From: Escherichia phage vB_Eco_BCPEco_001
DNA: 64,000 nt
Strand: one strand, 5' to 3'
Sequence record: PV295200.1
Part shown: positions 1 through 64,000 of the stretch, piece after piece
How the letters are laid out: every line of letters starts with the position of its first letter
Numbering within the stretch: position 1 is the stretch's first letter
Made by a program: the position numbers and the translations under genes
Notes under the pieces: generated by a model
Database searches by the model: none
The model's input: the letters and a program-made list of their open reading frames with translations, nothing else
What the model was told of the DNA's origin: nothing

Positions 1-1
1 A

Positions 2-406
2 TTATGGGAAAATGCTCGTTCAAAAAATCTCTATAAATTTAAAGAAGTAATTGATGTTGATTTAAAAATTGTAGGAATTTATCCTCACCGTAAAGACCCT
101 ACTAAAGCAGGTGGATTTATTCTTGAGTCAGAGTGTGGAAAAATTAAGGTAAATGCTGGTTCAGGCTTAAAAGATAAAGCCGGTGTAAAATCACATGAAC
201 TTGACCGTACTCGCATTATGGAAAACCAAAATTATTATATTGGAAAAATTCTAGAGTGCGAATGCAACGGTTGGTTAAAATCCGATGGCCGCACTGATTA
301 CGTTAAATTATTTCTTCCGATTGCGATTCGTTTACGCGAAGATAAAACTAAAGCTAATACGTTCGAAGATGTATTTGGTGATTTTCATGAGGTAACTGGT
401 TTATGA
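2..406 (+). CDS. 30: DNA ligase (gp30), C-terminal fragment; 5' end lies outside window
   Basis: Open frame from window edge; translation ...VDLKIVGIYPHRKDPTKAGGFILESECGKIKVNAGSGLKDKAGVKSHELDRTRIMENQNYYIGKILECE...FGDFHEVTGL matches recalled T4 DNA ligase C-terminus. Confidence 0.85.
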   Translation, partial: LWENARSKNLYKFKEVIDVDLKIVGIYPHRKDPTKAGGFILESECGKIKVNAGSGLKDKAGVKSHELDRTRIMENQNYYIGKILECECNGWLKSDGRTDYVKLFLPIAIRLREDKTKANTFEDVFGDFHEVTGL

Positions 407-591
407 AAGCTTACTTAGAAACAATTGTCGTGGCTCAAAAAGAAGGTGGAGATGTTTCTACTTCTGTATCACAAATCATGATTGAATTTATCGATGCATA
501 TGCTTATAATAAATTCACAGAAACTTTTGATGCTTATGAAAAAGGTCCAAAGTTTGAAATATATCGTACTCTCTTACCTATAGATTATTAA
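403..591 (+). CDS. hypothetical small protein (62 aa) between ligase and alt
   Basis: ORF overlapping ligase stop (ATGA), followed by hairpin terminator; no recognisable motif. Confidence 0.45.
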   Translation: MKAYLETIVVAQKEGGDVSTSVSQIMIEFIDAYAYNKFTETFDAYEKGPKFEIYRTLLPIDY

Positions 592-610
592 AGGCCTTCG
601 GGCCTTTAAT
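590..610 (+). terminator. hairpin terminator
   Basis: AGGCC-TTCG-GGCCT stem-loop followed by T-rich run. Confidence 0.55.
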
Positions 611-612
611 TT

Positions 613-620
613 TATAAATA
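613..620 (+). promoter_or_regulatory. T4 late promoter box TATAAATA (alt)
   Basis: Exact TATAAATA 21 bp upstream of alt ATG. Confidence 0.7.
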
Positions 621-640
621 GAATAAACACTAGAGAGGAT

Positions 641-2731
641 ATGATGGAACTCATTACAGAATTATTTGACGAAGATACTACTCTTCCGATTACAAACTTA
701 AATCCAAAGAAGAAAATACCACAAATTTTTTCAGTTCATGTTGATGATGCAATTGAACAACCAGGCTTTCGTTTATGTACCTATACATCTGGAGGTGATA
801 CTAATCGCGATTTAAAGATGGGCGATAAAATGATGCATATTGTTCCTTTTACATTAACTGCTAAAGGTTCAATTGCTAAATTGAAAGGTCTTGGTCCAAG
901 CCCAATTAATTATATCAATTCAGTTTTTACTGTTGCAATGCAAACAATGCGTCAATATAAAATTGATGCCTGTATGCTCCGTATTCTTAAGTCTAAAACC
1001 GCTGGTCAAGCTCGACAAATTCAAGTTATTGCTGATAGACTTATCCGTAGTCGTTCAGGTGGCAGATACGTCCTTCTTAAGGAACTCTGGGATTATGATA
1101 AAAAGTATGCATATATTCTTATACATCGCAAAAATGTATCACTAGAAGACATTCCAGGAGTTCCGGAAATTAGTACTGAGCTCTTTACTAAAGTTGAATC
1201 GAAGGTCGGTGATGTTTATATCAATAAAGATACTGGAGCTCAAGTAACTAAAAATGAGGCAATTGCAGCATCTATTGCACAAGAAAATGATAAACGTTCT
1301 GACCAAGCTGTAATTGTTAAAGTTAAAATTTCACGTAGAGCAATTGCGCAAAGTCAATCGTTAGAGTCTTCTAGATTTGAAAGTGAATTATTCCAGAAGT
1401 ATGAATCTACCGCAGCTAATTTCAATAAACCTGCTACCGCTCCTTTAATTCCCGAAGCAGAAGAAATGAAGCTTGGAATTAATTCATTAGCTTCTAAAAC
1501 TAAGGCAGCAAAAATTATTGCCGAAGGAACTGCGAATGAACTTCACTATGACTATAAATTCTTTTCAAAAAGTGAGGTTGATGAAGTTTCTGAAAAAATT
1601 AAAGATGTAATTCTTAACGCAATCAAAAATGAACCAACTACTTCAATAAAATGTTTAGAGAAATACGCAGCAGCTGTTAATAAATTCTTTGAAGAATATA
1701 AAGATAATTGGCTTGATAAACATAATAAAACTCGTAAAGGGCAACCAGATGAAGTCTGGGGAGAAATAACTAAAAATGCCTGGAATGCAGCAAAAACTAA
1801 ATTCCTCAAACGAATGATTTATAGTTTTTCTGGAATTGGTGCTGGTCCAATGATTGATATTACTATTGCCCGTGATGGTTCTAAATATACTCCATCACAA
1901 AAGCGCGGCATTAGAGAATATTGTGGCTCAGGATATACAGACATTAATAATCTTCTTTTAGGTCGTTACAATCCAGAACGATATGATGTAATGAGTGAAA
2001 AAGAAATTGAATCTGCTATAAATAATTTAGATTCAGCTTTTGAAAATGGTGACCGTATACCGGAAGGCATTACAGTTTATCGTGCTCAAAGTATGACTGC
2101 TCCTATATACGAAGCACTAGTTAAAAATAAAGTGTTCTATTTCAGAAATTTTGTATCTACTTCTTTAACTCCTATCATTTTTGGACGTTTTGGAATTACA
2201 CATGCTGGTATTGGTCTTTTAGAACCAGAAGCTCGCAATGAATTAACAGTTGATAAAAATGAAGAAGGAATAACTATTAATCCAAACGAAATAAGAGCGT
2301 ATAAAGAAAATCCTGAATACGTTAAAGTTCAAATAGGATGGGCAATTGATGGAGCTCATAAAGTTAATGTTGTATATCCAGGAAGTCTCGGAATAGCAAC
2401 AGAAGCTGAAGTTATTCTACCGCGCGGATTAATGGTTAAAGTTAATAAAATAACTGATGCTTCTAATAATGACGGAACAACATCTAATAATACAAAACTC
2501 ATTCAAGCTGAAGTTATGACCACAGAAGAACTCACCGAATCGGTAATCTATGACGGAGACCATTTAATGGAAACTGGTGAATTGGTTACAATGACAGGTG
2601 ATATAGAAGATAGAGTTGACTTTGCATCATTTGTTTCATCAAATGTTAAACAGAAAGTAGAATCATCTCTTGGAATTATTGCGTCTTGCATAGATATTAC
2701 AAACATGCCTTACAAGTTCGTTCAAGGATAA
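641..2731 (+). CDS. alt: Alt ADP-ribosyltransferase, packaged head protein (696 aa)
   Basis: N-terminus MELITELFDEDTTLPITNL matches recalled T4 Alt; C-terminal ART motifs (YR, FVSTSL STS motif, EAEVILPRG); late promoter TATAAATA 21 bp upstream. Confidence 0.9.
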   Translation: MMELITELFDEDTTLPITNLNPKKKIPQIFSVHVDDAIEQPGFRLCTYTSGGDTNRDLKMGDKMMHIVPFTLTAKGSIAKLKGLGPSPINYINSVFTVAMQTMRQYKIDACMLRILKSKTAGQARQIQVIADRLIRSRSGGRYVLLKELWDYDKKYAYILIHRKNVSLEDIPGVPEISTELFTKVESKVGDVYINKDTGAQVTKNEAIAASIAQENDKRSDQAVIVKVKISRRAIAQSQSLESSRFESELFQKYESTAANFNKPATAPLIPEAEEMKLGINSLASKTKAAKIIAEGTANELHYDYKFFSKSEVDEVSEKIKDVILNAIKNEPTTSIKCLEKYAAAVNKFFEEYKDNWLDKHNKTRKGQPDEVWGEITKNAWNAAKTKFLKRMIYSFSGIGAGPMIDITIARDGSKYTPSQKRGIREYCGSGYTDINNLLLGRYNPERYDVMSEKEIESAINNLDSAFENGDRIPEGITVYRAQSMTAPIYEALVKNKVFYFRNFVSTSLTPIIFGRFGITHAGIGLLEPEARNELTVDKNEEGITINPNEIRAYKENPEYVKVQIGWAIDGAHKVNVVYPGSLGIATEAEVILPRGLMVKVNKITDASNNDGTTSNNTKLIQAEVMTTEELTESVIYDGDHLMETGELVTMTGDIEDRVDFASFVSSNVKQKVESSLGIIASCIDITNMPYKFVQG

Positions 2732-2734
2732 ATC

Positions 2735-4792
2735 ATGGAACTTATTACAGAATTATTTGACGGCGCTTCGGCGCCGGTTGTTAACTTAAATCCTAAGCAT
2801 AAAATACCACAAATTTTTGCTATCCAAACCGGCGAAGAAAGCGTGCTTCCTGGATTTAGATTTTGTACATACACCTCTGGTGGTGATACGAATAAAAACG
2901 TTAAGCCAGGCGATAAAATGATGCATATCGTAATGATAGGTGTCAACGAGAAATTATCGCTGGTTAAGCTTAGAAACTTGGGTGGAAATCCAATTGGCGT
3001 CATTAATGCTGTTTTTGATACTGCTCTTCAAACAATGAAGCAGTATAAAATCGACGCATGCTTATTCCGCGTACTAAAAAGTAAAACAAATGGCGCAGCT
3101 CGTCAAATGCAAGTTATTGCTGACCGTTTAGTACGTACTAAAGGAGCAGGTCGATATGTTCTTTTAAAGGAAATCTGGGACTATGATAAAAAGTATGCAT
3201 ATATTATGGTTTACCGTAAAAATGCCAATTTAGAAGACATTCCAGGTGTACCTCCTATTTCAACTGAGTTATTCACAAAAGTTGAATCAAAGGTCGGTGA
3301 TGTTTATGTAGATGTTAAAACAGGTGATGCTGTTCCTAAAGCTGTCGCTGTTGCTGCTTCTATTGCTTTAGAAAATGATAAGCGCACGGATCAAGCTGTT
3401 ATTCAGAAAACTAAAATTAGTCGTCGATTAGCAGCACAAGCTCAATATTCTACTGTTGATGCTTCACTTCAGGGTGATAGCTTCGCTGCTAAGAAATATC
3501 AAGAGTTTGAATCTAAAGTTCCGGTATATAAAGCAGAAGGACCAATGAACTCTGGCGTTATTCAGATTGGTTCAAACTTCAACAAAGGAGCTATCGGTGG
3601 TATGAGAAGTGCTTCTCGTTTTAAATCTAGCGATTATGAACTAGAAAACTTCCGAAATCATATTGCATTAGCCCATGCACGTTTACGTGATCCATCTATC
3701 AAGTTGCAGAGCGATATAACATATCAAGGTTCTCAAGAATATTTAAAGAATAAAGAATTCTTTGATTATAAAACTGATAAAATTTTAAGCGATCTTGCTG
3801 ACATTAATATTTCTAATAGCTTTGATGTTATTAAGAAAATTATCAATGATTTGGTTAAAGGTTCTAATGCTACGCCAGATGAAAAGACAGCTATTATTCA
3901 ATTTGTCATGAATGGCATTTATAAATTGATTAATGAATCTGCTGCTCAGGCATATGAATATGCAAGTACTGAAGTAACTCCAAAAGGACTGACTCAGGCT
4001 GAGTCTGATGTAATTGAAGATTATTGTGCAGATTCATATGTTGAAATGAACTCGTTCCTTTTGGGTAAACCAGATTCTACCCGTGAAGAATATATGGAAC
4101 GAGCTATTAAGCACATCGAGACGTTGGATTCTGCCTTTGCCAAAGGATCAGTTCTTCCTCCAGGAACTACACTTTACCGTGGACAAGAAGTTACCTTTAA
4201 AACTTTGCGTCATAACATTGAAAACAAAATGTTCTATTTCAAGAACTTCGTATCCACATCGCTTAAACCAAATATCTTCGGTGAGCATGGTAAAAACTAT
4301 ATGGCTCTAGATGATTCCGGCGCAGTATTTTCTGGTGAAGGAGAAGGTTCCGTTGATGCAGAAGATTTGATGCATATGGGTAGTCATTCTACATATGCTA
4401 ATGAAGATGCTGAAACTAGCGTGGGTATGGTAATTAAAGGAGCTGAGCGAATCAAAGTTATCGTTCCAGGTCATTTATCAGGATTTCCATCAGAAGCTGA
4501 AGTTATTCTACCGCGTGGAATTTTACTGAAGATTAATAAAGTAAGTACGTACTTTATGAAAGAAACTGCTTATAACAAGTATCTAATCGAAGGTACAATC
4601 GTTCCTCCTTCTGAACAATTAGAAGAATCAGTATATGATGGCGACCATCTAATGGAAACTGGTGAAGTTCGTCCAATGGTTGGATTTAATCAATTCCTTG
4701 TAGAAGAATCAAAAGAAGAGGAAAACGAAGTTTCTCAAATCTTGGCTTCTTTGGTTAACATCAACGGAATGTCTAAAAAGTTCAAAATGTAG
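2735..4792 (+). CDS. Alt-family ADP-ribosyltransferase paralog (685 aa)
   Basis: Shares conserved N-terminal 230 aa and C-terminal ART motifs (TLYRGQ, FVSTSLKP, EAEVILPRG) with upstream alt; central region diverged. Confidence 0.85.
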   Translation: MELITELFDGASAPVVNLNPKHKIPQIFAIQTGEESVLPGFRFCTYTSGGDTNKNVKPGDKMMHIVMIGVNEKLSLVKLRNLGGNPIGVINAVFDTALQTMKQYKIDACLFRVLKSKTNGAARQMQVIADRLVRTKGAGRYVLLKEIWDYDKKYAYIMVYRKNANLEDIPGVPPISTELFTKVESKVGDVYVDVKTGDAVPKAVAVAASIALENDKRTDQAVIQKTKISRRLAAQAQYSTVDASLQGDSFAAKKYQEFESKVPVYKAEGPMNSGVIQIGSNFNKGAIGGMRSASRFKSSDYELENFRNHIALAHARLRDPSIKLQSDITYQGSQEYLKNKEFFDYKTDKILSDLADINISNSFDVIKKIINDLVKGSNATPDEKTAIIQFVMNGIYKLINESAAQAYEYASTEVTPKGLTQAESDVIEDYCADSYVEMNSFLLGKPDSTREEYMERAIKHIETLDSAFAKGSVLPPGTTLYRGQEVTFKTLRHNIENKMFYFKNFVSTSLKPNIFGEHGKNYMALDDSGAVFSGEGEGSVDAEDLMHMGSHSTYANEDAETSVGMVIKGAERIKVIVPGHLSGFPSEAEVILPRGILLKINKVSTYFMKETAYNKYLIEGTIVPPSEQLEESVYDGDHLMETGEVRPMVGFNQFLVEESKEEENEVSQILASLVNINGMSKKFKM

Positions 4793-4821
4793 TTTACAAG
4801 TTCCTTATGTTGTGTTATAGT
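4792..4821 (+). promoter_or_regulatory. early promoter (GTTTAC -35, TTATAG -10)
   Basis: GTTTAC, 17-bp spacer, TG-extended -10 region, about 30 bp upstream of ORF 4853. Confidence 0.5.
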
Positions 4822-4852
4822 AGTCTTACTGACATAACATGAGGAACACAAA

Positions 4853-5143
4853 ATGAAATCTTCTTTGCGCTTTTTAGGTCAAGAACTTGTAGTTGAAGGC
4901 GTTATTCCTGCTGATAACGTTTTTAATGAAGCAGTTTACGATGAATTTATCAAAATTTTTGGAACAGATAAAAAGTTCGGAATTTTTCCTTCTGAAAATT
5001 TTTCAAAGCCAGAACAGACTGAAAGTATTTTTCAGGGTGTAGTAACAGGTAAATTTGAGTCAGAAGCTCCGGTAAAAATTGAAGTTTATATTGAAGACAG
5101 TTTAGTTGCTTCAGTTGCTGCTTTCATTTCATTCCGTAAATAA
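4853..5143 (+). CDS. hypothetical protein (96 aa), alt-downstream small ORF
   Basis: ORF with early-type promoter upstream and bidirectional hairpin downstream. Confidence 0.5.
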   Translation: MKSSLRFLGQELVVEGVIPADNVFNEAVYDEFIKIFGTDKKFGIFPSENFSKPEQTESIFQGVVTGKFESEAPVKIEVYIEDSLVASVAAFISFRK

Positions 5144-5149
5144 AAATAT

Positions 5150-5167
5150 GGGGACCGAAAGGTCCCC
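5150..5167. terminator. bidirectional hairpin between convergent genes
   Basis: GGGGACC-GAAA-GGTCCCC between + strand ORF 4853 and minus strand gp54. Confidence 0.6.
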
Positions 5168-5171
5168 ATTG

Positions 5172-6137
5172 TTATATTGCTCCTAATATTTTACTCTGCG
5201 AATTGACAATTCCTGTCATAGTATTAATGTTTGAAATGCTTCCTGCAGTTCCCCCTAATCTACTGAGTCGTGAAAGCGAATTAGATAGTCCAGTAACACC
5301 TCCACTATTTCCGAGAACGCTTTGAATACCATTTATAGCAGCAGATTCAAGCCATTCAAGCGCAGCTTGTCTATCAACTGCTCCAGCCTGCATGACTCTA
5401 TACGCAAAAGTAACATCAAATGTAGTTATTTGGTTATCTCCATCATATGATAATTCAGGAGCGCTCACTGACACTGGAATGCATCCGATGAACATTACCG
5501 CAGTATGAGGTAATCCATTGCGAGAATGAAGATTAACCTGAATATCTGCCTCGACATCTTGCGGCAAAGCACGCAATCCAGTTACTGGGTCTTGAACAGA
5601 GTTAACCCAGTCTTGCATTGCACGATAGTTACAAGCTTCTGAATCCATTCTAAATGAAATAACCAAAGGGTCTAATTCTCTTCCGGTTATACGAATATTA
5701 GGAGAATTATAGTTCCAGTCAGTTTCATAGGATAATCTATTCTCTGGCATTTTTACAGAATATATCATCAATCCAGATGAGTTATATGCCATGTTAAAGA
5801 AGTCAATTAAATATGTACCAACTGTAAATGAGCCCAATAAACTTTGAACTGTACGTTGACTCATGGCACCAATAAGATATTTACTAACCCCTGATTTTCT
5901 TATCAGTTTTTGTGTGCCAGCTGTAATTAGCGTGGTAATTCCCTGATTAATATCACCTTGAGTTAATCCTAGCCAATCTGAATTTAGGCCCAAGTTATTA
6001 TAAGAAAAGTTGCTAATTGAACTTATCAACGAAGAGCTTTTAGTTGATGGAGTTGTTGCAAAAACGCAGCTAAACATATTATTACGTTGGAAATCTGCGT
6101 TTATTGCTTGATTATTAAATTCCTCTAAAGAATACAT
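5172..6137 (-). CDS. 54: baseplate tail tube initiator gp54
   Basis: 321 aa, position upstream of 48-29 block as in T4; size matches gp54. Confidence 0.85.
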   Translation of the reverse strand: MYSLEEFNNQAINADFQRNNMFSCVFATTPSTKSSSLISSISNFSYNNLGLNSDWLGLTQGDINQGITTLITAGTQKLIRKSGVSKYLIGAMSQRTVQSLLGSFTVGTYLIDFFNMAYNSSGLMIYSVKMPENRLSYETDWNYNSPNIRITGRELDPLVISFRMDSEACNYRAMQDWVNSVQDPVTGLRALPQDVEADIQVNLHSRNGLPHTAVMFIGCIPVSVSAPELSYDGDNQITTFDVTFAYRVMQAGAVDRQAALEWLESAAINGIQSVLGNSGGVTGLSNSLSRLSRLGGTAGSISNINTMTGIVNSQSKILGAI

Positions 6138-7231
6138 TAAAAAGTCCCCGCATATAAAGAAGCACGGTTTAACGTGATAATTTCTCTCATAGTAATCTCG
6201 AGAGTAAATGTACTAGGGAGGTTTGGAGCAATAGCTAATCCGTTAAAGTTACCATTAGGTGTTTTATCAAATCTGATGCTTTGTATTTGGCATGGGCCAA
6301 ATATTTCCGTTTTTCCATCAAACTTAGATGTTGCACCAAAGTTTTTCACCATCCAAATTGTCGGGTTTGAAACTACTAGAACGTTAGTTAAACTCGATGT
6401 CATTTTCTCAAATAGTGTTTTATTTTTAGCTGCGTCTTCTGGAGATAAAGGTTCAATTAACGTAGAACGATACCAATCATCTAAATACCCCTTTATTTCA
6501 GCAGCATATTGAGATTTACCCGTTTCACCATAAGAAAAATAGTTAAAATATTGATAGATATTAATAATAGCCATTAAATCTTCTGTTGAACGTGGAGTCA
6601 AATCCCATGTAAACACTTTAGTTCTATTTTCAGCACCACCATACATACTTCTGGCTGTCGTATAAATCTGTTCATTATTATCAGCCATTATACCTTGTGT
6701 TATACTTTCCAGTGCCCCAAATACTGCGGTTGAAGCAATATTACTTAGCACACCAGTAGCAGTACCTCCGCCTCTGCTGATAAGACTTTCTTGAACATCA
6801 TTAAATCTATGTGATGATGTATCAACATCAGATTTAGATCTCGGTAAAAGAATGTTTGCGACAGGAGCTTTACTTATTGTTCCTGAATTATTGTTTGATA
6901 TTAATCCATTTGATAGTTTTGATACTGTACTACTAATAGTGTTTCTTGCTGTACTTAAAATACTCGAAGATGAAGAAGAGTAGTTAGATCTCATCGATCT
7001 AAGACTTCCAGAATCCCTAGATGACATATTGTATGCAGTAAATAATAATCCATTCTTATACAGATCTGTTACCTGGAAGTCCCCTGTAGTGTCATTACCA
7101 CTAGCACGCCCAGTTGGAAACTGGGCTGTGTATGTTTTAGTTCCTACTTCTGATTTAGTACTCTGTCCGGCTGAAATTTTCTCACCGGACTTTTTAATTA
7201 AATCAGCAGTTATTTCTTTAACAATTGCCAT
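6137..7231 (-). CDS. 48: baseplate tail tube cap gp48
   Basis: 364 aa, synteny 54-48-29, size matches T4 gp48. Confidence 0.85.
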   Translation of the reverse strand: MAIVKEITADLIKKSGEKISAGQSTKSEVGTKTYTAQFPTGRASGNDTTGDFQVTDLYKNGLLFTAYNMSSRDSGSLRSMRSNYSSSSSSILSTARNTISSTVSKLSNGLISNNNSGTISKAPVANILLPRSKSDVDTSSHRFNDVQESLISRGGGTATGVLSNIASTAVFGALESITQGIMADNNEQIYTTARSMYGGAENRTKVFTWDLTPRSTEDLMAIINIYQYFNYFSYGETGKSQYAAEIKGYLDDWYRSTLIEPLSPEDAAKNKTLFEKMTSSLTNVLVVSNPTIWMVKNFGATSKFDGKTEIFGPCQIQSIRFDKTPNGNFNGLAIAPNLPSTFTLEITMREIITLNRASLYAGTF

Positions 7232-7239
7232 ATTATTCC

Positions 7240-9012
7240 TTAATTAACTCCAGTCGCATCAAATACACCAGGAGCAGTCGTGCTCGTTACGGGTGTCATA
7301 TTATGAACGACAGTATTTTTCTTAATAACATTATTAGTATTATTGATCGAAGGAGATGCTTGTTGAACAGGAGCTTGCTGTGCTTTATTCTTTTCTATTA
7401 CCTGGACTTGTTTTGCTTCTGGTGATTTAGCAGAAGTTTCAGGTTTGGCATTAGGCTGATTTTTCTTGAGCTCTTGATAAGTAGCATCAATTTTAGAAAA
7501 TCTAGCAGCAAGTTCTTTTTTAACTGCTGGTGAATTATTTAAATCCGGGTCATCCATCCGTTTTTTAAGGTCTTCATAGGCAGATTCAACTGATTTAACT
7601 GTTGAGTCTTTACTCATATCAGCTGAATCGGCATATTTTTCAAAACGAATCATCGCGGCACGTGCTTCATTAGCCTTCATTAAAGCATTTTTTCTTTCTT
7701 CAGGTGAAAGCTGCTTTAATTTTTCTTCTTCTGCTGCACGTTCTTCGTCGGTAGTTAGTGCTTCTTTATTATCAACGCCACGAATCCAGTTAGATGCACG
7801 AGTTTTCCAATTAGCAATTTTATCTAATCCTTTTGCTATCGGACCAAGGTCTCCATTCATTCGTTTATCTTGATAATTTGCAACTTTTTCCTGGTCTTCT
7901 TTATTGAGAGATGCTCCAGTAGAATTTTGGAAATTTTCCAGCGCTCTTCCTTCTACTTCATCAGCGGTATCCTTCATACCAGGAATGACTCGAAGAATTG
8001 CAGCAGATAATTTAGCCATACCTAATTGAATAAGCTCTCCTAAATTAAAAAGAACACTTCCGAGTCCTTCTACGATAGCTGCTGTCAATCCACCCCAATC
8101 TCCCGCTTCCCAAAGTTGTTTAATTTTATCAATAGAATCAAAGATGCTCTGTAATAAAGGACCCCAAGTTCCGGTTTCGCTAGAGAATTTAGTAAAGTCA
8201 GTATTAAATAAATCCCAGGCTTTTGAAAATTTATCTGACCAATATTTAAAGTGAACCATCAGCAGATCTATTCCAACAACAACAGCCAATATCATTGCAG
8301 TCATTTTAGCGGCTTCAATAGCAGCACTGATGGTGTACTTAAATAACATGCTTGATATTTTATCACTAATTGAAATGGATTTCTTAAATCCAAAATCAAC
8401 AGTCTTTGTTAATTTATCTAAAGCTTGAGATAATTTTAAGTTAAATGCTTCTTTTTTCTGTTTTTCTTCTGGTGATTCTTGTTTGGGTTCAACTGGCTGA
8501 GGGGTAGGGAAAAAATCAGCGTCAGGATCATTATTAACTGCTTCAGGAGCTGGTAATAAAGGACCCACAGATTCAGCAGTATCATCCTCAACGACTTTAA
8601 CAGGAATAGCGCTTTCAACAGTGGCTAAACTAGTTCCAGTCTGTTGAATTCCAGCTGTCTGGATTTTTTGCTCTAATAAACTTGTTAATTTATCTAATTT
8701 GCTTCCGAGCGATTCACCGATTTCTTTATTAATATTATTGCCAATTTCGACAGTTTCAGCAATTAACTCAGAACCAGCAGTAGTATCACTCACTGCACTT
8801 TCTACATTGTCAATTGCTCCAATTATTTCATTCGATTTTTCTTCGACAGTTTGAGCTATTAATTCAGAAGCAGCTTGAGCATCATCCAATTTCGTAGATA
8901 TATCATTAAGTCCAGATAAAGTGTTAGAAGCGGATTTAGCCGCTTCCTGTGTTGGTTTATTATCTGAAATAACTTTTCTACGCATCGTTTGCATTTCTTG
9001 TGGCTTTTTCAT
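7240..9012 (-). CDS. 29: tail tube tape measure / baseplate hub protein gp29
   Basis: 590 aa, extended low-complexity helical protein, synteny and size match T4 gp29. Confidence 0.85.
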   Translation of the reverse strand: MKKPQEMQTMRRKVISDNKPTQEAAKSASNTLSGLNDISTKLDDAQAASELIAQTVEEKSNEIIGAIDNVESAVSDTTAGSELIAETVEIGNNINKEIGESLGSKLDKLTSLLEQKIQTAGIQQTGTSLATVESAIPVKVVEDDTAESVGPLLPAPEAVNNDPDADFFPTPQPVEPKQESPEEKQKKEAFNLKLSQALDKLTKTVDFGFKKSISISDKISSMLFKYTISAAIEAAKMTAMILAVVVGIDLLMVHFKYWSDKFSKAWDLFNTDFTKFSSETGTWGPLLQSIFDSIDKIKQLWEAGDWGGLTAAIVEGLGSVLFNLGELIQLGMAKLSAAILRVIPGMKDTADEVEGRALENFQNSTGASLNKEDQEKVANYQDKRMNGDLGPIAKGLDKIANWKTRASNWIRGVDNKEALTTDEERAAEEEKLKQLSPEERKNALMKANEARAAMIRFEKYADSADMSKDSTVKSVESAYEDLKKRMDDPDLNNSPAVKKELAARFSKIDATYQELKKNQPNAKPETSAKSPEAKQVQVIEKNKAQQAPVQQASPSINNTNNVIKKNTVVHNMTPVTSTTAPGVFDATGVN

Positions 9013-9542
9013 TCAAATAATCCAATAATATTGCCAATTCCAGTTATTGGACCATTAGGGCCAGGAATTGCTAAAGTTGTAAAAATATCATTTGCCCATT
9101 TTAAAACGAATGCTGGCATCTCAAGAAAATTAATTTCTTTAACTTCATCGTTGACCTTAAGCAAGCATTTAGATAACATATCGCTCACCGTTAAAAATTG
9201 TTCAAATTTTCCAGGAGGTCTAAAATAAAATGTATTTCCTTGGTATTGAAATTCTAATCTTTGGCATACATAAACATCATTAATGTCATAAGTATAGCCA
9301 TCTATTTCTTTACGAGATTTAATCTTTCCATTAAATTCCAATAAATGAATAGAAACGAAATCAACTTCTGCCGGTGACAAATTCGGACAAATAGAATCAA
9401 TAAGAAGTTTTAAATTTTCATCAGGGCCTTTAACATCTTTTAAAATGTTATAATGTTTAAGACCCATTTTAGGAATAGAAACTTCTTTATTGCTTATTGG
9501 AAGAACTACTTTCTTCAGTGGTAGTATCAGATTTAAATTCAT
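9009..9542 (-). CDS. 28: baseplate hub distal subunit gp28
   Basis: 177 aa, synteny between 29 and 27, size matches T4 gp28. Confidence 0.8.
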
Positions 9543-10662
9543 TTTTAACCTTAACTGGGTCTATTGTTTCCAGTTTCGTTGCATTAGTGAACATATATAG
9601 ATGAGTTACTGAATTATTATTGGATAATTCATGGATAACTTCATCAACGTAAAATTCTGTTTTAAATTGGTTTTTACTATCATTAAAAATAATTTTAACA
9701 CCAGGAGTCAAGTTAAAATTACCGACAGTAGAACATTTAGCATAGCCGTCATATTGTGCCATAGTTTGAAGACGAATAGCTTCTTCATATCCATTCCTAT
9801 AAGTCATTTCAGAATAAGCACCTGACCTTGACACTACAATAGAGTTTTCACCCTTTCCTGTAGTAATCATTGGCAATGAAGAATCTAAAAATGAATGCGC
9901 ATAGATAGTAGCGTTTTTCATTGGGTCACGTTTGTGAGGATTCGATTTAGTCAACCAAACAAAATCATATGCTAATGGATATTTTAATTCTTGGACAAAT
10001 TGACCTATTAAAGATGGCTCACCGACAATCATTGGATATGGTTCTTGATTTATCATCATATCATAGTCCATCATGTTAACTCCCATGATGTCTTGCCATA
10101 CAAATACAAATTTGTCGCTTCCTACAGCTAGAGCAACTTCTCTTACATAGGACAAATAGTTTTCAAATGTGCTAGTCCATGGAATATCAGGAACATAAGC
10201 ATTTATAGCATTTATCGCTGGAGTTAATAATGTACGGTCTTGATAAATGACGCCAAGCATTTCTTTTATAGATTCACCTGCATCAGGGAAAAATGGTCTA
10301 CCAAATTTAAGATTTTCTATAGAATGAATAGTTCCCAATTCAATAGCAATGATGTTATCGCCTTTTGAATCTACTGACACGGAAAAATGCTTGCATCCAT
10401 AAATTCGTGTTTTAACATTATTAATATCGTTTGCATTAGCTACAGAAATTTGAATTATTTCATTTCCATCCATTTTTGTGTGGATATTTTTAGAATCATA
10501 AAACTGCAGCATTCCTTCATTTCGACCATAAAGAGAGTCACGCATAGTTAATGTGGTAATAGTAGCAGCTAATTCAACAAATCTATTATTACTCCAAGCG
10601 TCATAACTCTCAAATAATTTAACGCTGAGATTTGGATATCCAGGACGTTGTAACATACTCAT
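9487..10662 (-). CDS. 27: baseplate hub protein gp27
   Basis: 391 aa, size and synteny match T4 gp27. Confidence 0.85.
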
Positions 10663-11411
10663 TGATGTTTATCCTTCTCAATCAGTTTTAATACGAATCC
10701 GCGCTCGGCAGGAATCATTTTCATTATTGAATTTAAGCTATAATTACTTTTTACAAGCGTGTGATTAATTTGATAAAAAGTAAATATCTCATCTGGATTA
10801 ACTAATAGCTTAAACACATCTACTATATCAGTGTATTTTTTAATGTACTTATCACAACACGACATGTGCAATGTTAAATTAATAGGATTCATTGCATCGA
10901 GAATTTTTTCTAATGTTTCTATCTCGATGGCGTCAACTAGTTCTATTTGACTGGACTCGCTAATTTCCTTCCAATCATACCATATTTCATCTACTTGAAC
11001 AGAATGAATATTTTCAGTAATCATCTTTGCTTTATTTTCATAAAACTCAGAAGGAAACTTTAATTTAATTTTAACATTAGCTACATCAAAAACAGGTTCC
11101 TTTAGTTCTTTTTGATATATTTCAAATGGAACTGTCTTTTCTTTTTTACATTTTGGACATACAAATGTGACCGGTACTTTAGTTTTACCTATTGAACCTA
11201 CAAATACCTGCAAAAATATAAATGGTTGCCAAGTCTTCGGATAGTCTCCAAAATAATCATCAATTAAATCAGTAATTATTTCTTTTTGTTCTTGTGGTGA
11301 CCGATGTTCTATATCGTTTCGAACTAACAAAAAATCTCGATAATCTTCTACCGTAAATGGTTTAAAACGATGAACACCATCTGGTAATTTACAACGAATA
11401 ATGTTTGCCAT
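10659..11411 (-). CDS. 51: baseplate hub assembly catalyst gp51
   Basis: 250 aa, Cys pairs (CPKCKK, CCDKY), synteny 27-51 divergent from 26. Confidence 0.8.
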
Positions 11412-11428
11412 AGATGCTCCTTTTATTC

Positions 11429-11436
11429 TATTTATA
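11429..11436 (-). promoter_or_regulatory. late promoter TATAAATA (gene 51)
   Basis: Exact box on minus strand upstream of gp51 start; part of palindromic TATTTATAAATA. Confidence 0.6.
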
Positions 11437-11440
11437 AATA
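11433..11440 (+). promoter_or_regulatory. late promoter TATAAATA (gene 26)
   Basis: Exact box 21 bp upstream of gp26 ATG. Confidence 0.65.
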
Positions 11441-11461
11441 TGATAAATAAAGGAGCTAAAT

Positions 11462-12088
11462 ATGTATGAATACAAATTTGATGTGAGAGTTGGTTCTAAA
11501 ATAATCAATTGTCGCGCATTCACGCTTAAAGAATATCTAGAACTTATTACTGCCAAAAATAATGGTTCAGTAGAAGTAGTTGTTAAAAAGCTAATCAAAG
11601 ACTGCACAAATGCAAAAGATTTAAACCGCCAAGAATCAGAACTATTGTTGATTCATTTATGGGCACATTCTCTCGGTGAAGTTAATCACGAAAACTCCTG
11701 GAAGTGCACCTGTGGAACTGAAATACCAACCCATATAAATCTATTACATACGCAAATAGATGCACCAGAAGACCTCTGGTATACACTGGGTGACATTAAA
11801 ATTAAGTTCCATTACCCCAAAATTTTTGATGATAAAAATATAGCCCACATGATAGTATCATGTATAGAAACGATTCATGCTAACGGGGAAAGCATTCCAA
11901 TTGAAGACTTGAATGAAAAAGAGTTGGAAGATTTATATTCTATCATCACAGAGTCAGATATTGTAGCTATAAAAGATATGCTTTTAAAGCCTACTGTTTA
12001 TTTGGCTGTTCCAATTAAGTGTCCAGAGTGTGGAAAAACCCATGCTCACGTAATAAGAGGACTCAAAGAATTCTTTGAGCTATTGTAA
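11462..12088 (+). CDS. 26: baseplate hub protein gp26
   Basis: 208 aa, size and position match T4 gp26; late promoter upstream. Confidence 0.8.
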
Positions 12089-12486
12089 TGGCAAATATTA
12101 ATAAGCTTTATTCTGATATTGACCCAGAGATGAAAATGGATTGGAACAAAGACGTTTCAAGATCACTTGGATTAAGGTCAATTAAAAATAGTCTTTTAGG
12201 AATTATTACAACAAGAAAAGGTTCAAGACCGTTTGACCCTGAATTTGGATGCGATTTATCTGACCAACTTTTTGAGAATATGACTCCTCTTACTGCTGAC
12301 ACGGTTGAGCGTAATATCGAAAGCGCAGTAAGAAACTATGAGCCACGTATTGATAAATTAGCAGTTAATGTAATACCGGTTTATGATGATTATACTTTGA
12401 TAGTAGAAATACGCTTTTCAGTCATCGATAACCCTGATGATATTGAGCAGATAAAACTACAACTGGCTTCCAGTAATAGAGTATAA
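12088..12486 (+). CDS. 25: baseplate wedge protein gp25
   Basis: 132 aa, start overlaps gp26 stop (TAATG), size matches T4 gp25. Confidence 0.85.
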   Translation: MANINKLYSDIDPEMKMDWNKDVSRSLGLRSIKNSLLGIITTRKGSRPFDPEFGCDLSDQLFENMTPLTADTVERNIESAVRNYEPRIDKLAVNVIPVYDDYTLIVEIRFSVIDNPDDIEQIKLQLASSNRV

Positions 12487-12512
12487 TGCTTCACGTATAA
12501 ACGTGGTATAAT
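12485..12512 (+). promoter_or_regulatory. MotA-dependent middle promoter (uvsY)
   Basis: MotA box AATGCTTCA centred near -30 and TG-extended -10 TATAAT (12507-12512), 40 bp upstream of uvsY. Confidence 0.65.
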
Positions 12513-12552
12513 GAATCTAAGTCCATCCAATAACAATTGAATAGAGAACAAT

Positions 12553-12966
12553 ATGAGATTAGAAGATCTTCAAGAAGAATTGAAGAAAGATGTGTTTATA
12601 GATTCGACTAAATTACAGTATGAAGCAGCTAATAATGTGATGTTATATAGTAAATGGCTTAATAAGCATTCAAGTATTAAAAAGGAAATGCTTAGAATTG
12701 ATGCACAGAAAAAAGTTGCTCTTAAAGCTAAATTAGACTACTACTCGGGACGAGGAGATGGTGATGAATTTAGTATGGATCGTTACGAGAAATCAGAAAT
12801 GAAGACAGTTCTATCAGCTGATAAGGATGTTTTAAAGGTTGATACCTCGTTACAGTATTGGGGGATTTTATTAGATTTCTGTAGCGGAGCTCTTGATGCT
12901 ATTAAATCACGTGGATTTGCTATTAAGCATATTCAAGACATGCGAGCATTTGAGGCTGGAAAATAA
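12553..12966 (+). CDS. uvsY: recombination mediator UvsY
   Basis: 137 aa, matches T4 UvsY size; MotA-type middle promoter upstream. Confidence 0.9.
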   Translation: MRLEDLQEELKKDVFIDSTKLQYEAANNVMLYSKWLNKHSSIKKEMLRIDAQKKVALKAKLDYYSGRGDGDEFSMDRYEKSEMKTVLSADKDVLKVDTSLQYWGILLDFCSGALDAIKSRGFAIKHIQDMRAFEAGK

Positions 12967-13190
12967 TGAGATATAACATTGATGATGCTTTTAATTATGA
13001 AGAAGAATTTGAAACGGAAATTCAATTCTTAATGAAAAAGCATAATCTTAAGCGTCAGGATATTTGTATCCTGGCCGACCACCCGTGTGGTGAAGATGTC
13101 CTTTATATTAAAGGAAAATTTGCCGGATATCTTGATGAATATTTTTATTCTAAAGATATGGGCATTGATATGCATATGAGAGTTGTATAA
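12966..13190 (+). CDS. hypothetical protein uvsY.-1-like (74 aa)
   Basis: ORF immediately downstream of uvsY, start overlaps uvsY stop. Confidence 0.6.
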   Translation: MRYNIDDAFNYEEEFETEIQFLMKKHNLKRQDICILADHPCGEDVLYIKGKFAGYLDEYFYSKDMGIDMHMRVV

Positions 13191-13218
13191 ATAGATATAT
13201 AATTCAGAGGAGACAATC

Positions 13219-13386
13219 ATGTCAGATAAGATTTGTGTTGTCTGTAAAACTCCAATCGATTCTGCATTGGTTGTTGAAACAGACAAAGGTCCTGTACATC
13301 CTGGGCCTTGCTATAATTACATTAAAGAACTACCAGTTTCAGAAAGTTCGGAAGAACAATTAAATGAAACACAACTTTTGCTATAG
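13219..13386 (+). CDS. hypothetical small Cys-containing protein uvsY.-2-like (55 aa)
   Basis: ATG at 13219 with GAGGAG Shine-Dalgarno; translation MSDKICVVCKTPIDS...PGPCYNY; not in ORF track (below length cutoff). Confidence 0.5.
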   Translation: MSDKICVVCKTPIDSALVVETDKGPVHPGPCYNYIKELPVSESSEEQLNETQLLL

Positions 13387-13441
13387 TGTGACCTTTAGTC
13401 TATAGTTTTGGCCCTTCCTTTTTGGTTGGGCCTTTTTTAAT

Positions 13442-13684
13442 TTAAAAGCTTTCTTCTACTTCATCATCTGAATCTTCTAATTCAGCTCTTTTTCCTGCCA
13501 AAGCATCTCTCACAGAGATGTCATCAGTATCTTTTAATTCAGTTTCTTTGACTCTTTTCTTATAATAAGCTTCAAGTTCTTCTAAACCTTCTAATGTTTG
13601 ACAAGAGGCAATTTTACCCATAAATTCATCAATAGAAGCTTCATAAAGAAATTGTTTAAATTCTAGTAACATCTTTTTCTCCAA
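13442..13684 (-). CDS. uvsW.1: UvsW.1 small acidic protein
   Basis: 80 aa ORF directly downstream of uvsW on same strand, as in T4. Confidence 0.7.
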   Translation of the reverse strand: MEKKMLLEFKQFLYEASIDEFMGKIASCQTLEGLEELEAYYKKRVKETELKDTDDISVRDALAGKRAELEDSDDEVEESF

Positions 13685-13697
13685 AGGGCCGAAGCCC

Positions 13698-15209
13698 TTA
13701 TAAATTAACTGTTTTCATTACGTAATTAAATTTTTCATCTGCGTAGCGCTGAATACGATCAATGCCGTGTTTTAAAAGATAGTTCAAATGAACATATTTC
13801 TTTTTTGTATTAGCAGATTTTGGCTTAACACCGCAATCATCTATGAGGTCCCAGACTGTTGCTATTGTCTTAGAACCATGCTTACGTAATACACGACCGA
13901 TTGTTTGCAATACAATGATTTTTGATTTAACACCGTGCGCTAAAACAACGTGATGCAGATTTTTAACTGAAATACCAGTAGAAAATACACCATAACTAGC
14001 TACTATAATTATTCCTTTACCATTTTCAGCTAAGGTTTTCATTATATTGCGGGTTTCGGTATCAACTTCCCCTGATACGTAATAAACTTTATCGTATTCA
14101 TTTTTAATTAAATCGAAAATAGCTTTACCGTGCGATACATGTTTAAACATGACAAAAGCGTTTTCATCTTTTTGCGCAAGCTTAATAGCTAATTTAGCGA
14201 TCCATTTATTTCTTTTACTAAGCCCAGTAATAATTTTTATTTCTTCTTGGTAAGTTTTTCCCTTTAATTTAGTAGTGAACTCATCGGGATAGCGAAGAAA
14301 AATACTATTAATTTTTAGCTCAGTTACTTGTCCATCTTCCATTAATTTAGAAGTCGTTACTGGCTTAAATATTTCACCAAACATTCCAACATACTGCATG
14401 ATATTGGCTTTGCCATCACGTAATGAACCTGATAGACCAAATTTAAACATACAGTTATTTAATCCTGATATGATAGATGAAATACTTTTTCCTGTAGCAA
14501 GATGGCATTCATCATTCATCATCATTCCAAACTGTGAGAACCATTCTTTTGGTTGTTTAACTACAGTTTGCCATGTACCAACGACGACTGGTGCATCATT
14601 TTTATATTTATCATCTTTTGATGCTCCGCCACCGATTTTCTTTATCATTGCATGACTGAATAAACGATAATCAACAAAGTCATCAGCCATCTGAGTTGTC
14701 AGAGCAGTTGTTGGAACAATGATAAGAATTTTACCTTCATAATTTTCCAAATAATATCGCGCAAGCAAAGCTTGAATTAAAGATTTACCCGCAGATGTTG
14801 GAAGATTAAGAATTCTACGACGATTAACTAATCCTTCGAACACTGCATCTTTTTGATACCAGTGTGGTTCAATTCTTTTATTTCCTGAATAGATTTCTAA
14901 TTTAGAAAGCCATTCATCAAAATCTTTTCTTGATAATTCTTCTTTTTCGTTAATTTGCGGGTCAATCCAGGCTTTATAGCCAAAATTATCACAGAACTTT
15001 TTAATTTGCCCGACTAAGCCGAATGGAAGAAGACGATTATAATCTAAAAGACGGATTCGTCCATCCCAGTTGCCATATCTGAAGCGAGGATTAAACCTAT
15101 ATCCATCAGCTTCAAAGCTAAAGAAATCACGGAGTTCATGAAATGTACTTTCTTCACAATCAATTCTCACGTGACTAAAATCATAAAAATGTACTTTAAT
15201 GTCAGTCAT
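13698..15209 (-). CDS. uvsW: UvsW DNA/RNA helicase
   Basis: 503 aa, SF2 helicase motifs (PTSAGKS Walker A, DECH box), late promoter TATAAATA upstream. Confidence 0.9.
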   Translation of the reverse strand: MTDIKVHFYDFSHVRIDCEESTFHELRDFFSFEADGYRFNPRFRYGNWDGRIRLLDYNRLLPFGLVGQIKKFCDNFGYKAWIDPQINEKEELSRKDFDEWLSKLEIYSGNKRIEPHWYQKDAVFEGLVNRRRILNLPTSAGKSLIQALLARYYLENYEGKILIIVPTTALTTQMADDFVDYRLFSHAMIKKIGGGASKDDKYKNDAPVVVGTWQTVVKQPKEWFSQFGMMMNDECHLATGKSISSIISGLNNCMFKFGLSGSLRDGKANIMQYVGMFGEIFKPVTTSKLMEDGQVTELKINSIFLRYPDEFTTKLKGKTYQEEIKIITGLSKRNKWIAKLAIKLAQKDENAFVMFKHVSHGKAIFDLIKNEYDKVYYVSGEVDTETRNIMKTLAENGKGIIIVASYGVFSTGISVKNLHHVVLAHGVKSKIIVLQTIGRVLRKHGSKTIATVWDLIDDCGVKPKSANTKKKYVHLNYLLKHGIDRIQRYADEKFNYVMKTVNL

Positions 15210-15238
15210 GTCTAAATACCATGTAATAAATATATCTA

Positions 15239-15246
15239 TATTTATA
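15239..15246 (-). promoter_or_regulatory. late promoter TATAAATA (uvsW)
   Basis: Exact box on minus strand 30 bp upstream of uvsW ATG. Confidence 0.7.
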
Positions 15247-15259
15247 CTGAGGAAATATT

Positions 15260-15940
15260 ATGATAGATAAAGATTATATTGCAGAGCTGAAGGCTCTTGA
15301 TGATAACAAAGAAGCTAAAGCTAAATTAGCTGAATATGCTGAACAGTTTGGTATAAAGGTCAAAAAGAATAAATCTTTTGATAATATCGTTGTTGATATT
15401 GAAGAAGCCCTCCAGAAGCTCGCTAGTGAACCTATGCCGGAGACTGATGGGTTATCTATTAAAGACTTAATTGATGCTGCTGATGCTGCAGAGGGGTTAA
15501 AATATGACGATGAAGAAGTCAATCCAGAAGCAGCACTTCTGATTGATTCTCCGGTTAAATCTGACATTAAAATTGAAGTAGTAAAAACGGATAAAATTCC
15601 TGAAAATACCTCAGTTTTGATTGAAGATACTCCTTTTGTTGAAGAAAAATTCGAACAGGCTGTAGCTGAGATTATTGAATCTGAAAAGCCGTCTGTATTT
15701 ACTCTTCCGGAAAACTTTAGCCCAAATCTTCAGCTGATTGGAAAAAATCCAGGATTCTGTACTGTTCCTTGGTGGATTTATCAATGGATTGCTGAAACTC
15801 CGGATTGGAAATCTCACCCAACTAGTTTTGAACATGCGTCAGCACACCAAACTTTATTTAGCTTAATTTATTACATTAACCGTGACGGATCAGTTTTAAT
15901 TCGTGAAACACGCAACTCTTCTTTCGTAACATTAAAATAA
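15260..15940 (+). CDS. inh: Inh, inhibitor of prohead protease gp21
   Basis: 226 aa, size and position next to hoc match T4 inh. Confidence 0.8.
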   Translation: MIDKDYIAELKALDDNKEAKAKLAEYAEQFGIKVKKNKSFDNIVVDIEEALQKLASEPMPETDGLSIKDLIDAADAAEGLKYDDEEVNPEAALLIDSPVKSDIKIEVVKTDKIPENTSVLIEDTPFVEEKFEQAVAEIIESEKPSVFTLPENFSPNLQLIGKNPGFCTVPWWIYQWIAETPDWKSHPTSFEHASAHQTLFSLIYYINRDGSVLIRETRNSSFVTLK

Positions 15941-15949
15941 GGATAACTT

Positions 15950-17370
15950 ATGACTTTTACAGTTGATATAACTCCTAAAACACCGACAGGGGGTTATTGA
16001 TGAAACTAAGCAGTTTACTGCTACACCCAGTGGTGAAACTGGAGGCGGAACTATTACATATGCTTGGACTGTAGATGATGCTCCACAAGATGGAGCTGAA
16101 GCAACTTTTGATTATGTATTAAAAGGACCTGCTGGACAAAAGACTATTAAAGTAGTTGCAACAAATACAGTTCCAGATACTGATGCTGAAACAGCAGAAG
16201 CTACTACAACTATCACAGTTCAAAATAAGACACAAACGACTACCTTAGCTGTAACTCCTAATAGTCCTCCGGAAGGAGTAATCGGAACAGCTGTTGAATT
16301 TACCGCTGCCTTAGATTCGCAGCCACCTGGCGCATCTGCTACGTATCAATGGCACGTTGACGGTTCTCCTGCGGGCGAAGCAACTTCTGCTACATTCAAT
16401 TACACTCCTACCACAAGCGGAGTTAAAACAATTAAGTGTGTGGCTCAAGTAACCGCAACAGATTATGATGCAAAAGAAGTTACTTCTAATGAAGTGTCAC
16501 TGACTGTTAATAAAAAGACACAGACAACTACCTTAGCCGTAACTCCTGATAGTCCTTCAGCTGGAGTAATTGGAACCCCCAGTTCAATTTACTGCTGCCT
16601 TAGCTTCTCAACCAGTTGGAGCGTCTGCTACGTATCAGTGGTATGTAGATGATTCACAAGTTGGTGGAGAAACTAACTCTACATTTAGCTATACTCCAAC
16701 TACAAGTGGAGTAAAAAGAATTAAATGCGTAGCCCAAGTAACTGCTGAAAATTACAATGAAAAGGAAGTTACTTCTAATGAAGTATCATTAACGGTTAAT
16801 AAGAAGACAATGAATCCACAGGTTACATTGACTCCTCCTTCTATTAACGTGCAGCAAGATGCTTTGGCTACATTTACCGCTAATGTCACTGATGCTCCAG
16901 AAGAAGCGCAAATTGCGTATTCATGGAAGAAAGATTCTTCTCCTGTAGAAGGGTCAACTAATGTATATACCGTTGATACCTCATCTATTGGAAGTCAAAC
17001 TATTGAAGTTACTGCAACTGTTACTGCTGCTGATTATGATAGCAAAACTATTACGGCAGAAGGTCAAGTTCAGGTAACTGATAAAGTTGCTCCGGAACCA
17101 GAAGGTGAATTACCTTATGTTCATCCTCTTCCACACCGTAGCTCAGCTTACATCTGGTGTGGTTGGTGGGTTATGGATGAAATCCAAAAAATGACTGAAG
17201 AAGGTAAAGATTGGAAAACTGAAGATCCAGATAGTAAATACTACCTGCATCGTTACACTCTTCAGAAGATGATGAAAGACTATCCAGAAGTTGATGTCCA
17301 AGAATCACGTAATGGATACATCATTCATAAAACTGCTTTAGAAACTGGTATCATCTATACCTATCCATAA
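15950..17370 (+). pseudogene. hoc: hoc (highly immunogenic outer capsid protein) with extra Ig-like domain, interrupted by two +1 frameshifts
   Basis: Start MTFTVDITPKTPTG, C-terminus ...YIWCGWWVMDEIQKMTEEGKDW...GIIYTYP match recalled T4 Hoc; reading frame shifts at G5 run 15989-15993 and C5 run 16576-16580. Confidence 0.8.
16228..16803 (+). repeat. tandem 288-bp imperfect duplication encoding two Ig-like domains within hoc (16228-16515 and 16516-16803)
   Basis: Both copies encode KTQTTTLAVTP...YTPTTSGVK.IKCVAQVTA..Y...EVTSNEVSLTVNKK. Confidence 0.85.
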
Positions 17371-17376
17371 TCGTAA

Positions 17377-17396
17377 GGGGCTTCGGCCCCTTTCTT
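17377..17396 (+). terminator. hairpin terminator after hoc
   Basis: GGGGC-TTCG-GCCCC followed by TTTCTTCATTTT. Confidence 0.6.
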
Positions 17397-17459
17397 CATT
17401 TTGAAAGCATACAAAACACAACTTGAGATTGATGTATATAATGGCACCAACTCGATAAC

Positions 17460-17675
17460 ATGAGATTGATTATGAGAACTGAGGTTGTGGTGTTTACTCT
17501 TCATGAGTCTGGAAAGTCATTCATTGAAATTGCTCGTGAATTAAACTTACAGGCAAAGGAAGTGGCTGTATTATGGGCTCGAGCTATGACTGCTAAGAAT
17601 AAATTTGAAACTCGAGAAAAAGTTGTCTATAGAAAAAGACATATCAATAAAAAGGTGAAAAATGGAACAGTATGA
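17460..17675 (+). CDS. hypothetical protein (24.3-like, 71 aa)
   Basis: ORF between hoc and rnlB, position as T4 24.3. Confidence 0.5.
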   Translation: MRLIMRTEVVVFTLHESGKSFIEIARELNLQAKEVAVLWARAMTAKNKFETREKVVYRKRHINKKVKNGTV

Positions 17676-17940
17676 TCTTTATGAAAATGAATCTTTTGCT
17701 AATCAATTACGCGAAAAAGCATTCAAAAGTAAACAGTTTAAGCTAGAGTGTTTTATTAAAGATTTTTCAGAACTTGCTAATAAAGCAGCTGAACAAGGTA
17801 AAACATATTTTAGTTATTATTGTACTGCTCGCGATAAATTGATTACTGAAGAAATTGGTGATTGGTTGAGAAAAGAAGGATTTAATTTTAAAGTCAATAG
17901 TGATCAGCGTGATGGTGATTGGTTAGAAATTACATTTTGA
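17662..17940 (+). CDS. hypothetical protein (24.2-like, 92 aa)
   Basis: ORF immediately upstream of rnlB, position as T4 24.2. Confidence 0.5.
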   Translation: MEQYDLYENESFANQLREKAFKSKQFKLECFIKDFSELANKAAEQGKTYFSYYCTARDKLITEEIGDWLRKEGFNFKVNSDQRDGDWLEITF

Positions 17941-17949
17941 GGATTAATT

Positions 17950-18954
17950 ATGTTTAAAAAGTATAGCAGTCTTGAAAATCATTACAACTCTAAATTTATT
18001 GAAAAACTTTATAGCTTGGGATTGACTGGTGGGGAGTGGGTAGCTCGTGAAAAGATTCACGGCACAAATTTCTCATTGATTATTGAGCGTGATAAAGTAA
18101 CTTGCGCTAAACGTACTGGACCGATTCTTCCTGCTGAAGATTTCTTTGGGTATGAAATTATTCTAAAGAATTACGAAGATTCTATTAAAGCAGTACAAGA
18201 TATTATGGAAACCTCAGCGGTTGTATCTTATCAAGTCTTTGGCGAATTCGCTGGACCTGGCATTCAGAAGAATGTCGATTATGGCGATAAAGATTTTTAT
18301 GTATTTGACATTATTGTCACTACAGAAAGTGGTGATGTGACTTATGTCGATGATTATATGATGGAATCATTTTGTAATACATTTAAATTTAAAATGGCTC
18401 CACTTTTAGGTCGCGGTAAATTTGAAGAGCTTATTAAATTGCCAAATGATTTAGATTCTGTCGTCCAAGATTATAATTTTACAGTAGACCATGCCGGATT
18501 AGTTGATGCAAATAAATGCATTTGGAATGCCGAAGCAAAAGGCGAAGTATTTACCGCTGAAGGATATGTATTGAAACCTTGTTATCCTTCTTGGCTTCAT
18601 AATGGAAATCGTGTAGCCATCAAATGCAAGAATTCCAAATTTAGTGAAAAGAAAAAGTCTGATAAGCCTATTAAAGCTAAAGTTGAACTATCAGAAGCTG
18701 ATAACAAATTGGTGGGAATTTTAGCTTGCTACGTTACACTGAACCGAGTAAATAACGTTATTTCTAAAATTGGTGAAATTGGTCCGAAGGATTTTGGAAA
18801 GGTGATGGGACTAACTGTTCAAGATATTTTGGAAGAAACTTCTCGTGAAGGTATTACTCTAACTCAAGCAGATAATCCTTCTTTGGTTAAAAAGGAATTA
18901 GTTAAAATGGTACAAGATGTACTTCGTCCGGCTTGGATTGAATTGGTAAGTTAA
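17950..18954 (+). CDS. rnlB: RNA ligase 2
   Basis: 334 aa, nucleotidyltransferase motif I KIHGTN, size identical to T4 Rnl2. Confidence 0.9.
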
Positions 18955-18960
18955 ATAAAA

Positions 18961-18985
18961 AGGGACCGAAAGGTCCCTTTGTTTT
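18961..18985. terminator. bidirectional terminator between rnlB and gene 24
   Basis: AGGGACC-GAAA-GGTCCCT flanked by A-run and T-run. Confidence 0.65.
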
Positions 18986-20267
18986 ATTCATCAACGATAA
19001 TTTTTGGTAGCTTAACACCTAATAAAACAGACAAATCTGAACGACCCGCCATTTTATCCATGTCTCCACCATCAATTACTCTTGCTTCTTTTTCATCTTT
19101 TGCTACGGTGTAAGGATTTGCAGATAAAGCATATCTAACTAATAAACCGATAGATGGCTGCAAACTTTCTGGGTCAACTACAACTTTAAATGCACCTACA
19201 TGTTCAGGGTCATCTAAGTCAAGACCTTCTGTATACGGAGCATAGAAAATTGACCCAACAATTTCTTTTTCACCGATATTTTCTACTACGCCAACGATTA
19301 CATAATCTAATGGGCTGTTAGTATCGCAATAAAGCGGTAAACCATTAGCTAAGAACCCGTAGGCATTTTGTGAAAGATACTTATCATCTTCTGGTTTATG
19401 TTTTAACCAACCAGATGCAGCAAGAATCGCAGCGGCACGAGCTGAAGCAACACAGAACGTTGCCGTATAAGTTGATTCTTTTTGGATATGCGAAACCATT
19501 TCACATACCATTCGGTATAATGAACGACCAGCTTCAGGTGCAGATGCATAACTCAAATCAATGAATCCAGTATCAGTAATTCCTGTAACTTTATAACGTT
19601 TTGATACTGTAATCAAAGACTGCAGAATATCTTTATTGATTTCATCTGCCATTTCAGTTGCAAGCAAATCTTCCAAGAAATTAGGAGCATCGAATCCATT
19701 TGCTTCTAAATCTTGCGCTAATTCAACTGTGATACCAGTTTTAAGTTTACGAGATTTAACTGCGGTTTGCCATTTATTAATCTGGAATCTAGCATCCGCA
19801 ATTTCACTATCAGAGCTTTCAAATTTGCTTGTTGACGCTGCGTCAGAAAATAGACGAACCTTTAAAAGAACAATTGCAATCTGAAGAGCTAATTCTAAAT
19901 CGCTTTCTTCAATATCAGCAAATGGTGTATCTTCTAATACTTTATAAACGATATTATTATATTTGAATAAATCGCCCTTATTGAGAGTTAATTTAGACTC
20001 TTCTGTTAATTCTGTGATTTGTTCTCGGTCTACATATCCAGCTTCGCCAGCGTAAGTAGCACCAGTTTTAAATGTAAATTCGTTGTCTGGGTTAAGGTAT
20101 TTGATACCATAAAAAGCAGCAACAGGTTGATTAGTTCTTTGCGTTGCTACAATGTCAGAATATATTAATTTAGTGGTAGCGCGAGTCAAAGCAACGAGAT
20201 TTGGGCGACCGATTGAGTTGCTATTCGTTGTGGTTGATTCGCGCAGAAGTTCGTTGATTTTAGCCAT
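18984..20267 (-). CDS. 24: head vertex protein gp24
   Basis: 427 aa, gp23-like fold paralog, late promoter upstream, synteny next to 23. Confidence 0.9.
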   Translation of the reverse strand: MAKINELLRESTTTNSNSIGRPNLVALTRATTKLIYSDIVATQRTNQPVAAFYGIKYLNPDNEFTFKTGATYAGEAGYVDREQITELTEESKLTLNKGDLFKYNNIVYKVLEDTPFADIEESDLELALQIAIVLLKVRLFSDAASTSKFESSDSEIADARFQINKWQTAVKSRKLKTGITVELAQDLEANGFDAPNFLEDLLATEMADEINKDILQSLITVSKRYKVTGITDTGFIDLSYASAPEAGRSLYRMVCEMVSHIQKESTYTATFCVASARAAAILAASGWLKHKPEDDKYLSQNAYGFLANGLPLYCDTNSPLDYVIVGVVENIGEKEIVGSIFYAPYTEGLDLDDPEHVGAFKVVVDPESLQPSIGLLVRYALSANPYTVAKDEKEARVIDGGDMDKMAGRSDLSVLLGVKLPKIIVDE

Positions 20268-20294
20268 TGTATTTTCCTTGTTGAAATATAATAC

Positions 20295-20302
20295 TATTTA
20301 TA
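20295..20302 (-). promoter_or_regulatory. late promoter TATAAATA (gene 24)
   Basis: Exact box on minus strand 28 bp upstream of gp24 ATG. Confidence 0.75.
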
Positions 20303-20307
20303 AAGTT

Positions 20308-20338
20308 ATTTACAAGACCAAAGTAATATGATATTATA
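20308..20338 (+). promoter_or_regulatory. early-type promoter (segD)
   Basis: ATTTAC -35-like, 18-bp spacer, ATATTA -10-like, upstream of segD ATG 20367. Confidence 0.4.
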
Positions 20339-20366
20339 TTCATATACAAATGGAGTAGTGTTTAAA

Positions 20367-21029
20367 ATGAAATATTTAATATATCAAATTACTAATATCA
20401 TCAATGGAAAAATTTACATCGGAGCTCATGCTACTCTTGACGAAAACGATGGTTATATGGGTTCTGGCGTAAACATCAAAAAATCCATCAAAAAATATGG
20501 TATTCATAACTTTAAAAAAGAAATTCTTTATTCTTTCTCCTCATCTGAGGAGATGTATAAAATGGAAGCTTTACTAGTCAATGAGGAATTCGTTATGAGA
20601 ACTGATACTTATAATGCTGCTATTGGTGGTAGAGGAAATCCAGTTATAGTTCATTTGCAAGATCCTTCATATCGTAATATGTTATCAATGCGAACAAAAG
20701 AAGGAATGACTGCGGAAGCTAAACGAAAAATATCAAAGGCAAAAACAGGCGTTAAGCAATCTGATGAAACTATTACGAAGCGAGTTAAAGGGCGCAATGA
20801 ATATTATAAAACACATGTTCATCCACGAAAAAATAAACCTATATCGATTTCACATCGTAAAGCTATTTCTGAAAAACTTGGTGGTATTAAAAAATTTATT
20901 CCAATATGTATAAAGGGCGTTAAATTTGATAATCCTGATTACGCAGCGGAGCATTTTAAAGTTAGTCCTAAAACTATTCGCAATTGGATAAATGCGGATG
21001 ATATGCCTGATTGCTATCGTATAAAATAG
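20367..21029 (+). CDS. segD: GIY-YIG homing endonuclease, SegD-like
   Basis: N-terminal KYLIYQITNIINGKIYIGAH...DGYMGSG GIY-YIG motif; located between 23 and 24 on opposite strand as T4 segD; start taken at ATG 20367 with GGAG SD. Confidence 0.8.
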   Translation: MKYLIYQITNIINGKIYIGAHATLDENDGYMGSGVNIKKSIKKYGIHNFKKEILYSFSSSEEMYKMEALLVNEEFVMRTDTYNAAIGGRGNPVIVHLQDPSYRNMLSMRTKEGMTAEAKRKISKAKTGVKQSDETITKRVKGRNEYYKTHVHPRKNKPISISHRKAISEKLGGIKKFIPICIKGVKFDNPDYAAEHFKVSPKTIRNWINADDMPDCYRIK

Positions 21030-21034
21030 AAAAA

Positions 21035-21052
21035 GGGAACCCGAAGGTTCCC
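21035..21052. terminator. terminator after gene 23 (and segD)
   Basis: GGGAACC-CGAA-GGTTCCC; T-run follows on the minus strand. Confidence 0.65.
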
Positions 21053-21078
21053 TAAAATTGTGTTTCTATCGTTAGAGA

Positions 21079-22644
21079 TTAGATACCTTTAACATATACA
21101 CGTCTAAAGTAAGCGTTTTTACCAAGGCTATTCAGAATAGAAGGCATACCGCTCTGGATGCGAGAAGCCGGAGCCTGAGCAGCGGATTCTGCAAATGGGT
21201 TGATACCGATACCGTAACGAGTTTTGAATCCCATTACCGGTTGGAAGTTCTTCGGATCGGAACCACGCAGCGGAGTCAGAGCTACATATGGAGCATAGTA
21301 AATACCAGCATCCATTTCGTTCGGACCTTTATAACCTACAGTGAAATAATCCTGTTTAGCATACTGGTCGATATATACACGGTATTTACCACCCAGAACA
21401 CCAGCAAATACTGACTTGGTAGTATCAGTGTTGAAGCCAGTAGCCAGACCCTGTGCAGCATAAGAAATGCCGGTATCAACTGAAGCCAGAACGTTAACTA
21501 CGTTACGGGAAGCGATAATGAAGTTACCTTCACCACGACCAGTCTGACGAGCAATTTCAACTGCTTCTTTGTCAATCTGGAACAACAGAGCTTTAAAGGA
21601 TTCACCTGCCCAGCGAGCACCACGAATATCGATTGGGTCTTGGAAGTCAAATACACCAGCTTTAGAACCCGGAGTCAGGGTCATACCAGATTTACCAACC
21701 TGAGCTGAGTAGTTAATCCAATCAACAACTTCACGGTTGATTTCCAGCATAATTTCTGTAGCCAGAATACCAGACAGTTCAGCATCAGCATCCATACCGT
21801 GAACAGCGCGGAGGTCTTGTGCTAATTCGATAGAGTAAGCAGCTTTCAGCTGACGAGATTTAGCTTCGATAACTTGTTTATCGATACGGAAGCCCATTTC
21901 ATTCCATGGGTTATCGGTAGAACCGTTGAAACCTTCCTGAAGTTCAGCGATAGAAGTAGCCATACCTTCAGCGATTTCTACCAGTACACCAGCTTCCATT
22001 TGTTTCTTAACTTCGGCATCTAATTTAGCAGCATCAGTCGCACCAGCATCGATTGTTACTACAGCGGAAGCTTGCAGATACACGGTACCAGTTTCCTGGA
22101 AGAAGTGAGTATAGATATCACCTACAACGGTTTGTGTGCTAGCAGCCAGAGCTGGGAATTTCTTAGCAGCACCCTGACCAGAGAACATTGCATCTGGACC
22201 ATACATCGGATGGAATGCTTCTTTAGCACCGGAAGCGATTGGATCTTTACCATATACTGCGCGCAGTGCGAATACCTGGCCAGTCGGGCTGTTCATCGGC
22301 TGAACACCACAAATATCGAAAGCAATCAGGTTAGGAATAGCACGACGTACCATACCCATAACAGCTGGGCCAATCTGAGTCACTGCGCCAGAAGTCTGAC
22401 CAGCAGCGATGTTAGTAGCATTGTAACCGTGGTCACCACCGATTTCAGCTTCTGTTAAGAAAGAACCGAATGCCTGAGCAATTTTTTCGTCTTTATATTC
22501 CGGAGCTGTCTGGAAATCTTTTTCCTGGTTTTCAAAGATTTTAGCGATAATCGCTTGTTTGCTATTAGCAATTTCCGGTAAACCTTCACCTTCCAGTAAT
22601 GGCTTCCATTTGTTCAAAAGTTCAGCTTTAGTTTTGATAGTCAT
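21079..22644 (-). CDS. 23: major capsid protein gp23
   Basis: 521 aa, N-terminus MTIKTKAELLNKWKPLLEGEG matches T4 gp23; high-expression codon usage; strong terminator downstream. Confidence 0.95.
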   Translation of the reverse strand: MTIKTKAELLNKWKPLLEGEGLPEIANSKQAIIAKIFENQEKDFQTAPEYKDEKIAQAFGSFLTEAEIGGDHGYNATNIAAGQTSGAVTQIGPAVMGMVRRAIPNLIAFDICGVQPMNSPTGQVFALRAVYGKDPIASGAKEAFHPMYGPDAMFSGQGAAKKFPALAASTQTVVGDIYTHFFQETGTVYLQASAVVTIDAGATDAAKLDAEVKKQMEAGVLVEIAEGMATSIAELQEGFNGSTDNPWNEMGFRIDKQVIEAKSRQLKAAYSIELAQDLRAVHGMDADAELSGILATEIMLEINREVVDWINYSAQVGKSGMTLTPGSKAGVFDFQDPIDIRGARWAGESFKALLFQIDKEAVEIARQTGRGEGNFIIASRNVVNVLASVDTGISYAAQGLATGFNTDTTKSVFAGVLGGKYRVYIDQYAKQDYFTVGYKGPNEMDAGIYYAPYVALTPLRGSDPKNFQPVMGFKTRYGIGINPFAESAAQAPASRIQSGMPSILNSLGKNAYFRRVYVKGI

Positions 22645-22662
22645 TTGTGTTAACCTTTAAAA

Positions 22663-23472
22663 TTAGAAACGAGATGCGACTTTCGCATATACACTTACAA
22701 TATCTTCTGCACCCTGTGCAGCTTTATCTTCTACAGCTTCAGTGACGAAATTCAGTCCGGCTGCTTCAGTATCAGGAGTATTTATACTCTCAGTAATAGT
22801 GCTTTCATCTTTATTAGATTTCTTCACCATTTCTACGATTGCACTCAATTTACTTGAGAATGCATCTGAATAATCCATACCTTCGACCAGAGCAGAGACT
22901 TTTTCTTTTTGAGACTCAGTCAGATCTTTAGTACTTTCGCTCAATGCCACTTCACGCTGCACATAATTGATATATGCGTCACGCTTATTGAGTTCTTCGA
23001 ACAGACGAGCTGATTCTTCTTTATGTTCTTGCAGCTCTTCTTCCATTTCAGCTACAACATCAACTGATTCTTCTGGAACAACAACGTTGTGTTCAACAAA
23101 GAGCTCTTTTAATCCACCAAGCATGGATTCAAACAGTTCGGCTTTGATACCTTTATCAACTGCTAATTTATTTTCAGCGAGCCATTCTTTCGCAAGATGG
23201 TCAAGGAATTTAGAAGCTTGCTCAGCGATTTTCTTCTCAGCTTTTTCTTCGGCTTCTTCTTTATTTTTTTCTACTTCTTCTTCTGCTTTTTCAGCAATTT
23301 TAGCGATATGAGATTCAGCTAATTTAACGGCGTGCTGCTTGACGGTAGCTTCGAATACAGTGCCGAAAGTTTCTTTTGCTTCCGGAGAAATATTAACTGA
23401 TTCGAAAATACTATCAAGAGCAACGGAAGCATCAATTTTCTGCGCTTCGGCAATCAGTTGTTCTTTAAGCAT
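22663..23472 (-). CDS. 22: prohead core scaffold protein gp22
   Basis: 269 aa, acidic helical scaffold, synteny 21-22-23. Confidence 0.9.
   Translation of the reverse strand: MLKEQLIAEAQKIDASVALDSIFESVNISPEAKETFGTVFEATVKQHAVKLAESHIAKIAEKAEEEVEKNKEEAEEKAEKKIAEQASKFLDHLAKEWLAENKLAVDKGIKAELFESMLGGLKELFVEHNVVVPEESVDVVAEMEEELQEHKEESARLFEELNKRDAYINYVQREVALSESTKDLTESQKEKVSALVEGMDYSDAFSSKLSAIVEMVKKSNKDESTITESINTPDTEAAGLNFVTEAVEDKAAQGAEDIVSVYAKVASRF
22779..22786 (-). promoter_or_regulatory. late promoter TATAAATA (gene 23), inside 3' end of gene 22
   Basis: Exact box on minus strand about 135 bp upstream of gp23 ATG. Confidence 0.65.
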
Positions 23473-23499
23473 TTTGTAGTCCTGTTGTTTAGATAATAA

Positions 23500-23507
23500 T
23501 ATTTATA
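23500..23507 (-). promoter_or_regulatory. late promoter TATAAATA (gene 22)
   Basis: Exact box on minus strand 28 bp upstream of gp22 ATG. Confidence 0.75.
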
Positions 23508-24141
23508 ACGCTTTTTTCATGGCCTCTGCGAGAGCCATATAGGCGTCATCGGCACTTGTATCGGCTTCCGCCGTCTGTGATTCGGTAATTTCCTTAGGAG
23601 TTACCCATGCATCTGGAGCACTTGGACCCCATACTGCATCAACACCTACAGTTAATTTGAATCCTTCGTTTACGATACGATAACCTTTATTTGTGTCAGT
23701 CAATGAACCTAATCCACGAGAAGAAACTCCTGGAATCCATCCGGCACGAATATTAGCTGCTAATTTATCTCCAGGACCGTGGTCACCTTCAATAACACGA
23801 GCTCGTCCGTATACGTCATTTCCTTTCCACCACATATCTTCTATAATGATAGCGGCTTGCATCGGGTCAACATTAGCGCGTGGAGGATGATTTAATTCTC
23901 CGAGAGCTTGTTTAGTTAAAACTTGCTCATTAATATAGTCTTTTACCGCTTTTTCTAATATACGTTTTGGATAAAGACGTTTATTTCTATTGACGACTTC
24001 CGCTTGCATGAATATTCCTTCGATGTATAAACCCGGTTTTAAACCTAAGTCTTTTCCATCATGAGATTCAAGCATTGGTACGCCATCAATAATTTCGCCA
24101 GGTTGACCCCAAGTTTCAATTAGTAATTGGGGTTCATTCAT
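23503..24141 (-). CDS. 21: prohead core protease gp21
   Basis: 212 aa, size and synteny match T4 gp21. Confidence 0.9.
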   Translation of the reverse strand: MNEPQLLIETWGQPGEIIDGVPMLESHDGKDLGLKPGLYIEGIFMQAEVVNRNKRLYPKRILEKAVKDYINEQVLTKQALGELNHPPRANVDPMQAAIIIEDMWWKGNDVYGRARVIEGDHGPGDKLAANIRAGWIPGVSSRGLGSLTDTNKGYRIVNEGFKLTVGVDAVWGPSAPDAWVTPKEITESQTAEADTSADDAYMALAEAMKKAL

Positions 24142-24566
24142 TAGCTTAATCCTAATGCTTTACGGCGTTTAAGAGCTTTTTTACGCTTACGCTGAGCACG
24201 AGATTGACCTGCTGGATTGGCAATCTTCGTTTTGGTAGCTTTACGAGCAATTTGTCTACGTTTTGCTTTAGACAACCCGGTAGTTTGAAATGCATTACGT
24301 TCGCGGGTTTTGCGATCTTTAGTGCGAGTAATTTCACCACGGGCAGAAACATGTTTAACGATAAATTCATTTAACGGCATATTTTCATTAATAGAAGCTA
24401 ATGCAACCGCTAAATCAGTTTCATCATCAAGCATATTCTCGACAATTGTATTTATATCGTCTTTATTTAAAGCAGAAGACAATTCGTCAAAGCGACCCTG
24501 TGCTTCAGGAATAAGTGCTTCGACATTCTCGAGAACTAATTCATGAGTTTCAGGGATCAGAAGCAT
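24141..24566 (-). CDS. 68: prohead core protein gp68
   Basis: 141 aa with basic C-terminus, position between 21 and 67. Confidence 0.8.
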
Positions 24567-24798
24567 TATTCATCATCCTCGTCTTCGTCAGAGTCTTTGT
24601 CTTTTTTGTCGTCTTTATCATCACTATCTTCGTCATCATCCTCGTCATCAGGTTCTTCACCTTCGATTAAGAAATTACGAGCGATAGCGATTTTTTCTTC
24701 TTTAATTAAATCAGTCGTTCTTGCAGCCATGGCTTCAGCAAATAATTTACGAGCGGCTACGAGGTCGTTTGATTTAATAGCTTCAATTAAACCTTCCA

Positions 24799-24799
<1 letters not shown>
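24566..24799 (-). CDS. 67: prohead core protein gp67
   Basis: 77 aa with poly-D/E acidic tail, position between 68 and 20. Confidence 0.8.
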
Positions 24800-26424
<1,625 letters not shown>

Positions 26425-26456
26425 TTAAGCAGGATGGGGATTTCTCCCCATTCATT

Positions 26457-26948
26457 TTATTCCCAATAATCGAGAGCGAGAGTTACTTCAAAGGTTTGGA
26501 TTTCATTGTTTGAATCCCAATCTAATTGAAGTTCACCCACGTTAGTAGGCCACAGACCTTTAATTTCAATTTCTTTTGTTACTGTTTTAGCGTCACGAGC
26601 ATATTGACGAACGATAGCGCTCTTTTTATACTCTGCAGGTTTTCCACCAGTAATTTCGTTTCCTTGACCAGCAGCAATGCTTTGCCAATCAACAAACTTC
26701 TGGCGAGCATCATGAGCTTCATCGTTCATTACTGTAACAGTCCAGTCATCGAATGTACGATCGCCTGCTACGTTAATTTTACGGTTCATAAATCCGACTG
26801 GAATTTTTTCTACAATACCAGCTGGTAAAGCAGTGGCTTTACATTGGAATGTAAAATTTTGTCCAAGATAAGAAATTTCTACTTGGAATAAGTTAGGTCG
26901 AGCAAAATCACCAGATTCAAACGCTCGTGTTACATCATCTACAAACAT
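26457..26948 (-). CDS. 19: tail tube protein gp19
   Basis: 163 aa, size identical to T4 gp19, late promoter upstream. Confidence 0.9.
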   Translation of the reverse strand: MFVDDVTRAFESGDFARPNLFQVEISYLGQNFTFQCKATALPAGIVEKIPVGFMNRKINVAGDRTFDDWTVTVMNDEAHDARQKFVDWQSIAAGQGNEITGGKPAEYKKSAIVRQYARDAKTVTKEIEIKGLWPTNVGELQLDWDSNNEIQTFEVTLALDYWE

Positions 26949-26962
26949 ATTAGCCTCTGTAG

Positions 26963-26970
26963 TATTTATA
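26963..26970 (-). promoter_or_regulatory. late promoter TATAAATA (gene 19)
   Basis: Exact box on minus strand 15 bp upstream of gp19 ATG. Confidence 0.7.
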
Positions 26971-27064
26971 TCCCTATGTTTAACCTAGGGCATATAGAAT
27001 TAAAGAATTAAGGATATAGTGTATTTATATGGCCTGCCGAAACAGGCCTTTAGAATGCACCATA

Positions 27065-29044
27065 TTAACCAGCAAGACCAGTTAACTCATCGAAATCTGC
27101 ACCAGTAGCAGTCGCAACGAAGTTAAGCTGGATATAATTTATACTGCGCGCCGGTTGGATGTAGAATGTTGCAACAAACTCATTTCTATCAATTACTGAC
27201 GGAGTGTTATTTGTTGTATCGCAAACTACACGATATTCATAAATTCCGCCAAGAGCTTTAATTCCTTGCAAGTACTGAGCAGTTTCTGTACGGAATGAAG
27301 AACGAGTAAACGCATTGTTTAATTCGAACAAACGATATTTTGAACTACGTCCGATATTCGTTTTCAACATATTAAACAGACGACGAACGTTAATACGATC
27401 AAACGGAGAAGGAACAGAAGTAGCTGTTTTATCACCATACAATACGTAACCATCACCACCTGTACCAGTTACCGGGTTGATAGCTTCTTGGTATAAACGG
27501 TCGCGCTGAGCCTGGCGAGTTTCAATAGCCAGTTTAATAACGTTCAAAATTTGGCCACGATTATAACCAGCTGGAGACATCCAAGTCTGAGATACGTTAT
27601 CAGTTCTTGCGCATAAACCAGCAATATCAGCTGCTAATGGAACCCAACGATTCACATCATTATATTTGTCATACTGATATTTGTAGTTACCATCAATTGC
27701 TGCGTAGGTTGAACTAATATTAAAGTTATTATCAGTATATGAACCTGTGGCAGTTCTCCAATTGACTAAGTTATCAACAGCACGGGTTACAGGAATTCCA
27801 ACTACAGTTTCACGCGGAGGAGAGCACAATACTAAGCAATCTTGGCGAGCATCCCCAATTGAAACGACGTGTTTTTGGACAGTAGATGCTGTTTCTAAAG
27901 ATTCACCGGCACAAGAACCCGCAATAAACAGTTGAACATCAACAGATTCACGGTCAGCAAAGAAGTCCCAAGCTTCCATCAAATCTCCTGCTGTAACTTC
28001 AGCATTTGATGATAATCCACCAGAAAGAGTTAAAATTCCAGAGAATCCTTCTGGCCAGTTTTGTGCAGTTGCAAAAATATATTCTGAACCACCTTTTGCG
28101 AAAAAGTCATCGATATAGATGTTACTATCGTAAATATCTTTTTCACCACGCTTAGTTGAAAGAACAACGCTTTGAACAATAGCATCATTTCGACGAACTA
28201 TAATAGCGTACTGTGAGTCAGTCTGCGGCCCATATCCAAATACTGCCTTGGCAGTAGATGCACGAGTACCACCACCTGGATAAATTGGCAGTAATGCAGA
28301 AGCGCCTTTCGCATAGTCAGCTTTAGATACGATTTCAATTTCAATTTTATCGCCTAATTCGCCTGGATAGAGAGCTACTACTCCTGGAATTCCATATTTT
28401 TCAAGATTTGCCTGAAAATCAACTGCTGTCATAGCAGTTTCAGCGCTCTCGATTTCAGCTAATAAAATACCGGAATCAGTAATAATTTTTCCAAGAGTTA
28501 TTACTGCAGCTAAACCGGAAGAAGATGAAGAAATTTCTGCAGTCCAGTTAGAACCTAATGTTGGGTATTCGCCAACTTCTTTAGCTTTAGCAATAATTTT
28601 TGCAGTAGGAATATTAATTTTCTTAATTTTTCCATCAGCATCTACTTCGGTAATTTTACCTTCTGTTTCAACATCTTCTGAAACATATTTGACCGTGATT
28701 TTATCTCCAACCGCGTAGTTACTACCTGGGGTAGAAATTGTGTATTCAATATTACCAGCAATCGGAGATGAGTTTTTAGCGGTATCTCTATCGACAGCGC
28801 GCACAACTCGCAAATCATTTCCATATTGTAAGAAATTCATTGCAGACATAAAATAGTCAGCAGTTTCAGCTGTAGGTTGACCAAAAGTATTAACTAAATC
28901 TACTTCGTTTGTAACCTGTTTAATCTGAAAAGCAGGACCCCACTGGAATTTACCGGCCAAAGCTGCTGTACCAGTAGAGTTATTAACCACGGTGCTTTGA
29001 ACCGTAGTTTCTTTGAGCTCAATGCCCGGAGATAATAAAGTCAT
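27065..29044 (-). CDS. 18: tail sheath protein gp18
   Basis: 659 aa, size identical to T4 gp18, late promoter upstream. Confidence 0.95.
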   Translation of the reverse strand: MTLLSPGIELKETTVQSTVVNNSTGTAALAGKFQWGPAFQIKQVTNEVDLVNTFGQPTAETADYFMSAMNFLQYGNDLRVVRAVDRDTAKNSSPIAGNIEYTISTPGSNYAVGDKITVKYVSEDVETEGKITEVDADGKIKKINIPTAKIIAKAKEVGEYPTLGSNWTAEISSSSSGLAAVITLGKIITDSGILLAEIESAETAMTAVDFQANLEKYGIPGVVALYPGELGDKIEIEIVSKADYAKGASALLPIYPGGGTRASTAKAVFGYGPQTDSQYAIIVRRNDAIVQSVVLSTKRGEKDIYDSNIYIDDFFAKGGSEYIFATAQNWPEGFSGILTLSGGLSSNAEVTAGDLMEAWDFFADRESVDVQLFIAGSCAGESLETASTVQKHVVSIGDARQDCLVLCSPPRETVVGIPVTRAVDNLVNWRTATGSYTDNNFNISSTYAAIDGNYKYQYDKYNDVNRWVPLAADIAGLCARTDNVSQTWMSPAGYNRGQILNVIKLAIETRQAQRDRLYQEAINPVTGTGGDGYVLYGDKTATSVPSPFDRINVRRLFNMLKTNIGRSSKYRLFELNNAFTRSSFRTETAQYLQGIKALGGIYEYRVVCDTTNNTPSVIDRNEFVATFYIQPARSINYIQLNFVATATGADFDELTGLAG

Positions 29045-29072
29045 TTTTAATCCTCTTTAATATGCTTTAATA

Positions 29073-32213
<3,141 letters not shown>

Positions 32214-32254
32214 GATTTCTCCTAATCTGGGCTTTAATTAGTTTATAATATTTA

Positions 32255-34765
<2,511 letters not shown>

Positions 34766-34796
34766 TTAAAATCCTTTGGGGCCTTGCGGCCCCATG

Positions 34797-36254
34797 TTAT
34801 GCTGGTGATAAAAAGGTAGAAAGTAGTACCCATTCGCCGTCTTTACGAACGTAAGCTTGCCCATCTCTTGGAGCTTCAGGAATATAACCTGCTTCTTGTA
34901 GATCTTGAACGCTGCTCTGTAAAGAGGATATATCGTCTTTAACTGTATTTACTTCCTGCGTGACTGCCGCAATGTTAGTTTCATTCGTTTTTACAGAATT
35001 AGTTAATCCTCGTTCTTCAACAGTTGATCCGTCAGGATTATTTCCATTTATAAGTGAAGTAAGTTCAATAACTTGACCTTTAATTCCTGTTCTATTATTT
35101 CCTATTTCAACTTGTATATTTTGAACATTATTGTTTAAAACTGAAACTTCTCCTTCAAGCACTGAAACTTTATTTAATAGAGATCCAGAAGGAGACGGTT
35201 GTCCTCCGCTGGAGTCAGTTCCAACAATTTGATTTAACCACGAAACATTCGCTCTTAAACCAGACGAAGTGTTTTCACCAACAATTCCGTTTAAAGACTC
35301 AATAGAAGTTGTGTGATTTTTAATTTTTCCTTTAATACTAGAAGGAATATCATCTGAACCTATAGAAGTTTCAATAGCCGTTAAGCGCTGTTTAACACCT
35401 TCACTCTGATTTAATTCATTATTAATAGATTCAATGCTACTTTTGTTATTATTAATTTCTGTTATTATAGAAACATTTTCTGGGTATCCAATAGAAGATT
35501 TAATTTCTGCTATATCAGAATTTATTAAAGTTTGTTTATCATCTATAGTGTTTAATCTATTATAAATATTTGGTCCAAAATCTACTGGTTTATTACCAAG
35601 TTCATCGCGTAATTTACCAACTTCAACCGTCAATGATCCTACGTCAGATTCAGTAAATTTATTTTCTAATTCACTTAAACGAATGCCTTGTGAAGATAAT
35701 AATGTACTATTTGTTATTATTCTATGTTTCATTCCTGTGCTAGCATTACCAACAACAGGAAGACCGTTAATGTCTTGGCCAGAATATTGCCCTAGTTCTT
35801 GTTTAATCCACAATAAATCATTTCTAATTGTTCTATAAACAGAGTTTTCTTCATCATTAAATGGACCTATATCAGCAATAATTTTGTCAACTGTATTATT
35901 AGTTCCAGTTAATATATCAGTGTGTTCATTAGTAAGTGTCTTTAAATTTGATATGTCATTTTTATTAACACTGATCTGCGATAGTGCTTCTATATCTCCT
36001 GATACATCTAAAACTCCTTGAATTGTTTTAATATCTTTCTGCGATGTTTCAATGGCAGTTTTAAGAATTCCTATATTTTCGTCAAGAACCTCAACATTTT
36101 TAAACACGGAAACAATTGGTCTATTCATTGATCCATCGTTTCCATACTTAGTGCTAGCTCCTAGTATTTCTTCACCATTTTTAATCCATGAAATACGTTC
36201 CTGACCTTCATCAGGAACGCTATCAACAAAAGGTAACTCTTTTAATTCAATCAT
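34797..36254 (-). CDS. wac: fibritin (whiskers)
   Basis: 485 aa coiled-coil ending in foldon [27 protein letters not shown]. Confidence 0.95.
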
Positions 36255-36263
36255 TTGTAATCC

Positions 36264-37814
36264 TTAGTAATGAATTTTAATAATATAGTTTAATGATATA
36301 TTCCATGGTCTAGTTTCATAACCAATTAATCCTTCACGATTAAGTGTACCATGAGCATCTCTCGGTCCACCTAATTCAAATCCATCATTAGTGAAGTATG
36401 AAGCATTATCCCAGTCGGAATATTTTCTAGTTCCAAGATATCCTTGATAAACTGACGCGCCAAATGGACCTTCACTTCTGTTATATTCTCCCCAACCACC
36501 GGCGTGTTTATGGTATGACATTTGTTGTGCCTGGACACCACCAACATGCATTCCGTCACATCCTACACCAAGTCTATCCTTTCCATAACCATCTTGTCCT
36601 CGTTGATTTAAAATATGACCGCCAGTACCGGCTCCTCTGACGAAAAGACCTCGCATATCAGGAATACCAGGATTATTCCAATCACCACCAAATCTTGATC
36701 CAACTACGTTTCTATAATCAGGAAATTGGTCACCTGACACGGTTCCACCGTGACACATAATCCAACCTGGAGGTGCTGAATCACCCGCAAACATCATAAT
36801 AGTTCCAACCGGAACTCGTTCGGACGCATATCTTTCAGTGGCAACAGGTTGATCGCCATTTTTCCACATTCCGCCGCGCGACCAAATTCCGTTTGCTGTA
36901 AGATGGTCTAAATTTAAAGAACCATTAATAGTTTGTCCACCACGCGTATTAATTACATCTGCGTTCCACGCTAATGCTCCAGAACTATCACCTTCAGGGG
37001 CAATACCGGCTTGCGTCGTTAATTTAACTACTCCACGCATAGAACCAGTAGCTCCTCGACCATTTAGTGTTTCACCTGTTACTGCAACATCTCCTAAATT
37101 ACTGTTAATTTCCGATTGTGTTCCTAAACGTATAACACCCTTATATTCTTGTGTTGCAACAGAATTCATAAAGGTATACGGAGAAATTGCATATCCTTCG
37201 CGGAGAGTTCCTTGACGAGTTTGCGCAACAGTTGATAATTGAACCACACCTCTCACAGATTCTGATGCAGTATCTTCGGAAGGAGCTATTTGTGAAATTA
37301 ATTTTATTGCGAGTTTTTGGGTTTTTAGCGGAGTCATCGCCGTAGTATCATCAACACCAGCCAAAGCTGCAGGTGTTGATGATATTTTAATAACCCCGTT
37401 TGATGACTCAGACGAATATCTATTTTGGAACACATCGTCAGTATGGTATTTCAGTTTTTGTGGCGTTATTGATGAATTATTATCTGAGCCTTCTAATGTT
37501 TCTTCATTTGTTGAATAGCGCGTTAAACCATACTTAGTTTCAGTAGCATTTGGATACAATAGTCTTGTTGCTAATGTAGCTGGTGTAACGATTTTAGAAT
37601 TATTTGTTCCATCTAAAACCTCTTGCTCCGATGCAATCATTGCTATTCCTTTAACTTCCATAGTTGCATCAGGAATACCATTTACGCCGATATTACTTAT
37701 TTTTGATAATGCAGACTGCACTGTCGTAACAGTGTCAGGAAAATTCGATCCTACTGGATCGAATTTAACATATTTTGATTCATTTGATACGTGCTGATAT
37801 GTATTGTTACTCAT
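36264..37814 (-). CDS. 12: short tail fiber gp12
   Basis: 516 aa, Gly-rich C-terminal receptor-binding domain with zinc-site His (HKHAGGWGE), synteny 11-12-wac. Confidence 0.9.
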
Positions 37815-38470
37815 GCTATTCTCTCAAAATAATAAAATACTGTAGGTTGTGTGTGACTATCTAGCGTGACAGTTTGCGCACCTAATAATTGCCACGTTCC
37901 GTACCCAGGTTTAGAAGGAGAAATTATTTCCTGTTTGAAAGTAATTCCTTTATCAGAGTATTGTTCTAAGATATGTTCTTGGTTATCTAAATACTTAACT
38001 TGTATTTTATTTCCTATGGTAGGATGGTCTTCAAATGAATCAATTGCAATAAATTTTACAACCATTTCCTGTAGAGCTATTCTAACAGCACTAGTAAATT
38101 CGATTGAAGTCATTCCATTAGTAGCTTTAACTGGAATACCAAACATGTTAACAATAACTGGATCACCTGGTTTGGCTGAAGTATCAGTAACGGTTCCTTC
38201 AAATGACCAATAGTCGGTTTGTTGCACGCCAGTAGGAGATACGCCGCTTATATTAATTAATACAGCTCCAACCTGTTGCTCTGCCATATTTCTAACATCA
38301 TTGATAGCAGATTCTACATTTGAGTCATAAAAACCTTTTGCTATTTGTGAAATTGTTACAGCGCCTACCGGCTGATTATTCATAACCGAAATATCATTTT
38401 TCTTAGTTCTAAAACCAAGAAAATCTGCTAAGCGGGAAATAACTCCCGCTTTATTATTAAGTAAACTCAT
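37811..38470 (-). CDS. 11: baseplate wedge / short fiber connector gp11
   Basis: Start taken at ATG 38470 overlapping gp10 stop (TAATG) giving 219 aa as T4 gp11. Confidence 0.85.
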
Positions 38471-40275
38471 TATGCAATCCTTATCCAACGGTATACAGTA
38501 ATAGACGGTTGAATATTACTAATATTAGTAGGAGGAGTATGTGAAGAGTTTGTTGTTGCGTAGTCTTCACGATATTTTGTATATATAGGACCAGTTTCGT
38601 CTGGGTCATATTGACATCCTCCAATAATAACTGATCCATTTTCGTCTTCAATTAAAACTCTTTCATCAGTTTTAGTCGCAGGAAGATTTGCGTTTTCAAG
38701 CGTTACTGATGTTGTACCAACTGTTCCACCGGCAGTATGTGAAGGATTTCCGCTAGAATCTAAATCATTATTGTTTAAAGCAAAGTTTGGATCCGTAACA
38801 TCATCATTCCATCCTACTAAAACTTGTCCTTTACCAAATAATTTCCATGAACCAAATCCCATATAAGTCACCGGATTATTTGGGTTTATAGCATTTTCAT
38901 AAATTGAACCAACAGGATAAATGCTGTCGAAAATAGATGATATTGAATTATATGTTCTAGTATAAGAATCAACTTTTTCAACATTTGGCCAACCGATTTT
39001 ATCAAAATCTGTTAAGGCTACATCCCCAGTAACTTCAGTAGATGATCCTTTACTAACATAACGGTCATCAGTTAATTCAATAATGTCATCTTTTTCTAAA
39101 AGAGTTCCTAAATCATTATTAAACCATGTTATAACGATTATATCACCTGATTCAAATTTTCTATCAAATAAAAGACTGACAGGTTTTCCATCTTCATATT
39201 CTATAGAATAATCTGTGTTCGATTCTTTCCATTCACCACCAAGAGATATACATCCTGCTTGCGTATCTGAGTTAGCACCTTCACACAAAAACAGAGGATA
39301 TCCTGCTGTTCCAGCTTGTTGTTGTAAAATTCCATTAAAACGAACTTCAAGAGAATTAGGATTAATAGGTTCTCCAGGAATTAATCCAAATGCAGAGAAT
39401 GGAATTGATTTCATTGTTGATAAATCAGTAACGTAAATACTTCCTTCTAAAGAAGTTTTTGACGTTAATTTTGAATCTAATACTTTTATTTGGCGTCTTG
39501 TATATGAACTTCTCCATTGTGATATACCATCCATAAATGTTTCAATTTGAACAGTGTCACCAATATTACAAGGCTGTCTTAACCTAATATTAAATCCATC
39601 AAGAGGAATCAATTCTCCTTCATTTTCCCCAGGAGAGCCAAAGTCACTGTTTTCACTAAATACATCGCCGTAATATAATTCATTACCACGGTGTTTTACT
39701 CGGATGTTATTAACATTATAGCTAGTTCCGCGGAAAACATCTAAAAAGTCTGTTTGTCCTTGAACTTCGACTAAAAATTCTTTACGTGCTACATTACTAA
39801 TATCTGAACTAATAATTTTGTCAATTTGTTTGTTTTTGACATATTCCCAGCGTCCTGGAGCACAATAAACTAACTCTAAATCGCTAAATTGAACATTAAT
39901 TTCAACTGATGACGATGATCCTTTAATAGTATCACCAGAAGCGGCTACTAGAGTAACTGGATTAACATTCCATGTTGCAAATACATCCCTAGCTTTAATT
40001 ACTTTATTATAATCATTAACGGTTCCTTTAGGAAGTTGTAGAGTTACTCTTCCAGATGAAGTGTTAATAGCATATGATTTTCCCCATTCTGCTGTTAATG
40101 TTTGTCCTGATGAAGCATTATAAGTTTTCCAGGCACCGGCTGAATATGGAACATCTCCATCACCAAGCTCGTAATAAAGTTCATCAAAGTTTTCATTTAT
40201 TTTTATACCACCTTTACGCAGGTAGTCACCGGTACCATCATCAACAACATTACCGATATTAATATTTTGTTTCAT
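38470..40275 (-). CDS. 10: baseplate wedge protein gp10
   Basis: 601 aa, size and synteny match T4 gp10. Confidence 0.9.
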
Positions 40276-41141
40276 TATTGAGCCACCCCGATTTTCTGCG
40301 TAGCGATAACTTTAACTGCTGCTCTCATACCGACAGTTGAAGAACTTATAGTCGCTGTTACATAATTTGTTTTAATACTAAATGCAATATTAGCGATTTC
40401 GTCTTCTTCGGTTTCATTCCCAACTCGCATGACAGCATATTCAGAAGAAATGACCTCTGAATTAACATTATCCACAAGAATATTTATTTCTGCTGTTTTA
40501 ATTTTTCTTCCATCTATCGATTGGCACGTAACTAACAATTTAGCCATGTTATATTCAGTACGGTGAAATAGTGGAATGTCAACTGATCCAGATGTAGAAA
40601 TATTCCATGTACCTTCAGCTGGTGATTCCTTTTGTCCAAACATACTTTCAATAGAATAATTCCAAACAGATGTAGAATTATCAGATGAAATACATCGTAA
40701 AGTAACTTTACTATATGGGCTAGTTACTACCAAATTACCCGAAACGCCTTTGATTGAATCAATAGCCTGAATTGTTAAAGGATTAGTAACTGATATTGAT
40801 CCATTTGAGTTAATAAATTCAACACAGTCGCCAAGTTCGCCTTTTTCAATGATAACTTTAACACCTACAGTAGAGGTATCAATATCATGTCTAGTGCCAA
40901 CTTTTACTGGAGTTGCGTACTCTGCTATAGAGTGCTTTTGATAATATCCAGTAGCATGGATAATTTGGCCATTTGCTCCAGTGCCATTTGCTACTGCCAT
41001 TTTGCGCTGATCGCCAAACGCATTATAAATTGCGTTAAAATCACTATTAATTTTATTACCACCGTCGAATAAGATATCACCAGTAGAAGCGTTACCAATT
41101 TCGCCGGTATCAATCAATTTCTTTGGTTCTTGAATGAACAT
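40275..41141 (-). CDS. 9: baseplate wedge / long tail fiber socket gp9
   Basis: 288 aa, size identical to T4 gp9, late promoter upstream. Confidence 0.9.
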   Translation of the reverse strand: MFIQEPKKLIDTGEIGNASTGDILFDGGNKINSDFNAIYNAFGDQRKMAVANGTGANGQIIHATGYYQKHSIAEYATPVKVGTRHDIDTSTVGVKVIIEKGELGDCVEFINSNGSISVTNPLTIQAIDSIKGVSGNLVVTSPYSKVTLRCISSDNSTSVWNYSIESMFGQKESPAEGTWNISTSGSVDIPLFHRTEYNMAKLLVTCQSIDGRKIKTAEINILVDNVNSEVISSEYAVMRVGNETEEDEIANIAFSIKTNYVTATISSSTVGMRAAVKVIATQKIGVAQ

Positions 41142-41165
41142 AGCGGTTTCCTTATGAGTTTATAA

Positions 41166-41173
41166 TATTTATA
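41166..41173 (-). promoter_or_regulatory. late promoter TATAAATA (gene 9)
   Basis: Exact box on minus strand 25 bp upstream of gp9 ATG, just after gp8 terminator. Confidence 0.75.
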
Positions 41174-41183
41174 AAGAAAAAAA

Positions 41184-41201
41184 GGGAGCCCATGGGCTCC
41201 C
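41184..41201 (-). terminator. terminator after gene 8
   Basis: GGGAGCCC...GGGCTCCC hairpin followed by T-run on minus strand. Confidence 0.6.
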
Positions 41202-41206
41202 TTAAT

Positions 41207-42211
41207 TTAAAATGTAAACAGAATATTGATTTCTTCTGTTTGATCCATTGCCATAATAATAGGTGGCCTATTTTCCATATAAATCATTTCGCCCGAATGC
41301 CTCATTAAATCTTCTGGGTCATAATAATCCTTTTCAGCTTTAACGTTTGGGTCATTTGGATGAGCTTTAGCTTCAAGAGGATTCGTGATTATTGATATTT
41401 GTCTAAATCCTTTATTTCCTGGCAATGCAGCATCAGGAAAATAAACTGAATCTAAATATGCTTTAAAACGGATAGTATTTGCCTTAACCCGGTAAATTAA
41501 TCCAAAATCATCTTGCTGCCAAGTGAGATTATCTTCATATCCCCATCTAGTCGGGTCTTCTTTTAATTCCTCAGGCCAAGGAACCACAATATATTCATTC
41601 GTGCATCTATTTATAGATACATCGGGTGGAATCTCAAAAAGATATTCCCATACATACCCGTCCCCAGGTTCAATTGTTCCTTCAGCATCTCCTCGACCTT
41701 CAGGAGGAGTCATTGACCTAACAGAAGGTGTCCATTTTCCGCCTAATTTAAGGCATTCATCCTTATCAGTTAAAGATGCAATTGAACACATTCCAGTATC
41801 AGGAACATCTAAACAACGATATACTAACCAGCCTGCGCCTGATTCAGTAGCGTTGTAAGGAGCTGAGTTACACACTACAATATCGTTAATTCTAAATGTG
41901 TATGGATCCGGATATCTAGTATCTCCCCAATCTCGACGAGGAATAACTGCGTCAAGCATTGATGGAAGAACCTTTACTGTTCCCATCATATGCGTCCACA
42001 TGTCAGTTACGCCTAATACAGAATCAGTTGGATAAGGTGGAGCAAAGCCCACCTCATTTTCATTTGATGACCACGGTTCTGATCTTCCAAATGTGATAAA
42101 GATAGTGTTTTTATCCGGACCACTCCCAATTGAATTATAAAAATTCAACATTTTTTCTGTTCTAAATTTTGAAGTAACTATCGCACGATAGATAACACTT
42201 GAATCATTCAT
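41207..42211 (-). CDS. 8: baseplate wedge protein gp8
   Basis: 334 aa, size identical to T4 gp8, terminator hairpin downstream. Confidence 0.9.
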   Translation of the reverse strand: MNDSSVIYRAIVTSKFRTEKMLNFYNSIGSGPDKNTIFITFGRSEPWSSNENEVGFAPPYPTDSVLGVTDMWTHMMGTVKVLPSMLDAVIPRRDWGDTRYPDPYTFRINDIVVCNSAPYNATESGAGWLVYRCLDVPDTGMCSIASLTDKDECLKLGGKWTPSVRSMTPPEGRGDAEGTIEPGDGYVWEYLFEIPPDVSINRCTNEYIVVPWPEELKEDPTRWGYEDNLTWQQDDFGLIYRVKANTIRFKAYLDSVYFPDAALPGNKGFRQISIITNPLEAKAHPNDPNVKAEKDYYDPEDLMRHSGEMIYMENRPPIIMAMDQTEEINILFTF

Positions 42212-45200
42212 CTATTTTAACCTGTGTTGGATTTTCAGGGTCTCTTGGATTTCCTATATTGTCTTTTAGACGTTTATTAACTAAATCTCTAAATTGTGCA
42301 AATGTTGTTCCAGAAGCATCAAATAGAGGACTCATTAATTTACGTCGTTCAGACGGCAATTGACCTTGAAACATTGAATTATTATTTTCAGCATTATAGT
42401 CATCAGGAAGAGGATATTCTACACCAGCCATTGGGCCAGGTTCATAAATTGCTTCTCCTGTTACTGAATCATGTTCAATTTCGCCAGTTGGAGTTAATTT
42501 AGCTACTCTATCAGCATATTCAGTAGGCAATCCAGAATCCCATTTGTAGTTTTTGTATTTATTAATTATAGTCTCTGTGTGTTTAAGAGTTAAACCAACA
42601 TTAATAAACATCGTTAAAAGGGTAATTGCTATAAATCCAAATCCTACTGGATGAACAAAACGAATAACGTCAGATTTCCAGCGAGAAGAAGGTAAATTGG
42701 ATTTAATTTTCATTACATAATATGATCGGCTTCTATTAATATAGTCTATATTATTTTGAAGCAAATCCTTTCCTTTAACCCCACGAATAATTTCGCCTTC
42801 AAAACTAGGAAGTCTTTCTGCTTTAACTTCTTGACCAGCAATTAATCTTCCCAAAAGATTATGAATAGTTACGGTCCATTGCAATTTACCATTAGAATAA
42901 CTTCTTTCTATATAAGTAACATTACATCTTCCTGTGGATGTATAAATCGTTTGTCCTACTAAATCTTCAGTCAAAGAATCAGATTGAACGATTATGTCAT
43001 ATTCAGTACCAGCCCCAGATTCAATTTCAATTTCAACTTCTTCATTATAAAGAACTTTAAAAAGAAACTTGTATGATGCTTCAATTCCTTTAGTAGAATA
43101 AAAATCATAGCTACGTGATTCAAAAAATCTTGCAACAGCATCTCGCTTATCCGCGTTCAAATAAATGTTTCTTTTATATATCTCTGACCACAAATATTCC
43201 CATGCATGCTCTTCTCGTGGATACTGATTACGAATTAAATTTCGTAAATTGTTATACTGAGTTCCATATCCATCAGAAAGATACTGAATATATGCTTCGC
43301 AAAATGCCTCAAAATTCGAATCCTGCAACAAATAAGAATCAGGCATCATTGTGCCAATTAATGGTCTTAAATCAGGATCAGCTAATCCATGCTCTTCTTC
43401 TGGTGACCAAGGAGTCTCATGCTCTTGGTTTTGTAAAAATGCTTTTAAAAATACTCCAGTCGGCTTCCAAATAATTTCTACTGTATCTCTCACACGATAG
43501 TTAAAATCATAGTAAGAAATTATTTCACCAGAGGCTTTATAGAAAAGCATTCCTGATGCATATTTTTTAAATCCAGTGAATTTAACATTTGGCATTACTA
43601 TAGTGCAATCACCATCATCCCAGTATTCATGAACTAATCTATCTGGTGATGTTTCCGGAATATTTTCTATAACTTTAGTGTATTTTAAATCAGCATAAAC
43701 TACTACAGCTCTATCAGAATTGTTTATCCAACAGCGTGTGTTAGATTTTTTAGACCAGTTAAAGAACGGTTCTGCGTAGTATTTCATTGGTTGAGGAGTA
43801 AAAGTCTCCCAATCAGATTTTTCATCCGCTATAAATGCCATCATATGATAATGCTTATCAGCTAACCATTCACGAGGAAATTCATATTTAACAGCACCGA
43901 TTAACTGATATTTTGCTGCAGTTTCAGGGTCATTAACAATGTTATCACTTAAAAATTTAAAATTACTCGAAGATAGAGAAACTAATTTACCGTCAGTTGA
44001 CATATTCGCATATCCGGGTTGAATACGTCTTCTTTCTTCTTCGGTATTACCGAAAACTCTTTTCCATGTTTTTTCGTCATGATTTAAAACATATATTCCT
44101 TTATCAGCAGAATCAATTATTTTTGAAGTTCTCGGATTGGCATTTAATGTTTCAACTTCACCAATAATAAGAGCAAAAACTTTATCACCGATAGAATCCA
44201 TTTTATAGCATACTGCTTTAGGATTTCCAGTTATAGTCATTGTATCAGGTTCAAAAAGTCTTTCCGAATATGTTGGAGATAATGGATCAGAATCTATAGG
44301 TGCATTACTCGTTTTTATGTATCTAACTTTATCTCTGGCGACAACGTAAATGTAATCATCGGTGCAAGTAATAGCTTCTGCAATGCGGTATACATTCGCT
44401 GGTAAAGTCGCGTAAGTGGCAAAAATTTCTACATCAAACCCTAGATGCAATTGGTCACCAAGTTTAGCAAATGTTATATCATGCGAACTAAATCTGACAT
44501 CATCGGCTGACCATCTAACATCAGTAGATTTACGGCCGTAGAAAATCTTGTCGTATCCTAGAACGTATGTCGTGTTTGCAGATTGGTAATATACTGTCTT
44601 AGATAAAGGATATCCTACACGGTCATTGAAGAGCTTTACAGCTTTCCAGGTTTGTCCTTTATCATTAGATACTTTAACCACGGGTTGATAACGCTCAAAA
44701 AGATATAGAATCCCTTCTGATTCCATCAAATAAACTCGGTTAATATCCTTACATACTTGCTGAATGGAACCTTGTATTTCATGATACTCATTTTCACCAA
44801 TAATAAAATTACTGATTGATGAAACATCAACATATGATGGGCTGAATTGGAACGATTCATTCATCAATGCAGCCATTATAGTGTCATTATTAAAATTGAC
44901 ATAATTAGAATTGTTAAGAGTAAATTTTTCCTGAATGAATTTATTGGCTAATTGCATTTCAATCATGTTTTGAAATGTGTAAGCATTCGTAGCAAAAGTT
45001 TCAAACTCTTCCGTATAAACCCAATCAGATTGCTCAAAATCTTGTGCAGCTGTAGCTACTCTAATGATGTATGATGTTAGTGGATCAGCATCATCAAAAA
45101 AGAAACTATTGTTTGCTGTATATCCTAAATTAATCCAACGATATTGATCACTCGGGAGATTTTCCCCCGAGTCTGTTTTTGTCTCAGCGATTTCTACAAA

Positions 45201-45302
45201 ATAGTAGAAATTAGCACCAACGTCATCCCAGCGTACTTGCACCTGATTTGCGGATAACTTGGAAATTCTGAGACTAGTGACTGAAGGTGCTTTTACTGTC
45301 AT
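42204..45302 (-). CDS. 7: baseplate wedge protein gp7
   Basis: 1032 aa, size identical to T4 gp7. Confidence 0.9.
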   Translation of the reverse strand: MTVKAPSVTSLRISKLSANQVQVRWDDVGANFYYFVEIAETKTDSGENLPSDQYRWINLGYTANNSFFFDDADPLTSYIIRVATAAQDFEQSDWVYTEEFETFATNAYTFQNMIEMQLANKFIQEKFTLNNSNYVNFNNDTIMAALMNESFQFSPSYVDVSSISNFIIGENEYHEIQGSIQQVCKDINRVYLMESEGILYLFERYQPVVKVSNDKGQTWKAVKLFNDRVGYPLSKTVYYQSANTTYVLGYDKIFYGRKSTDVRWSADDVRFSSHDITFAKLGDQLHLGFDVEIFATYATLPANVYRIAEAITCTDDYIYVVARDKVRYIKTSNAPIDSDPLSPTYSERLFEPDTMTITGNPKAVCYKMDSIGDKVFALIIGEVETLNANPRTSKIIDSADKGIYVLNHDEKTWKRVFGNTEEERRRIQPGYANMSTDGKLVSLSSSNFKFLSDNIVNDPETAAKYQLIGAVKYEFPREWLADKHYHMMAFIADEKSDWETFTPQPMKYYAEPFFNWSKKSNTRCWINNSDRAVVVYADLKYTKVIENIPETSPDRLVHEYWDDGDCTIVMPNVKFTGFKKYASGMLFYKASGEIISYYDFNYRVRDTVEIIWKPTGVFLKAFLQNQEHETPWSPEEEHGLADPDLRPLIGTMMPDSYLLQDSNFEAFCEAYIQYLSDGYGTQYNNLRNLIRNQYPREEHAWEYLWSEIYKRNIYLNADKRDAVARFFESRSYDFYSTKGIEASYKFLFKVLYNEEVEIEIESGAGTEYDIIVQSDSLTEDLVGQTIYTSTGRCNVTYIERSYSNGKLQWTVTIHNLLGRLIAGQEVKAERLPSFEGEIIRGVKGKDLLQNNIDYINRSRSYYVMKIKSNLPSSRWKSDVIRFVHPVGFGFIAITLLTMFINVGLTLKHTETIINKYKNYKWDSGLPTEYADRVAKLTPTGEIEHDSVTGEAIYEPGPMAGVEYPLPDDYNAENNNSMFQGQLPSERRKLMSPLFDASGTTFAQFRDLVNKRLKDNIGNPRDPENPTQVKIDE

Positions 45303-47281
45303 TGTGATATAGGCTCCAAATCGATAGTTAAGTATTGCGGACGTAAATCATTTTCAAATACAATCAGTGAACCATCACGGGTAAAGATAACATCATCGGT
45401 TGGGTCAGAATATAATTCAATAGTCTGAACCTCAAATTTTTCAGATGTTAAATTAATTTTAGCGATATTCCAATAAATCATGTCAGTCGGATAATTTATT
45501 TCACCGATAACATAGTATTTGTCGCGTCCATCAGAATTTGCTAATTTATTAAAATCATTGCCTGTATATGGCTGAATGTTTTCATTTTCTGTAACATCGC
45601 CAGAAGCAAATGGACCAATAATAACTTTACCAATTCCTTTAGAATCTCGGTCTGTTGATACTATACGAACATCATATAATACATCTTCTTCTAAACCAGT
45701 ATCAGGATTTACAACCTTTCGTCCAGAATTAAATGAAAACGTATTAGATTCCATAGAACGATCTTTTATTTGATTATTATATTTAATACCCGCTTCAGGC
45801 GTTTTATAGAAGTTTTGTACTTCACGAACCATTTGAATAGTCGCTGATGAACCAATGACAGAATGATCTGCATCATCTACATATGTCAACATCTTAGATT
45901 TAGCGAAAGACGAGTTAAAAATTTCTACATCTTCGGTATAATAGCGATCAATTTTATCAATTATTTGACCTTCAAGCCACTGTTCGGATTCTTGCAGCTT
46001 ATTTAAAGCATATGTGACTTTTAAATTAGTCTTAATAAAAAGGTAATTAGGAGAAATAATTGATGGTGTAATAGGAGCTAAATTATAGTCTTTGAGATAA
46101 TTTTTAATATCTTCACGCTGTACGGTAGTTAAATACAGACCTGATTTAGGTTTAGCAGCAATAAATGCATACCCAGGTTTAGTAGAATCAGTGAAAGTTT
46201 GAACAGCTTGAATAATAGAACCAAATCTCTCTGAAACGAATGTATCATAGTCAGTCGCAGTTACGCATCGTTGCTGGGTTTCGCGTTTAATAGTACCCAA
46301 TTCGCGAATACGCTCAATATCTTCTGGATCACCGCCTCCATCTGCCCCAACAAAATCTGGGTCACCGTTTGGATTTTCATTAATATTGATGACAGTTATA
46401 TTTGTTAATGTGTCTGCGTATGAAAATCCGACTGCTCCGTTCGCGTCAGCACCATTAGTACTAATGTACTCAATAACAATCGTAGAGTTCTGAGTAGGTT
46501 TAAGACCTCCAATATAATTAGCAGTCAAAGCTCCTTCAGAAGCATTAACAGAAATTTCACCTTCACCAAAATAGAATTCAGTGTTTCCATCAATAGTTTC
46601 ACGCATATAGTAAATCGTTGATGTTGAACCAGCATGAACCATTGACTTTCTCGTCCAGTTAATCCATTCCGCTCCATCAACATATAATTTAACCTGGTTT
46701 CTATCAATATTTTTATCATAAATGATAATAGGTGTTAATTTATCATAAATGATTTCAGTTCTTACTATACGTCCCTGGGCCAATTTTAAACGTGGAAAAT
46801 ATTGGTTATTTTTATCACGAATAGCAATAACGTCTTCGGTAGAAACGAAGTTATATGGATTAACAGAAGTATCTTTTGCATATGCTAAAAAGCGAGTTCC
46901 GCGAGGAATTGTAATGTAATTCCTATTCAATGCGTCGGTGCATGTTAACATAATTTCGGTTTGCGCAGCGGATTTTGAAGTAGGTAAATATCCGTTATCT
47001 TGTGCAGCTTGAACAACTGAGCTTCGTAAGTTAGCAGTACGCATAAAGCTTTCATATACAGCAGCATTACCAAACTGCTGAATGTACAGCGTATTATAAG
47101 CCAAAAGGTCACACAGAACGTTTAATCTTGAGCCTTCAAAATCATAATCCAAAAATTCATTTTGGCCATTAAGCCATTCAATGAGGTTTTGTTTTATTTC
47201 AGCAAACGTACCCCCGACGAATATCTCGGGAATAGCATTTGCTGTTCTTGTTAATTGATAATTTACAGGGGTATTTGCCAT
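45299..47281 (-). CDS. 6: baseplate wedge protein gp6
   Basis: 660 aa, size identical to T4 gp6. Confidence 0.9.
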   Translation of the reverse strand: MANTPVNYQLTRTANAIPEIFVGGTFAEIKQNLIEWLNGQNEFLDYDFEGSRLNVLCDLLAYNTLYIQQFGNAAVYESFMRTANLRSSVVQAAQDNGYLPTSKSAAQTEIMLTCTDALNRNYITIPRGTRFLAYAKDTSVNPYNFVSTEDVIAIRDKNNQYFPRLKLAQGRIVRTEIIYDKLTPIIIYDKNIDRNQVKLYVDGAEWINWTRKSMVHAGSTSTIYYMRETIDGNTEFYFGEGEISVNASEGALTANYIGGLKPTQNSTIVIEYISTNGADANGAVGFSYADTLTNITVININENPNGDPDFVGADGGGDPEDIERIRELGTIKRETQQRCVTATDYDTFVSERFGSIIQAVQTFTDSTKPGYAFIAAKPKSGLYLTTVQREDIKNYLKDYNLAPITPSIISPNYLFIKTNLKVTYALNKLQESEQWLEGQIIDKIDRYYTEDVEIFNSSFAKSKMLTYVDDADHSVIGSSATIQMVREVQNFYKTPEAGIKYNNQIKDRSMESNTFSFNSGRKVVNPDTGLEEDVLYDVRIVSTDRDSKGIGKVIIGPFASGDVTENENIQPYTGNDFNKLANSDGRDKYYVIGEINYPTDMIYWNIAKINLTSEKFEVQTIELYSDPTDDVIFTRDGSLIVFENDLRPQYLTIDLEPISQ

Positions 47282-47289
47282 TTTAAATC

Positions 47290-47583
47290 CTATTTAATGA
47301 ATACTTTAGATGATGCCTGAGCCACAGTATCACCACATGATATTGGATCAGCCATTTGAACAGCTTTCTTTCCAGTGACATATACCTTAGAAGTTCTGGG
47401 TTGTGTCACTCCGCCATGTGTTTCATATGGCTTTTTAATTTCTGTATGTTCTGTAATTGGATCGCCTTCTACTAGAACAGCAATTCCTCCAGTGAATACT
47501 TTACTTTGCGTAGCATTCACAACTGTTGGAGGCCACGCTTCATGGCCAGCAGTAACACACTTATCATAACTCAATCCTGACAT
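47290..47583 (-). CDS. 5.4: PAAR-like baseplate spike tip gp5.4
   Basis: 97 aa, PAAR-type small beta protein, position between 5 block and 6. Confidence 0.85.
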
Positions 47584-48167
47584 TTATAATACCCCGCTTT
47601 AACTCGCCCCTTTAAGGTACTATAATTTATATTAAGAGCTTTAGCTGCGATTTTAATACTTTTATATAAAACGCCGTTGATAATAACAGATTTAGCATTA
47701 GGGGCTATTTTGCCATACCTTGGGTTATTGGCGCCACACATCTTCAGAGTTTTACCTCTAGGCCCTCTAGGCCCTCTTTTTCTAGACGATTTAATGCTAA
47801 TTTTCAATCTAGTTTCACGCGAATGAGATTTACCGTAAAATCCATTTTTAGCACCCGCTGTGTTATGTTTTGGGAAGCCACCGATACCGCCTAGTTTCAT
47901 ATTATAAGTTTTCTTAGATTTAACAAATTCCTCTGTGACTATTTCTGCCTCTGCGTCATACATAGCTTTTTCAGATTCAAAGAATTTTATAATATGCTTA
48001 TAAAAATTATCTATGCCATATTTTTTAATGGCATTTTTAATGGCAACGCCAGAACCCATATACCCATCATCCAAATTTGAAGTTTTGTGGACGCCTACAT
48101 AAATTTTTCCTGTTGTTTTATTAGTTATTGAATACAAATAAAAATATTTATGGTCTTGCATAGGCAT
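47571..48167 (-). CDS. segC: GIY-YIG homing endonuclease, SegC-like
   Basis: N-terminal [20 protein letters not shown]...DGYMGSG motif; overlaps both flanking genes. Confidence 0.8.
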
Positions 48168-48705
48168 ATTCTCTCAATTTATTAGCCCAACGACTCCAAT
48201 TTCCAACTATAGTTTTTGTGTAATTTTTAACAAGAGTTTTTCTTATTGGAGCTGGAGGATCAGTTGGTTCAGTGGTATCAGAAGATGACCTAGAATTACT
48301 ACCAGAACCTCCAGATTCACTTTGTTCTTGGTAGTCATATATTAATGTTACTTCGTAAGTGAATGTCTTCTGGAGGTTCTGAGGAGCTTTCCATAAATAC
48401 AATTGGGTATTAGAATCAGTTGGAAGGTCTTCCCATGAAGCAGCAGTTTTAAATTCATTATCTAAACGATATTTCAACGCATCATTTCCAAATCCAAATA
48501 CAGATTCATACGTTCCATATAAACGATTTTCTTCTACTAAAACTCCAGGAGTTTCTTCGTAACTAGTTATATTTATAGATACTAACGTTTCACCTGTTTC
48601 TAATTGAGCGGTAAAGGTGACGTCGATAGAAGAACCTTCCATGGATTCTCCTAAATCAGCGCTCATTGGAAGTATATTAGCCAATGTCAATCCTCGATCC
48701 ATCAA
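48148..48705 (-). CDS. hypothetical protein downstream of gene 5 (5.1-like, 185 aa)
   Basis: ORF overlapping gp5 3' end; Ser/Gly-rich linker; position as T4 5.1. Confidence 0.55.
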   Translation of the reverse strand: MMDRGLTLANILPMSADLGESMEGSSIDVTFTAQLETGETLVSINITSYEETPGVLVEENRLYGTYESVFGFGNDALKYRLDNEFKTAASWEDLPTDSNTQLYLWKAPQNLQKTFTYEVTLIYDYQEQSESGGSGSNSRSSSDTTEPTDPPAPIRKTLVKNYTKTIVGNWSRWANKLREYAYARP

Positions 48706-50404
48706 TTGTGTATTGACCAGATGAAATAGAACTCATAGATGCCATTTTTTCCGTCCAATCACCACCAACGTCCCAATCAACTGTCCCAGCAACTTTCCAA
48801 GAAAGATTTCCATTTACTGTATTAGTCTGATTTCCTTCAACTAAAGTGGTAGCATCTCCTTTAACTGTAATGTCAGCATTACCTTCAACTACGATAGTAA
48901 CATTACCTTTGACTAGGATAGTTCCATTACCTTCAACCGTCTTAGTTTCATCGCCACGTACAAATATTGTATTGCTTCCATCTATTTGGTGAAGACGATT
49001 ATCCATGTTGTAATAAATTTCTGATCCACCGACGTTAGTCTTTTTATCACCGGCTACCAAAAAATTACCATCAGCGTTGGTTATATCATACAAATTATCA
49101 ACAGTTTTTCTTGTTCTTCTTCCTGAGGGTGATACTTCCTCATATGTTCCAGTCGGATGAACTAATCTGTATCGTTCTTGCCCAGGGGTATCATCAAATT
49201 CCTGAATATGACCGCTTTCAGTTTCCATTGTGTGAACATACGGATATTCACCTTTATATGAAGAAACAGGTTCTTTAAATAAAATTCTCGAATCATTCGG
49301 AATAGGAGGATCAGCTGGATCAGAAGACTTTGCTACAGTAGCAGCCATTGCTGACAAAGACCTAGACGGTGTTTTCACTTCAATACCGTATGATTCCAAA
49401 TTACCTGTAAGAATAATCATGGTAACACGAGATGCACGGCCTTTTGTTTGTTGATACCACAATGAATCACGACCAGCTTTATATGCCTTTTCCCAATCTC
49501 CGGCTAACATAGCAGTTAACATTGTGTTAAATTTAGCTACACCACCAACACCCATCTGAAATGCCATATTTTCTAATGCCATTTGACGAGAACGGTTGAC
49601 AGCTTGCCAGACTGGTCCTACTTTAGAATGTGATTTAATGTCACGTTGCATATCAGCCAAATCACGCTCAAATAAAGTTACCGCTTCTTCCATTGTAATA
49701 GAACCTGGATTTCCGGTAATTTCACGACCAACTTGTTTTGATAAAACTTTATTAATTTGGGTCATATCACGAACTGGCTGCTTCATGATAAGATGACCAA
49801 TACCAATTGTCGGATATCCTTCAGTATCCCAATAAACTTTTAGTCTTAATCCTTCATCGCGGCGAAGCATTTCAGCCATTGACATATTTGGATTATCATC
49901 AGTTGGAATCTCTGATAGTGGTCTATCATCAGGATTTATCGCAGTGTCTAGATTGCTATCTTGGATAATATTAGAAGACGAATCATATCCTACTTCTCCG
50001 CCTTGGTTTAATACGTTAGTATCATTTCCTAGACGTCTAGGATACTGTCCAGTCGGATCAGAAAATCCTTCGAGTCTATTAGGCTTTTCGCGAACTATTC
50101 CACCATACGTGCCAAGGACAATTCCGTTAGTTTTCCATTTGTCTAAAAAATGACCATAGACTCTAGTTCCTTCTACCGGACCAGTAACGGAGCCTCCAAT
50201 TCCAGACATTGCTGCGGAAGTTATGGGTTGAATAACTGACATCCACGGTAATTTATCAGTTGGAATACCCATTACATCGCCTTGTGCTCTTTGAGGTGGA
50301 TGCAGACCAACTACACGAACACGAACACGACCTAATTTTAATGGGTCCATTCTATCTTCAACAACACCAACAAACCAATTAAGGTTATTACTTATCATTT
50401 CCAT
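48677..50404 (-). CDS. 5: baseplate hub + tail lysozyme, cell-puncturing device gp5
   Basis: 575 aa; internal lysozyme domain (RRDEGLRLKVYWDTEGYPTIGIGHL) and C-terminal VxGxxT beta-helix repeats. Confidence 0.95.
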   Translation of the reverse strand: MEMISNNLNWFVGVVEDRMDPLKLGRVRVRVVGLHPPQRAQGDVMGIPTDKLPWMSVIQPITSAAMSGIGGSVTGPVEGTRVYGHFLDKWKTNGIVLGTYGGIVREKPNRLEGFSDPTGQYPRRLGNDTNVLNQGGEVGYDSSSNIIQDSNLDTAINPDDRPLSEIPTDDNPNMSMAEMLRRDEGLRLKVYWDTEGYPTIGIGHLIMKQPVRDMTQINKVLSKQVGREITGNPGSITMEEAVTLFERDLADMQRDIKSHSKVGPVWQAVNRSRQMALENMAFQMGVGGVAKFNTMLTAMLAGDWEKAYKAGRDSLWYQQTKGRASRVTMIILTGNLESYGIEVKTPSRSLSAMAATVAKSSDPADPPIPNDSRILFKEPVSSYKGEYPYVHTMETESGHIQEFDDTPGQERYRLVHPTGTYEEVSPSGRRTRKTVDNLYDITNADGNFLVAGDKKTNVGGSEIYYNMDNRLHQIDGSNTIFVRGDETKTVEGNGTILVKGNVTIVVEGNADITVKGDATTLVEGNQTNTVNGNLSWKVAGTVDWDVGGDWTEKMASMSSISSGQYTIDGSRIDIG

Positions 50405-50978
50405 AAGATTTCTCCATTATACGTATAAGGTCGTTCATAAATGAATTGATGTCTGATTTTGCTATTATTTTTATTTGACGAAGTTTTTCATTTTCAAGAA
50501 CAGCAGCTTCATACGTATCGACCGCAGCAAGTGCTCCTTCATATTGAGGATATTTTCTAGCTTTATCGCCTTTGTCATACCAAACATATGGATTATCATC
50601 GTATGATATTAAATTATAAAATTTTTCACCGTTCTCATTCACATGATATACTATTTGGTCTCCACCTACGTTTTTGTATTTTTGTATAGATGCTTGATAA
50701 GCAGCTTCTTGCGAAGTAATCCATCCATAATACGGATCATAATTATCATTACACATCAATAAAACCCAATACAACTGCGGATTTCCATATATAGCATTTG
50801 CTAATTCTTCCGGGCGCGGTGAACCTTTAATATAATAAGTACGTAAGCGGTATCCCGCAAGAGCACGTTTGAAATAGTCTTTATAGTTTCTAAAAATATC
50901 TGTCATAGGAATAGTCGGCGCGTTTTTATTCACCGTTTTGGCCGCATATTCAATCGGATCAAAAAATGTAAAGAGCAT
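50388..50978 (-). CDS. 53: baseplate wedge protein gp53
   Basis: 196 aa, size identical to T4 gp53, late promoter upstream. Confidence 0.9.
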   Translation of the reverse strand: MLFTFFDPIEYAAKTVNKNAPTIPMTDIFRNYKDYFKRALAGYRLRTYYIKGSPRPEELANAIYGNPQLYWVLLMCNDNYDPYYGWITSQEAAYQASIQKYKNVGGDQIVYHVNENGEKFYNLISYDDNPYVWYDKGDKARKYPQYEGALAAVDTYEAAVLENEKLRQIKIIAKSDINSFMNDLIRIMEKSYGNDK

Positions 50979-50991
50979 GGGCCCTCCTGTT

Positions 50992-50999
50992 TATAAATA
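50992..50999 (+). promoter_or_regulatory. late promoter TATAAATA (gene 4)
   Basis: Exact box 27 bp upstream of gp4 ATG. Confidence 0.7.
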
Positions 51000-51006
51000 T
51001 ATTATC

Positions 51007-51014
51007 TATTTATA
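51007..51014 (-). promoter_or_regulatory. late promoter TATAAATA (gene 53)
   Basis: Exact box on minus strand 29 bp upstream of gp53 ATG; divergent from the gene 4 promoter. Confidence 0.7.
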
Positions 51015-51025
51015 AGGAGAATCCA

Positions 51026-51478
51026 ATGGCATATTCTGGAAAATGGGTTCCTAAAAATATATCAAAATATAGAGGTGACCCTAAAAAAATTACGTATAGA
51101 TCAAATTGGGAAAAATTCTTTTTTGAATGGTTAGATAAAAATCCAGAAATTATTGCATGGGGTAGTGAAACAGCAGTAATTCCTTATTTTTGTAATGCAG
51201 AAGGGAAAAAACGTAGATACTTCATGGATATTTGGATGAAAGATTCTTCTGGACAAGAATTTTTTATTGAAATAAAACCTAAAAAAGAAACACAACCACC
51301 AGTTAAACCAGCACATCTAACAACTGCAGCGAAGAAAAGATTTATGAATGAAATTTATACATATTCCGTTAATACTGACAAATGGAAAGCAGCGCAATCT
51401 TTAGCTGAAAAGCGTGGAATAAAATTTAGAATTTTAACAGAAGATGGATTACGAGCTCTTGGCTTTAAGGGGGCATAA
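51026..51478 (+). CDS. 4: head completion protein gp4
   Basis: 150 aa, size and divergent position from 53 match T4 gp4. Confidence 0.85.
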
Positions 51479-52302
51479 TGGCTATTTTTCAAATAATTAA
51501 TGAAAGCACTCCCCAAGTTCCAAAGGTTAAGCAATCATTAAACGAAAAGAAATGGATTCAGATAGGTCTTGAATACAGAAAGGCCAAAGCAAAAGGAATG
51601 ACAGGAAAGCAATTTGCCGAAGAAAGAGGAATCAAATACTCTACGTTTACTTCAGCAATGTCAAAATATGCTTCAGGAATTAAAACAGCTGAAAAGATTC
51701 AAAAGCTTGAATCAAAACCAATGAATAAACTCAATAAGCAAGAAAGACAACTGCTTATGATAAATTCATTCAGACAAACATTGCGCGATAAAATTCGTAA
51801 TGAAGGCGCAGCAATTAATAATAAAACCAGAAAGTGGTTTGCTGAAACTATTAAGCAAGTAAAAGGACATAAAGTTGTTCGCCCGCAGCCGGGACGAATA
51901 TATGCTTTTGCTTATGATGCTAAACACAAGGAAACTCTTCCTTACTGGGATAAATTTCCTTTGATAATTTACCTTGGTTTAGGTAAGCATAACTTAATGT
52001 ACGGATTGAACTTGCACTATATTCCACCTAAAGCTCGTCAGCAATTCCTAGAAGAGCTTTTAAAGCAATATGCAAATACACCTACTATTACTAATAAAAC
52101 GAAATTAAAAATTGATTGGAGTCAAGTGAAAGGATTTAGGGGCGCAGACCAAATGATTAAGGCATATATACCTGGTAATATTATGGGTAGCCTTGTTGAA
52201 ATCGCCCCGAAAGACTGGGCGAACGTTGTGTTAATGCCACTTCAGCAGTTCGTTTCAAAAGGAAAACGTTTCTCTGCAAACAAAGTCTGGTCAAATATCT
52301 AA
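51478..52302 (+). CDS. 2: DNA end protector protein gp2
   Basis: 274 aa, size identical to T4 gp2. Confidence 0.85.
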
Positions 52303-52408
52303 TTCTATTATCTTCCATTCTTTTCTGTTGTTTGTTCTAAATGGAATTGAATGGAAGGGACTTAGACCCATTATACCACCAACAGTTATAAAGCATTATG
52401 AGGAATAT

Positions 52409-52939
52409 ATGTCGCAAGCTCTGCAACAAATTTTTAACCAAGCAAATACAACTAACTTTGTAGTATCAATACCACATAGTAATACTACGTCTGCTTTTAC
52501 TTTAAATGCTCAGTCAGTTCCTATTCCAGGAATTAGAATACCTGTTACTGATACCGTGACTGGGCCGTTTGGACTGGGCCGAGCACAACGTCCAGGTGTT
52601 ACATTCGAGTATGATCCACTCATTGTGAGATTTATAGTTGATGAAGAACTTAAGTCGTGGATAGGAATGTATGAATGGATGCTAGGAACTAGCAACTATC
52701 TTACAGGTGAAAATACTGCCCAAAAAACAGGTCCTGAGTACATTACGCTTTACATCTTAGATAATAGCAAAACTGAAATCGTGATGTCAATAAATTTTTA
52801 TAAGCCTTGGGTTTCTGACCTGTCTGAAGTAGAATTTAGCTACACGGAAGATTCAGACCCGGCTTTAGTATGTACAGCAACGATTCCTTACACCTATTTT
52901 CAAGTAGAAAAAGATGGAAAAATTATAGCAGAAGTTTAA
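52409..52939 (+). CDS. 3: tail completion / sheath terminator gp3
   Basis: Start taken at ATG 52409 (MSQALQQIF, GAGG SD) giving 176 aa as T4 gp3. Confidence 0.85.
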   Translation: MSQALQQIFNQANTTNFVVSIPHSNTTSAFTLNAQSVPIPGIRIPVTDTVTGPFGLGRAQRPGVTFEYDPLIVRFIVDEELKSWIGMYEWMLGTSNYLTGENTAQKTGPEYITLYILDNSKTEIVMSINFYKPWVSDLSEVEFSYTEDSDPALVCTATIPYTYFQVEKDGKIIAEV

Positions 52940-52988
52940 TGCTTCAGTTTTGTGTGTTATAATCTTAATTAAATTTGAGGAGAAACAC

Positions 52989-53713
52989 ATGAAACTAATC
53001 TTTTTAAGCGGTGTAAAGCGTAGTGGAAAAGATACTACTGCTGATTTTATCATGAGCAATTATTCTGCAGTTAAATACCAACTTGCTGGTCCTATTAAGG
53101 ATGCATTGGCTTATGCATGGGGAGTATTTGCTGCAAATACCGACTATCCTTGCTTAACTCGTAAAGAGTTTGAAGGAATTGACTATGATCGTGAGACTAA
53201 TTTAAATCTGACTAAATTAGAAGTAATCACGATTATGGAACAAGCATTTTGCTATCTTAATGGTAAAAGCCCAATTAAAGGTGTGTTTGTTTTTGATGAC
53301 GAAGGAAAAGAATCAGTTAATTTCGTAGCATTTAATAAGATTGCTGACGTTATAAATAATATTGAAGATCAATGGTCAGTCCGTCGTCTGATGCAAGCCC
53401 TAGGTACGGATTTGATTGTTAATAACTTCGACCGCATGTACTGGGTAAAATTATTTGCTTTAGATTATCTTGATAAATTTAACTCAGGTTATGATTATTA
53501 TATCGTTCCTGATACCCGTCAAGATCATGAAATGGATGCGGCTAGGGCGATGGGTGCTACAGTAATTCATGTAGTTCGTCCTGGTCAAAAATCCAATGAT
53601 ACACATATTACAGAAGCTGGATTGCCAATTCGTGATGGCGATTTAGTAATTACAAACGATGGTTCTCTTGAAGAACTTTTTTCTAAAATTAAAAATACAC
53701 TAAAGGTACTATA

Positions 53714-53714
<1 letters not shown>
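52989..53714 (+). CDS. 1: deoxynucleoside monophosphate kinase gp1
   Basis: Start at ATG 52989 (MKLIFLSGVKRSGKDT P-loop) giving 241 aa as T4 gp1. Confidence 0.85.
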
Positions 53715-54399
<685 letters not shown>

Positions 54400-54411
54400 T
54401 TTCACAAAGTT

Positions 54412-54441
54412 GTTTACATACTGATGAGGTAGTGATACTAT
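54412..54441 (+). promoter_or_regulatory. early promoter within stem-loop cassette (first ip gene)
   Basis: GTTTAC, 18-bp spacer, TACTAT; inverted repeat GAGGTA...TACCTC encloses the -10. Confidence 0.65.
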
Positions 54442-54472
54442 TACCTCATCAAAATTAATTAGGAAAATAAAA

Positions 54473-54730
54473 ATGAAAACTTTCAAAGAGTTTGCTACAA
54501 AAACTACTATCACTGAATCTTCCCACGGTATGGAAGTAAAGCTTGGAATGGCTTTAGCTGAAGCTGAGCGTCTTTTCTCTCGTATTAAAGAACTTGCTGC
54601 TGCGGTCGATCCTTCATCTTTTAAAGGAGACCAAACTAAAGTTAAAGCACTTTTAGCATTATGCTCCGATGCAGGAGAAATTGCTAAAAATGGTTCTAAG
54701 ATGAAGAAACGATTAGAAGATTTAAAATAA
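54473..54730 (+). CDS. internal protein (Ip) candidate with capsid targeting sequence
   Basis: N-terminus MKTFKEFATK resembles T4 CTS MKTYQEFIAE; small basic protein with own early promoter, in ipI locus position. Confidence 0.7.
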   Translation: MKTFKEFATKTTITESSHGMEVKLGMALAEAERLFSRIKELAAAVDPSSFKGDQTKVKALLALCSDAGEIAKNGSKMKKRLEDLK

Positions 54731-54732
54731 TT

Positions 54733-54762
54733 TCACAAAGTTGTTTACATAGGGTTTTAGTT
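54733..54762 (+). promoter_or_regulatory. early promoter within stem-loop cassette (second ip gene)
   Basis: GTTTAC, 18-bp spacer, TACTAT; inverted repeat ATAGGG...CCCTAT. Confidence 0.65.
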
Positions 54763-54806
54763 GTGATACTATTACCCTATCAAAACAAAACCAAATGGAA
54801 ATCAAA

Positions 54807-55040
54807 ATGAAAACTTTCAAAGAGTTTATCGCTGAAACTGCTGATGTAAAAGTTGAGTTTATTTACACTGGCAAGAAAGATAAAATGGGTGAAATGCCTC
54901 ATGGAGTTCTTCGTGATGCATTAGATAATTTCGGTCAACTCGCCGCAGAAGATTACGGTGATAAAATTGTTGTTACTGGTCCTGCTGCAGTTATTGAAAA
55001 ATGGGCAGCAGAAAATAAATCAATTTTTCGTAAAAAATAA
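54807..55040 (+). CDS. internal protein (Ip) candidate with capsid targeting sequence
   Basis: Start taken at ATG 54807 giving MKTFKEFIAE (near-exact CTS); own early promoter. Confidence 0.7.
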   Translation: MKTFKEFIAETADVKVEFIYTGKKDKMGEMPHGVLRDALDNFGQLAAEDYGDKIVVTGPAAVIEKWAAENKSIFRKK

Positions 55041-55070
55041 GTTTACTTTTAGATGGGGTAGTGATACTAT
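55041..55070 (+). promoter_or_regulatory. early promoter within stem-loop cassette (small membrane ORF)
   Basis: GTTTAC, 18-bp spacer, TACTAT; inverted repeat GGGGTA...TACCC. Confidence 0.65.
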
Positions 55071-55098
55071 TACCCTATCAACTATTGAGGAGAATAAA

Positions 55099-55284
55099 AT
55101 GAAACGTTGTGAATTAATTCGAAATGTTGCTATTGCAATTTCTGCTTCTGCTTTCAGTTTTTCAATGTTTGTTGGATTTATATGCGGATTATTAACTACA
55201 GCAGAAAATGTGTTTTCACTTGTAGTAGCATTTTTAATTGGTTTAATCGCTATTGTTACGGATAAAATTTCTAAAGGTGAATAA
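55099..55284 (+). CDS. small hydrophobic membrane protein (61 aa)
   Basis: ATG 55099 with GAGGAG SD and early promoter; hydrophobic segments; the longer track ORF from 54958 overlaps the promoter and is likely spurious. Confidence 0.5.
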   Translation: MKRCELIRNVAIAISASAFSFSMFVGFICGLLTTAENVFSLVVAFLIGLIAIVTDKISKGE

Positions 55285-55682
55285 TGAACGTTGAATATTA
55301 TGTATATGCGGATTACGAAAATAATCCGTCTAAAGATGAAGATAATCGTTTAGGTGTAGATGCTTTCGATTGCCCTGCAGCGGCATGGCAATGGGTTGAA
55401 AGAACCGATATTCCTTACCGTTATATTGAAGTGGTTGACCACGCAGGAAACAAGTATCCTAAGGAAGCATATGTTCCTTCCGTGAAGGTAAATTTCCTTT
55501 TGTTTGCAGGTGATAATTATTATCCACGTGGTGGGTATACCGATTTAATCGCTAAAGCATTCTCTGAAGATGAACTCCGTGACATTATCAAAGAAAATGA
55601 AAACAAACCGATGGGTTCTAATCGCTTTGACTGGTGGCAAATCGTAAATGCTCATACTCATGCTATTGTTGATAGAGGTTGA
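55284..55682 (+). CDS. hypothetical protein (132 aa)
   Basis: ORF with TAATG coupling to upstream gene. Confidence 0.5.
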   Translation: MNVEYYVYADYENNPSKDEDNRLGVDAFDCPAAAWQWVERTDIPYRYIEVVDHAGNKYPKEAYVPSVKVNFLLFAGDNYYPRGGYTDLIAKAFSEDELRDIIKENENKPMGSNRFDWWQIVNAHTHAIVDRG

Positions 55683-55972
55683 TAATGATTCTTTATGCTA
55701 AAGTATCATCCATTGAAAATGGATATAAATATGATCAAGAAGCAGCTAAAGCCTTGATTGATGATTATGGCATTTTAACCTGTTTTGAAGTTGAAAAGGT
55801 TTACATTGACCGTTCATCTTCTCAAGTTAAATTAGTGAAGGAAGACCGTAAATTTAATACAGTAAATTTTGATTTCTTTATTGAAACGGAAAAAGGTCCT
55901 CTTGAATATAATATTTTCAAGAATCCTTTGGGTCTTGAATGTATCGTAAATACGTATTATCATAAATGGTAA
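55679..55972 (+). CDS. hypothetical protein (97 aa)
   Basis: ORF overlapping upstream stop. Confidence 0.5.
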   Translation: MIMILYAKVSSIENGYKYDQEAAKALIDDYGILTCFEVEKVYIDRSSSQVKLVKEDRKFNTVNFDFFIETEKGPLEYNIFKNPLGLECIVNTYYHKW

Positions 55973-56069
55973 ATATGCTTTAAGAATTATTTGTTATTAT
56001 TAACTCATACCGCACTGATTAATACCCTCTATCATCAAGGGTTCTTGTTAGAGAGCCTTTGTTAATAAT

Positions 56070-56142
56070 TGGGAATTAGCCAAGTTGGTAAGGCATAGCA
56101 CTTTGACTGCTAGATGCAAAGGTTCGAGTCCTTTATTCCCAG
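56070..56142 (+). tRNA. tRNA-Gln (anticodon UUG)
   Basis: Cloverleaf: acceptor TGGGAAT/ATTCCCA, anticodon loop CTTTGAC, T-loop TTCGAGT. Confidence 0.85.
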
Positions 56143-56143
56143 C

Positions 56144-56230
56144 GCGAGAATGGTCAAATTGGTAAAGACACAGCACTTAAAATGCTGCGGAATGATTTCC
56201 TTGTGGGTTCGAGTCCCACTTCTCGTACCA
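56144..56230 (+). tRNA. tRNA-Leu (anticodon UAA), long variable arm, CCA encoded
   Basis: Acceptor GCGAGAA/TTCTCGT, anticodon loop CTTAAAA, T-loop GGTTCGAGTCC, 3' ACCA. Confidence 0.85.
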
Positions 56231-56236
56231 AAGTTT

Positions 56237-56308
<72 letters not shown>

Positions 56309-56320
56309 AAATTTAATTTA

Positions 56321-56394
56321 CTTCGTGTAGCTCAGTTTGGTAGAGCGTCTGCTTTGGGAGCAGAATGTCGCAGGTTCAAATCCTGCCGCGGAGA
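56321..56394 (+). tRNA. tRNA-Pro (anticodon UGG)
   Basis: Anticodon stem-loop TCTGC-TTTGGGA-GCAGA, T-arm GCAGGTTCAAATCCTGC; acceptor with two G-U pairs. Confidence 0.8.
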
Positions 56395-56396
56395 CT

Positions 56397-56483
56397 GGAG
56401 GCGTGGCAGAGTGGTTTAATGCACCGGTCTTGAAAACCGGCAGTCGCTCCGGCGACTCATAGGTTCAAATCCTATCGCCTCCG
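56397..56483 (+). tRNA. tRNA-Ser (anticodon UGA), long variable arm
   Basis: Acceptor GGAGGCG/CGCCTCC, anticodon loop CTTGAAA, T-arm TAGGTTCAAATCCTA. Confidence 0.85.
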
Positions 56484-56490
56484 TAATTTC

Positions 56491-56563
56491 GCTGATTTAG
56501 CTCAGTAGGTAGAGCAACTCACTTGTAATGAGAAGGTCGGCGGTTCGATTCCGTCAATCAGCA
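56491..56563 (+). tRNA. tRNA-Thr (anticodon UGU)
   Basis: Acceptor GCTGATT/AATCAGC, anticodon loop CTTGTAA, T-arm GGCGGTTCGATTCCGTC. Confidence 0.85.
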
Positions 56564-56569
56564 TATCAA

Positions 56570-56641
56570 GGCCCTGTAGCTGGAAGGTTCAAGCAAGCGA
56601 CTCATAATCGCCAGATGGTGGTTCAATTCCACCCAGGGCCA
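56570..56641 (+). tRNA. tRNA-Ile (anticodon CAU, presumably lysidine-modified) or tRNA-Met
   Basis: Acceptor GGCCCTG/CAGGGCC, anticodon loop CTCATAA; T4 tRNA-Ile is known to carry a CAU anticodon. Confidence 0.8.
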
Positions 56642-56682
56642 TATTTTGAGAACATAAATACTCTTAGAAATAGGAGATATTT

Positions 56683-57348
56683 ATGTTCTATTACATTTAT
56701 AAAATAACAAATAAAATTAATAATAAAATCTATATAGGCGCTCATTCTACCGAAAATTTAGATGATGGATATATGGGTTCTGGTAAATTATTAAAAAGAG
56801 CCCAAGATAAGTATGGTATAGAAAATTTTTCTAAAGAAATATTAGAGTATTTTGACGATAAAACCTCTATGTTTGAGTCAGAAAAGAATATTGTGGCTGA
56901 AGAGTTTTTAAAGCGCCCTGATGTTTATAATTTGAAATTAGGTGGTGAAGGTGGTTGGGACCATTTAAACACTAAAGAATATTTGGATAAAAAGAAAGAA
57001 GCTTCCTTAAAAGGAGCTGCCGCTTTTAAAACCAGATTTGAGAACGACCCAGACCTTAAAGAAAAATATCGTAAAATGGGTTCAGAAAGGTTTAAACAGC
57101 TTTGGGATAATCCTAAGTATAGAGAGAAATTTTTAAATACTAAATCTTTCTTGGGTAAGACCCATACTCCTGAAACTATTAATAAAATGAAAGAATCTCA
57201 CGCCAGAAATAAACACCAACAAGGTGAAAAGAATTCCCAATTTGGTATGATGTGGATTCATTCATTAGATGAAAAAGTTTCTAAACGTATTAAGAAAACT
57301 GACCCAATTCCAGAAGGATGGTTTAAAGGTCGAAAAATGAAATTTTAA
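56683..57348 (+). CDS. segB: GIY-YIG homing endonuclease, SegB-like
   Basis: 221 aa, N-terminal YYIYKITNKINNKIYIGAH...DGYMGSG motif; embedded in tRNA cluster as T4 segB. Confidence 0.85.
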   Translation: MFYYIYKITNKINNKIYIGAHSTENLDDGYMGSGKLLKRAQDKYGIENFSKEILEYFDDKTSMFESEKNIVAEEFLKRPDVYNLKLGGEGGWDHLNTKEYLDKKKEASLKGAAAFKTRFENDPDLKEKYRKMGSERFKQLWDNPKYREKFLNTKSFLGKTHTPETINKMKESHARNKHQQGEKNSQFGMMWIHSLDEKVSKRIKKTDPIPEGWFKGRKMKF

Positions 57349-57351
57349 TTA

Positions 57352-57428
<77 letters not shown>

Positions 57429-57775
57429 AACAAGAAGCCGGGTCGCTACCGGCAAGTCGTCGGACTGATGTTCCCTGAGTAAGGACTGGCATTAATAAAT
57501 CTTTATGTTTTGTTAATGCCCCCTTATATCACAGCAGAAACGGCGCACCGAATTATCGATTCGAGGAAATATCTTTGCCGTAAGCCGAGTAGCGTTTTTG
57601 ACGGAACGTTCGGATATGGTCAAGATATGGCCTTTTAAAAATATTGAGTAGCGTCAACTGCTTAATAACCGGGTTCGAATCCCGGCGTTTCGTACAAACA
57701 CTTGCCTTAGCAGGTGGAACCCCGACAAGGTTGCCGCAAGGCTCAGTCCCGACCGAAAGGTTGGGGCTTTTTAGT
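57429..57775 (+). ncRNA. structured non-coding region, likely T4-type small stable RNAs (species 1/2, RNA C/D); boundaries approximate
   Basis: About 350 nt without an ORF directly after tRNA-Arg, several strong hairpins including a tRNA-like T-arm CCGGGTTCGAATCCCGG, ending in a terminator. Confidence 0.45.
57748..57772 (+). terminator. terminator ending tRNA/stable RNA transcription unit
   Basis: CCCGACC-GAAA-GGTTGGGG hairpin followed by CTTTTT. Confidence 0.6.
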
Positions 57776-57905
57776 ATCTAGGCCTTTCCGGGCCTCTCTA
57801 GGCATCATTTAGTTTATACCCTTTATAATATATTATCCTACCTTTTAATTGCCCCTCCTGACCCTAGAATTCCCTAAAACTTTTTAAAAATTTTTTCACA
57901 AAACT

Positions 57906-57935
57906 GTTTACAAGACTGTTCTTCTATGGTACTAT
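57906..57935 (+). promoter_or_regulatory. early promoter
   Basis: GTTTAC, 18-bp spacer, TACTAT upstream of ORF 57967. Confidence 0.6.
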
Positions 57936-57966
57936 ACAACTATCAACTACTGATACAGAAAACAAC

Positions 57967-58242
57967 TTGGAGAACGAAATGGATAATTACGGCGAACTGT
58001 TCAACTTCTTTATGAAATGTGTTTCAGAAGATTTCGGTCGTACAGTGAATGATATTAAAGTTATCGGTCCTGACCATCCGATGTTTGAAACTTACGCAGT
58101 AATGGGGAATGAAGATGGTCAGTGGTATACTGTAAAGGTTGTGATTAACATGTTCACTGCTGAAAGTTATGTTAAACTGTCTTCTAAAGTTTACCATGAT
58201 AACGACGAAATCGCAGAAGAATATTTCAATAATATGAAATAA
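57967..58242 (+). CDS. hypothetical protein (91 aa)
   Basis: ORF with early promoter and SD. Confidence 0.5.
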   Translation: MENEMDNYGELFNFFMKCVSEDFGRTVNDIKVIGPDHPMFETYAVMGNEDGQWYTVKVVINMFTAESYVKLSSKVYHDNDEIAEEYFNNMK

Positions 58243-58272
58243 GTTTACATAGGCTCATGATTGAGATATTAT
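58243..58272 (+). promoter_or_regulatory. early promoter within stem-loop
   Basis: GTTTAC, spacer, TATTAT; inverted repeat GGCTCAT...ATGAGCC. Confidence 0.6.
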
Positions 58273-58297
58273 GAGCCCATAATTTGAGGAGAACATT

Positions 58298-58633
58298 ATG
58301 AAACGTAACTTTAGTAAAGCTTTTTGTAATCGAAATTATTATCCTGAAGAGCTTTTTGAATCTAAGGAATTTAAAGAGTTTAACGAACGTTCTCAAAACA
58401 TGCCTGTACAATGGGTATTGGATTATGCTAACCGTATCTTTGAAGGCGTGCGGGATATTTGTCCTGATGATGAAGCTCCTTATTTTAAAAAGGCTTGGGA
58501 ACTTGCTAACCAAGCATATATCAATGCTTTAGAATCTTCTAAAGGCACTGACGATGATTTTACTTTATTGGCTATCAATGATGCCGTTATCGAGGCCATC
58601 GACGTCTTTATCGATGAGCTAGATGAAGAATAA
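58298..58633 (+). CDS. hypothetical acidic protein (111 aa)
   Basis: ORF with early promoter, GAGGAG SD, acidic C-terminus. Confidence 0.5.
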   Translation: MKRNFSKAFCNRNYYPEELFESKEFKEFNERSQNMPVQWVLDYANRIFEGVRDICPDDEAPYFKKAWELANQAYINALESSKGTDDDFTLLAINDAVIEAIDVFIDELDEE

Positions 58634-58665
58634 GTTTACAATCTATTAAAATCTAATTGTATCAA
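58634..58665 (+). promoter_or_regulatory. possible early promoter
   Basis: GTTTAC -35 upstream of ORF 58680; -10 weak. Confidence 0.35.
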
Positions 58666-58679
58666 CCTAAGGAAATACT

Positions 58680-59273
58680 ATGAACACACTGAAGAAAATT
58701 GTTGAGTTTATTCGCACTAAACTTGGTTCTGCAATGGCTAAAAATCTATCTGTTGAAGAACAGTATACTGCTGCAGCAGCAAAACTGCTTGATAAAATTA
58801 AAGACCTAAAAACTGCTTCTGTTAAATCTATTAATGAAGAAAAACGTATTCGTGAACTTATTGTTGAAAAGAATAAGCAGGCCGAATCAAAAGAGCGTGA
58901 AATTCGCAAGCTTCTTTCTGAAGGTCAAGATGTAACAATGCATGCTAAACTCGGTTTACTATATCGTCGAACAGCTGAGCAGTTGACTACTAAAGCTGAT
59001 GGTTATGCTGAAATGCGAATTGAAATCGCCAAGAAAGTAGTTGAGTTAGATGATGCTCGCCAAGAACTTGCAGTTAAATTGGAATATATCCGTGAAACTC
59101 GTGCTGCGAATGCCCTTGGAATTAGTACTGCTGATGATGTAGTTGAAATTGCAGCACTGACTAAAGTTGATATTGAAGATACTCTCGCCCGAGTTGAAAC
59201 CTTTAATGGCAATATTTCTGGGGTTGAAACTACCTCTGCCGATGTTCAGGAATATATTAATTCTCTGAAATAA
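58680..59273 (+). CDS. hypothetical coiled-coil protein (197 aa), PspA/IM30-like composition
   Basis: Long amphipathic helical heptad-rich sequence; hairpin downstream. Confidence 0.5.
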
Positions 59274-59314
59274 TGATAAGGGGCTTCGGCCCCTATTACT
59301 TGGAGTAAGTAGGA

Positions 59315-59923
59315 ATGAAAATGCAAAGTGATTTCAATTCAATGTTTGAAGAGTTCCAAAGGCAGGTTGATGTTCCAGACCAATTGCTAAATGCTCTTAA
59401 ACGTATGGCAGAAGGACGTAATTATTATTGGGGTTCTTCATATGAAACTGATGAAAGTCTTTCTGGAAGATTTTCCAGAGGTAAAAAGTCTTTAATACGT
59501 CCTGGAATACTTATTAACAGTATTGAATCAATTTATTCATTGACATGCGATTTTGATGTTGAATTTACTGATTTCATTTCTCCTGAATGGACAGTTTGTT
59601 ATTTAAACGACGATTTTGATTATCTCGGTGTTTATAGTTTAAGTGACGCATGGTTTAAACGTAACTTACAAAAGTCAAATTTATTCTATATTGATACTAC
59701 AGTAAAATTTCAGGGAAAGAAATATTTCTTTACTCTTATAGTTGATTCTGAAACGAAGCATGAAAATAAACGTATTCTTAGTAAAAAGAATATCTTAACT
59801 ATTGTTGATGATCTTTTTGATAAATTCGTGGAAAATCCCAGTTTTGAAAGCGATTTATTACTAGAAAAATTTGTGAAGGAATGCAGAGAATATGTCAAAG
59901 CCATCAATGTATCTTCCAAGTAA
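59315..59923 (+). CDS. hypothetical protein (202 aa)
   Basis: ORF; C-terminus carries FVKECR junction motif shared with the next three genes. Confidence 0.5.
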   Translation: MKMQSDFNSMFEEFQRQVDVPDQLLNALKRMAEGRNYYWGSSYETDESLSGRFSRGKKSLIRPGILINSIESIYSLTCDFDVEFTDFISPEWTVCYLNDDFDYLGVYSLSDAWFKRNLQKSNLFYIDTTVKFQGKKYFFTLIVDSETKHENKRILSKKNILTIVDDLFDKFVENPSFESDLLLEKFVKECREYVKAINVSSK

Positions 59924-60284
59924 ACCGTTGAAGTATGAATTAAAGCGCCAGCTAATTTCTACTGATGTATTAATAGGTCCTGTGGTAGCTGTATCATTTG
60001 TAATTCTACTGGGGGTTGGAATAATTATAGATGTTATGACTAATATTGAATCTAATGTAATATTTGCGTCAACACTAATTCTTCCAATGATAGTTCCATT
60101 TTTATTAGTACCTGTAAATTGGATAGGATACTGGTATCAAGGAAGGCATTATCGTAAACGCGTACGTGATTGGAAAGCACAGTGTAAAAAGATTAAAAAG
60201 GAACATCAGCTTAAACTTGCTGCGTATGAATTTGATGAAATTATGAAATTTGTTAAGGAATCACGATGCAAAAGCCAAAACTAA
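59892..60284 (+). CDS. small membrane protein (130 aa), paralog family
   Basis: Two hydrophobic helices, basic cytoplasmic tail ending FVKESRCK. Confidence 0.5.
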   Translation: MSKPSMYLPSKPLKYELKRQLISTDVLIGPVVAVSFVILLGVGIIIDVMTNIESNVIFASTLILPMIVPFLLVPVNWIGYWYQGRHYRKRVRDWKAQCKKIKKEHQLKLAAYEFDEIMKFVKESRCKSQN

Positions 60285-60628
60285 ATAAAGTCAAATATTC
60301 GCTTCCTGAGTCATTTTTAATTTTTGCTGTGGCGTTGGCTGCAGCTCTTGCGGGTAGTCTTTTTGGATTGTTAATTGACTGTCTTATTTTAAACATTGAC
60401 GGCACAGTAAATATAATAGAAGTTTGGAGTGAACTTTGTTATACTAAAATTATTTCATTATTTTCATTCTTTGGTACCATGTTATATTTTCATTATGATA
60501 ATTTTAAAATAAATTGGCAAAGAAAAAAAGATTACAAAATACAATTAAAAGAATATAATAGCTACATGTCTTATATTGAAAATGAGTCAATGAAAGAGTT
60601 TGTGAGTGATTGTAGGAAAATTAAATGA
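60266..60628 (+). CDS. small membrane protein (120 aa), paralog family
   Basis: Two hydrophobic helices, tail ending FVSDCRKIK. Confidence 0.5.
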   Translation: MQKPKLNKVKYSLPESFLIFAVALAAALAGSLFGLLIDCLILNIDGTVNIIEVWSELCYTKIISLFSFFGTMLYFHYDNFKINWQRKKDYKIQLKEYNSYMSYIENESMKEFVSDCRKIK

Positions 60629-61113
60629 TTTTAAAAACTCGCTGGTATGATTTAGATGATGGGGATGATGGCATTTCAGTTGATAGAGTTGACTGGAATG
60701 GTTGTTCCGAAGATATGAAAAATTTGTTGATTAGGGAGTTTAGAATGGGATATCAAGCAGCTAAGCCATTTACTGTAACAGATGATAAGTTCGTATGTAT
60801 TCAAAACGGTCGCGCTAAGTTAACGAACGCTGATTGGTTCACAGATAAAATTATGATTCTGTGGTATATTATTAGTCTTCCTGTGACATCATTCGTATTT
60901 TACTTTTTTATAAAAAATCCAATGGACAGAATAGGAGATTGGATTCTTTTAACCATACTTGTTAATATTTTTACAGCAGCAATATTATCTGGGATATGGT
61001 ACACGTTCATTGAAATGCCATGGCGGCTACGCAGACAACAAAAGATTTTTGATGAAAAGAAATACGTTCAAAATTTAAATAACTTTATCACTGAATGCAG
61101 GAAATTAAAATGA
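60625..61113 (+). CDS. small membrane protein (162 aa), paralog family
   Basis: Two hydrophobic helices, tail ending FITECRKLK. Confidence 0.5.
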   Translation: MILKTRWYDLDDGDDGISVDRVDWNGCSEDMKNLLIREFRMGYQAAKPFTVTDDKFVCIQNGRAKLTNADWFTDKIMILWYIISLPVTSFVFYFFIKNPMDRIGDWILLTILVNIFTAAILSGIWYTFIEMPWRLRRQQKIFDEKKYVQNLNNFITECRKLK

Positions 61114-61550
61114 AAACACTATCAGCTGGTATTATCTTTATGACAGAAGATAGAGATTTATTTATGGGTCGGGTTACTGGTTCTCGTAAGCCTGGAATGA
61201 TGGCACATCGCTGGGATATTCCAAAGGGCCGCGTAGAAAATTCTGATTTGAATGCACTGGAAGCTGCAAAAAGAGAATGCTTAGAAGAGACTGGCTTTAG
61301 CAATTATAATCCAGACCTTCTAGAAGACCTAGGTGTATTTAAATATTCTAGTAATAAAGACTTACAGTTATTTTATTATACGATTCCAGTAGAGCATGAG
61401 ATGTTTAGAAATTGTCGTTGCGAGTCTTATTTTGAAAATAAAGATGGTGTTATGATTCCAGAGATGGATGCTTTTGCTCTTATTCCTCGTATTCAGTGGC
61501 AATATGTGATGGGTCCTTCACTTTACCGAATAATGAACAACCTCTTTTAA
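61095..61550 (+). CDS. nudE: Nudix hydrolase NudE
   Basis: 151 aa, Nudix box GRVENSDLNALEAAKRECLEETGF, immediately upstream of e as in T4. Confidence 0.8.
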   Translation: MQEIKMKTLSAGIIFMTEDRDLFMGRVTGSRKPGMMAHRWDIPKGRVENSDLNALEAAKRECLEETGFSNYNPDLLEDLGVFKYSSNKDLQLFYYTIPVEHEMFRNCRCESYFENKDGVMIPEMDAFALIPRIQWQYVMGPSLYRIMNNLF

Positions 61551-62081
<531 letters not shown>

Positions 62082-62085
62082 AGTT

Positions 62086-62115
62086 GTTTACTTTCTCCTA
62101 GAATTGTGATAGTAT
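62086..62115 (+). promoter_or_regulatory. early promoter (denV)
   Basis: GTTTAC, 18-bp spacer, TAGTAT, about 25 bp upstream of denV ATG. Confidence 0.6.
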
Positions 62116-62140
62116 ATTCACAGTTACTTGGAGGGATAAA

Positions 62141-62557
62141 ATGACTCGTATTAATTTGACTTTAGTATCTGAACTTGCTGATCAACATTTAATCGCAGAA
62201 TACCGTGAATTGCCGCGTGTTTTTGGTATAGTTCGTAAGCATGTGGCAAACGGTAAGCGCGTTAAAGATTTTAAAATATCTTCTAAATTTATTTTAGGTT
62301 CTGGTCATGTTACTTTCTTTTACGATAAGTTAGAATTTTTGCGAAAGCGTCAATCGGACATTATAACGGAATGCTTAAAACGCGGGTTCAGTATAAAAGA
62401 TACTGAAGTTCCTGACATCAGCGATATTCCAGCAGAATGGAAAAATGATTATAACCCATGCAAATCGGCTATTAAATTGAGTCAACAACGACTCGATGAA
62501 AAAATTTTAATGAAGCCACACTGGTATAAATACTACGGCAAAAATATTTACATTTAA
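62141..62557 (+). CDS. denV: endonuclease V, pyrimidine dimer DNA glycosylase
   Basis: 138 aa, [28 protein letters not shown]...WYKYYGK matches recalled T4 EndoV; early promoter upstream. Confidence 0.9.
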
Positions 62558-62703
62558 ATAACATGGGAATAACCTGGACCTCATGATTCTGTGAGGGATT
62601 CCCGCCAACCTGTAATAAGGTCGAGCCCAAGTGCGGTAATGGGTAAATACAGAAATGGACAATTCATGCGCCATGGAATGGCCCAAACCTAGAGAGAACA
62701 AAA

Positions 62704-63243
62704 ATGAGAACATTTTTAACTGGTCCTTATCTATCCCTGATGAATGCTTTTACACACCATTCTGATGCTAGAGTAGAAGAAATTTGTAAAAACGATTATA
62801 TCCTATCATTTGAAGACTTACTTAAACAGTATTGCACACTTCGACTAGATGGTGGACGTCAATCCGGTAAATCAATTGCTGTGACTAACTTTGCTGCTAA
62901 TTGGTTGTATGATGGCGGAACAGTTATTGTTCTTTCTAATACTTCAGCTTACGCTAAAATTTCTGCAAATAACATCAAAAAGGAATTTTCGCGTTATTCT
63001 AATGATGATATACGTTTTCGTTTATTTACTGATTCTGTACGCAGTTTTATTGGTAATAAAGGAAGCAAGTTCAGAGGTTTATCGCTTTCGCGAATTTTGT
63101 ATATAATTGATGAGCCTGTCAAATCTCCTGATATGGATAAGATTTATGATGCTCATATTGACACTGTACAGTACTGCTGCAATAGTAAATGCTGCATTGG
63201 CGGTATTACTCGTCCGCAGTTTTTCGTAATTGGAATGCAATGA
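62704..63243 (+). CDS. hypothetical protein with P-loop-like motif (179 aa)
   Basis: GGRQSGKS Walker-A-like motif; Cys-rich C-terminus CCNSKCC. Confidence 0.5.
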   Translation: MRTFLTGPYLSLMNAFTHHSDARVEEICKNDYILSFEDLLKQYCTLRLDGGRQSGKSIAVTNFAANWLYDGGTVIVLSNTSAYAKISANNIKKEFSRYSNDDIRFRLFTDSVRSFIGNKGSKFRGLSLSRILYIIDEPVKSPDMDKIYDAHIDTVQYCCNSKCCIGGITRPQFFVIGMQ

Positions 63244-63569
63244 TGACAGATACGCAACTTTTCGAATATCTTTATTTTTCGCCAAAAACTATTAAAAATA
63301 AATTGGTGAATCATTTTGAAATTTTGGCAAATAACAACGTCTTGAGCGAATTTTATCCCAAGCAATACAAATTACAAAAAGGTGTATTCAAAGGATGCAG
63401 AGTTTTGTGCACTGCTCCTAATGCAAGATTAATGAATAAAATTCCATATTTTACCATGGAATTTATTGATGGACCATTTAAAGGATTAATTACTCAAAGT
63501 TTAATGGCATATGATTCTGAGCCATTTTTAATTAAAGAACAATCTTGGATAAAATTATTTTCTAATTGA
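63240..63569 (+). CDS. hypothetical protein (about 109 aa)
   Basis: Start taken at ATG 63240 overlapping upstream stop (ATGA); track ORF from 63189 overlaps the upstream gene. Confidence 0.45.
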   Translation: MMTDTQLFEYLYFSPKTIKNKLVNHFEILANNNVLSEFYPKQYKLQKGVFKGCRVLCTAPNARLMNKIPYFTMEFIDGPFKGLITQSLMAYDSEPFLIKEQSWIKLFSN

Positions 63570-63575
63570 GGTTAT

Positions 63576-63938
63576 ATGAAAGCATATCAAATTCTTGAAG
63601 GCACACATAAAGGTACTATTTATTTTGAAGATGGTATTCAAGCACGAATTATTGTCTCTAAAACCTTTAAAGAGGACTCTTTTGTAGACCCAGAAATTTT
63701 CTATGGTTTGCATGCCCGTGAAATTGAAATTGAGCAACAGCCTACAGTTAAAATTGAAGGTGGTCAACACCTGAACGTTAACGTTCTGCGTCGTGAAACT
63801 CTGGAAGATGCAGTTAAGCATCCGGAAAAATATCCGCAGCTGACCATCCGTGTATCCGGTTATGCAGTTCGCTTTAACTCTCTGACTCCGGAACAGCAGC
63901 GCGACGTTATCGCTCGTACCTTTACCGAGAGTTTGTAA
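63576..63938 (+). CDS. autonomous glycyl radical cofactor, GrcA/YfiD-like (T4 Y06I-like)
   Basis: C-terminal 60 aa [60 protein letters not shown] is the glycyl-radical domain (RVSGY glycine motif). Confidence 0.85.
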
Positions 63939-64000
63939 TGGCAAAGATAATTATTGAAGGTTCTGAAGATGTGCTAAATGCTTTCGCCGAGTGGTTTAGT
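63938..64000 (+). CDS. hypothetical protein, N-terminal fragment (runs off window)
   Basis: ATG overlapping upstream stop (TAATG); [20 protein letters not shown]... Confidence 0.35.
   Translation, partial: MAKIIIEGSEDVLNAFAEWFS

Follow-up and report, generated by a model that had tools for sequence, protein, structure and literature searches.

Two full-length Alt ADP-ribosyltransferase paralogs in the standard alt locus of a Tequatrovirus

Introduction

The Alt protein of phage T4 (gpAlt, NP_049811, 682 aa) ADP-ribosylates Arg265 of the RNA polymerase α subunit, a modification known as 'alteration' (PMC9503650). T4 Alt is cleaved after ITE-6 and LTE-619 to a 68.2-kDa product (PMC5694885), and 68.2 kDa is also the mass that we recomputed for residues 7–619. 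The E577A substitution abolishes activity, the ADP-ribosylation enzyme assays concern the T4 allele only, and a role in the prohead core has been discussed for T4 Alt alongside the enzymatic one (PMC11404850). The T4 alt gene is non-essential (PMC9026906). The T2 Alt sequence is GenBank X69893 (Koch & Ruger 1994, Virology 203:294, as cited in PMC11404850).

Alt proteins share their catalytic fold and motifs with the C3 exoenzyme, VIP2, iota/CDTa and Vis toxins (PF03496), which are without the phage N-terminal and central domains and without the two protease-removed propeptides. An N-terminal Alt domain, a MELITE propeptide and a C-terminal cleavage motif distinguish packaged Alt from the ~200-aa, non-packaged ModA and ModB. 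To our knowledge, all Alt biochemistry, on RNA polymerase α Arg265 and on other targets, comes from the T4 allele, which is neither of the proteins described here. These proteins, Alt1 and Alt2, are encoded in a 64,000-nt stretch of phage DNA (the window), in which an earlier note had pointed out two consecutive ORFs as full-length Alt paralogs. In the literature searched we found no publications on Alt2 function or Alt2 virion proteomics.

Results

Both ORFs are located where the earlier note had placed them: in the ORF list of the window, Alt1 runs from 641 to 2731 (+ strand, 696 aa) and Alt2 from 2735 to 4792 (+ strand, 685 aa), separated by 3 nt and each encoding a ~77-kDa product. The gene order is lig – alt.1 – Alt1 – Alt2 – alt.-3 – gene 54, such that the slot between DNA ligase/alt.1 and alt.-3/gene 54 that is typical of the T4 Alt family is occupied by both genes. 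The source phage is a T4-like Tequatrovirus and the locus is the standard two-gene alt locus of this genus. The Alt1 ORF opens with ATG-ATG (641, 644), and the second ATG, which gives 695 aa starting from MELITE, is favoured because of a Shine-Dalgarno sequence, GAGG, at 635–638 and the T4 annotation. The Alt2 ribosome-binding site, AAGGA (2724–2728), lies within the 3′ end of Alt1, 6 nt before the Alt2 ATG. One T4 late-promoter motif precedes both genes; this motif, TATAAATA, is observed 25 times in the window against 9.5 expected, and T4 has the same layout of a hairpin followed by the motif upstream of alt. The candidate promoter at the distal end of the pair probably serves alt.-3 and marks the end of the Alt1–Alt2 late unit. 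Coordinates are collected in Table 1.

Table 1. Features of the alt locus, in window coordinates
Feature	Position	Strand	Remarks
Hairpin AAAGGCC-TTCG-GGCCTTT with T-run	590-612	+	After alt.1; seen by eye only, unflagged by scanner
T4 late-promoter motif TATAAATA	613-620	+	23 nt upstream of Alt1 start 644
Alt1	644..2731	+	695-aa T2-type Alt ADP-ribosyltransferase; 696 aa from ATG 641
Alt1 N-terminal domain, aa 1-238	644..1357	+	With MELITE propeptide and I-T-E|L prohead-protease site
Alt1 central region, aa 239-413	1358..1882	+	Most diverged part vs Alt2 and vs T4 Alt
Alt1 ART domain	1883..2539	+	To predicted cleavage site L-T-E632
Alt1 catalytic motifs	R480 2081-2083; S-T-S 2156-2164; E-A-E 2402-2410		
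Alt1 predicted C-terminal propeptide, aa 633-695	2540..2731	+	Starts SVIYDGDHLMETGE; includes stop codon
Alt2	2735..4792	+	685-aa second Alt paralog, orthologue of RB32 'alt.-2'
Alt2 N-terminal domain, aa 1-237	2735..3445	+	With MELITE propeptide
Left CTAAAAAGT repeat	3074..3082	+	T4 deletion endpoint, pairwise alignment of T4 remnant to window
Alt2 flexible linker and all-helical central domain (aa ~245-415)	3446..3979	+	AF2 model m506ddf4780b8
Alt2 ART domain	3980..4627	+	To predicted cleavage site L-E-E631
Alt2 catalytic motifs	R482 4178-4180; S-T-S 4253-4261; E-A-E 4493-4501		
Alt2 predicted C-terminal propeptide, aa 632-685	4628..4792	+	SVYDGDHLMETGE...; includes stop codon
Right CTAAAAAGT repeat	4773..4781	+	T4 deletion endpoint, pairwise alignment
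Early-type sigma-70 promoter-like site, TTTACA-17-TATAGT with TG	4793..4821	+	Directly past Alt2 stop; consensus match only
alt.-3	4853-5143		DUF5498

That the two ORFs are full-length Alt paralogs is borne out by their pairwise BLASTP alignment (41% identity over the full length, E=8e-159, far beyond chance) and by PF03496 in both. All of the motifs picked out in the earlier note are present (MELITELFD, GDKMMHIV, KQYKIDAC, WDYDKKYAYI, YR, FVSTSL and EAEVILPRG). The proteins have in common a 6-residue N-terminal propeptide (MELITE), a ~230-aa N-terminal Alt-specific domain (PF26846), a helical central domain, a C3/VIP2-like ADP-ribosyltransferase (ART) domain and a ~55–63-aa C-terminal propeptide starting SV(I)YDGDHLMETGE. 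Identity is 68% over the N-terminal ~238 aa, 14–20% over the central ~170–180 aa, 35–45% in the ART domain and ~40% in the C-terminal tail. Taken separately, the Alt1 central region is 14–30% identical to Alt2 and to T4 Alt, and that of Alt2 9–14% identical to Alt1 and T4 Alt. The central divergence noted earlier is thus real, but its strongly diverged part is ~180 aa and not 250 aa, and the ART core, described as conserved, is so in its motifs and only ~35–45% identical outside them.

The catalytic residues are R480, S505-T-S507 and E587-A-E589 in Alt1 and R482, S507-T-S509 and E587-A-E589 in Alt2, where a loss had been envisaged as possible and all are kept. In both proteins the aromatic-R, S-T-S and E-x-E motifs occur in the correct order, with residues invariant among 20 homologues, and both retain the second Glu of ExE, which is E577 of T4 when numbered from the upstream ATG. 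With a gathering cutoff of 23.4 bits, PF03496 matches Alt1 at 128.8 bits (E=2.1e-37) and Alt2 at 71.8 bits (E=6.1e-20), and phrog_802 covers both at full length (E=2e-273 and E=1.5e-255, respectively). The N-domain profile is found in 73 representative clusters, mostly of 600–712 aa with the domain N-terminal, and the Alt-family homologues that Alt2 retrieves carry PF26846 (Tevenvirinae_ADPRT) in their records. Both proteins have the layout of the T4 Alt family (N-terminal Alt, central and ART domains; ~600–710 aa). By score and motifs, and for Alt2 also by predicted fold, Alt1 and Alt2 are C3/VIP2-like members of the R-S-E clade. PF03496 scores the ART domain of Alt2 below that of Alt1 (72 vs 129 bits).

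The AF2 model of Alt2, the only one of the two proteins modelled in its ART fold, has pLDDT ~65–91 in the ART region, and its best Foldseek matches in the PDB are Vis, C3bot, CDTa, VIP2 and Certhrax (E 3e-7 to 1e-4, target-normalised TM ~0.6); identity of the C3, VIP2, iota/CDTa and Vis toxins to the Alt2 ART domain is 14–20%. By our comparison, the STS-to-ExE segment of the Alt proteins is ~40 residues longer than that of C3. Other phage proteins appeared as putative remote structural matches. The Alt2 N-domain is modelled with pLDDT 83.7 and pTM 0.82 and is followed, from its end, by a linker (aa 226–242, pLDDT <50) and by helices at 250–414 (pLDDT ~75–92; model m506ddf4780b8), and aa 629–671 are disordered.

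A polymorphic-toxin-like class of modular effectors, in which a conserved delivery domain carries exchangeable C-terminal enzymes of several classes beside a cognate immunity gene, was rejected, as the cassette exchange observed is always ART for ART. Ten N-domain profile hits were scanned, giving PF03496 in six, no Pfam match in four and another enzyme class in none, and the ORF list of the window holds no small immunity-like ORF between or after Alt1 and Alt2.

Alt1 shares locus and domain order with T4 Alt, as well as the R/STS/ExE motifs, the ITE-6 and LTE cleavage motifs and the late promoter. Its N-domain (aa 1–238) is ~100% identical to that of T4 Alt, at most one residue off, and its C-terminal part 97–100% identical, whereas the central region is 11–36% and the ART domain 57–82% (about 66%) identical. 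Together with dS values of 1.2–1.4 in the central/ART regions vs ~0.1 in the flanks, this drop in identity marks Alt1 as a different allele, brought in by recombination. Judged by its sequence, Alt1 is the T2-type allele: identity to T2 genomes is 97.9% across window 1–5200 and 98% in the central/ART cassette, the alt region is ~98% identical to that of T2 at the nucleotide level, and the differences from T2 Alt are strain-level only. The T2-type cassette is found in 348 phage records vs 175 for the T4-type cassette.

Alt2 is ~42% identical to T4 Alt overall and corresponds to RB32 'alt.-2' (YP_803136; 98% nucleotide identity, 685 aa, same position), which RefSeq names 'Alt-like RNA polymerase ADP-ribosyltransferase'. 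We found a full-length Alt2 beside Alt in 401 of ~500 matching Tequatrovirus records, T2 and RB32 included. RefSeq already gives this same name to both genes, and the T2 and RB32 annotations each contain two Alt-like genes. The tandem pair is therefore the norm of the genus, already annotated and hence known, and not the unusual arrangement that the earlier note took it for.

The exception in the genus is T4, because most of its second gene is deleted. Over its first 348 nt, Alt2 aligns with T4 alt.-1/alt.-2 (NP_049810, NP_049809) at 93.7% identity. In the pairwise alignment, an A5-to-A4 frameshift (window 2894–2898) splits the Alt2 frame, and codons ~115 to the end are lost in a deletion of 1,699 bp that is bounded by two 9-nt repeats, CTAAAAAGT; the deletion is common to 91 records, T4 included. 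T4 alt.-1/alt.-2 are deletion remnants of Alt2 and not the partial alt duplication described in the T4 record, and the 'apparent insertion in alt.-2' of the RB32 record has the opposite polarity, T4 carrying a deletion. Two ~60-aa families, phrog_23015 and phrog_15247, match Alt2 far better than Alt1; their length and the position they match are our basis for equating them with the T4 alt.-1/alt.-2 ORFs. That T4 has a single alt thus holds for functional genes, and the same tandem pair in T4, which the earlier note would have counted against itself, is half there as a remnant.

Among Alt2 orthologues dN/dS is 0.016–0.15 in the N-terminal, central and ART domains (four comparisons) and 0.08–0.48 in the C-tail, and purifying selection on either paralog is strong (dN/dS 0.02–0.15). 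Between the paralogs synonymous sites are saturated, dS being 0.94 in the C-tail and ~1.4 in the other three regions. Dhakavirus QL01 (JS10-type Alt) has the same locus, lig – alt.1 – Alts – alt.-3 – 54, with three tandem Alts vs two here, all of which retain the catalytic and cleavage motifs. The first, QL01_a, resembles Alt1 (ART 96% aa, central region 67%), the last, QL01_c, resembles Alt2 (ART 59%, centre 44%, tail 66%), and neither of the genes here corresponds to the middle one, QL01_b. The QL01 N-domains are 42–46% identical to those of Tequatrovirus, and N-domains cluster by genus. On these sequence comparisons the duplication is old, older than the Tequatrovirus/Dhakavirus split; with saturated dS, low dN/dS and counterparts of each gene in another genus, the word 'diversifying' in the earlier note does not fit.

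Aligned with T4 Alt, the cleavage motifs are ITE-6 in Alt1 and Alt2, LTE-632 in Alt1 and LEE-631 in Alt2, that is, (L/I)-x-E sequence motifs that coincide exactly with the two sites cut in T4 Alt by the prohead protease gp21; they are also found at the aligned positions of all three QL01 paralogs. The predicted C-terminal propeptide of Alt1 aligns with the T4 Alt residues after LTE-619, and in Alt2 E631, Y634, D635, G636, D637, E641, G643 and E644 are invariant (20/20 homologues).

Discussion

We consider it likely that the two genes of the Tequatrovirus alt locus both encode packaged and injected ADP-ribosyltransferases, Alt2 having its own targets. Alt1 and Alt2 would be co-transcribed late, enter the prohead core via their common N-terminal and/or C-terminal modules, be cut by gp21 to ~70 and 69 kDa, respectively, and be injected in trimmed form with the DNA, after which each would mono-ADP-ribosylate arginines of host proteins. 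The classical alteration of RNA polymerase α is most likely the task of Alt1, the T2-type allele. The targets of Alt2 are most likely a different set, as it differs in its central domain, in the long insert between STS and ExE and in the residue of the ARTT loop, which is F in Alt2 but I in Alt1 and P in T4 Alt. The different target specificity put forward in the earlier note is plausible given this divergence of the effector parts; its observation is confirmed and its overall interpretation partly supported.

Since Alt2 retains the N-terminal Alt domain and both cleavage motifs, it is most likely packaged and injected. Were Alt2 instead an active enzyme that is not injected, acting late within the cell like ModA/ModB, or mainly a structural component of the prohead core, its late promoter context and the prohead-core role discussed for T4 Alt (PMC11404850) would be explained. 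We regard this as unlikely, because Alt2 has kept its MELITE propeptide and C-terminal cleavage motif along with a complete N-terminal Alt domain, and because propeptide motifs are kept across all paralogs of two genera.

Quite unlikely, in our judgement, is that Alt2 is a redundant dosage copy of Alt1 or is decaying toward a T4-like pseudogene. T4 and 90 other records did lose Alt2 by frameshift and deletion, T4 alt is dispensable, and metagenomic contigs contain single-gene Alt1N::Alt2 fusion loci, from which it follows that alt copy number is variable. However, these fusions retain the Alt2 effector and lose that of Alt1, 401 records have an unbroken 685-aa frame, none of the catalytic residues varies and another genus keeps the counterpart QL01_c. 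The dN/dS values, up to 0.48 in the C-tail alone, indicate strong and not relaxed selection, and we rejected a pseudogene-remnant class for Alt2. A dosage copy is further opposed by ART domains that are 35% identical and central domains that are unrelated.

An assembly or annotation artefact, a repeat collapsed or duplicated in one genome, was weighed because tandem paralogs can be mis-assembled, and has practically no chance of being correct: it is refuted by hundreds of complete and independent genomes that show the same layout at 97–100% identity, several independent T2 sequences among them, and by a longest identical Alt1/Alt2 nucleotide stretch of just 25 nt.

Alt2 is thus most likely, by sequence and by analogy with T4 Alt, a second packaged, injected arginine ADP-ribosyltransferase, the targets of which lie beyond the reach of work on T4. 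As the T4 lineage (91 records) thrives without Alt2, and T4 alt is itself non-essential, any function of Alt2 would be conditional.

A tandem pair of full-length Alt genes

Two consecutive full-length genes for Alt-type ADP-ribosyltransferases, Alt1 and Alt2, are found in the window, as the earlier note had claimed. Identity between the proteins is 41% over their full length (E=8e-159), both score well over threshold for PF03496 (ADP-ribosyltransferase exoenzyme), and PHROG 802, 'Alt-like RNA polymerase ADP-ribosyltransferase', spans the full length of each; a search of NCBIfam gave no model for either. Of the two adjacent start codons of the Alt1 ORF, the second (644) is favoured by ribosome-binding-site spacing and by the T4 annotation, giving a protein of 695 aa that starts MELITE. 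Over its first 5.2 kb the window shares 99.9% identity with two phages, vB_Shso_BCPShso_001 of Shigella and vB_Sen_BCPSen_003 of Salmonella, and 97.9% with T2. A 62-aa ORF at 218-406, considered as an extra gene, proved to be the ligase C-terminus running off the left window edge, identical to that of T4 ligase.

Alt2 starts 3 nt past the Alt1 stop codon, with an AAGGA 6 nt upstream of its start and within the end of Alt1, so that co-transcription and coupled translation of the two genes are likely. A second copy of the late-promoter motif TATAAATA lies inside Alt1, and it could give Alt2 a late transcript of its own or be a chance match.

Features of the alt locus and of the loci compared with it (window positions unless another unit or locus is named)
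Feature	Position	Strand	Alt1 vs Alt2 identity	Remarks
DNA ligase gene, C-terminal end				window starts inside this gene of a T4-like phage
alt.1	403-591			small flanking gene, conserved family; PF24647 'Phage_blade', E=7.5e-29
Late-promoter motif TATAAATA	613-620			T4-type; upstream of Alt1, which a hairpin also precedes
Alt1 ORF	641-2731	+		begins ATG-ATG
T2-type central and ART cassette	~1375-2480			Alt1 residues ~245-612
Alt1 ART domain	1883-2539
Second TATAAATA motif	2017-2024			~710 nt upstream of Alt2 start
SV(I)YDGDxLMETGE, Alt1	2540-2580			directly past C-terminal protease site
Alt2 ORF	2735-4792	+
Alt2 N-domain model m4785949fb479	2735-3451
A5 run	2894-2898			A4 in T4
CTAAAAAGT copies	3074-3082, 4773-4781			ends of the T4 deletion
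SV(I)YDGDxLMETGE, Alt2	4628-4666			directly past C-terminal protease site
Early-type promoter-like site	4793-4821			probably serves alt.-3
alt.-3	4853-5143			small flanking gene, conserved family; DUF5498, E=8e-64
Terminator-like hairpin	5148-5169			bidirectional; between alt.-3 and gene 54
N-terminal propeptide	Alt2 residues 1-6		identical	MELITE
N-terminal alpha/beta domain	Alt2 to ~237		68%	PF26846 'Tevenvirinae_ADPRT' on orthologues
Linker and helical central domain	Alt2 ~245-415		14-20%	linker of low model confidence
ART domain	Alt2 ~416-631		35-45%
C-terminal tail	Alt2 632-685		~40%	disordered; starts SV(I)YDGDHLMETGE
T4 segment	L001 4001-4386			NC_000866, reverse complement
Dhakavirus QL01 Alt array	L006 5995-12255			KT176190
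QL01_a ART domain	L006 ~7230-7890
Chimera genes, metagenome contigs	L007 5001-7055; L008 5001-7061; L009 5001-7061

Domain plan and catalytic site

Alt1 and Alt2 have a five-part plan in common, which we drew from alignment with T4 Alt and RB32, windowed identities and an AlphaFold model of Alt2 (mean pLDDT 73.9). The conserved catalytic core of the ADP-ribosyltransferase (ART) domain that had been proposed for both ORFs is indeed present, as R480, S505-T-S507 and E587-A-E589 in Alt1 and R482, S507-T-S509 and E587-A-E589 in Alt2, and these residues are invariant across 20 homologues. An E-x-E motif marks those C3/VIP2-like ARTs that are mono-ADP-ribosyltransferases specific for arginine, and T4 Alt has this specificity. 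Mutation of 'E577' in T4 Alt abolishes ADP-ribosylation (PMC11404850); we find this residue to be the second Glu of E-x-E, numbered from an upstream ATG that is also present in T4. The structures nearest to the modelled Alt2 ART domain are Vis, C3 exoenzyme, CDTa, VIP2 and Certhrax. A search of the PDB returned no solved Alt structure and only weak matches, to CDTa and iota toxin, across the ~70-residue helical start of the ART domain.

Prohead-protease sites and packaging

The prohead protease gp21 cuts T4 Alt after ITE-6 and LTE-619, as determined by mass spectrometry, and the mature protein is 68.2 kDa (PMC5694885), the value that we recompute for residues 7-619. The (L/I)-x-E motifs of Alt1 (ITE-6 and LTE-632) and Alt2 (ITE-6 and LEE-631) align exactly with both cleavage positions, and all three Alt paralogs of a Dhakavirus carry (L/I)-x-E at the same two aligned positions. 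Mainly because these motifs are kept, there is reason to think that Alt2 is also a packaged, processed head protein, with predicted mature sizes of 70.1 kDa for Alt1 and 69.2 kDa for Alt2.

The stretch SV(I)YDGDxLMETGE, directly past the C-terminal site, lies within the part cut off from mature T4 Alt. Active site aside, few stretches of the family are conserved as strongly from genus to genus, a hint that the C-terminal propeptide plays a separate role, for example in targeting, protease docking or auto-inhibition.

Prevalence of Alt2 and its remnant in T4

Alt2 has a megablast match in 497 phage records and is full-length (at least 80% coverage) in 401, and in 393 records a single place covers at least 80% of window 1-5200. 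Two ADP-ribosyltransferases are annotated in T2, RB32, RB33, many BASEL phages and others, with the RefSeq name 'Alt-like RNA polymerase ADP-ribosyltransferase' for both genes. An artefact or assembly duplication is thus rejected, as the arrangement is common to hundreds of independent genomes and the paralogs share no identical run longer than 25 nt.

The earlier note gave T4 a single alt, which is true of T4 as it now stands, but only since T4 lost the other gene. Only the first 348 nt of Alt2 have a match in T4, where they correspond to two small ORFs, alt.-1 and alt.-2, and alignment of the T4 segment with the window reveals two lesions. One A is gone from an A5 run, a frameshift that parts alt.-1 from alt.-2, and 1,699 bp are deleted exactly between two copies of CTAAAAAGT, a junction of T4 type that is found in 91 phage records. 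The GenBank note for T4 describes alt.-1/alt.-2 as 'an old duplication of the first part of gene alt' and that for RB32 calls the full gene an 'apparent insertion', whereas our comparison gives the opposite polarity in both cases. It shows T4 in a derived, deleted state, with alt.-1/alt.-2 as the deletion remnant of a full-length Alt2. In agreement, two short families of ~60 aa, phrog_23015 and phrog_15247, coincide exactly with the portions of Alt2 left in T4 as alt.-1 and alt.-2, and both fit Alt2 far better than Alt1 (1e-39 vs 1e-21). It also agrees that Nolan et al. 2006 (PMC1524935) had already noted alt paralogs among T4-like phages.

Two alleles at the first gene, and chimeras

Alt1 can be called an orthologue of the biochemically studied T4 Alt only in part. 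Residues 1-238 are identical but for one and the C-terminal end (from ~650) is 97-100% identical; between these flanks the centre is only 11-36% and the ART domain 57-82% identical, and dS, ~0.1 for the flanks, reaches 1.2-1.4. The effector part of Alt1, a central and ART cassette of T2 type, is a different allele, so that neither protein of the window is, in this part, the enzyme of Alt biochemistry. The T2-type allele (the window, T2, RB32, GiZh) is found in 348 records and the T4-type allele (T4, ES19, U115) in 175, and full-length Alt2 co-occurs with either. The T2 alt gene was sequenced separately long ago (X69893; Koch & Ruger 1994, as cited in PMC11404850).

Three metagenome-derived proteins (P0003, P0005, P0006) are chimeras with an Alt1-type N-terminus and an Alt2 effector, and their switch points differ (nt ~150-180, 540 and 660), each falling at short shared stretches. 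Contigs L007 and L009 have no alt gene other than the chimera from alt.1 to alt.-3; the third contig, L008, stops directly past the chimera gene. With no identical run above 25 nt between the paralogs, k-mer assembly is an unlikely source of the chimeras, least of all in the k99 contig. The chimeras are probably unequal-crossover deletions in which the Alt2 effector was kept and that of Alt1 lost.

Age, selection and the Dhakavirus array

The duplication had been described as diversifying, a view that per-domain dN and dS (Nei-Gojobori) do not bear out. Between Alt1 and Alt2, dS is ~1.4 in the N-terminal, central and ART domains and 0.94 in the C-terminal tail. Such a value even in the well-conserved N-terminal domain argues for an old duplication with no recent homogenisation in this genome. 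Against orthologues of four other phages, Alt2 has a dN/dS of 0.016-0.15 in the N-terminal, central and ART domains, the behaviour of a maintained gene rather than a decaying copy, and Alt1 orthologues behave in the same way. With paralog dS saturated in every domain and orthologue dN/dS low, a recent duplication under diversifying selection is rejected.

At this locus, Dhakavirus QL01 carries an array of three full-length Alts in tandem (QL01_a, QL01_b and QL01_c, of 694, 681 and 707 aa). Across the genera, QL01_a pairs with Alt1 (ART 96% aa, centre 67%) and QL01_c with Alt2 (ART 59%, centre 44%, tail 66%), whereas the N-terminal domains are closest inside a genus (68% in Tequatrovirus, 67-89% in QL01) and share 42-46% from one genus to the other. 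Two readings fit this pattern: homogenisation or co-evolution of N-terminal domains inside each genome, or movement of effector cassettes from genus to genus. For Alt1 and QL01_a, dS is only 0.52 in the 96%-identical ART domain and saturated in the adjoining N-terminal domain (46% identity), a difference that suggests a comparatively recent cross-genus transfer of the Alt1 ART cassette or an unusual constraint on it.

Distribution of the N-terminal domain

The N-terminal domain is found at 1,819 places in 1,201 phage records, typically two per phage in Tequatroviruses and three in some others, QL01 among them. Searched against 1.84 billion representative proteins, its profile matched only 73 clusters, most of 600-712 aa with the domain N-terminal. 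Of ten profile matches scanned, six carry PF03496, four gave no Pfam match and none has another enzyme class, so that a general delivery module for varied enzyme classes is not supported by sequence. One representative of 1,142 aa (P0182) has two separate matches to the profile and no Pfam match; it might represent tandem Alts joined by fusion or read-through, or else another architecture. With Foldseek, the Alt2 N-domain model gave remote matches among viral predicted structures (10-16% identity, E 1e-9 to 1e-5) to uncharacterised 500-1,280-aa proteins of unrelated myoviruses (Erwinia phiEa2809, Dickeya RC-2014, Vibrio VP-1, Agrobacterium Atu_ph07). A few of these remote fold matches are to proteins named for zeta-toxin, deaminase or ParB domains.

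Targets of the two enzymes and significance

T2 is known to 'alter' RNA polymerase and Alt1 is the T2 Alt, so Alt1 is likely to be the enzyme that modifies RNAP alpha. The parts that would be expected to touch substrates all differ in Alt2. They are the central helical domain, a long insert running from S-T-S to E-x-E (10-30% identity, unequal length) and the ARTT-loop residue four before E-x-E (Alt2 F, Alt1 I, T4 Alt P). These differences favour a distinct target set for Alt2, a proposal in which we have moderate confidence; a target might be a defence or stress-response protein rather than RNA polymerase.

It is quite possible, though we stop short of expecting it, that most T-even phages inject two different ADP-ribosyltransferases, that Alt2 is the second of these with host targets of its own, and that the alt locus is a recombining array of one to three genes. 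Such an array would join a genus-specific head-delivery module to anciently diverged ART cassettes that are swapped, fused and lost between phages, and the deletion of Alt2 from T4, the model phage, would explain why it went unnoticed for fifty years. Apart from remarks in genome annotations, our literature search found no study of a second Alt gene or of its occurrence in virions; its function appears never to have been studied, and work on T4 could not have shown it.

The tandem pair is real and was correctly described, and it is an ordinary, already annotated feature of the genus rather than a new one. As a sequence feature it changes nothing, being present in hundreds of deposited genomes, named in RefSeq and noted as paralogs in 2006 (PMC1524935). 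What keeps the locus modestly interesting is the role of Alt2. Work on T4 supplies almost everything known about 'Alt', and T4 is atypical twice, in carrying the minority effector allele at the first gene and in having lost the second. The set of host proteins modified at injection probably differs from and exceeds the T4 picture in T2, RB32, many therapeutic Tequatroviruses and this phage, and a distinct target for Alt2, if true, would be a modest but real addition to the biology of phage host takeover.

Follow-up and report, generated by a model that had tools for sequence, protein, structure and literature searches.

The window analyzed here is the whole 64,000-nucleotide stretch of Escherichia phage vB_Eco_BCPEco_001 (PV295200.1). 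It carries two baseplate genes, 51 and 26, which diverge from a common gap of 50 bp. The open reading frames, their Pfam matches, and the annotations of relatives agree on the identity of both genes, as the first-pass annotation of this DNA had named them. In order, the gap holds a 12-nt leader with a Shine-Dalgarno region, a 12-bp double late-promoter box, and a 16-nt leader with a second Shine-Dalgarno region. The features of the locus are as follows.

10659–11411, minus strand: gene 51, baseplate hub assembly catalyst, 250 aa (ORF; Pfam PF12322, T4_baseplate)
11411–11458, both strands: 48-bp imperfect palindrome with 24-nt arms that are 71% complementary, centered between 11434 and 11435
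11416–11423, minus strand: Shine-Dalgarno region of gene 51, AAAGGAGC
11429–11440, both strands: 12-bp palindrome TATTTATAAATA, two overlapping late-promoter boxes (768–779 of the T4 record M77695.1)
11429–11436, minus strand: late-promoter box TATAAATA of P51 (pattern search; annotated in M77695.1, MZ726795.1, and LR215724.1)
11433–11440, plus strand: late-promoter box TATAAATA of P26, for the 26-25 unit (pattern search; annotated in M77695.1, MZ726795.1, and LR215724.1)
11442–11449, plus strand: variant box GATAAATA, directly after P26 (781–788 of M77695.1)
11449–11456, plus strand: Shine-Dalgarno region of gene 26, AAAGGAGC (ribosome_binding_site in M77695.1)
11462–12088, plus strand: gene 26, baseplate hub subunit/chaperone, 208 aa (ORF; Pfam PF12322, T4_baseplate)

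PF12322 covers gp51 and gp26 over their full length (E 8e-55 and 9e-63, respectively). A direct comparison of the two proteins gives 19% pairwise identity (E 0.002), and judged by sequence gp26 is a distant paralogue of gp51. The two paralogues are placed head to head about the palindrome, which marks their axis of symmetry, and their Shine-Dalgarno regions (GCTCCTTT and AAAGGAGC) are perfect inverted repeats of each other. P51 heads a run of baseplate genes on the minus strand (5172–11411), the content of which we take from T4 to be 27-28-29-48-54. In Slopekvirus KP15 the order is 54-51-26-25, in tandem on a single strand and with no divergent junction; as 51 and 26 are head to head elsewhere, an inversion or an inverted duplication would therefore separate the lineages.

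On the plus strand, positions 11429–11440 read TATTTATAAATA, a perfect 12-bp palindrome. The first-pass annotation had resolved it into a minus-strand box and a plus-strand box overlapping by 4 nt; the sequence and our pattern search agree with this, the P51 and P26 boxes having 4 bp in common. According to a first-order Markov model, TATTTATAAATA is expected about 0.05 times in the 64-kb window, where it occurs once, and about 3e-5 times in a single 50-bp gap. The box TATAAATA itself occurs 25 times in the window, compared to 9.5 ± 3.1 in dinucleotide shuffles, none of which reached 25 in 100 trials. Based on a crude ORF map with 94% coding sequence, 16 of the 25 boxes are non-coding, although non-coding DNA makes up only about 5.6% of the window. 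These non-coding boxes have a co-oriented ATG 14–30 nt downstream, with the exception of one tandem box, for which the distance is 74 nt. A chance origin of the palindrome is ruled out by the Markov expectation, the shuffles, and the gene-proximal placement of the boxes.

Two groups of tandem boxes, each on one strand and before a single gene, were observed elsewhere in the window. Two plus-strand TATAAATA boxes lie 5 bp apart at 61553–61573, before an ORF at 61587, and two minus-strand TATAAATA boxes lie 51 bp apart at 26963–27029, before an ORF ending at 26948. We also noted the divergent gap between gene 24 and the next plus-strand gene (20267–20328), the latter being presumably segD by T4 gene order. 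Here a minus-strand TATAAATA box (20295–20302) is embedded in TATTTATAAAGT, which nearly repeats the 51/26 palindrome but has a degenerate plus half (TATAAAGT); this is the fused element in a one-sided form.

A T4 late promoter consists of TATAAATA only, at −13 to −6, and about 50 such sites, 32 of them perfect, are listed for T4 (PMC1524935, PMC2988020). An AT-rich segment between the late box and the start site has also been described (PMC2988020). At the 51/26 junction, the exact box is present on both strands as the sole conserved element, and each copy is followed by a nearby late gene in the same orientation, both genes matching Pfam T4_baseplate. The P51 box ends 18 nt before the gp51 ATG and the P26 box 22 nt before the gp26 ATG. 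Taking the box as −13 to −6, the predicted +1 is an A at 11423 for P51 (minus strand) and an A at 11446 for P26 (plus strand), so that initiation would fall about 6 nt past each box and the two starts, predicted from box positions only, would be 23 bp apart. The segments from −5 to +2, GAATAAA for P51 and TGATAAA for P26, are both AT-rich.

Within the 50-bp gap we found no further late box upstream of either gene except the variant GATAAATA, which is labelled as a TATA_box or as a late promoter with 1 mismatch in M77695.1 and MZ726795.1. We considered GATAAATA as a second promoter of gene 26. Its predicted +1 (11455) falls within the gene 26 Shine-Dalgarno region, and comparison of the 51/26 gaps shows no conservation of this box outside Tequatrovirus; on these grounds it is probably a minor promoter or has no function.

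Over the 121 bp at 11380–11500, the window shows 100% identity with T4 (MT984581.1), T2, T6, RB14, RB32, and many others. In the coordinates of MT984581.1, the gap between genes 51 and 26 is at about 116.43–116.48 kb. The comparison with the T4 51/26 intergenic sequence proposed by the first-pass annotation thus ends in identity. A 1.2-kb query matches about 500 Tequatrovirus genomes at 95–99% identity, including T4, T2, RB3, and RB32, and these matches label the genes as 51 (hub assembly catalyst), 26 (hub subunit), and 25. With the window about 98% identical to T4 over this region, the phage is another Tequatrovirus isolate, and this level of identity implies that the genes for gp55, gp33, and gp45 are present in its genome. 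In M77695.1, which covers T4 genes 51/26/25/uvsY, TATA_box features are annotated for gene 51 at 768–774 and for gene 26 at 772–779. The later genome records MZ726795.1 and LR215724.1 carry both overlapping late promoters on opposite strands. Scarlato and colleagues, from the Gruidl/Mosig group, reportedly described in 1989 (Virology 171:475) overlapping promoters from which the base plate gene cluster is transcribed divergently. A reference entry in PMC2988022 names the paper that matches M77695.1 (Gruidl, Chen, Gargano, Storlazzi, Cascino, Mosig 1991, Virology 184:359).

By position between the divergent genes 51 and 26 and by sequence, the site is orthologous to the T4 P51/P26 pair. It shares with that pair the sequence, the genes, the overlapping boxes, and the extra GATAAATA, without any difference at the site itself. 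From these comparisons, we identify it as the classic T4 P51/P26 pair, which is already in the public record and is textbook-level rather than new. The claim that divergent late boxes are fused between 51 and 26 holds on the identity with T4, the three annotated records, and the conservation of both boxes across genera.

To compare the junction more widely, 51/26 gaps were collected from eleven other Straboviridae genera found by gp51 tblastn. The exact TATTTATAAATA is present in Mosigvirus (AV114), Karamvirus (CC31), Jiaodavirus (KpV477), Dhakavirus (Bp7), Winklervirus (LC53), Hadassahvirus (Acinetobacter phage PhT2), and Bragavirus (Proteus phage PM2). With Tequatrovirus included, the exact 12-mer is found in 8 of the 11 sampled genera with a divergent junction, in gaps of 45–65 bp. 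It is the sole invariant block of the intergenic alignment, in which mean column identity is 48%. Krischvirus (JK32, Sf20/RB49) has TATTTATAAAATA in the gap, where a one-base insertion (an extra A) keeps the gene 51 box and breaks the gene 26 box; ACTAAATA follows. Since Krischvirus is viable despite its destroyed plus-strand box, the fused arrangement is not obligatory. By these alignments, both 51/26 boxes are under purifying selection, without their fusion being a requirement.

Tulanevirus (avDM4) and Biquartavirus (44RR), both genera of Aeromonas phages, have TATTTAAATA in the gap. This is a 10-bp palindrome made of two TTTAAATA boxes overlapping by 6, and it is what deletion of the central TA from TATTTATAAATA would give. 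In the TTTAAATA boxes position −12 is a T, whereas T4 gp55 takes up an A in its pocket at that position; this counts against the explanation that we prefer below. Elsewhere in 44RR, late genes are preceded by TATAAATA, AATAAATA, and CTTAAATA, the last of these being found upstream of inh. TAAATA appears to be the constant core of the 44RR late boxes. The T at −12 and the use of CTTAAATA suggest a relaxed or altered recognition of −12/−13 by the 44RR gp55.

A second divergent pair of late boxes, between genes 53 and 4, and a third at uvsW are arranged differently. Their positions in the window are as follows.

50992–50999, plus strand: late box TATAAATA of gene 4 (ATG at 51026), predicted +1 at 51005
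51007–51014, minus strand: late box TATAAATA of gene 53 (ATG at 50978), predicted +1 at 51001
15225–15232, plus strand: late box AATAAATA of the ORF at 15260 (left half of the third pair, 15225–15246)
15239–15246, minus strand: late box TATAAATA of uvsW (ATG at 15209; right half of the third pair)

Genes 53 and 4 were identified by a match of the minus-strand ORF to Pfam Phage_gp53 and by the annotation of relatives. The coordinates and the 7-bp spacer given for this pair by the first-pass annotation stand; the plus box serves gene 4 and the minus box gene 53, so that its order of genes is swapped if read respectively. Unlike the back-to-back boxes of 51/26, the 53/4 boxes are crossed, the plus box of gene 4 being to the left of the minus box of gene 53. 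The predicted starts are 4 bp apart, each box occupies +3 to +10 of the other promoter, and the predicted bubbles overlap by 7 bp. The crossed layout recurs with a 7-bp spacer in Mosigvirus, Karamvirus, and Dhakavirus, with an 8-bp spacer in Krischvirus, with a 10-bp spacer in Jiaodavirus, and with a 15-bp spacer in Hadassahvirus. The T4 record for this region (X14845.1) carries no promoter annotation. As a side observation, the gp4 head-completion protein (51026–51478) has a Pfam hit to PF08722 (E 2.8e-21), the N-terminal domain of TnsA-like endonucleases.

The uvsW pair has a 6-bp spacer and lies in a 50-bp gap between uvsW (13698–15209, minus strand) and an ORF at 15260–15940 (plus strand). 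Aeromonas phage 44RR has a crossed layout of the same type between uvsW and inh (around 18224–18277). Like 51/26, the crossed pairs at 53/4 and uvsW have two late boxes on opposite strands in a gap of 47–50 bp and are conserved across genera; their boxes lie 21–30 nt from their ATGs. In contrast to 51/26, the crossed boxes face each other across a spacer of 6–15 bp, with predicted starts about 4 bp apart and no shared bases. Each crossed box also lies in the initially transcribed region of the other, and the predicted bubble overlap is 7 bp as opposed to 2 bp at 51/26.

Structural work on T4 late transcription indicates what the fused arrangement may imply. By cryo-EM, late-promoter DNA is unwound from −12 to +2, and gp55 reads the non-template strand by pocketing A−12, A−9, and A−8, the −12 pocket being deep (PMC7892883). 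Upstream of the bubble, gp33 makes contact with the duplex, and gp45 forms a ring around the DNA at the upstream end (PMC7892883). Footprint and structure data show that the gp45 clamp extends the upstream footprint by 13 bp (PMC7892883, PMC2988020), and clamp orientation sets which transcription polarity is activated (PMC2988020). A T4 dRNA-seq preprint gives 150 T4 start sites (GEO GSE255091).

We consider it very probable that the 51/26 element is a pair of gp55-dependent promoters placed back to back, a maximal compaction of the 50-bp control region that has been frozen in evolution. P51 would fire leftward into gene 51 and then the baseplate genes behind it, and P26 would fire rightward into 26-25. 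The TATA that opens the box is its own reverse complement, so that two boxes in divergent orientation can have these four bases in common at no cost, giving TATTTATAAATA, and the arrangement would be frozen because any central change damages both promoters. The predicted bubbles cover 11434–11447 for P26 and 11422–11435 for P51, with 2 bp in common, and the upstream duplex of each polymerase would be the DNA melted and transcribed by the other. Since the central 2 bp would be required by both bubbles at once and each enzyme would cover the DNA that the other has to melt, we infer that no more than one promoter is engaged at any moment. On steric grounds taken from single-promoter structures, the P51 and P26 open complexes look mutually exclusive. 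It is plausible, by the same inference, that gp55 holoenzymes compete or alternate at this site, as the first reading of the sequence had put it. As clamp orientation decides polarity, oppositely oriented clamps should serve P51 and P26.

It is unlikely, in our estimate, that the overlap was selected as a device in which forced alternation of gp55 holoenzymes, or of opposed gp45 clamps, fixes the ratio of the 51 and 26 operons. The exact 12-mer is kept in 8 genera while its flanks diverge, but such conservation needs no ratio function, since the 12-mer contains no base outside the two essential boxes and an insertion or deletion at its center harms both. The near-perfect symmetry of the promoters (same box, A at +1, AT-rich −5 to +2, inverted-repeat Shine-Dalgarno) and the switch of activated direction with clamp polarity (PMC2988020) would suit this device. 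However, the boxes are uncoupled in Krischvirus, and genes 51 and 26 are in tandem in KP15. The 53/4 and uvsW/next-gene junctions are crossed with spacers of 6–15 bp, so that no one coupling geometry is preferred. The paralogy of gp51 and gp26 and their place in one assembly pathway also speak for a ratio function, yet gp51 is a catalyst and gp26 a hub subunit/chaperone, without an obvious reason for equal dosage. Compaction through the self-complementary TATA, or a frozen state, fits these observations equally well, and the arrangement is not a proven dosage-balancing device. A toggle, in which the fork direction or the nicked strand picks the 51 operon or the 26-25 operon on each DNA copy, is similarly unlikely. 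It would presuppose mutually exclusive open complexes and a gp45 that activates only the promoter with a nick in the non-transcribed strand. If it were true, the ratio of the hub-assembly paralogues would be coupled to replication geometry, and conservation of the 12-mer would reflect this coupling instead of two independent boxes.

Other readings deny the element its double promoter role. One box alone may work, the other being a by-product of a near-palindromic AT-rich consensus: a reverse box needs only 4 extra bases (TATT) beyond the self-complementary TATA, and the caution that not every one of the 50 listed T4 late promoters is proven active in vivo (PMC2988020) speaks for this reading and counts against our own. 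We nevertheless judge it highly improbable, as none of the four bases that each box has for itself varies in 8 genera, in contrast to the freely varying bases just outside. Each gene also heads a late transcription unit, and the 50-bp gap has no alternative consensus box. Moreover, both predicted leaders have a Shine-Dalgarno at normal spacing, and the T4 record as submitted by its authors carries both boxes. There is similarly very little chance that the palindrome is mainly the site of a dimeric protein (e.g., T4 DsbA), a cruciform, or the hinge of an inverted duplication, with a secondary promoter role. The 48-bp imperfect palindrome of the intergenic region and the head-to-head paralogues gp51/gp26 are in line with such a function, and DsbA has been reported on AT-rich sites overlapping two late promoters (PMC2988020). 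However, DsbA binds weakly, in the micromolar range, and dsbA is not an essential gene (PMC2988020); we found no link of DsbA to the 51/26 site. Neutral symmetry would be lost at 19% identity between the paralogues, and the symmetric parts correspond exactly to the box and the Shine-Dalgarno. An inverted-duplication relic was rejected as the source of the symmetry, as at this protein identity only functional elements could stay symmetric. In addition, TATAAATA recurs at 16 other positions near genes that lack a palindromic context, and symmetric mutations that spare both consensus boxes are impossible, which argues that the boxes are the function.

Two back-to-back gp55 promoters, the reading that we retain, have a parallel in bacteria. 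Warman, Forrest, Wade, and Grainger describe overlapping symmetric −10 elements that commonly give divergent starts, with start-site spacings that are mostly 18 bp but also 29, 23, 12, 10, and 7 bp (bioRxiv 10.1101/2020.01.31.928960). As in their promoters, partly self-complementary −10-type elements coincide on opposite strands at 51/26, and the predicted 51/26 spacing equals their 23-bp class. Bidirectional promoters of this kind have overlapping elements, with starts 7–25 bp apart, and are recognized by sigma70 (TATAAT). The 51/26 boxes do overlap, and the positions of the boxes alone predict a start spacing of 23 bp; the 8-mer is that of gp55, stands before late genes, and is not a sigma70 element. 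In the bacterial promoters sigma70 recognizes the hexamer TATAAT. At 51/26 phage gp55 would take its place, with a box of 8 bp and without a −35 element, and the sliding clamp gp45 would activate transcription. For the reciprocal stimulation through R451 of sigma70 in the bacterial promoters, no equivalent is known at 51/26. By analogy, the site may be said to resemble a bidirectional promoter in its working, without being a member of the class in the sigma70 sense.

The finding has little importance beyond confirmation, as the window adds no sequence difference at the classic P51/P26 pair. The comparison across the family does single out the exact palindrome as the one invariant block of the 51/26 control region in at least eight genera of Straboviridae. 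It also shows that T4-type phages have two divergent late-promoter geometries, fused (51/26) and crossed (53/4, uvsW), both of which should enforce mutually exclusive occupancy. Divergent late pairs are in this respect the phage-sigma counterpart of the symmetric bidirectional promoters of bacteria.

Follow-up and report, generated by a model that had tools for sequence, protein, structure and literature searches.

In T4-like phages, the hoc gene encodes a decoration protein, the highly immunogenic outer capsid protein, located at the centres of the gp23 hexamers; Hoc functions in adherence to mucus and epithelium and is a dominant antigen. The protein is non-essential, and HAP1, a spontaneous hoc nonsense mutant of T4, is viable and has a capsid without Hoc (PMC10580926). 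Variation in the number of Ig domains among Hoc homologues has already been published (PMC10385173, PMC11853027), with homologues of 1 to 10 Ig domains described (PMC10385173) and a functional two-Ig Hoc reported from a Tequatrovirus (PMC11853027). Among the Tequatroviruses, the SHFML-11 lineage is used in commercial therapeutic cocktails, and a 2026 paper describes the SHFML-11-like cocktail phage 6phi13 (PMC13600099). Here, we analysed the hoc locus in a 64,000-nt stretch of DNA from Escherichia phage vB_Eco_BCPEco_001 (PV295200.1), which we refer to as the window.

Identity and reading frames of the hoc locus

The former hoc coding region spans 1421 nt of the plus strand (15950-17370), which corresponds to 1419 nt plus two inserted bases. 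It directly follows the inh ORF (15260-15940), and a Shine-Dalgarno-like TAAGGA read from the sequence (15938-15943, plus strand) lies upstream of the hoc ATG, overlapping the inh stop codon. Directly after the hoc stop codon there is a strong intrinsic-terminator-like hairpin, AAGGGGC-TTCG-GCCCCTT, with a T tract (17375-17402, plus strand). The gene order inh-hoc-24.3-24.2-rnlB-gene 24 is the one annotated in SHFML-11, PST and VEc74, placing this gene where hoc is expected, and Pfam labels in Logan contig L010 and in the relative L012 agree with the same order around hoc.

Three reading frames are needed to cross the gene. From the native start, the first frame segment (15950-16000, plus strand) comprises 16 codons, MTFTVDITPKTPTGGY, and then TGA at 15998-16000, the frame being lost at a G5 run (15989-15993, plus strand) at codon 14-15, where intact alleles have G4. 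Past this run, the +1 frame is open as far as 16652, with no ATG, GTG or TTG before 16440 in the ORF list. A C5 run at codon 208-209 (16576-16580, plus strand), where intact alleles have C4, is the second +1 frameshift, and the third frame ends at TAA 17368-17370 with the protein end ...GIIYTYP. The longest remaining ORF (16570-17370, plus strand) encodes 266 aa from a TTG start, comprising part of the second Ig-like domain (D2), the third (D3) and the C-terminal domain, and is the one that automatic gene callers pick. Deletion of one G and one C gave an ORF of 1419 nt and exactly 472 aa, 96 aa beyond T4 Hoc. A sequence-only reading made earlier had described the stop after 16 codons due to the G5 run, the second shift at the C5 run and the single 472-aa frame after repair, and each was confirmed. 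These lesions, like the repeat described below, are deterministic sequence features rather than statistical ones. A functional hoc has an uninterrupted full-length ORF; since here the ORF is interrupted twice, by the stop after 16 codons and the second frameshift at 16576-16580, the locus was filed as a hoc pseudogene.

The repaired protein was aligned to T4 Hoc (376 aa, from the PDB) with phmmer, a check that the sequence-only reading had named, and proved collinear (E = 2e-218). T4 residues 1-106 matched residues 1-106, and T4 residues 93-376 matched residues 189-472, so the excess is one 96-aa unit. The alignment covers residues 93-376 of the T4 chain nearly identically, including the capsid-binding C-terminus. 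In addition, the repaired protein is 97% identical to an intact Hoc (P0009). Consistent with a string of Ig-like or PKD-like domains, Pfam PKD matched residues 195-267 with 31.5 bits (cut-off 23.5), while matches to Ig_3 (residues 289-355), PKD_4 and Ig_2 were all below their cut-offs.

The identity of the repaired protein to T4 Hoc D1, D2 and D3 was also followed domain by domain, all on the plus strand. Ig-like domain 1 (15950-16226; repaired residues 1-92) aligns to T4 Hoc 1-92. Two tandem repeat copies follow, both matching T4 Hoc 93-188: copy 1 (16227-16514; residues 93-188; 77/96 identical) is an additional D2-type Ig-like domain, and copy 2 (16515-16803; residues 189-284; 87/96 identical) is the orthologue of T4 domain 2 and has the extra C inside it. 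Ig-like domain 3 (16804-17079; residues 285-376) corresponds by alignment to T4 residues 189-280. The domain at the C-terminus that binds the capsid (17080-17367) is equivalent to T4 Hoc residues 281-376, its boundary being taken from PMC10385173. The T4 alignment, the domains and the gene order together support the original assignment of this gene as hoc.

Copy number of the tandem Ig-like unit

Tandem Repeats Finder reported one array in hoc, at 16227-16809, with a period of 289 (the extra C included), 2.0 copies and 77% matches. When set in codon register (16227-16514 and 16515-16803), the two copies share 77.1% nucleotide and 78% amino acid identity (75/96), and other offsets gave only about 26-40% nucleotide identity. 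Between the copies, 33 codons differ synonymously and 21 non-synonymously, which argues that the duplication is old and that both domains were kept under selection. The sequence-only reading had described a diverged 288-bp tandem duplication encoding an extra Ig-like domain; that description stands, but its coordinates (16228-16515 and 16516-16803) are one base off.

The extended Ig array had also been called unusual, and this claim failed against the outcome set beforehand as its test, since four Ig domains are standard in the lineage. The closest relatives of the window hoc all have the four-Ig, 1419/1420-nt form. Among 60 matching phage records, evenly spaced down the ranking, 19 were four-Ig (1418-1425 nt), about 30 were three-Ig (1131 nt) and 2 were two-Ig (852 nt); the 852-nt genes, in phage records KIT06 and PNJ-9, encode two Ig domains in all. 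A larger count, by which the 594 of 682 records that have at least 80% of the query covered would be four-Ig, was rejected as inflated because three-Ig genes reach 100% coverage from two BLAST pieces. At the protein level, the best 120 clusters (90% identity) comprised 81 of about 376 aa, 30 of about 472 aa and 9 of about 568 aa. The 472-aa class includes clusters with 167, 72, 68 and 58 members, and the proteins of 568-570 aa (P0001-P0008 and P0093) have three tandem D2-type units. These data indicate that the lineage is polymorphic for the copy number (one, two or three) of one 288-bp D2 unit, a pattern that unequal recombination between tandem repeats would be expected to give. Judged by these counts, the four-Ig Hoc is a common variant of this phage group and not a novelty.

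Distribution of the two frameshifts

The G5 run is common, base for base, to Shigella phage SHFML-11, Salmonella phage BCPSen_003, Shigella phage BCPShso_001 and Yersinia phage PST, which were deposited separately between 2013 and 2025, and a contig assembled from raw reads, Logan L010, has it too. Overall, G5 was found in 6 of 587 matching records; the other ~580 align over 90 nt and not 91, meaning that they have G4 and an uninterrupted ORF, and the intact relative L012 likewise has G4. The backgrounds that carry G5 are diverse, with 66 hoc differences between PST and the window, a three-Ig hoc in BCPShso_001 and four-Ig genes in other carriers. An exact-pattern search of IMG/VR for the G5 and G4 alleles gave two matches only, both G4, and the same search of JGI metagenome contigs gave no matches, too few to gauge the allele's frequency in nature. 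The recurrence of G5 in separate deposits, diverse backgrounds and a Logan contig indicates that it is real and inherited. The shared run could alternatively reflect recurrent mutation at a hot spot and not common descent, which would alter the history and leave the pseudogene call unaffected.

C5 has a much narrower distribution, being absent from all deposited phage records matching hoc, of which the best in the INPHARED release searched matched the window hoc at 99.9%. An exact copy of the 266-aa product, for which C5 and a Ser-to-Leu substitution in Ig domain 3 (T at 16865, plus strand, where relatives have C) are both needed, was found in Logan assemblies alone, in four contigs from runs ERR15500949 and ERR15500950. 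Over 1845 nt, contig L011 matches the window at 100% identity, and contig L010 is the same as the window over 13570-19379, G5 and C5 included, with 13 differences in gene 24. As L010 is distinct in gene 24, the double-frameshift allele is present in at least two distinguishable genomes. The two runs have consecutive accessions and could share a study or even a phage stock with the window; in either case, an assembler artefact would still be excluded, but a platform-specific read error would not.

The 13 differences between the window and L010 are clustered in 600 bp of gene 24, which encodes the vertex protein (19380-19977), and the flanking 5.8 kb are identical. At least at an indel pair at 19834/19836, L010 differs from the window in the same way as SHFML-11 does. 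This segment looks like a short recombination patch.

The sequence-only reading had left open whether the gene has decayed as a dispensable one or whether the assembly has homopolymer errors. If the extra bases were sequencing or assembly errors, the phage would have an intact 472-aa hoc. Each lesion is indeed a +1 change in a homopolymer of 5 bases, an error for which 454, Ion Torrent and Nanopore data are well known, the C run is one base short in phage ZCEC14, which may mark an error-prone site, and no deposited phage record has C5. However, a Logan contig and four other genomes, each deposited separately, also have G5, and C5 recurs in k-mer-based Logan assemblies of two runs, with one contig from a distinguishable genome. 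The 100% identity of Logan contigs to the window over kilobases also implies accurate reads. Furthermore, the window has many homopolymers of at least 5 bases, yet across the alignment with SHFML-11 (about 61 kb, about 98.4% identity) the only unpaired indels with lengths not a multiple of three were at 16580 in hoc and at 41182 and 50987, the latter two being intergenic, so that the only unpaired coding indel is the one in hoc. A search of the same ~61 kb alignment for homopolymer errors throughout the genome showed no such signature. Finally, other phages have nonsense codons in hoc, which homopolymer errors cannot give. On this evidence, C5 appears to be real and an intact hoc hidden by sequencing errors is very unlikely. 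Thus, of the two parts of the earlier either-or statement, decay is well supported over assembly error, through G5 in the four other genomes, C5 in the Logan contigs and the lack of a general homopolymer-indel problem in the window.

Several further differences from SHFML-11 were observed in the window. At 41176-41200, an extra AA is present in an A-run adjoining the palindrome GGGAGCCCATGGGCTCCC, and at 50975-50995 there is one C fewer in CATGGGCCCTCC; the ORFs on either side of both length differences are convergent or divergent, and the differences probably fall in hairpins of a terminator or regulatory type. The only large segment missing in SHFML-11 (33030-33856) is filled by a 270-aa ORF with an HNH-type motif (33027-33839, minus strand), which resembles a mobile homing endonuclease inserted between neck genes. 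At 641-4792 (plus strand), the window encodes two Alt-like ADP-ribosyltransferase paralogues in tandem, of 696 and 685 aa, and a stretch of ~950 bp in the first (1451-2407) has no SHFML-11 alignment at megablast level, which suggests mosaic replacement.

Over 11996-19379 (7384 bp), the window is the same as SHFML-11 but for two positions, and both are in the 1421-bp hoc. These are the C insertion and T16865 (Ser to Leu), each of which alters the protein. The chance of both differences in this block landing in hoc is about 0.04, a figure based on two events only. BCPShso_001, another G5 carrier, has a second frameshift of its own, a 1-nt deletion near the C-terminus. Second lesions of this kind in G5 carriers are expected once the first lesion had removed selection.

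Visible hoc disruption extends beyond the G5 carriers. We examined related loci (L013-L018 and L007) and the IMG/VR contig L037. In ZCEC14, one C is lost (C4 to C3) from the run that is C5 in the window. FriedrichMiescher has another G4 to G5 change, and its authors annotated the gene as 'Hoc part 1 / part 2'. UPWr_E2 and PM105 have A-run indels in the SGVK(K/R)IK motif, and UFV09 and SCS4 have plain nonsense codons. Among about 52 evenly sampled records with the full hoc span, 5 (about 10%) were visibly disrupted, and in IMG/VR 1 of 21 hoc loci (L037) was clearly frameshifted, in a small sample that includes many isolate genomes. The gene has been broken independently in several other isolates. 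The figure of about 10% is a modest but usable pointer to weak constraint during isolation and propagation.

SHFML-11-type phages occur in ShigaShield and Sextaphag-type cocktails, and prolonged production culture might relax or even reverse selection on Hoc. Taken further, hoc might be a recurrent and possibly adaptive loss target in Tequatroviruses propagated for therapy or in the laboratory, with short runs as mutational hot spots. If so, the G4 at codon 14, the C4 at codon 208 and the A-runs of SGVK(K/R)IK would be sites that switch off an immunogenic capsid fibre, and Hoc-less virions would be selected, through yield, reduced aggregation or escape from anti-Hoc antibodies, and not merely tolerated. 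We put this forward as a speculative and rather doubtful extension of the data.

Predicted loss of Hoc and comparison with known alleles

An interrupted frame could still yield Hoc if it were recoded. By this account, +1 ribosomal slippage at GGG-G and CCC-C, or a suppressor tRNA, would produce full-length Hoc, in amounts that might be low and regulated. The Salmonella tRNA-Gly and tRNA-Pro frameshift suppressors, sufD and sufA/B, classically act at GGGG and CCCC, and the phage encodes its own tRNA-Gly(UCC) and tRNA-Pro(UGG). The P-site tRNA could re-pair perfectly or almost perfectly in +1 at both sites (GGG to GGG; CCC to CCA), and slipping at both would restore the exact wild-type amino acid sequence. 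However, ARAGORN cloverleaves show that both phage tRNAs have ordinary 7-nt anticodon loops, CUUCCAA (Gly) and UUUGGGA (Pro), and not the 8-nt loops of a frameshift-suppressor tRNA, which was rejected for that reason. A programmed +1 frameshift was also rejected, as programmed sites are conserved and these are not: G5 occurs in 6 of the 587 matching records (~580 have G4), and C5 in none. Neither run has a stop or rare codon immediately 3′ of it; the codons that follow are GGU-UAU and AGU-UCA, with the stop two codons past the G run. On reading the sequence, no stimulatory element and no Shine-Dalgarno-like stimulator was evident upstream of either run. With two slips in succession, each of low efficiency, hardly any protein would be made, whereas Hoc is needed at 155 copies per head, and the further disabling lesions gained by G5 lineages are unexpected if the downstream frame were still used. 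Together, these points make recoding barely conceivable. A phase-variable homopolymer locus was considered and rejected as well, because the runs are only 4-5 nt long (7 nt or more are typically needed), length variants (G4/G5; C3/C4/C5) are seldom seen in several hundred records, and lineages in the off state gain further lesions.

Another way to retain function would be an N-terminally truncated Hoc made from an internal start (TTG 16570, 266 aa, or ATG 16810, 186 aa) that decorates the capsid with a short fibre. Between 16570 and the native stop there is no interruption in the third frame, which takes in Ig domain 3 and all of the capsid-binding domain. Gene callers predict the 266-aa ORF, and RefSeq has an analogous 309-aa internal-start CDS in SHFML-11 and PST. 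Functional Hoc proteins that are naturally short, with one or two Ig domains, are also known (PMC11853027, PMC10385173). Against this, the initiation contexts are poor, the TTG having GGAG only 3 nt upstream and ATG 16810 having only AAGAAG, so substantial internal initiation is unlikely as judged from these Shine-Dalgarno contexts. In addition, both starts lie within former coding sequence, where initiation was never under selection, the 266-aa product would start partway through an Ig domain and leave an unfolded stub, and the Ser-to-Leu change falls within this ORF, consistent with lost constraint. We therefore consider a functional short Hoc improbable.

Instead, the window, from a Tequatrovirus of the SHFML-11 lineage, likely carries a genuine hoc pseudogene, inactivated stepwise by two slippage-type insertions and giving no full-length Hoc. 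The first and older step would be the expansion of G4 to G5 at codon 14-15, now present in at least five phages. The later step would comprise the expansion of C4 to C5 at codon 208-209 together with the Ser-to-Leu substitution, both appearing specific to the window's sub-lineage. Both insertions are single-base expansions of short homopolymers and belong to the strand-slippage class of frameshift mutation. As translation from the native start is predicted to end after 16 codons, full-length Hoc would not be made. The virions would then probably be without Hoc fibres, and the phage would stay viable because Hoc is non-essential. We infer the order of the lesions, the absence of the protein and relaxed selection as their cause from the patterns described above.

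The locus should be annotated as a hoc pseudogene and not as a 266-aa 'capsid and scaffold protein'. Given the roles of Hoc in adherence and antigenicity, a Hoc-less therapeutic-type SHFML-11 phage may differ from its Hoc-bearing relatives in gut retention, aggregation and immunogenicity.

Compared with T4 Hoc (376 aa; PDB 5vf3, 8t1x, 8t9r and others), the window gene is the same and occupies the same place, with inh on one side and 24.3/rnlB/gene 24 on the other. It differs in having two tandem D2-type units where T4 has one (472 versus 376 aa) and in a frame that is interrupted twice, from which the protein is not expected to be made. The intact Tequatrovirus alleles of ~472 aa (VEc74 QOI68360.1; P0009, with 167 members; P0010; and the wV7/Sf21-type of 474 aa) share the four-Ig architecture and are 93-97% identical in amino acid sequence to the repaired window protein, and the L012 allele, also intact, matches the window over its 5′ 290 nt in all but the extra G. 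The runs of these intact alleles are G4 and C4, in contrast to the G5 and C5 of the window, and one reading frame stays open throughout. The hoc genes of SHFML-11 and BCPSen_003 are only two positions apart from that of the window. These two and the PST gene have the same G5 frameshift at codon 14-15 and are annotated only as a 309-aa internal-start fragment, but they have C4 and Ser at the 16865 position where the window has C5 and Leu.

The nearest described event is that in T4 HAP1 (T4 delta-Hoc, C496T), a spontaneous hoc null that is viable and has a Hoc-less capsid (PMC10580926). HAP1 was selected in the laboratory and has one nonsense codon in a three-Ig gene, whereas the window has two frameshifts in a four-Ig allele from a circulating or production lineage. 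The window hoc is a new allele of a known type of event, the loss of a non-essential decoration gene.

Follow-up and report, generated by a model that had tools for sequence, protein, structure and literature searches.

An antisense GIY-YIG endonuclease gene between capsid genes 23 and 24 of a T4-like phage and its putative early-type promoter

How can a small gene be expressed when it lies on the opposite strand between two capsid genes, and what kind of protein does it encode? The question is raised by a 220-aa open reading frame (ORF) in Escherichia phage vB_Eco_BCPEco_001 (PV295200.1), of which a stretch of 64,000 nucleotides, hereafter the window, was analysed. The initial annotation of this locus proposed a GIY-YIG endonuclease arranged like segD of phage T4, read against the late head genes from an early-type promoter and sharing a bidirectional terminator with gene 23. 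The account that we consider very probable as a whole is that segD is a free-standing GIY-YIG endonuclease gene, present as an antisense insertion of about 0.73 kb, which has its own early-type promoter and encodes an I-TevI-like protein. As such it is an already known gene and ordinary apart from its early promoter, which is clearly conserved.

The segD gene has been on the T4 map since the early 1990s. The window is of Tequatrovirus type, and its segD region (901 bp) is 100% identical to that of Shigella phage SHFML-11 and of two other isolates. The same 901 bp around the ORF share 98.8% DNA identity with T4, T6, RB18 and PST, in which the gene is annotated as segD. The ORF list and the neighbouring genes confirmed the reading frame starting at position 20367 of the + strand, directed against genes 23 and 24 (Table 1), and the stop codons of segD and gene 23 converge across a gap of 49 bp. 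In a full-length alignment, 220 of 223 amino acids are identical between the encoded protein and T4 SegD (NP_049788 / UniProt P19895), whose gene occupies the same 23/24 site in the same antisense orientation, with an identical promoter core and an identical late promoter box. Hence, by identity, position and antisense orientation between genes 23 and 24, the ORF is the orthologue of T4 segD, in line with the initial annotation. The two proteins differ by M108I, A116V and T135A (relative to T4), while in the DNA a GTG replaces the annotated ATG start of T4 and the -10 box is followed by a different base. These differences are unlikely to matter.

Table 1. Features of the segD locus and of related genes in the window (positions are those of the window unless residues are given)
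Feature	Position	Strand	Basis and remarks
Bidirectional intrinsic terminator between rnlB (+) and gene 24 (-)	18959..18980	both	scan; symmetric hairpin, T-runs on both sides
Gene 24, capsid vertex protein, left neighbour	18984..20267	-	near-identity to annotated T4-type genomes
23-24 intergenic allele carrying segD	20268..21078	.	about 728 bp longer than the 83-bp segD-less spacer
Gene 24 late promoter box TATAAATA	20302-20295	-	pattern search; 27 nt before the ATG of gene 24
segD promoter, sigma-70 / T4-early type (putative)	20309..20337	+	scan and conservation; predicted transcript start near 20344
Shine-Dalgarno GGAG	20352..20355	+	sequence; 11 nt before ATG 20367, 2 nt before GTG 20358
segD coding sequence	20367..21029	+	220 aa plus stop, ATG start; ORF list, T4 SegD identity, domain evidence
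SegD N-terminal GIY-YIG catalytic domain	about residues 1-90	+	homology and fold
SegD helical linker with NUMOD3-like stretch	between the two domains	+	homology and fold
SegD C-terminal I-TevI-type DNA-binding domain with helix-turn-helix	about residues 137-219	+	profile, Foldseek
Gene 23 intrinsic terminator hairpin	21034..21053	-	scan, on - only; 8-bp stem with UUCG loop, followed by TTTTT
Gene 23, major capsid protein, right neighbour, convergent with segD	21079..22644	-	near-identity to annotated T4-type genomes
Second Seg-type GIY-YIG ORF, 198 aa	47571-48167	-	same D-D-G-Y-M-G-S-G loop
Third Seg-type ORF, 221 aa	56683-57348	+	100% identical to SHFML-11; "group I intron endonuclease" in some phages

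The distribution of the gene is sporadic. Among about 500 phage records with flanks at least 95% identical to those of the window, about 52 carry segD, with the ORF intact and 97-100% conserved. In T2, RB10, fPS-2 and other relatives lacking segD, the spacer between genes 23 and 24 measures 83 bp and contains only the late box and a hairpin, and the flanks of such records span 873 bp where the query has 1601 bp. Against T2, the alignment is perfect as far as the capsid-gene ends on either side but is lost over the entire spacer, suggesting that the cassette carries a late promoter region and a hairpin of its own.

Gene 23 itself showed a separate pattern. Despite the 100% identity across the segD region, gp23 of the window is only 96.9% identical to gp23 of SHFML-11, and its C-terminal 239 residues are 100% identical to those of T2. 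Such a pattern points to gene 23, the neighbour of the endonuclease gene, being internally mosaic through recombination.

The proposed GIY-YIG similarity is not obvious from routine searches. The Pfam GIY-YIG models remained under their gathering cut-offs for SegD (PF19835, SegE_GIY-YIG, 23.3 against 25; PF01541, 19.3 against 22.6), and a single-sequence search of the PDB sequences gave only an insignificant match (E 0.39). Because these searches were insufficient, the domain assignment relied on a profile of seven sequences, hhalign and a structure model. SegD matches phrog_314 "homing endonuclease" with an E of 1e-55 and, at residues 5-212, the NCBIfam family TIGR01453 "group I intron endonuclease" just above its cut-off (56.2 bits against 56.05). 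The 7-sequence profile retrieved the DNA-binding domain of I-TevI (1I3J, E 2.3e-8, residues 137-219) and also matched the first 21 residues of the I-TevI catalytic domain, while hhalign aligned SegD with full-length I-TevI over 202 columns (97.5% probability, E 8e-12). A further hint of Pfam HTH_17 was found at residues 191-214.

An AlphaFold2 model of SegD was built on 39 homologues. Its pLDDT is 86 overall and above 90 over residues 1-70, with strands at residues 2-10 and 16-23. The only confident PDB matches of this model in Foldseek were 1MK0, 1LN0 and 1I3J, that is the I-TevI catalytic domain (1MK0/1LN0, probability 1.00, TM 0.64 on the target) and the I-TevI DNA-binding domain (probability 1.00). 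Together with the phrog_314, TIGR01453 and hhalign matches, the fold search thus upholds the GIY-YIG assignment. SegD shares the two-domain plan of I-TevI, the GIY-YIG homing endonuclease of the T4 td intron, over its full length. In such a protein, the C-terminal helix-turn-helix domain would bind a long DNA site, and a flexible linker would join it to the N-terminal GIY-YIG domain, which would cut both strands nearby.

The GIY and YIG motifs are represented in SegD by I5-Y6-Q7 and Y17-I18-G19, 10-11 residues apart on the two N-terminal strands. Across the 39 homologues, which reach down to 33% identity, 19 positions are invariant. These include Y6 and Y17, which align to Y6 and Y17 of I-TevI, as well as G19, N83, which aligns to I-TevI N90, and E67. 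In the last case, hhalign pairs the metal-binding E75 of I-TevI with E73 of SegD, which is not invariant, and the register of this helix is uncertain.

SegD also departs from I-TevI in several respects. It is free-standing rather than intron-encoded, is only about 25% identical, and has no zinc-finger segment, that part of I-TevI being unmatched in the hhalign alignment. Moreover, the segD promoter is of early type, whereas that of I-TevI is late. The catalytic arginine of I-TevI (R27) has no counterpart in SegD, where an 8-residue gap of the hhalign alignment stands opposite I-TevI K26-K33, and no arginine is invariant among the 39 homologues. In place of the I-TevI Arg27/His31 helix, SegD has an invariant loop, D28-x-Y30-M-G-S-G34, within the motif H-x-T...D-x-Y-M-G-S-G (SegD residues 20-34; window 20367-20470). 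Since both other Seg-like ORFs of the window carry the same loop, the missing helix looks like a trait of the Seg subfamily and not like an inactivation.

Where translation of segD begins was less evident. In the alignment with T4, the annotated T4 segD start lies 9 nt upstream of 20367 and reads GTG in the window. The gap between GGAG and the ATG at 20367 is long (11 nt). Nevertheless, the homologues at 40-59% identity all begin at the methionine corresponding to 20367 and several of them have a GGAG 5 nt upstream of it, so the ATG at 20367 is most likely the start codon, as the initial annotation had it. The T4-style start at 20358 was rejected for the phage of the window, being a GTG only 2 nt from the ribosome site. 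Also rejected was a 233-aa reading from the ATG at 20328, used by some database entries, because this ATG lies inside the promoter spacer and the homologues start at 20367. The comparison further argues that the T4 reference start of segD was placed 9 nt too far upstream, which would explain the 2-nt ribosome-site spacing noted as odd by Edgell 2010.

The early-type promoter had been proposed to lie back-to-back with the late promoter of gene 24, and both boxes were located, 6 nt apart. With 25 copies where 9.5 are expected, the late box TATAAATA is over-represented in the window. It occurs at the same place in segD-less phages, and in phage fPS-2 it is an annotated late promoter. The segD promoter was recognised by a scan as a 10/12 match plus TGn. 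It is composed of a -35 box, TTTACA (20309-20314), a 17-nt spacer, a TGn element (20329-20331, with the TG at -15/-14) and a -10 box, TATTAT (20332-20337). These features correspond to the -35/TGn/-10 core with 17-nt spacing of the T4 early class, whose promoters have a UP/-35/TGn/-10 architecture (Hinton 2010, PMC2988021).

Promoter-like matches are common in the window, which is AT-rich (36% G+C). Matches of at least 10/12 are not enriched (47 against 43 expected from simulations), and requiring TGn and a 17-nt spacer leaves 3 of them on both strands (128 kb), where 0.9 are expected, so a match in the sequence is by itself weak evidence. The segD promoter is convincing because its elements are conserved across lineages around a randomised spacer. 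Antisense SegD loci of seven diverged lineages were compared, namely T4, Mosigvirus AV109, Yersinia phage MHG19 and four IMG/VR contigs, one of them IME08-like. All seven contain, in this order, the reverse-complemented late box, 3-7 nt, an invariant TTTACA, exactly 17 nt, and TA[T/C]TAT or TATAAT. The TGn is present in all lineages except MHG19, in which the TG directly abuts the -10 box. The mean pairwise identity among the seven is 90% in the -35/TGn/-10 elements versus 27% in the 14 spacer positions. It is therefore credible, on this pattern of conservation, that segD has its own early-type promoter.

This putative promoter contradicts the review of Edgell et al. 2010, according to which bioinformatic searches found no segD-specific promoter and transcript levels were guessed to be "vanishingly low". 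In that review, it was suggested that segD has no promoter of its own and depends on read-through from the middle promoters upstream of rnlB/24.3 or from the late inh promoter, running antisense over gene 24. PrnlB and P24.3 are indeed mapped middle promoters on the same strand as segD and the nearest ones to it in the list of mapped T4 middle promoters, from which the segD promoter site is absent. In addition, rnlB, 24.2 and 24.3 share with segD the class "early RNA / middle protein" (PMC9697503). However, 1.3 kb of antisense gene 24 and the bidirectional terminator between rnlB and gene 24 intervene, and this terminator should block read-through from the upstream middle promoters toward segD, which makes such a route less likely. 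The -35/TGn/-10 elements directly upstream of segD, kept in seven lineages, speak against it as well, and so do the Mosigvirus and IME08-like loci, where the same promoter stands before a two-gene unit, which fits a local start. No MotA box was seen by eye in 20300-20340. Expression by read-through only is thus a quite unlikely explanation.

With a local promoter, segD would be transcribed by the host RNA polymerase (sigma-70) from a promoter of the T4-early kind, starting near 20344, and the same 45 bp would serve two directions in turn, rightwards for segD early and leftwards for gene 24 late in infection. The footprint of conservation would resolve the puzzle of the 2010 review by giving segD a credible early promoter, in agreement with omics data of 2022.

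The expression of segD in T4 is documented in those data (Wolfram-Schauerte et al. 2022, PMC9697503; Tables S2 and S3). The T4 segD RNA was assigned there to the "early" class, a broad one of 215 genes, from reads counted with featureCounts defaults and thus probably unstranded though the library was directional, while the protein was assigned to the "middle" class. With the column order of the tables inferred from the stated sampling times, the LFQ values of SegD are zero before infection, positive in the first post-infection samples (1-3 min) and reach a plateau of about 1-2e8 by about 12-20 min. By comparison, gp24 rises about 100-fold late, to about 3e9. Both the RNA class and the appearance of the protein from 1-3 min are consistent with calling the promoter early-type, which is supported by its elements conserved across lineages.

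The protein data unambiguously indicate that T4 segD is translated. They also bear on the view that the ORF is what is left of a homing endonuclease gene in decay, silent and essentially neither expressed nor active. The sub-threshold Pfam scores, the low transcript levels guessed in 2010 and the failure of SegD to promote homing, as relayed in PMC9523250, could be read in this sense. The detection of SegD by mass spectrometry throughout T4 infection (PMC9697503) largely refutes it. The intact and 97-100% conserved ORF of about 52 phages, the 19 positions invariant across 39 homologues, including the GIY/YIG tyrosines, E67 and N83, and the confident GIY-YIG fold of the predicted model likewise speak against it, and we regard this view as extremely improbable.

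At its 3′ end, segD was proposed to share a bidirectional terminator with gene 23. A hairpin shared by the two genes does exist, beginning 5 nt after the segD stop codon and taking up most of the 49-bp gap, and it folds on both strands (-17.0 kcal/mol on -, -14.9 kcal/mol on +; z about -3.5 to -3.8). Its bidirectional character was not sustained. The hairpin is a canonical terminator only in the direction of gene 23, on the - strand; the + strand tail, TAAAATTG, has no T-run and the scan makes no terminator call there. MHG19 and AV109, like every relative inspected, have the T-run on this one side as well, and a homologous hairpin follows gene 23 in the segD-less T2 and fPS-2. Since the T-run lies on gene 23's side only and the hairpin is also present in segD-less phages, it appears to be the terminator of gene 23, met by segD from behind. 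In this neighbourhood, the genuinely bidirectional terminator is the one between rnlB and gene 24.

For segD, the consequence would be that transcription enters the gene 23 hairpin on its "wrong" side, where no U-run follows, and termination is therefore probably leaky. The hairpin may mainly stabilise the 3′ end of the segD RNA. Late in infection, heavy transcription of gene 23 into the same hairpin would oppose segD expression, a plausible form of shut-off.

A transcript that is not efficiently ended would extend into gene 23. This leads to another reading, in which the early promoter serves mainly to make antisense RNA into gene 23, or to collide with late transcription from gene 23 to gene 24, thereby tuning capsid expression, with the endonuclease as a passenger. 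That the hairpin, read from segD, is followed by no U-run in any of the lineages examined would suit such a role, as would the promoter elements being more conserved than the protein. A regulator of capsid expression, however, is hard to reconcile with the fact that some 90% of the close relatives lack the cassette, and the co-oriented SegD relatives of Slopekvirus and Pseudotevenvirus have no such promoter and a late box instead. This reading is very unlikely.

The relatives of SegD extend this picture beyond the genus. All full-length relatives whose position could be determined occupy the 23/24 spacer, some antisense and some co-oriented with the capsid genes. The antisense ones belong to Tequatrovirus, Mosigvirus, IME08-like and MHG19-like phages. 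Slopekvirus KP15 and the Pseudotevenvirus phages IME-CF2 and JC03 have genes of the same family (40-42% identity, full length) at the same site, which, unlike the antisense segD of the window, run in the same direction as the capsid genes. Directly in front of them, downstream of the gene 23 terminator, is a late TATAAATA box, so they are presumably expressed late. The same 23/24 site was also described for an endonuclease in a Klebsiella phage (PMC8778798). One endonuclease lineage would thus have used the 23/24 spacer, in either orientation, as its constant site of insertion, which is relevant to the endonuclease-shaped mosaicism of capsid genes in therapy phages.

The cassette is not always limited to one gene. 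In Mosigvirus AV109 and in two IMG/VR contigs, an ORF of 88 aa (phrog_6003, E 1e-48) lies between the early promoter and the segD-like gene. The AV109-type cassette is, as judged from this order, a two-gene unit behind the conserved early promoter.

Its sporadic presence at one fixed site among close relatives gives segD the signature of a mobile element. SegD of T4 was reportedly characterised biochemically in 2018. The enzyme is said to cut a specific 16-bp site, leaving 3′ overhangs, and this site is reportedly identical in segD+ and segD- phages.

As far as the wording of PMC9523250 goes, which paraphrases Sokolov et al. 2018 (Virology 515:215; title cited in PMC10448857), T4 SegD failed to promote homing. 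Hence segD looks like a homing endonuclease gene, homing itself being unproven. A bolder proposal starts from a SegD family that may be locked to the 23/24 spacer in at least six groups of T4-like phages, which it would have entered in either direction. Its antisense members retain a strongly conserved early promoter even though SegD of T4 failed to home, and this would suit an enzyme of the first minutes of infection that was domesticated or put to new use, rather than a simple selfish homing element. If this were true, SegD might cut the DNA of a co-infecting competitor or of the host, or set an antisense control of the capsid genes. At present, this proposal is speculative and we consider it unlikely.

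SegB and SegC of T4 belong to the same GIY-YIG subfamily as SegD, with the motif H-x-T-x(3-4)-D-D-G-Y-M-G-S-G and a similarly sporadic distribution. Their genes are co-oriented with their neighbours and have middle or late promoters (Edgell 2010), whereas segD is antisense with an early-type promoter. They are also proven homing enzymes (homing or marker exclusion), in contrast to SegD, which did not home according to the paraphrase cited above.

A search of the window with a profile of the SegD family yielded three Seg-like ORFs in all, segD included. Edgell 2010 places T4 segE between inh and uvsW, and the profile found no Seg-like ORF in the stretch from hoc to uvsW (about 13000-16500 of the window), so that the phage may lack segE or carry a segE too distant for this profile. 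The second of the three, of 198 aa, is 99.8-100% identical to a gene located beside the gene 5 PAAR and phospholipase genes (SHFML-11 and a T4 isolate, 99.8% in DNA), a site at which segC is placed by Edgell 2010. By identity and location it is presumably segC, and only 37 phage records have this gene. The third, of 221 aa, is covered for most of its length by 130 records, many of them at only 80-90% identity.

Follow-up and report, generated by a model that had tools for sequence, protein, structure and literature searches.

A 198-codon open reading frame of Escherichia phage vB_Eco_BCPEco_001 (record PV295200.1) lies among T4-type baseplate genes and shares sequence with the gene on either side, which raises the question of what it is and how it came to be there. 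We analyzed a 64,000-nt stretch of this genome, hereafter the window, in which genes 53, 5, 5.1, the frame in question, 5.4 and 6 form a block of T4-type baseplate genes on the minus strand (Table 1). A preliminary description, made from the letters alone, had reported a 198-aa product with a GIY-YIG module running into the string DGYMGSG and had called the gene SegC-like. Frame and module are present as reported, and the label turned out to be an understatement. We are highly confident that the frame is segC, the free-standing GIY-YIG homing endonuclease gene of Tequatrovirus (T4-like phage). It is thus an intact orthologue of an already described and characterized T4 gene, in its canonical place.

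Table 1. Coordinates of segC, its neighbours and related features in the window.
Feature	Position	Strand	Remarks
segD-like GIY-YIG gene	20328..21029	+	phmmer E 2.4e-26; start 20367 corresponds to the alignment used
gene 24	18984..20267	-	flanks the segD-like gene
gene 23	21079..22644	-	flanks the segD-like gene
gene 6	45299..47281	-	
gene 5.4	47290..47583	-	97 aa; PAAR spike tip, Pfam PF05488 E 1.1e-9
segC ORF	47571..48167	-	ATG start, 198 aa from the first ATG; stop TGA 47571-47573
Insertion relative to empty alleles	47583..48146	-	564 nt; equally placeable at 47589..48152 owing to the repeat
Direct repeat GGGCCTAGAGGGCCTAGAGG	47735..47754	-	encodes RGPRGPRG; site of the C missing in the T4 reference
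Substitution patch	48154..48171	-	8 of 18 nt substituted compared with empty-site alleles
Second ATG (Met3)	48159..48161	-	sole start conserved in all SegC orthologues (T4, Manna, LH2, JS10, RZH)
gene 5.1	48148..48642	-	164 aa; PHROG 1168, function unknown; last 20 nt common with segC
gene 5	48677..50404	-	Gp5 OB, lysozyme and C-terminal repeat domains
gene 53	50388..50978	-	
segB-like GIY-YIG gene	56683..57348	+	phmmer E 3.5e-33; between tRNA-Met(CAT) and tRNA-Arg

Identity of the gene and the T4 reference record

The frame is a real gene rather than a chance one, since its product matches PHROG 314 "homing endonuclease" (E 1.4e-56) and two Pfam models, NUMOD3 and SegE_GIY-YIG, above their curated cut-offs. 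When positions 47000..49000 were compared with 50,697 phage records by megablast, the best matches were to Shigella phages SHFML-11 and SHFML-26 (98.8%), and T4 DNA was 97% identical over the 2 kb, with "segC: homing endonuclease" annotated under the match. At the protein level (tblastn), SegC of the window shows 100% identity to its counterparts in SHFML-11/26, A6-6 and other phages, and 99.5% identity over residues 1-198 to those of T4T and re-sequenced T4. Edgell, Gibb and Belfort, in their review (PMC2988022), place T4 segC among free-standing endonucleases of the GIY-YIG type, with an insertion point after 5.1 and its activity entered as "Yes" (Table 1 of that review, citing Shcherbakov 2002); they also count it among promoter-less cassettes and give it a 20-bp overlap with the upstream ORF. 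A SegC recognition site has also been used for site-specific breaks in vivo (review, PMC3016281).

The T4 reference record tells a different story from the window, and it is one source of the idea that segC is a decaying or defunct remnant and no longer an active nuclease. In NC_000866/AF158101, tblastn returned two pieces, segC (140 aa) and "5.3" (56 aa), and the alignment (T4 NC_000866 locus 2072-2667) showed that the record lacks one C in GGGCCTAGAGGG[C]CTAGAGG. By tblastn, the split is found only in NC_000866/AF158101, each re-sequenced T4 and each relative having a single 198-aa frame. Against the idea of a remnant, segC is intact in the window, as it is in 32 other records, all re-sequenced T4 genomes among them (KJ477684-6, HM137666, MT984581, OL964735, OZ035787, OZ209023/57), and the protein is 99-100% conserved among carriers. 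Because every other record has one 198-aa frame, we conclude that gene 5.3 is the C-terminal DNA-binding (helix-turn-helix) domain of SegC, and the missing C is probably an error in the old T4 record. In annotations propagated from NC_000866, segC and 5.3 should be merged.

Boundaries of the insertion, the upstream patch and the start codon

Compared with alleles that lack segC, the insert measures exactly 564 nt, or 188 codons, and carries a 6-nt direct repeat, ATAAAT, at both ends. These boundaries were obtained by ungapped comparison of the flanks, which we used instead of a free-gap global pairwise alignment that had scattered the indel into spurious 6-nt blocks. By megablast, at least 80% of the 2-kb query was covered in only 35 of 574 related records, the others being without approximately 560 nt. 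Counted by state of the site, some 36-40 related records are occupied and approximately 450 empty, carriers making up only about 7%. Yersinia phage fPS-90 and all 16 IMG/VR loci recovered with gp5.1 are likewise empty, the 5.1 stop adjoining the 5.4 ATG. The T4 "mutant clone" records MZ375356 and OL964745 (84% identity) are laboratory constructs and were left out. The earlier reading of the gene as a compact insertion into the baseplate operon is supported by this indel, and the synteny comparison proposed along with it came out as a clean 564-nt insertion relative to about 450 relatives in which 5.1 adjoins 5.4. A presence/absence polymorphism among close relatives and a precise empty site are what is expected of a free-standing homing endonuclease gene.

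The same comparison bears on whether segC might instead be an intron-encoded endonuclease lying inside a group I intron, in the fashion of I-TevI. Its best NCBIfam match, TIGR01453 "group I intron endonuclease," would fit such a gene, at a score of 40.5 bits that is below the cut-off of 56. We rejected the group I intron and give this reading virtually no weight, given that no Rfam group I intron or other RNA family was found near segC, that the empty alleles consist of two separate adjoining genes and not of one interrupted gene, and that segC overlaps coding sequence on both sides. The gene lies within neither an intron nor an intein.

Both overlaps that had been described are found in the window. 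Gene 5.4 starts at 47583 and the segC frame ends at 47571, which places the 5.4 ATG inside the last 13 nt of segC (ATGTCAGGATTGA). At the other end, 5.1 ends at 48148 and the frame starts at 48167, giving an overlap of 20 nt if the first ATG is used. All three genes are on the same strand.

Immediately upstream of the insert is a patch in which 8 of 18 nt differ from empty-site alleles, against a background of approximately 2.7%. The patch changes the C-terminus of the 5.1 product from SYVYERP to EYAYARP and encodes the SegC N-terminus, MPMQD. A chimeric query in which the patch was joined to an empty junction had no single-piece match above 94.7% among 490 records; among the matches listed, all of the closest (95.6-100% identity) were two-piece matches to occupied sites, and the patch was therefore never seen there without segC. 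Three LH2-type carriers (LH2, SP21535 and CJY920; LH2 locus 640-720) have segC behind a 5.1 end of the empty type, and in these the first ATG is destroyed and SegC begins MRGHK at the second ATG. The LH2-type allele, present in a minority of carriers, is a naturally occurring recombinant whose crossover falls between the segC body and the 18-nt patch, and because these carriers have an empty-type 5.1 end, the patch is not needed for segC carriage. The best reading is that the patch is native SegC 5' coding sequence which usually, though not always, co-converts with the cassette. A long co-conversion haplotype tied to segC was considered and rejected: outside the 18-nt patch, the SNPs of 5.1 and 5.4 form a mosaic that shows no link with the presence of segC.

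The LH2-type alleles also bear on where translation begins. SegC of phage JS10 starts at the equivalent of the second ATG, and since both LH2-type and JS10 proteins begin there, the comparative data favor the second ATG, at window position 48161, as the conserved segC start. Judged from these alignments, it is likely the functional one, which would give a protein of 196 aa and an overlap with 5.1 of 14 nt.

Other seg-like genes occupy neighbouring positions in related phages. In Salmonella phage Manna, genes 5 and 5.1 are separated by an additional ORF of 288 aa (3178-4044 of its locus, minus strand), which has no Pfam match and does match PHROG 314 "homing endonuclease" at E 1.2e-25. The same slot is filled in L007, LH2 and T4_ev151, as judged by span, and the ORF is absent from the window. 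The Manna-type ORF shows that seg-like genes have a second insertion slot, one gene further upstream. A third slot in the operon lies between 5.4 and 6, where one IMG/VR T4-like contig (L010, 3289-3966, plus strand) carries another Seg-like GIY-YIG gene, 33% identical to SegC. With three alternative seg-like slots in different phages, the gene 5 to gene 6 region offers a convenient natural system for the study of intronless homing in an essential structural operon.

Protein architecture and the missing arginine

SegC is made up of a GIY-YIG domain (approximately residues 8-90), a NUMOD3-containing linker (approximately 91-158) and a helix-turn-helix (approximately 160-197). The profile search suggested in the preliminary description had a divided outcome for the GIY-YIG domain, PF19835 (SegE_GIY-YIG) scoring above its cut-off (27.2 bits, cut-off 25) and the general GIY-YIG model PF01541 below (19.1 bits, cut-off 22.6). 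NUMOD3 passed with 28.3 bits (cut-off 20.4), consistent with a C-terminal DNA-binding module, and I-TevI_DNA-bd reached 23.8 bits, below its cut-off of 27. A single-sequence phmmer search of the PDB with SegC gave no match. With a profile built from the three paralogues of the window, I-TevI alone was matched in the PDB, over the C-terminal helix-turn-helix (1i3j, E 0.004) and over the catalytic domain (1mk0/1ln0, E 0.04-0.08).

The AF2 model, based on a shallow alignment of three sequences, has low overall confidence (mean pLDDT 57). Its N-domain (residues 5-90, pLDDT ∼75-83) is modelled as beta-beta-alpha-beta-alpha with a three-stranded sheet (strands 8-16, 22-29 and 55-63; helices 41-50 and 66-83), and its last 40 residues (pLDDT ∼65-76) as two short strands plus two helices, while the linker at 90-158 is not confidently modelled. 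In a Foldseek search of the PDB, the I-TevI catalytic domain (1ln0/1mk0) ranked first to third with probability 1.00 and target-normalized TM of 0.58-0.63, and the I-TevI DNA-binding domain ranked fifth.

Two other genes in the window had been said to share the N-terminal module, and a phmmer search of the SegC protein against all window ORFs recovered both; judged by position, one is segB-like and the other segD-like (Table 1). The segD-like gene is antisense to both of its flanking genes, 24 and 23. The segB-like gene lies between the last two members of an eight-tRNA cluster (window 56070-57428, plus strand; Gln, Leu, Gly, Pro, Ser, Thr, Met-CAT and Arg), as in T4.

The nuclease assignment had been made to hang on the GIY-YIG catalytic residues, and here the outcome is mixed: the Tyr, Tyr, Gly, Glu and Asn are kept, and the canonical Arg is absent. 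In HMMER and MAFFT alignments, SegC Y12 (in YLY), Y23 and G25 (both in YVG) and N89 align to Y6, Y17, G19 and N90 of I-TevI. The glutamate, E73, is invariant in all eight Seg proteins compared and falls 1-2 positions from I-TevI E75, the register being uncertain. With both programs, I-TevI R27 is opposite a 9-residue gap in SegC, so that DFEKRWKRH is left unpaired, and in the model SegC residues 30-40 form a loop in the place of I-TevI helix alpha-1. The R27 gap is common to SegB and SegD as well, and the N-domains of the eight Seg proteins contain no invariant Arg.

Having no residue aligned with R27 is what a defunct nuclease might look like. However, the same Arg is missing from SegB, which cleaves DNA in vitro and is catalytically dead when mutated to Y17A/G19A, the positions equivalent to SegC Y23/G25 (PMC2330249, PMC13096335). 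Because its absence is common to active SegB, the missing Arg is characteristic of the clade and does not point to decay, nor does it argue against nuclease function. Together with the intact frame, the conservation among carriers and the activity recorded for T4 SegC (PMC2988022), this makes it highly improbable that segC is a defunct remnant. Two invariant residues, His27 and Lys44, are candidate substitutes for the Arg on the basis of the alignment. In all Seg-type proteins compared, an invariant H-x-T...D-G-Y-M-G-S-G loop stands in place of the I-TevI alpha-1 helix; it comprises SegC residues 27-40 (approximately 48048-48089) and the equivalent residues of the segB-like and segD-like products.

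Expression, proposed homing and comparison with known systems

A search within segC found no copy of the late-promoter consensus TATAAATA. The nearest copies on the segC strand lie within 5.1 (48570..48577), some 400 nt before segC, and ahead of gene 53 (51007..51014); the first is an exact T4 late-promoter consensus. The window holds 25 copies, against 9.5 expected by chance, and one on the minus strand (20295-20302) is just outside the start of the segD-like gene. RNA folding at both segC junctions gave no structure beyond that of shuffled controls (z −0.23 and +0.09), so a hairpin hiding a ribosome-binding site is unsupported. Given that segC has no late-promoter consensus of its own, no intron RNA and no significant junction hairpin, the likeliest course is that segC is carried on the late baseplate transcript and that ribosomes re-initiate on it within the overlap with 5.1, as proposed in PMC2988022; the level of this translation would probably be low.

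At the downstream junction, 5.4 of empty alleles has its ATG preceded by GAGAGG, a Shine-Dalgarno-like sequence at the end of 5.1, and in carriers the end of segC (GCGGGGTATTATAAATG) stands in its place. Translation of gp5.4 may thus be coupled to the termination of SegC in carriers. One could take this further and suppose that segC has been co-opted and is kept mainly for the benefit of the phage, be it by excluding rival baseplate alleles, by driving recombination or amplification, or by setting gp5.4 translation through the overlap. The 5.4 start inside segC, the replacement of GAGAGG by segC sequence, the occurrence of SegC orthologues in one slot across four genera, and the finding that SegB promotes amplification of anti-defence loci (PMC13096335) are all in line with such a role, but carriage by only ∼7% of related phages is typical of a selfish, sporadic element. 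We consider co-option unlikely, and it would be compatible with homing rather than an alternative to it.

More tentatively, and with doubts outweighing our expectation that it is right, we suggest that the Seg clade (SegB, SegC, SegD and relatives) performs GIY-YIG chemistry without the motif-B Arg, the invariant loop that replaces alpha-1 making it a distinct active-site variant, and that in carriers the segC overlap may set the level of gp5.4 translation. In the literature searched, we found neither the Arg-less Seg active-site variant nor a gp5.4-setting overlap stated.

Homing by a free-standing endonuclease remains our preferred explanation for the presence of segC. Where SegC would cut, how carriers would escape cutting and how the gene would be translated we infer from orthology with T4 SegC and from analogy with SegB, SegE, SegF, SegG and I-TevI. 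During co-infection with a segC-less relative, SegC would bind through its C-terminal helix-turn-helix and NUMOD3 linker, and its N-terminal GIY-YIG domain would cut both strands of the rival genome close to the uninterrupted 5.1/5.4 junction. As the break was repaired by recombination with the segC-bearing genome, the rival would acquire the 564-nt cassette, usually along with the final ∼20 nt of 5.1; this process is known as intronless homing or localized marker exclusion. The carrier's own allele would be spared because the insert splits the junction and, in most carriers, because the 8 substitutions alter it as well, the immunity role of the patch being putative and unproven. A 66-bp fragment of T2L reportedly carries the SegC site, according to a 2002 abstract by Shcherbakov and colleagues in Genetics (volume 162, from page 543).

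Beyond correct annotation, the presence of this gene carries little weight: it is a textbook free-standing homing endonuclease, and both its position and its 20-bp overlap have been published. Among the closest known systems is that of T4 itself. SegC of phage T4T (ADJ39869.1; HM137666) has the same 198 aa and occupies the same slot between 5.1 and 5.4, its gene being annotated as 597 nt with 20-nt and 13-nt overlaps identical to those of the present phage. One amino acid differs (G20 here, E20 in T4T), the stop is TGA here instead of TAA, and there are a few silent changes. JS10 (Dhakavirus), vB_EluP_RZH (Karamvirus) and Citrobacter phage Moon have SegC orthologues in the same 5.1/seg/5.4 slot, with the overlap of the 5.1 3' end and an N-terminus, MQ(D/E)H, as in SegC. 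Their proteins are only 47-58% identical to it, however, and their 3' ends abut 5.4 or overlap it by 1 nt, not 13 nt.

T4 SegB and SegD are, like SegC, encoded by free-standing genes inserted between conserved genes, and they have in common with it the N-terminal module Y-x-I-T-N...K-I-Y-I/V-G-x-H...D-G-Y-M-G-S-G...Y-N, at approximately 40% identity overall. They differ from SegC in the C-terminal DNA-binding region and in their site, segB being in the tRNA cluster and segD between 23 and 24. I-TevI, the endonuclease of the T4 td intron (1LN0, 1MK0, 1I3J), shares with SegC the order of an N-terminal GIY-YIG domain, a NUMOD3-type extended linker and a C-terminal helix-turn-helix. In contrast to I-TevI, SegC is free-standing and not intron-encoded, is only ∼16-23% identical to it, has no evident zinc-finger Cys pattern, and is without the nine helix alpha-1 residues that carry R27 and H31.

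Follow-up and report, generated by a model that had tools for sequence, protein, structure and literature searches.

A segB homing endonuclease gene within the tRNA gene cluster of a T4-like Escherichia phage

The window analyzed here, a 64,000-nucleotide (64-kb) stretch of Escherichia phage vB_Eco_BCPEco_001 (PV295200.1), comes from a phage of the genus Tequatrovirus (T4-like) and carries a tRNA gene cluster that is split by a single protein-coding gene (Table 1). The seven tRNA genes upstream of this gene form a tight array (56070-56641), and an eighth, tRNA-Arg, lies directly downstream, followed by homologues of the two T4 stable RNA genes rnaD and rnaC. A sequence-only reading of the window had placed these eight tRNA genes, and both ARAGORN and Rfam bore out their coordinates. 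ARAGORN detected eight tRNA genes in total across the 64-kb window, all on the plus strand, and the Rfam tRNA model matched all 8 with scores of 60-73 bits (gathering score, 29). A 2-kb region around segB matches Shigella phage SHFML-11, also a Tequatrovirus, at 100% identity, and 944 phage records match the region; despite this local identity, the window and the SHFML-11 genome are not collinear overall.

Table 1. Positions of the features of the tRNA cluster and of the other homing endonuclease genes in the 64-kb window
Feature	Position	Strand	Basis or remark
Freestanding GIY-YIG gene, segD slot, between genes 24 and 23	20328-21029	+	SegE_GIY-YIG and GIY-YIG, both under Pfam cut-offs
Freestanding HNH gene, between genes 13 and 14	33027-33839	-	Pfam HNH_4, 25.6 bits, cut-off 22
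Freestanding GIY-YIG gene, segC slot, adjoining gene 5.1	47571-48167	-	SegE_GIY-YIG and NUMOD3 over Pfam cut-offs
Candidate middle-promoter element, MotA-box-like TGCTTTA	55976-55982	+	Read from sequence
Candidate middle-promoter element, TATTAT	55995-56000	+	Read from sequence
tRNA-Gln(TTG)	56070-56143	+	ARAGORN, Rfam
tRNA-Leu(TAA)	56144-56230	+	ARAGORN, Rfam
tRNA-Gly(TCC)	56237-56308	+	ARAGORN, Rfam
tRNA-Pro(TGG)	56321-56395	+	ARAGORN, Rfam
tRNA-Ser(TGA)	56396-56484	+	ARAGORN, Rfam
tRNA-Thr(TGT)	56491-56563	+	ARAGORN, Rfam
CAT-anticodon tRNA, Ile2-type	56570-56641	+	ARAGORN, Rfam
Predicted RNA hairpin over segB translation start	56649-56689	+	RNA fold
segB, freestanding GIY-YIG homing endonuclease gene, 221 aa, ATG start	56683-57348	+	Pfam, PHROG, identity to T4 SegB
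tRNA-Arg(TCT)	57352-57428	+	ARAGORN; Rfam, 73 bits; begins 3 nt past segB stop codon
T4 rnaD homologue (species 2 stable RNA)	57430-57549	+	87% identity to T4 rnaD
T4 rnaC homologue (species 1 stable RNA)	57556-57694	+	98% identity to T4 rnaC
Terminator-like GC-rich hairpin then T-run, end of cluster transcript	57745-57773	+	Consensus scan

The last tRNA gene before segB was labeled "Met" by ARAGORN, which takes its CAT anticodon literally, and the T2L record carries the same assignment. Matches to this gene were found in 5,423 of 5,426 E. coli genomes, and its closest E. coli relatives, sampled at 25 rows down the ranking, were annotated as tRNA-Ile in every one of these rows. Two E. coli CAT-anticodon tRNA-Ile genes, one adjacent to mug and one prophage-borne, were fetched and aligned to it; all three genes have in common the anticodon stem-loop GCGACTCATAATCGC and the acceptor GGCCC...GGGCC. 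Within this acceptor, we take C4-G69 and C5-G68 to be TilS identity elements. In addition, the tRNA in this slot is annotated as an ATA-reading tRNA-Ile in BASEL phage records. The likeness to E. coli tRNA-Ile and the BASEL annotation speak against an elongator tRNA-Met, and the gene is best read as an AUA-reading tRNA of the Ile2 type. Given the E. coli matches and the shared stem-loop and acceptor, the "Ile" of the sequence-only reading was a better call than that of ARAGORN.

The open reading frame in the gap before tRNA-Arg had been proposed from the letters alone to encode a 221-aa GIY-YIG endonuclease, and it is intact and has a Pfam match over the cut-off (GIY-YIG, PF01541; residues 3-70, 25.1 bits, cut-off 22.6). 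PHROG 314, annotated as "homing endonuclease", also matched the predicted protein (E=5e-48), and a NUMOD3 match fell under the Pfam cut-off. Aligned to T4 SegB (NP_049745), 185 of the 221 residues are identical (84%) over the full length and with no gaps, compared to 81% protein identity to T6 SegB. Together with an identical gene order, this upheld the proposal of a segB-like gene in the same slot as in T4, and the gene carries the segB label in several GenBank relatives. The first 60 and the last 41 residues are near-identical to T4 SegB, and residues 61-180, comprising the linker and the presumed DNA-binding part, are only ~72% identical, so the site preference of the window protein could differ from that of T4. 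Judged by these alignments, the open reading frame is a full-length orthologue of T4 SegB.

As searching the PDB with the SegB sequence returned chance matches only (E > 0.7), a fold search was needed to reach I-TevI, the endonuclease of the T4 td gene. The AlphaFold model, built from a shallow alignment, has a mean pLDDT of 59, with residues 1-80 at pLDDT 73-88 and a low-confidence C-terminal half (pLDDT < 50). Foldseek searching of the PDB with residues 1-80 gave the I-TevI catalytic domain as top matches (1MK0, 1LN0; E=1e-4, probability 1.0), with a TM-score of 0.61 on the target. The AlphaFold model and the Foldseek matches agree in giving the predicted N-terminal domain the beta-beta-alpha-beta-alpha catalytic fold of GIY-YIG enzymes. 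I-TevI shares this fold with SegB and is also reported to have the two-domain layout; it differs in being only 26-28% identical, intron-encoded and targeted to td, whereas SegB is freestanding and targets tRNA genes. Residues Y4-I5-Y6, Y17-I18-G19, E67 and N83 are invariant across seven aligned Seg proteins, and E67 and N83 presumably correspond to E75 and N90 of I-TevI. Mutating Y17 and G19 inactivated T6 SegB (PMC13096335).

Fixed homing endonuclease genes often degenerate, and a truncated 177-aa segB-like gene is present in phage SholemSchwarzbard, at another slot of the cluster. A remnant that is inactive or decaying and has lost the ability to cut DNA is nonetheless a very improbable description of the window gene, which is full length and gapless against T4 SegB, keeps all GIY-YIG motif residues, has a regulatory leader that is 100% conserved with T4, and at both its ends is near-identical to an enzyme that is active. 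Even less credible, to the point of being practically dismissed, is an intron-encoded endonuclease, the reading implied by the GenBank annotation "group I intron endonuclease" on the orthologue in phages G8, BF15 and G2540. Searching positions 55500-58300 permissively against Rfam (E up to 1) returned the tRNAs and weak chance matches, with no group I or group II intron. The gene lies between two complete tRNA genes and inside neither, within no intron or intein, and T4 segB is classed as freestanding (PMC2988022). Since no intron is detectable at the locus, the GenBank label is wrong.

The signals around the gene resemble those described for T4. Just upstream of tRNA-Gln, where a T4 middle promoter driving the whole cluster has been placed (PMC2330249), the window contains two candidate middle-promoter elements in a stretch (55976-56000) with 98-100% identity to T4. 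Transcription in T4 is reported to end after the species I RNA gene (PMC2330249), and a terminator-like hairpin follows the rnaC homologue in the window. As the promoter and terminator scan yielded consensus matches at background frequency, its results were used only where they coincided with published T4 signals. Neither the rnaD nor the rnaC homologue matched any Rfam family. The rnaC homologue carries a tRNA-like sequence, GGTTCGAATCC, at 57672-57682.

Between the CAT-anticodon tRNA and segB lies a 41-nt leader with 100% identity to T4. RNA folding predicted a hairpin over the segB translation start with a free energy of -19.4 kcal/mol (z = -5.9), and 0 of 200 shuffled sequences folded as well. 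Its 3' arm holds the segB Shine-Dalgarno sequence GGAG (56673-56676) and the start codon (56683-56685), and its 5' arm holds the late-promoter-like sequence CATAAATA (56653-56660). The same hairpin has been proposed for T4 segB at positions 71912-71952, and this style of regulation, with a hairpin over the ribosome-binding site, is also reported for I-TevI (PMC2330249; PMC2988022). By analogy with the T4 literature, segB is probably transcribed as part of a long tRNA precursor that runs from the candidate promoter upstream of tRNA-Gln to the terminator after rnaC, with its translation probably held low by a hairpin that buries the ribosome-binding site and start codon. The processing of tRNAs on both sides, with tRNA-Ile 41 nt upstream and tRNA-Arg 3 nt downstream, would trim the segB message, and because the stop codon lies so close to tRNA-Arg, 5' processing of this tRNA would cleave the transcript at the very end of the message.

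In total, the window had been credited with four freestanding homing endonuclease genes, three GIY-YIG and one HNH, and this count stood up to Pfam and BLASTP searches. The N-terminal 90 residues of the protein in the segD slot are 54% identical to SegB, and the protein in the segC slot, which has an I-TevI DNA-binding domain match just under the Pfam cut-off, shares 53% identity with SegB over 96 residues; among themselves, the three GIY-YIG proteins show 53-55% identity over ~90 N-terminal residues. The HNH gene is annotated as "homing endonuclease" in relatives and is missing from SHFML-11, and its region matches Salmonella phage vB_Sen_BCPSen_003 at 100% identity. BLASTP comparison of all window open reading frames of at least 45 aa to the four endonucleases yielded no further paralogues. 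A further "endonuclease" at 62141-62557 was ruled out as a fifth homing enzyme, being the pyrimidine-dimer glycosylase DenV.

Comparison to related phages shows that segB is polymorphic for presence and absence at this homologous locus. Full-length segB was found in 130 phage records, 54 of them at 95% DNA identity or more (the window allele) and the rest at ~80-90% (the T4/T6 type), and the Gln-Leu-Gly-Pro-Ser subcluster was found in 496 phage records. Seven empty (segB-less) clusters were inspected (Sf24, T2L, PYPS2T, G50, FelixPlatter, Paracelsus and HP3), and in all of them the segB slot is occupied by tRNA-Tyr and tRNA-Asn. After Gln-Leu-Gly, the order is Pro-Ser-Thr-CAT-Tyr-Asn-Arg in Sf24 and PYPS2T, and Pro-Ser-Thr-CAT-Tyr-Asn-His-Arg in G50, FelixPlatter, Paracelsus and HP3; T2L, which has no tRNA-Thr, continues with Pro-Ser, the open reading frame trna.1 and CAT-Tyr-Asn-Arg. 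The empty alleles of T2L (AJ880101) and Sf24 share with the window the Gln-Leu-Gly-Pro-Ser subcluster, rnaD and rnaC, and clusters of this type differ from the window in having tRNA-Tyr and tRNA-Asn, sometimes with tRNA-His and a 116-aa open reading frame, in place of segB.

Two other arrangements were seen among the relatives. In T6, where Gln-Leu-Gly is followed by Thr-CAT-Tyr-segB-Arg, the 221-aa SegB orthologue lies directly upstream of tRNA-Arg as in the window; unlike in the window, tRNA-Tyr adjoins segB upstream, tRNA-Pro and tRNA-Ser are missing, the leader is unrelated, and the CAT-anticodon and tRNA-Arg alleles are of the T4 type. In KIT03 and SholemSchwarzbard, a segB-like gene stands at the tRNA-Pro slot. 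The KIT03-type gene resembles the window segB in its catalytic domain (~83% identical) and its place inside a tRNA cluster, but it replaces tRNA-Pro, has an unrelated C-terminal (DNA-binding) half, and coexists with tRNA-Asn.

T4 itself (NC_000866) has the same gene content as the window, with seven tRNAs, segB (666 nt), tRNA-Arg, rnaD and rnaC followed by e.8. The DNA of the two phages is 92-100% identical over most of the region, with four drops: tRNA-Pro (83% identity), the CAT-anticodon tRNA (64% to T4 tRNA-Ile), the middle of segB (only 62-78%) and tRNA-Arg (53%, effectively a different gene). The window also differs from T4 in that its tRNA-Gly and tRNA-Thr have no encoded CCA, and its gap before tRNA-Arg is 1 nt shorter. 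These differences in the flanking tRNA alleles and in mid-segB refine the earlier comparison to T4, which had also mentioned neither the rnaD and rnaC homologues nor the leader hairpin.

The breakpoints of identity with T4 are sharp. Identity starts right after the discriminator base of the CAT-anticodon tRNA and is lost from the first base of tRNA-Arg onward. The tRNA alleles outside these points are those of phages that lack segB, as the CAT-anticodon tRNA matches the T2L "tRNA-Met" allele at 100% identity and tRNA-Arg matches the Sf24 allele at 99%. On the left, homology to T2L and Sf24 stops at the same discriminator base, at the 3' end of the CAT-anticodon tRNA, a place at which mapping in T2L revealed a minor SegB site (PMC2330249). 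On the right, homology resumes within a few nucleotides of the tRNA-Asn CCAA cut point, just before tRNA-Arg. Relative to the empty alleles, segB and its leader replace exactly the encoded CCA of the CAT-anticodon tRNA, tRNA-Tyr, tRNA-Asn and their spacers. From these junctions, we infer that segB took the place of the Tyr-Asn segment, which lies between two cut positions of SegB.

T4 SegB makes double-strand breaks with 2-nt 3' overhangs, recognizes ~27 bp at the 3' end of tRNA genes, and also cuts DNA containing glucosyl-hydroxymethylcytosine (PMC2330249). Its consensus has the core GGTTCRANTCC in the T-arm, often with CCAR just before the cut, and its preferred target is the tRNA-Asn gene of T2L (PMC2330249). 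In crosses of T4 with T2L, segB was inherited at 94-99.6% and T2L markers were lost (PMC2330249). Both site-specific cleavage and biased inheritance have thus been demonstrated for T4 SegB (PMC2330249), and cleavage has been demonstrated for T6 SegB (PMC13096335).

In order to place the window in this scheme, the core motif and the preferred site were searched for in the sequence. The core motif occurs 7 times in the window versus 0.1 expected by chance, with 6 occurrences in tRNA genes and 1 in the tRNA-like sequence of rnaC. The preferred T2L site, GGTTCGAATCCTATCACGTCCGCCAAA, which was reconstructed by combining AJ880101 with the five differences given in the text (not the figure) of PMC2330249, lies directly before tRNA-Arg in T2L, and its counterpart has the same position in Sf24. 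ARAGORN found no tRNA-Asn gene in the 64-kb window, and neither the T2L nor the Sf24 27-bp tRNA-Asn site was found there at up to 3 mismatches. The empty allele therefore has the preferred site at or near the insertion point and the window lacks it, as befits a homing element.

The cleavage, specificity and homing of the window SegB are inferred here from the T4 and T6 literature. In a mixed infection with a segB-less relative, SegB would cut the tRNA cluster of the relative, preferentially in tRNA-Asn, and recombinational repair would copy segB and neighboring tRNA genes into the broken genome. The gene content, junctions and target sites of the window agree with this homing model of T4 SegB. 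We consider it highly probable that the complete explanation holds, homing mechanism included, and that the gene is segB of a T4-like phage, a freestanding GIY-YIG homing endonuclease gene within the tRNA cluster.

A separate observation concerns the encoded CCA of the tRNA genes. Every tRNA gene of 17 Tequatrovirus clusters was scored for full SegB sites, defined as the core motif together with an encoded CCA followed by a purine; two Mosigvirus loci were left out. The 8 clusters with segB at the T4 position (the window, PP01, SHFML-26, T4, W143, T6, IME537 and OES_C-1) contain 1-2 full sites each, compared to 5-7 in the 9 clusters without it (Sf24, T2L, HP3, PYPS2T, G50, FelixPlatter, Paracelsus, KIT03 and SholemSchwarzbard). 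The encoded CCA is missing from tRNA-Ser in all 6 of the segB-containing clusters that have this tRNA, and CCAG is present in 9 of 9 others. In the window-type allele, the encoded CCA has been lost from tRNA-Gly and tRNA-Thr too, and tRNA-Leu alone keeps both the core and CCAR, making the window the most extreme case seen among the 17 clusters. In the window tRNA-Arg, the otherwise invariant C of the core is broken via a compensated U19-A56 tertiary pair. Reading this unusual T-loop as a segB-specific immunity change is weakened by the presence of the same allele in Sf24, which has no segB.

The absence of CCA from T4 tRNA-Ser is the sole case noted in PMC2330249, and CCA is not mentioned in PMC13096335; the pattern across the 17 clusters, not noted in either of these 2008 and 2026 SegB papers, may be new. 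One tentative explanation, which we think the less likely side of the matter, is that segB-containing clusters have systematically lost the CCAR half of the SegB site from their own tRNA genes, mostly via loss of the encoded CCA, whether through selection for self-protection or as scars of repeated SegB cutting and repair. With a small sample of clusters that are not phylogenetically independent, and with the variants in tight linkage to segB, hitch-hiking explains the pattern as well as self-protection or repair scars do. If the loss is systematic, the tRNAs of segB-containing phages would depend on the host CCA-adding enzyme.

A different account of why segB persists is that it is kept mainly for the benefit of the phage, its breaks seeding tandem amplification of anti-defense genes, whether close by or far off in the genome, and so allowing escape from host immunity. 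The nuclease activity of T6 SegB was required for amplification of tRNA-Tyr and segB under Septu pressure, and SegB activity was required for the amplification in trans of anti-OLD and anti-ToxIN genes in T6 and T4 (PMC13096335). The intact reading frame of the window gene, its conserved catalytic residues, and the wide spread of its allele (the 54 records at 95% DNA identity or more) would fit such a role. However, the pattern of presence and absence and the location of the junctions at cut sites match the prediction for a selfish homing element, and the Septu route is unavailable here; ARAGORN found no tRNA-Tyr gene in the 64-kb window, and T4, which likewise has none, could not escape Septu (PMC13096335). 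A benefit to the phage as the main reason for keeping segB is possible but rather doubtful, and would be a role in addition to homing, not to its exclusion. Because the window lacks tRNA-Tyr, as T4 does, its phage should not escape Septu by the published tRNA-Tyr amplification.

Finally, segB in a tRNA cluster is a textbook element, here in a common allele, and is already known; its homing was published in 2008 (Brok-Volchanskaya et al., PMC2330249) and SegB-driven amplification of anti-defense genes in 2026 (Chihara et al., PMC13096335). With junctions exactly at the ends of tRNA genes, where SegB is reported to cut, this locus cleanly illustrates, in a natural setting, the transfer of a homing endonuclease allele to another tRNA context.

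In order to score recognition sites of SegB, the freestanding GIY-YIG homing endonuclease, across tRNA clusters, the full consensus was taken as the GGTTCRANTCC T-arm core described for T4 (PMC2330249) followed by an encoded CCA and then a purine. Scoring covered 17 Tequatrovirus clusters, namely window 56070-57428 and the loci of relatives L002, L003, L006-L009, L012-L014 and L016-L022. Clusters with segB at the T4 position, between the CAT tRNA and tRNA-Arg, contain one to two full-consensus tRNA genes, compared to five to seven in clusters without it. The encoded CCA of tRNA-Ser is missing in all six segB-containing clusters that have this tRNA gene, whereas the other clusters carry CCAG there (9/9). 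Among the tRNA genes of the window, only tRNA-Leu keeps both the core and the CCA-purine.

The tRNA-Arg(TCT) of the window has the T-loop TTAGAAT, with A at position 56 in place of the near-universal C, and this A replaces the invariant C of the SegB core, disrupting the motif. Its D-loop is AATTGTATA, with U rather than G at position 19, and in the sequence U19 and A56 look like a compensated tertiary pair (U19-A56). The same tRNA-Arg allele is found in Sf24, a phage without segB.

Downstream lie homologues of rnaD and rnaC, T4 stable RNAs for which we know of no function; an Rfam search of this region of the window returned no family for them. Within rnaC of the window is a perfect tRNA-like T-arm, GGTTCGAATCC, that doubles as a SegB core motif. 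At the equivalent of window 57753-57777, an insertion of 533 bp, absent from the window, is present in PP01 (L002 3878-4411) as well as in many further relatives. It is bordered by a repeat of about 25 nt of the terminator-hairpin region and contains a 187-aa open reading frame with no Pfam match.

Features compared in the window and in tRNA-cluster loci of relatives
Feature	Location	Strand	Remark
HNH endonuclease gene	33027-33839	-	about 270 aa; between head-completion genes 13 and 14
ipI slot (T4 internal protein gene)	54473-55040		unrelated small ORFs
trna.3 homologue	55284-55682		
tRNA-Arg(TCT)	57352-57428		
rnaD and rnaC homologues	57430-57694		
segB-like gene, second kind	L008 2146-2796; L009 2745-3278		KIT03-type phages; in place of tRNA-Pro
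segB orthologue	L015 1388-2169		Escherichia phage p000v, Mosigvirus

Outside the tRNA cluster, the ipI slot shares 0-40% DNA identity with T4, compared to 97-99% for the flanking 57B and trna.4; in relatives, the small open reading frames of this slot are of the ip5 and ip6 type. At the DNA level, the trna.3 homologue and its T4 counterpart share only 70% identity, while the neighbours trna.2 and trna.4 reach 97%; the trna.3 region is a further mosaic patch with sharp borders. The HNH gene, at full coverage in 46 of 510 matching records, is lacking in SHFML-11, where a single base lies between genes 13 and 14.

The second kind of segB-like gene, in KIT03-type phages, encodes a catalytic domain about 83% identical to that of SegB but an unrelated C-terminal half, and the SholemSchwarzbard copy is truncated (177 aa). 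In p000v, the segB orthologue (protein 79% identical) adjoins a single CAT tRNA, whereas in the related Mosigvirus ATK47 segB is absent and tRNA-Arg directly follows the CAT tRNA. This suggests that the same segB insertion polymorphism exists in a second genus, Mosigvirus.
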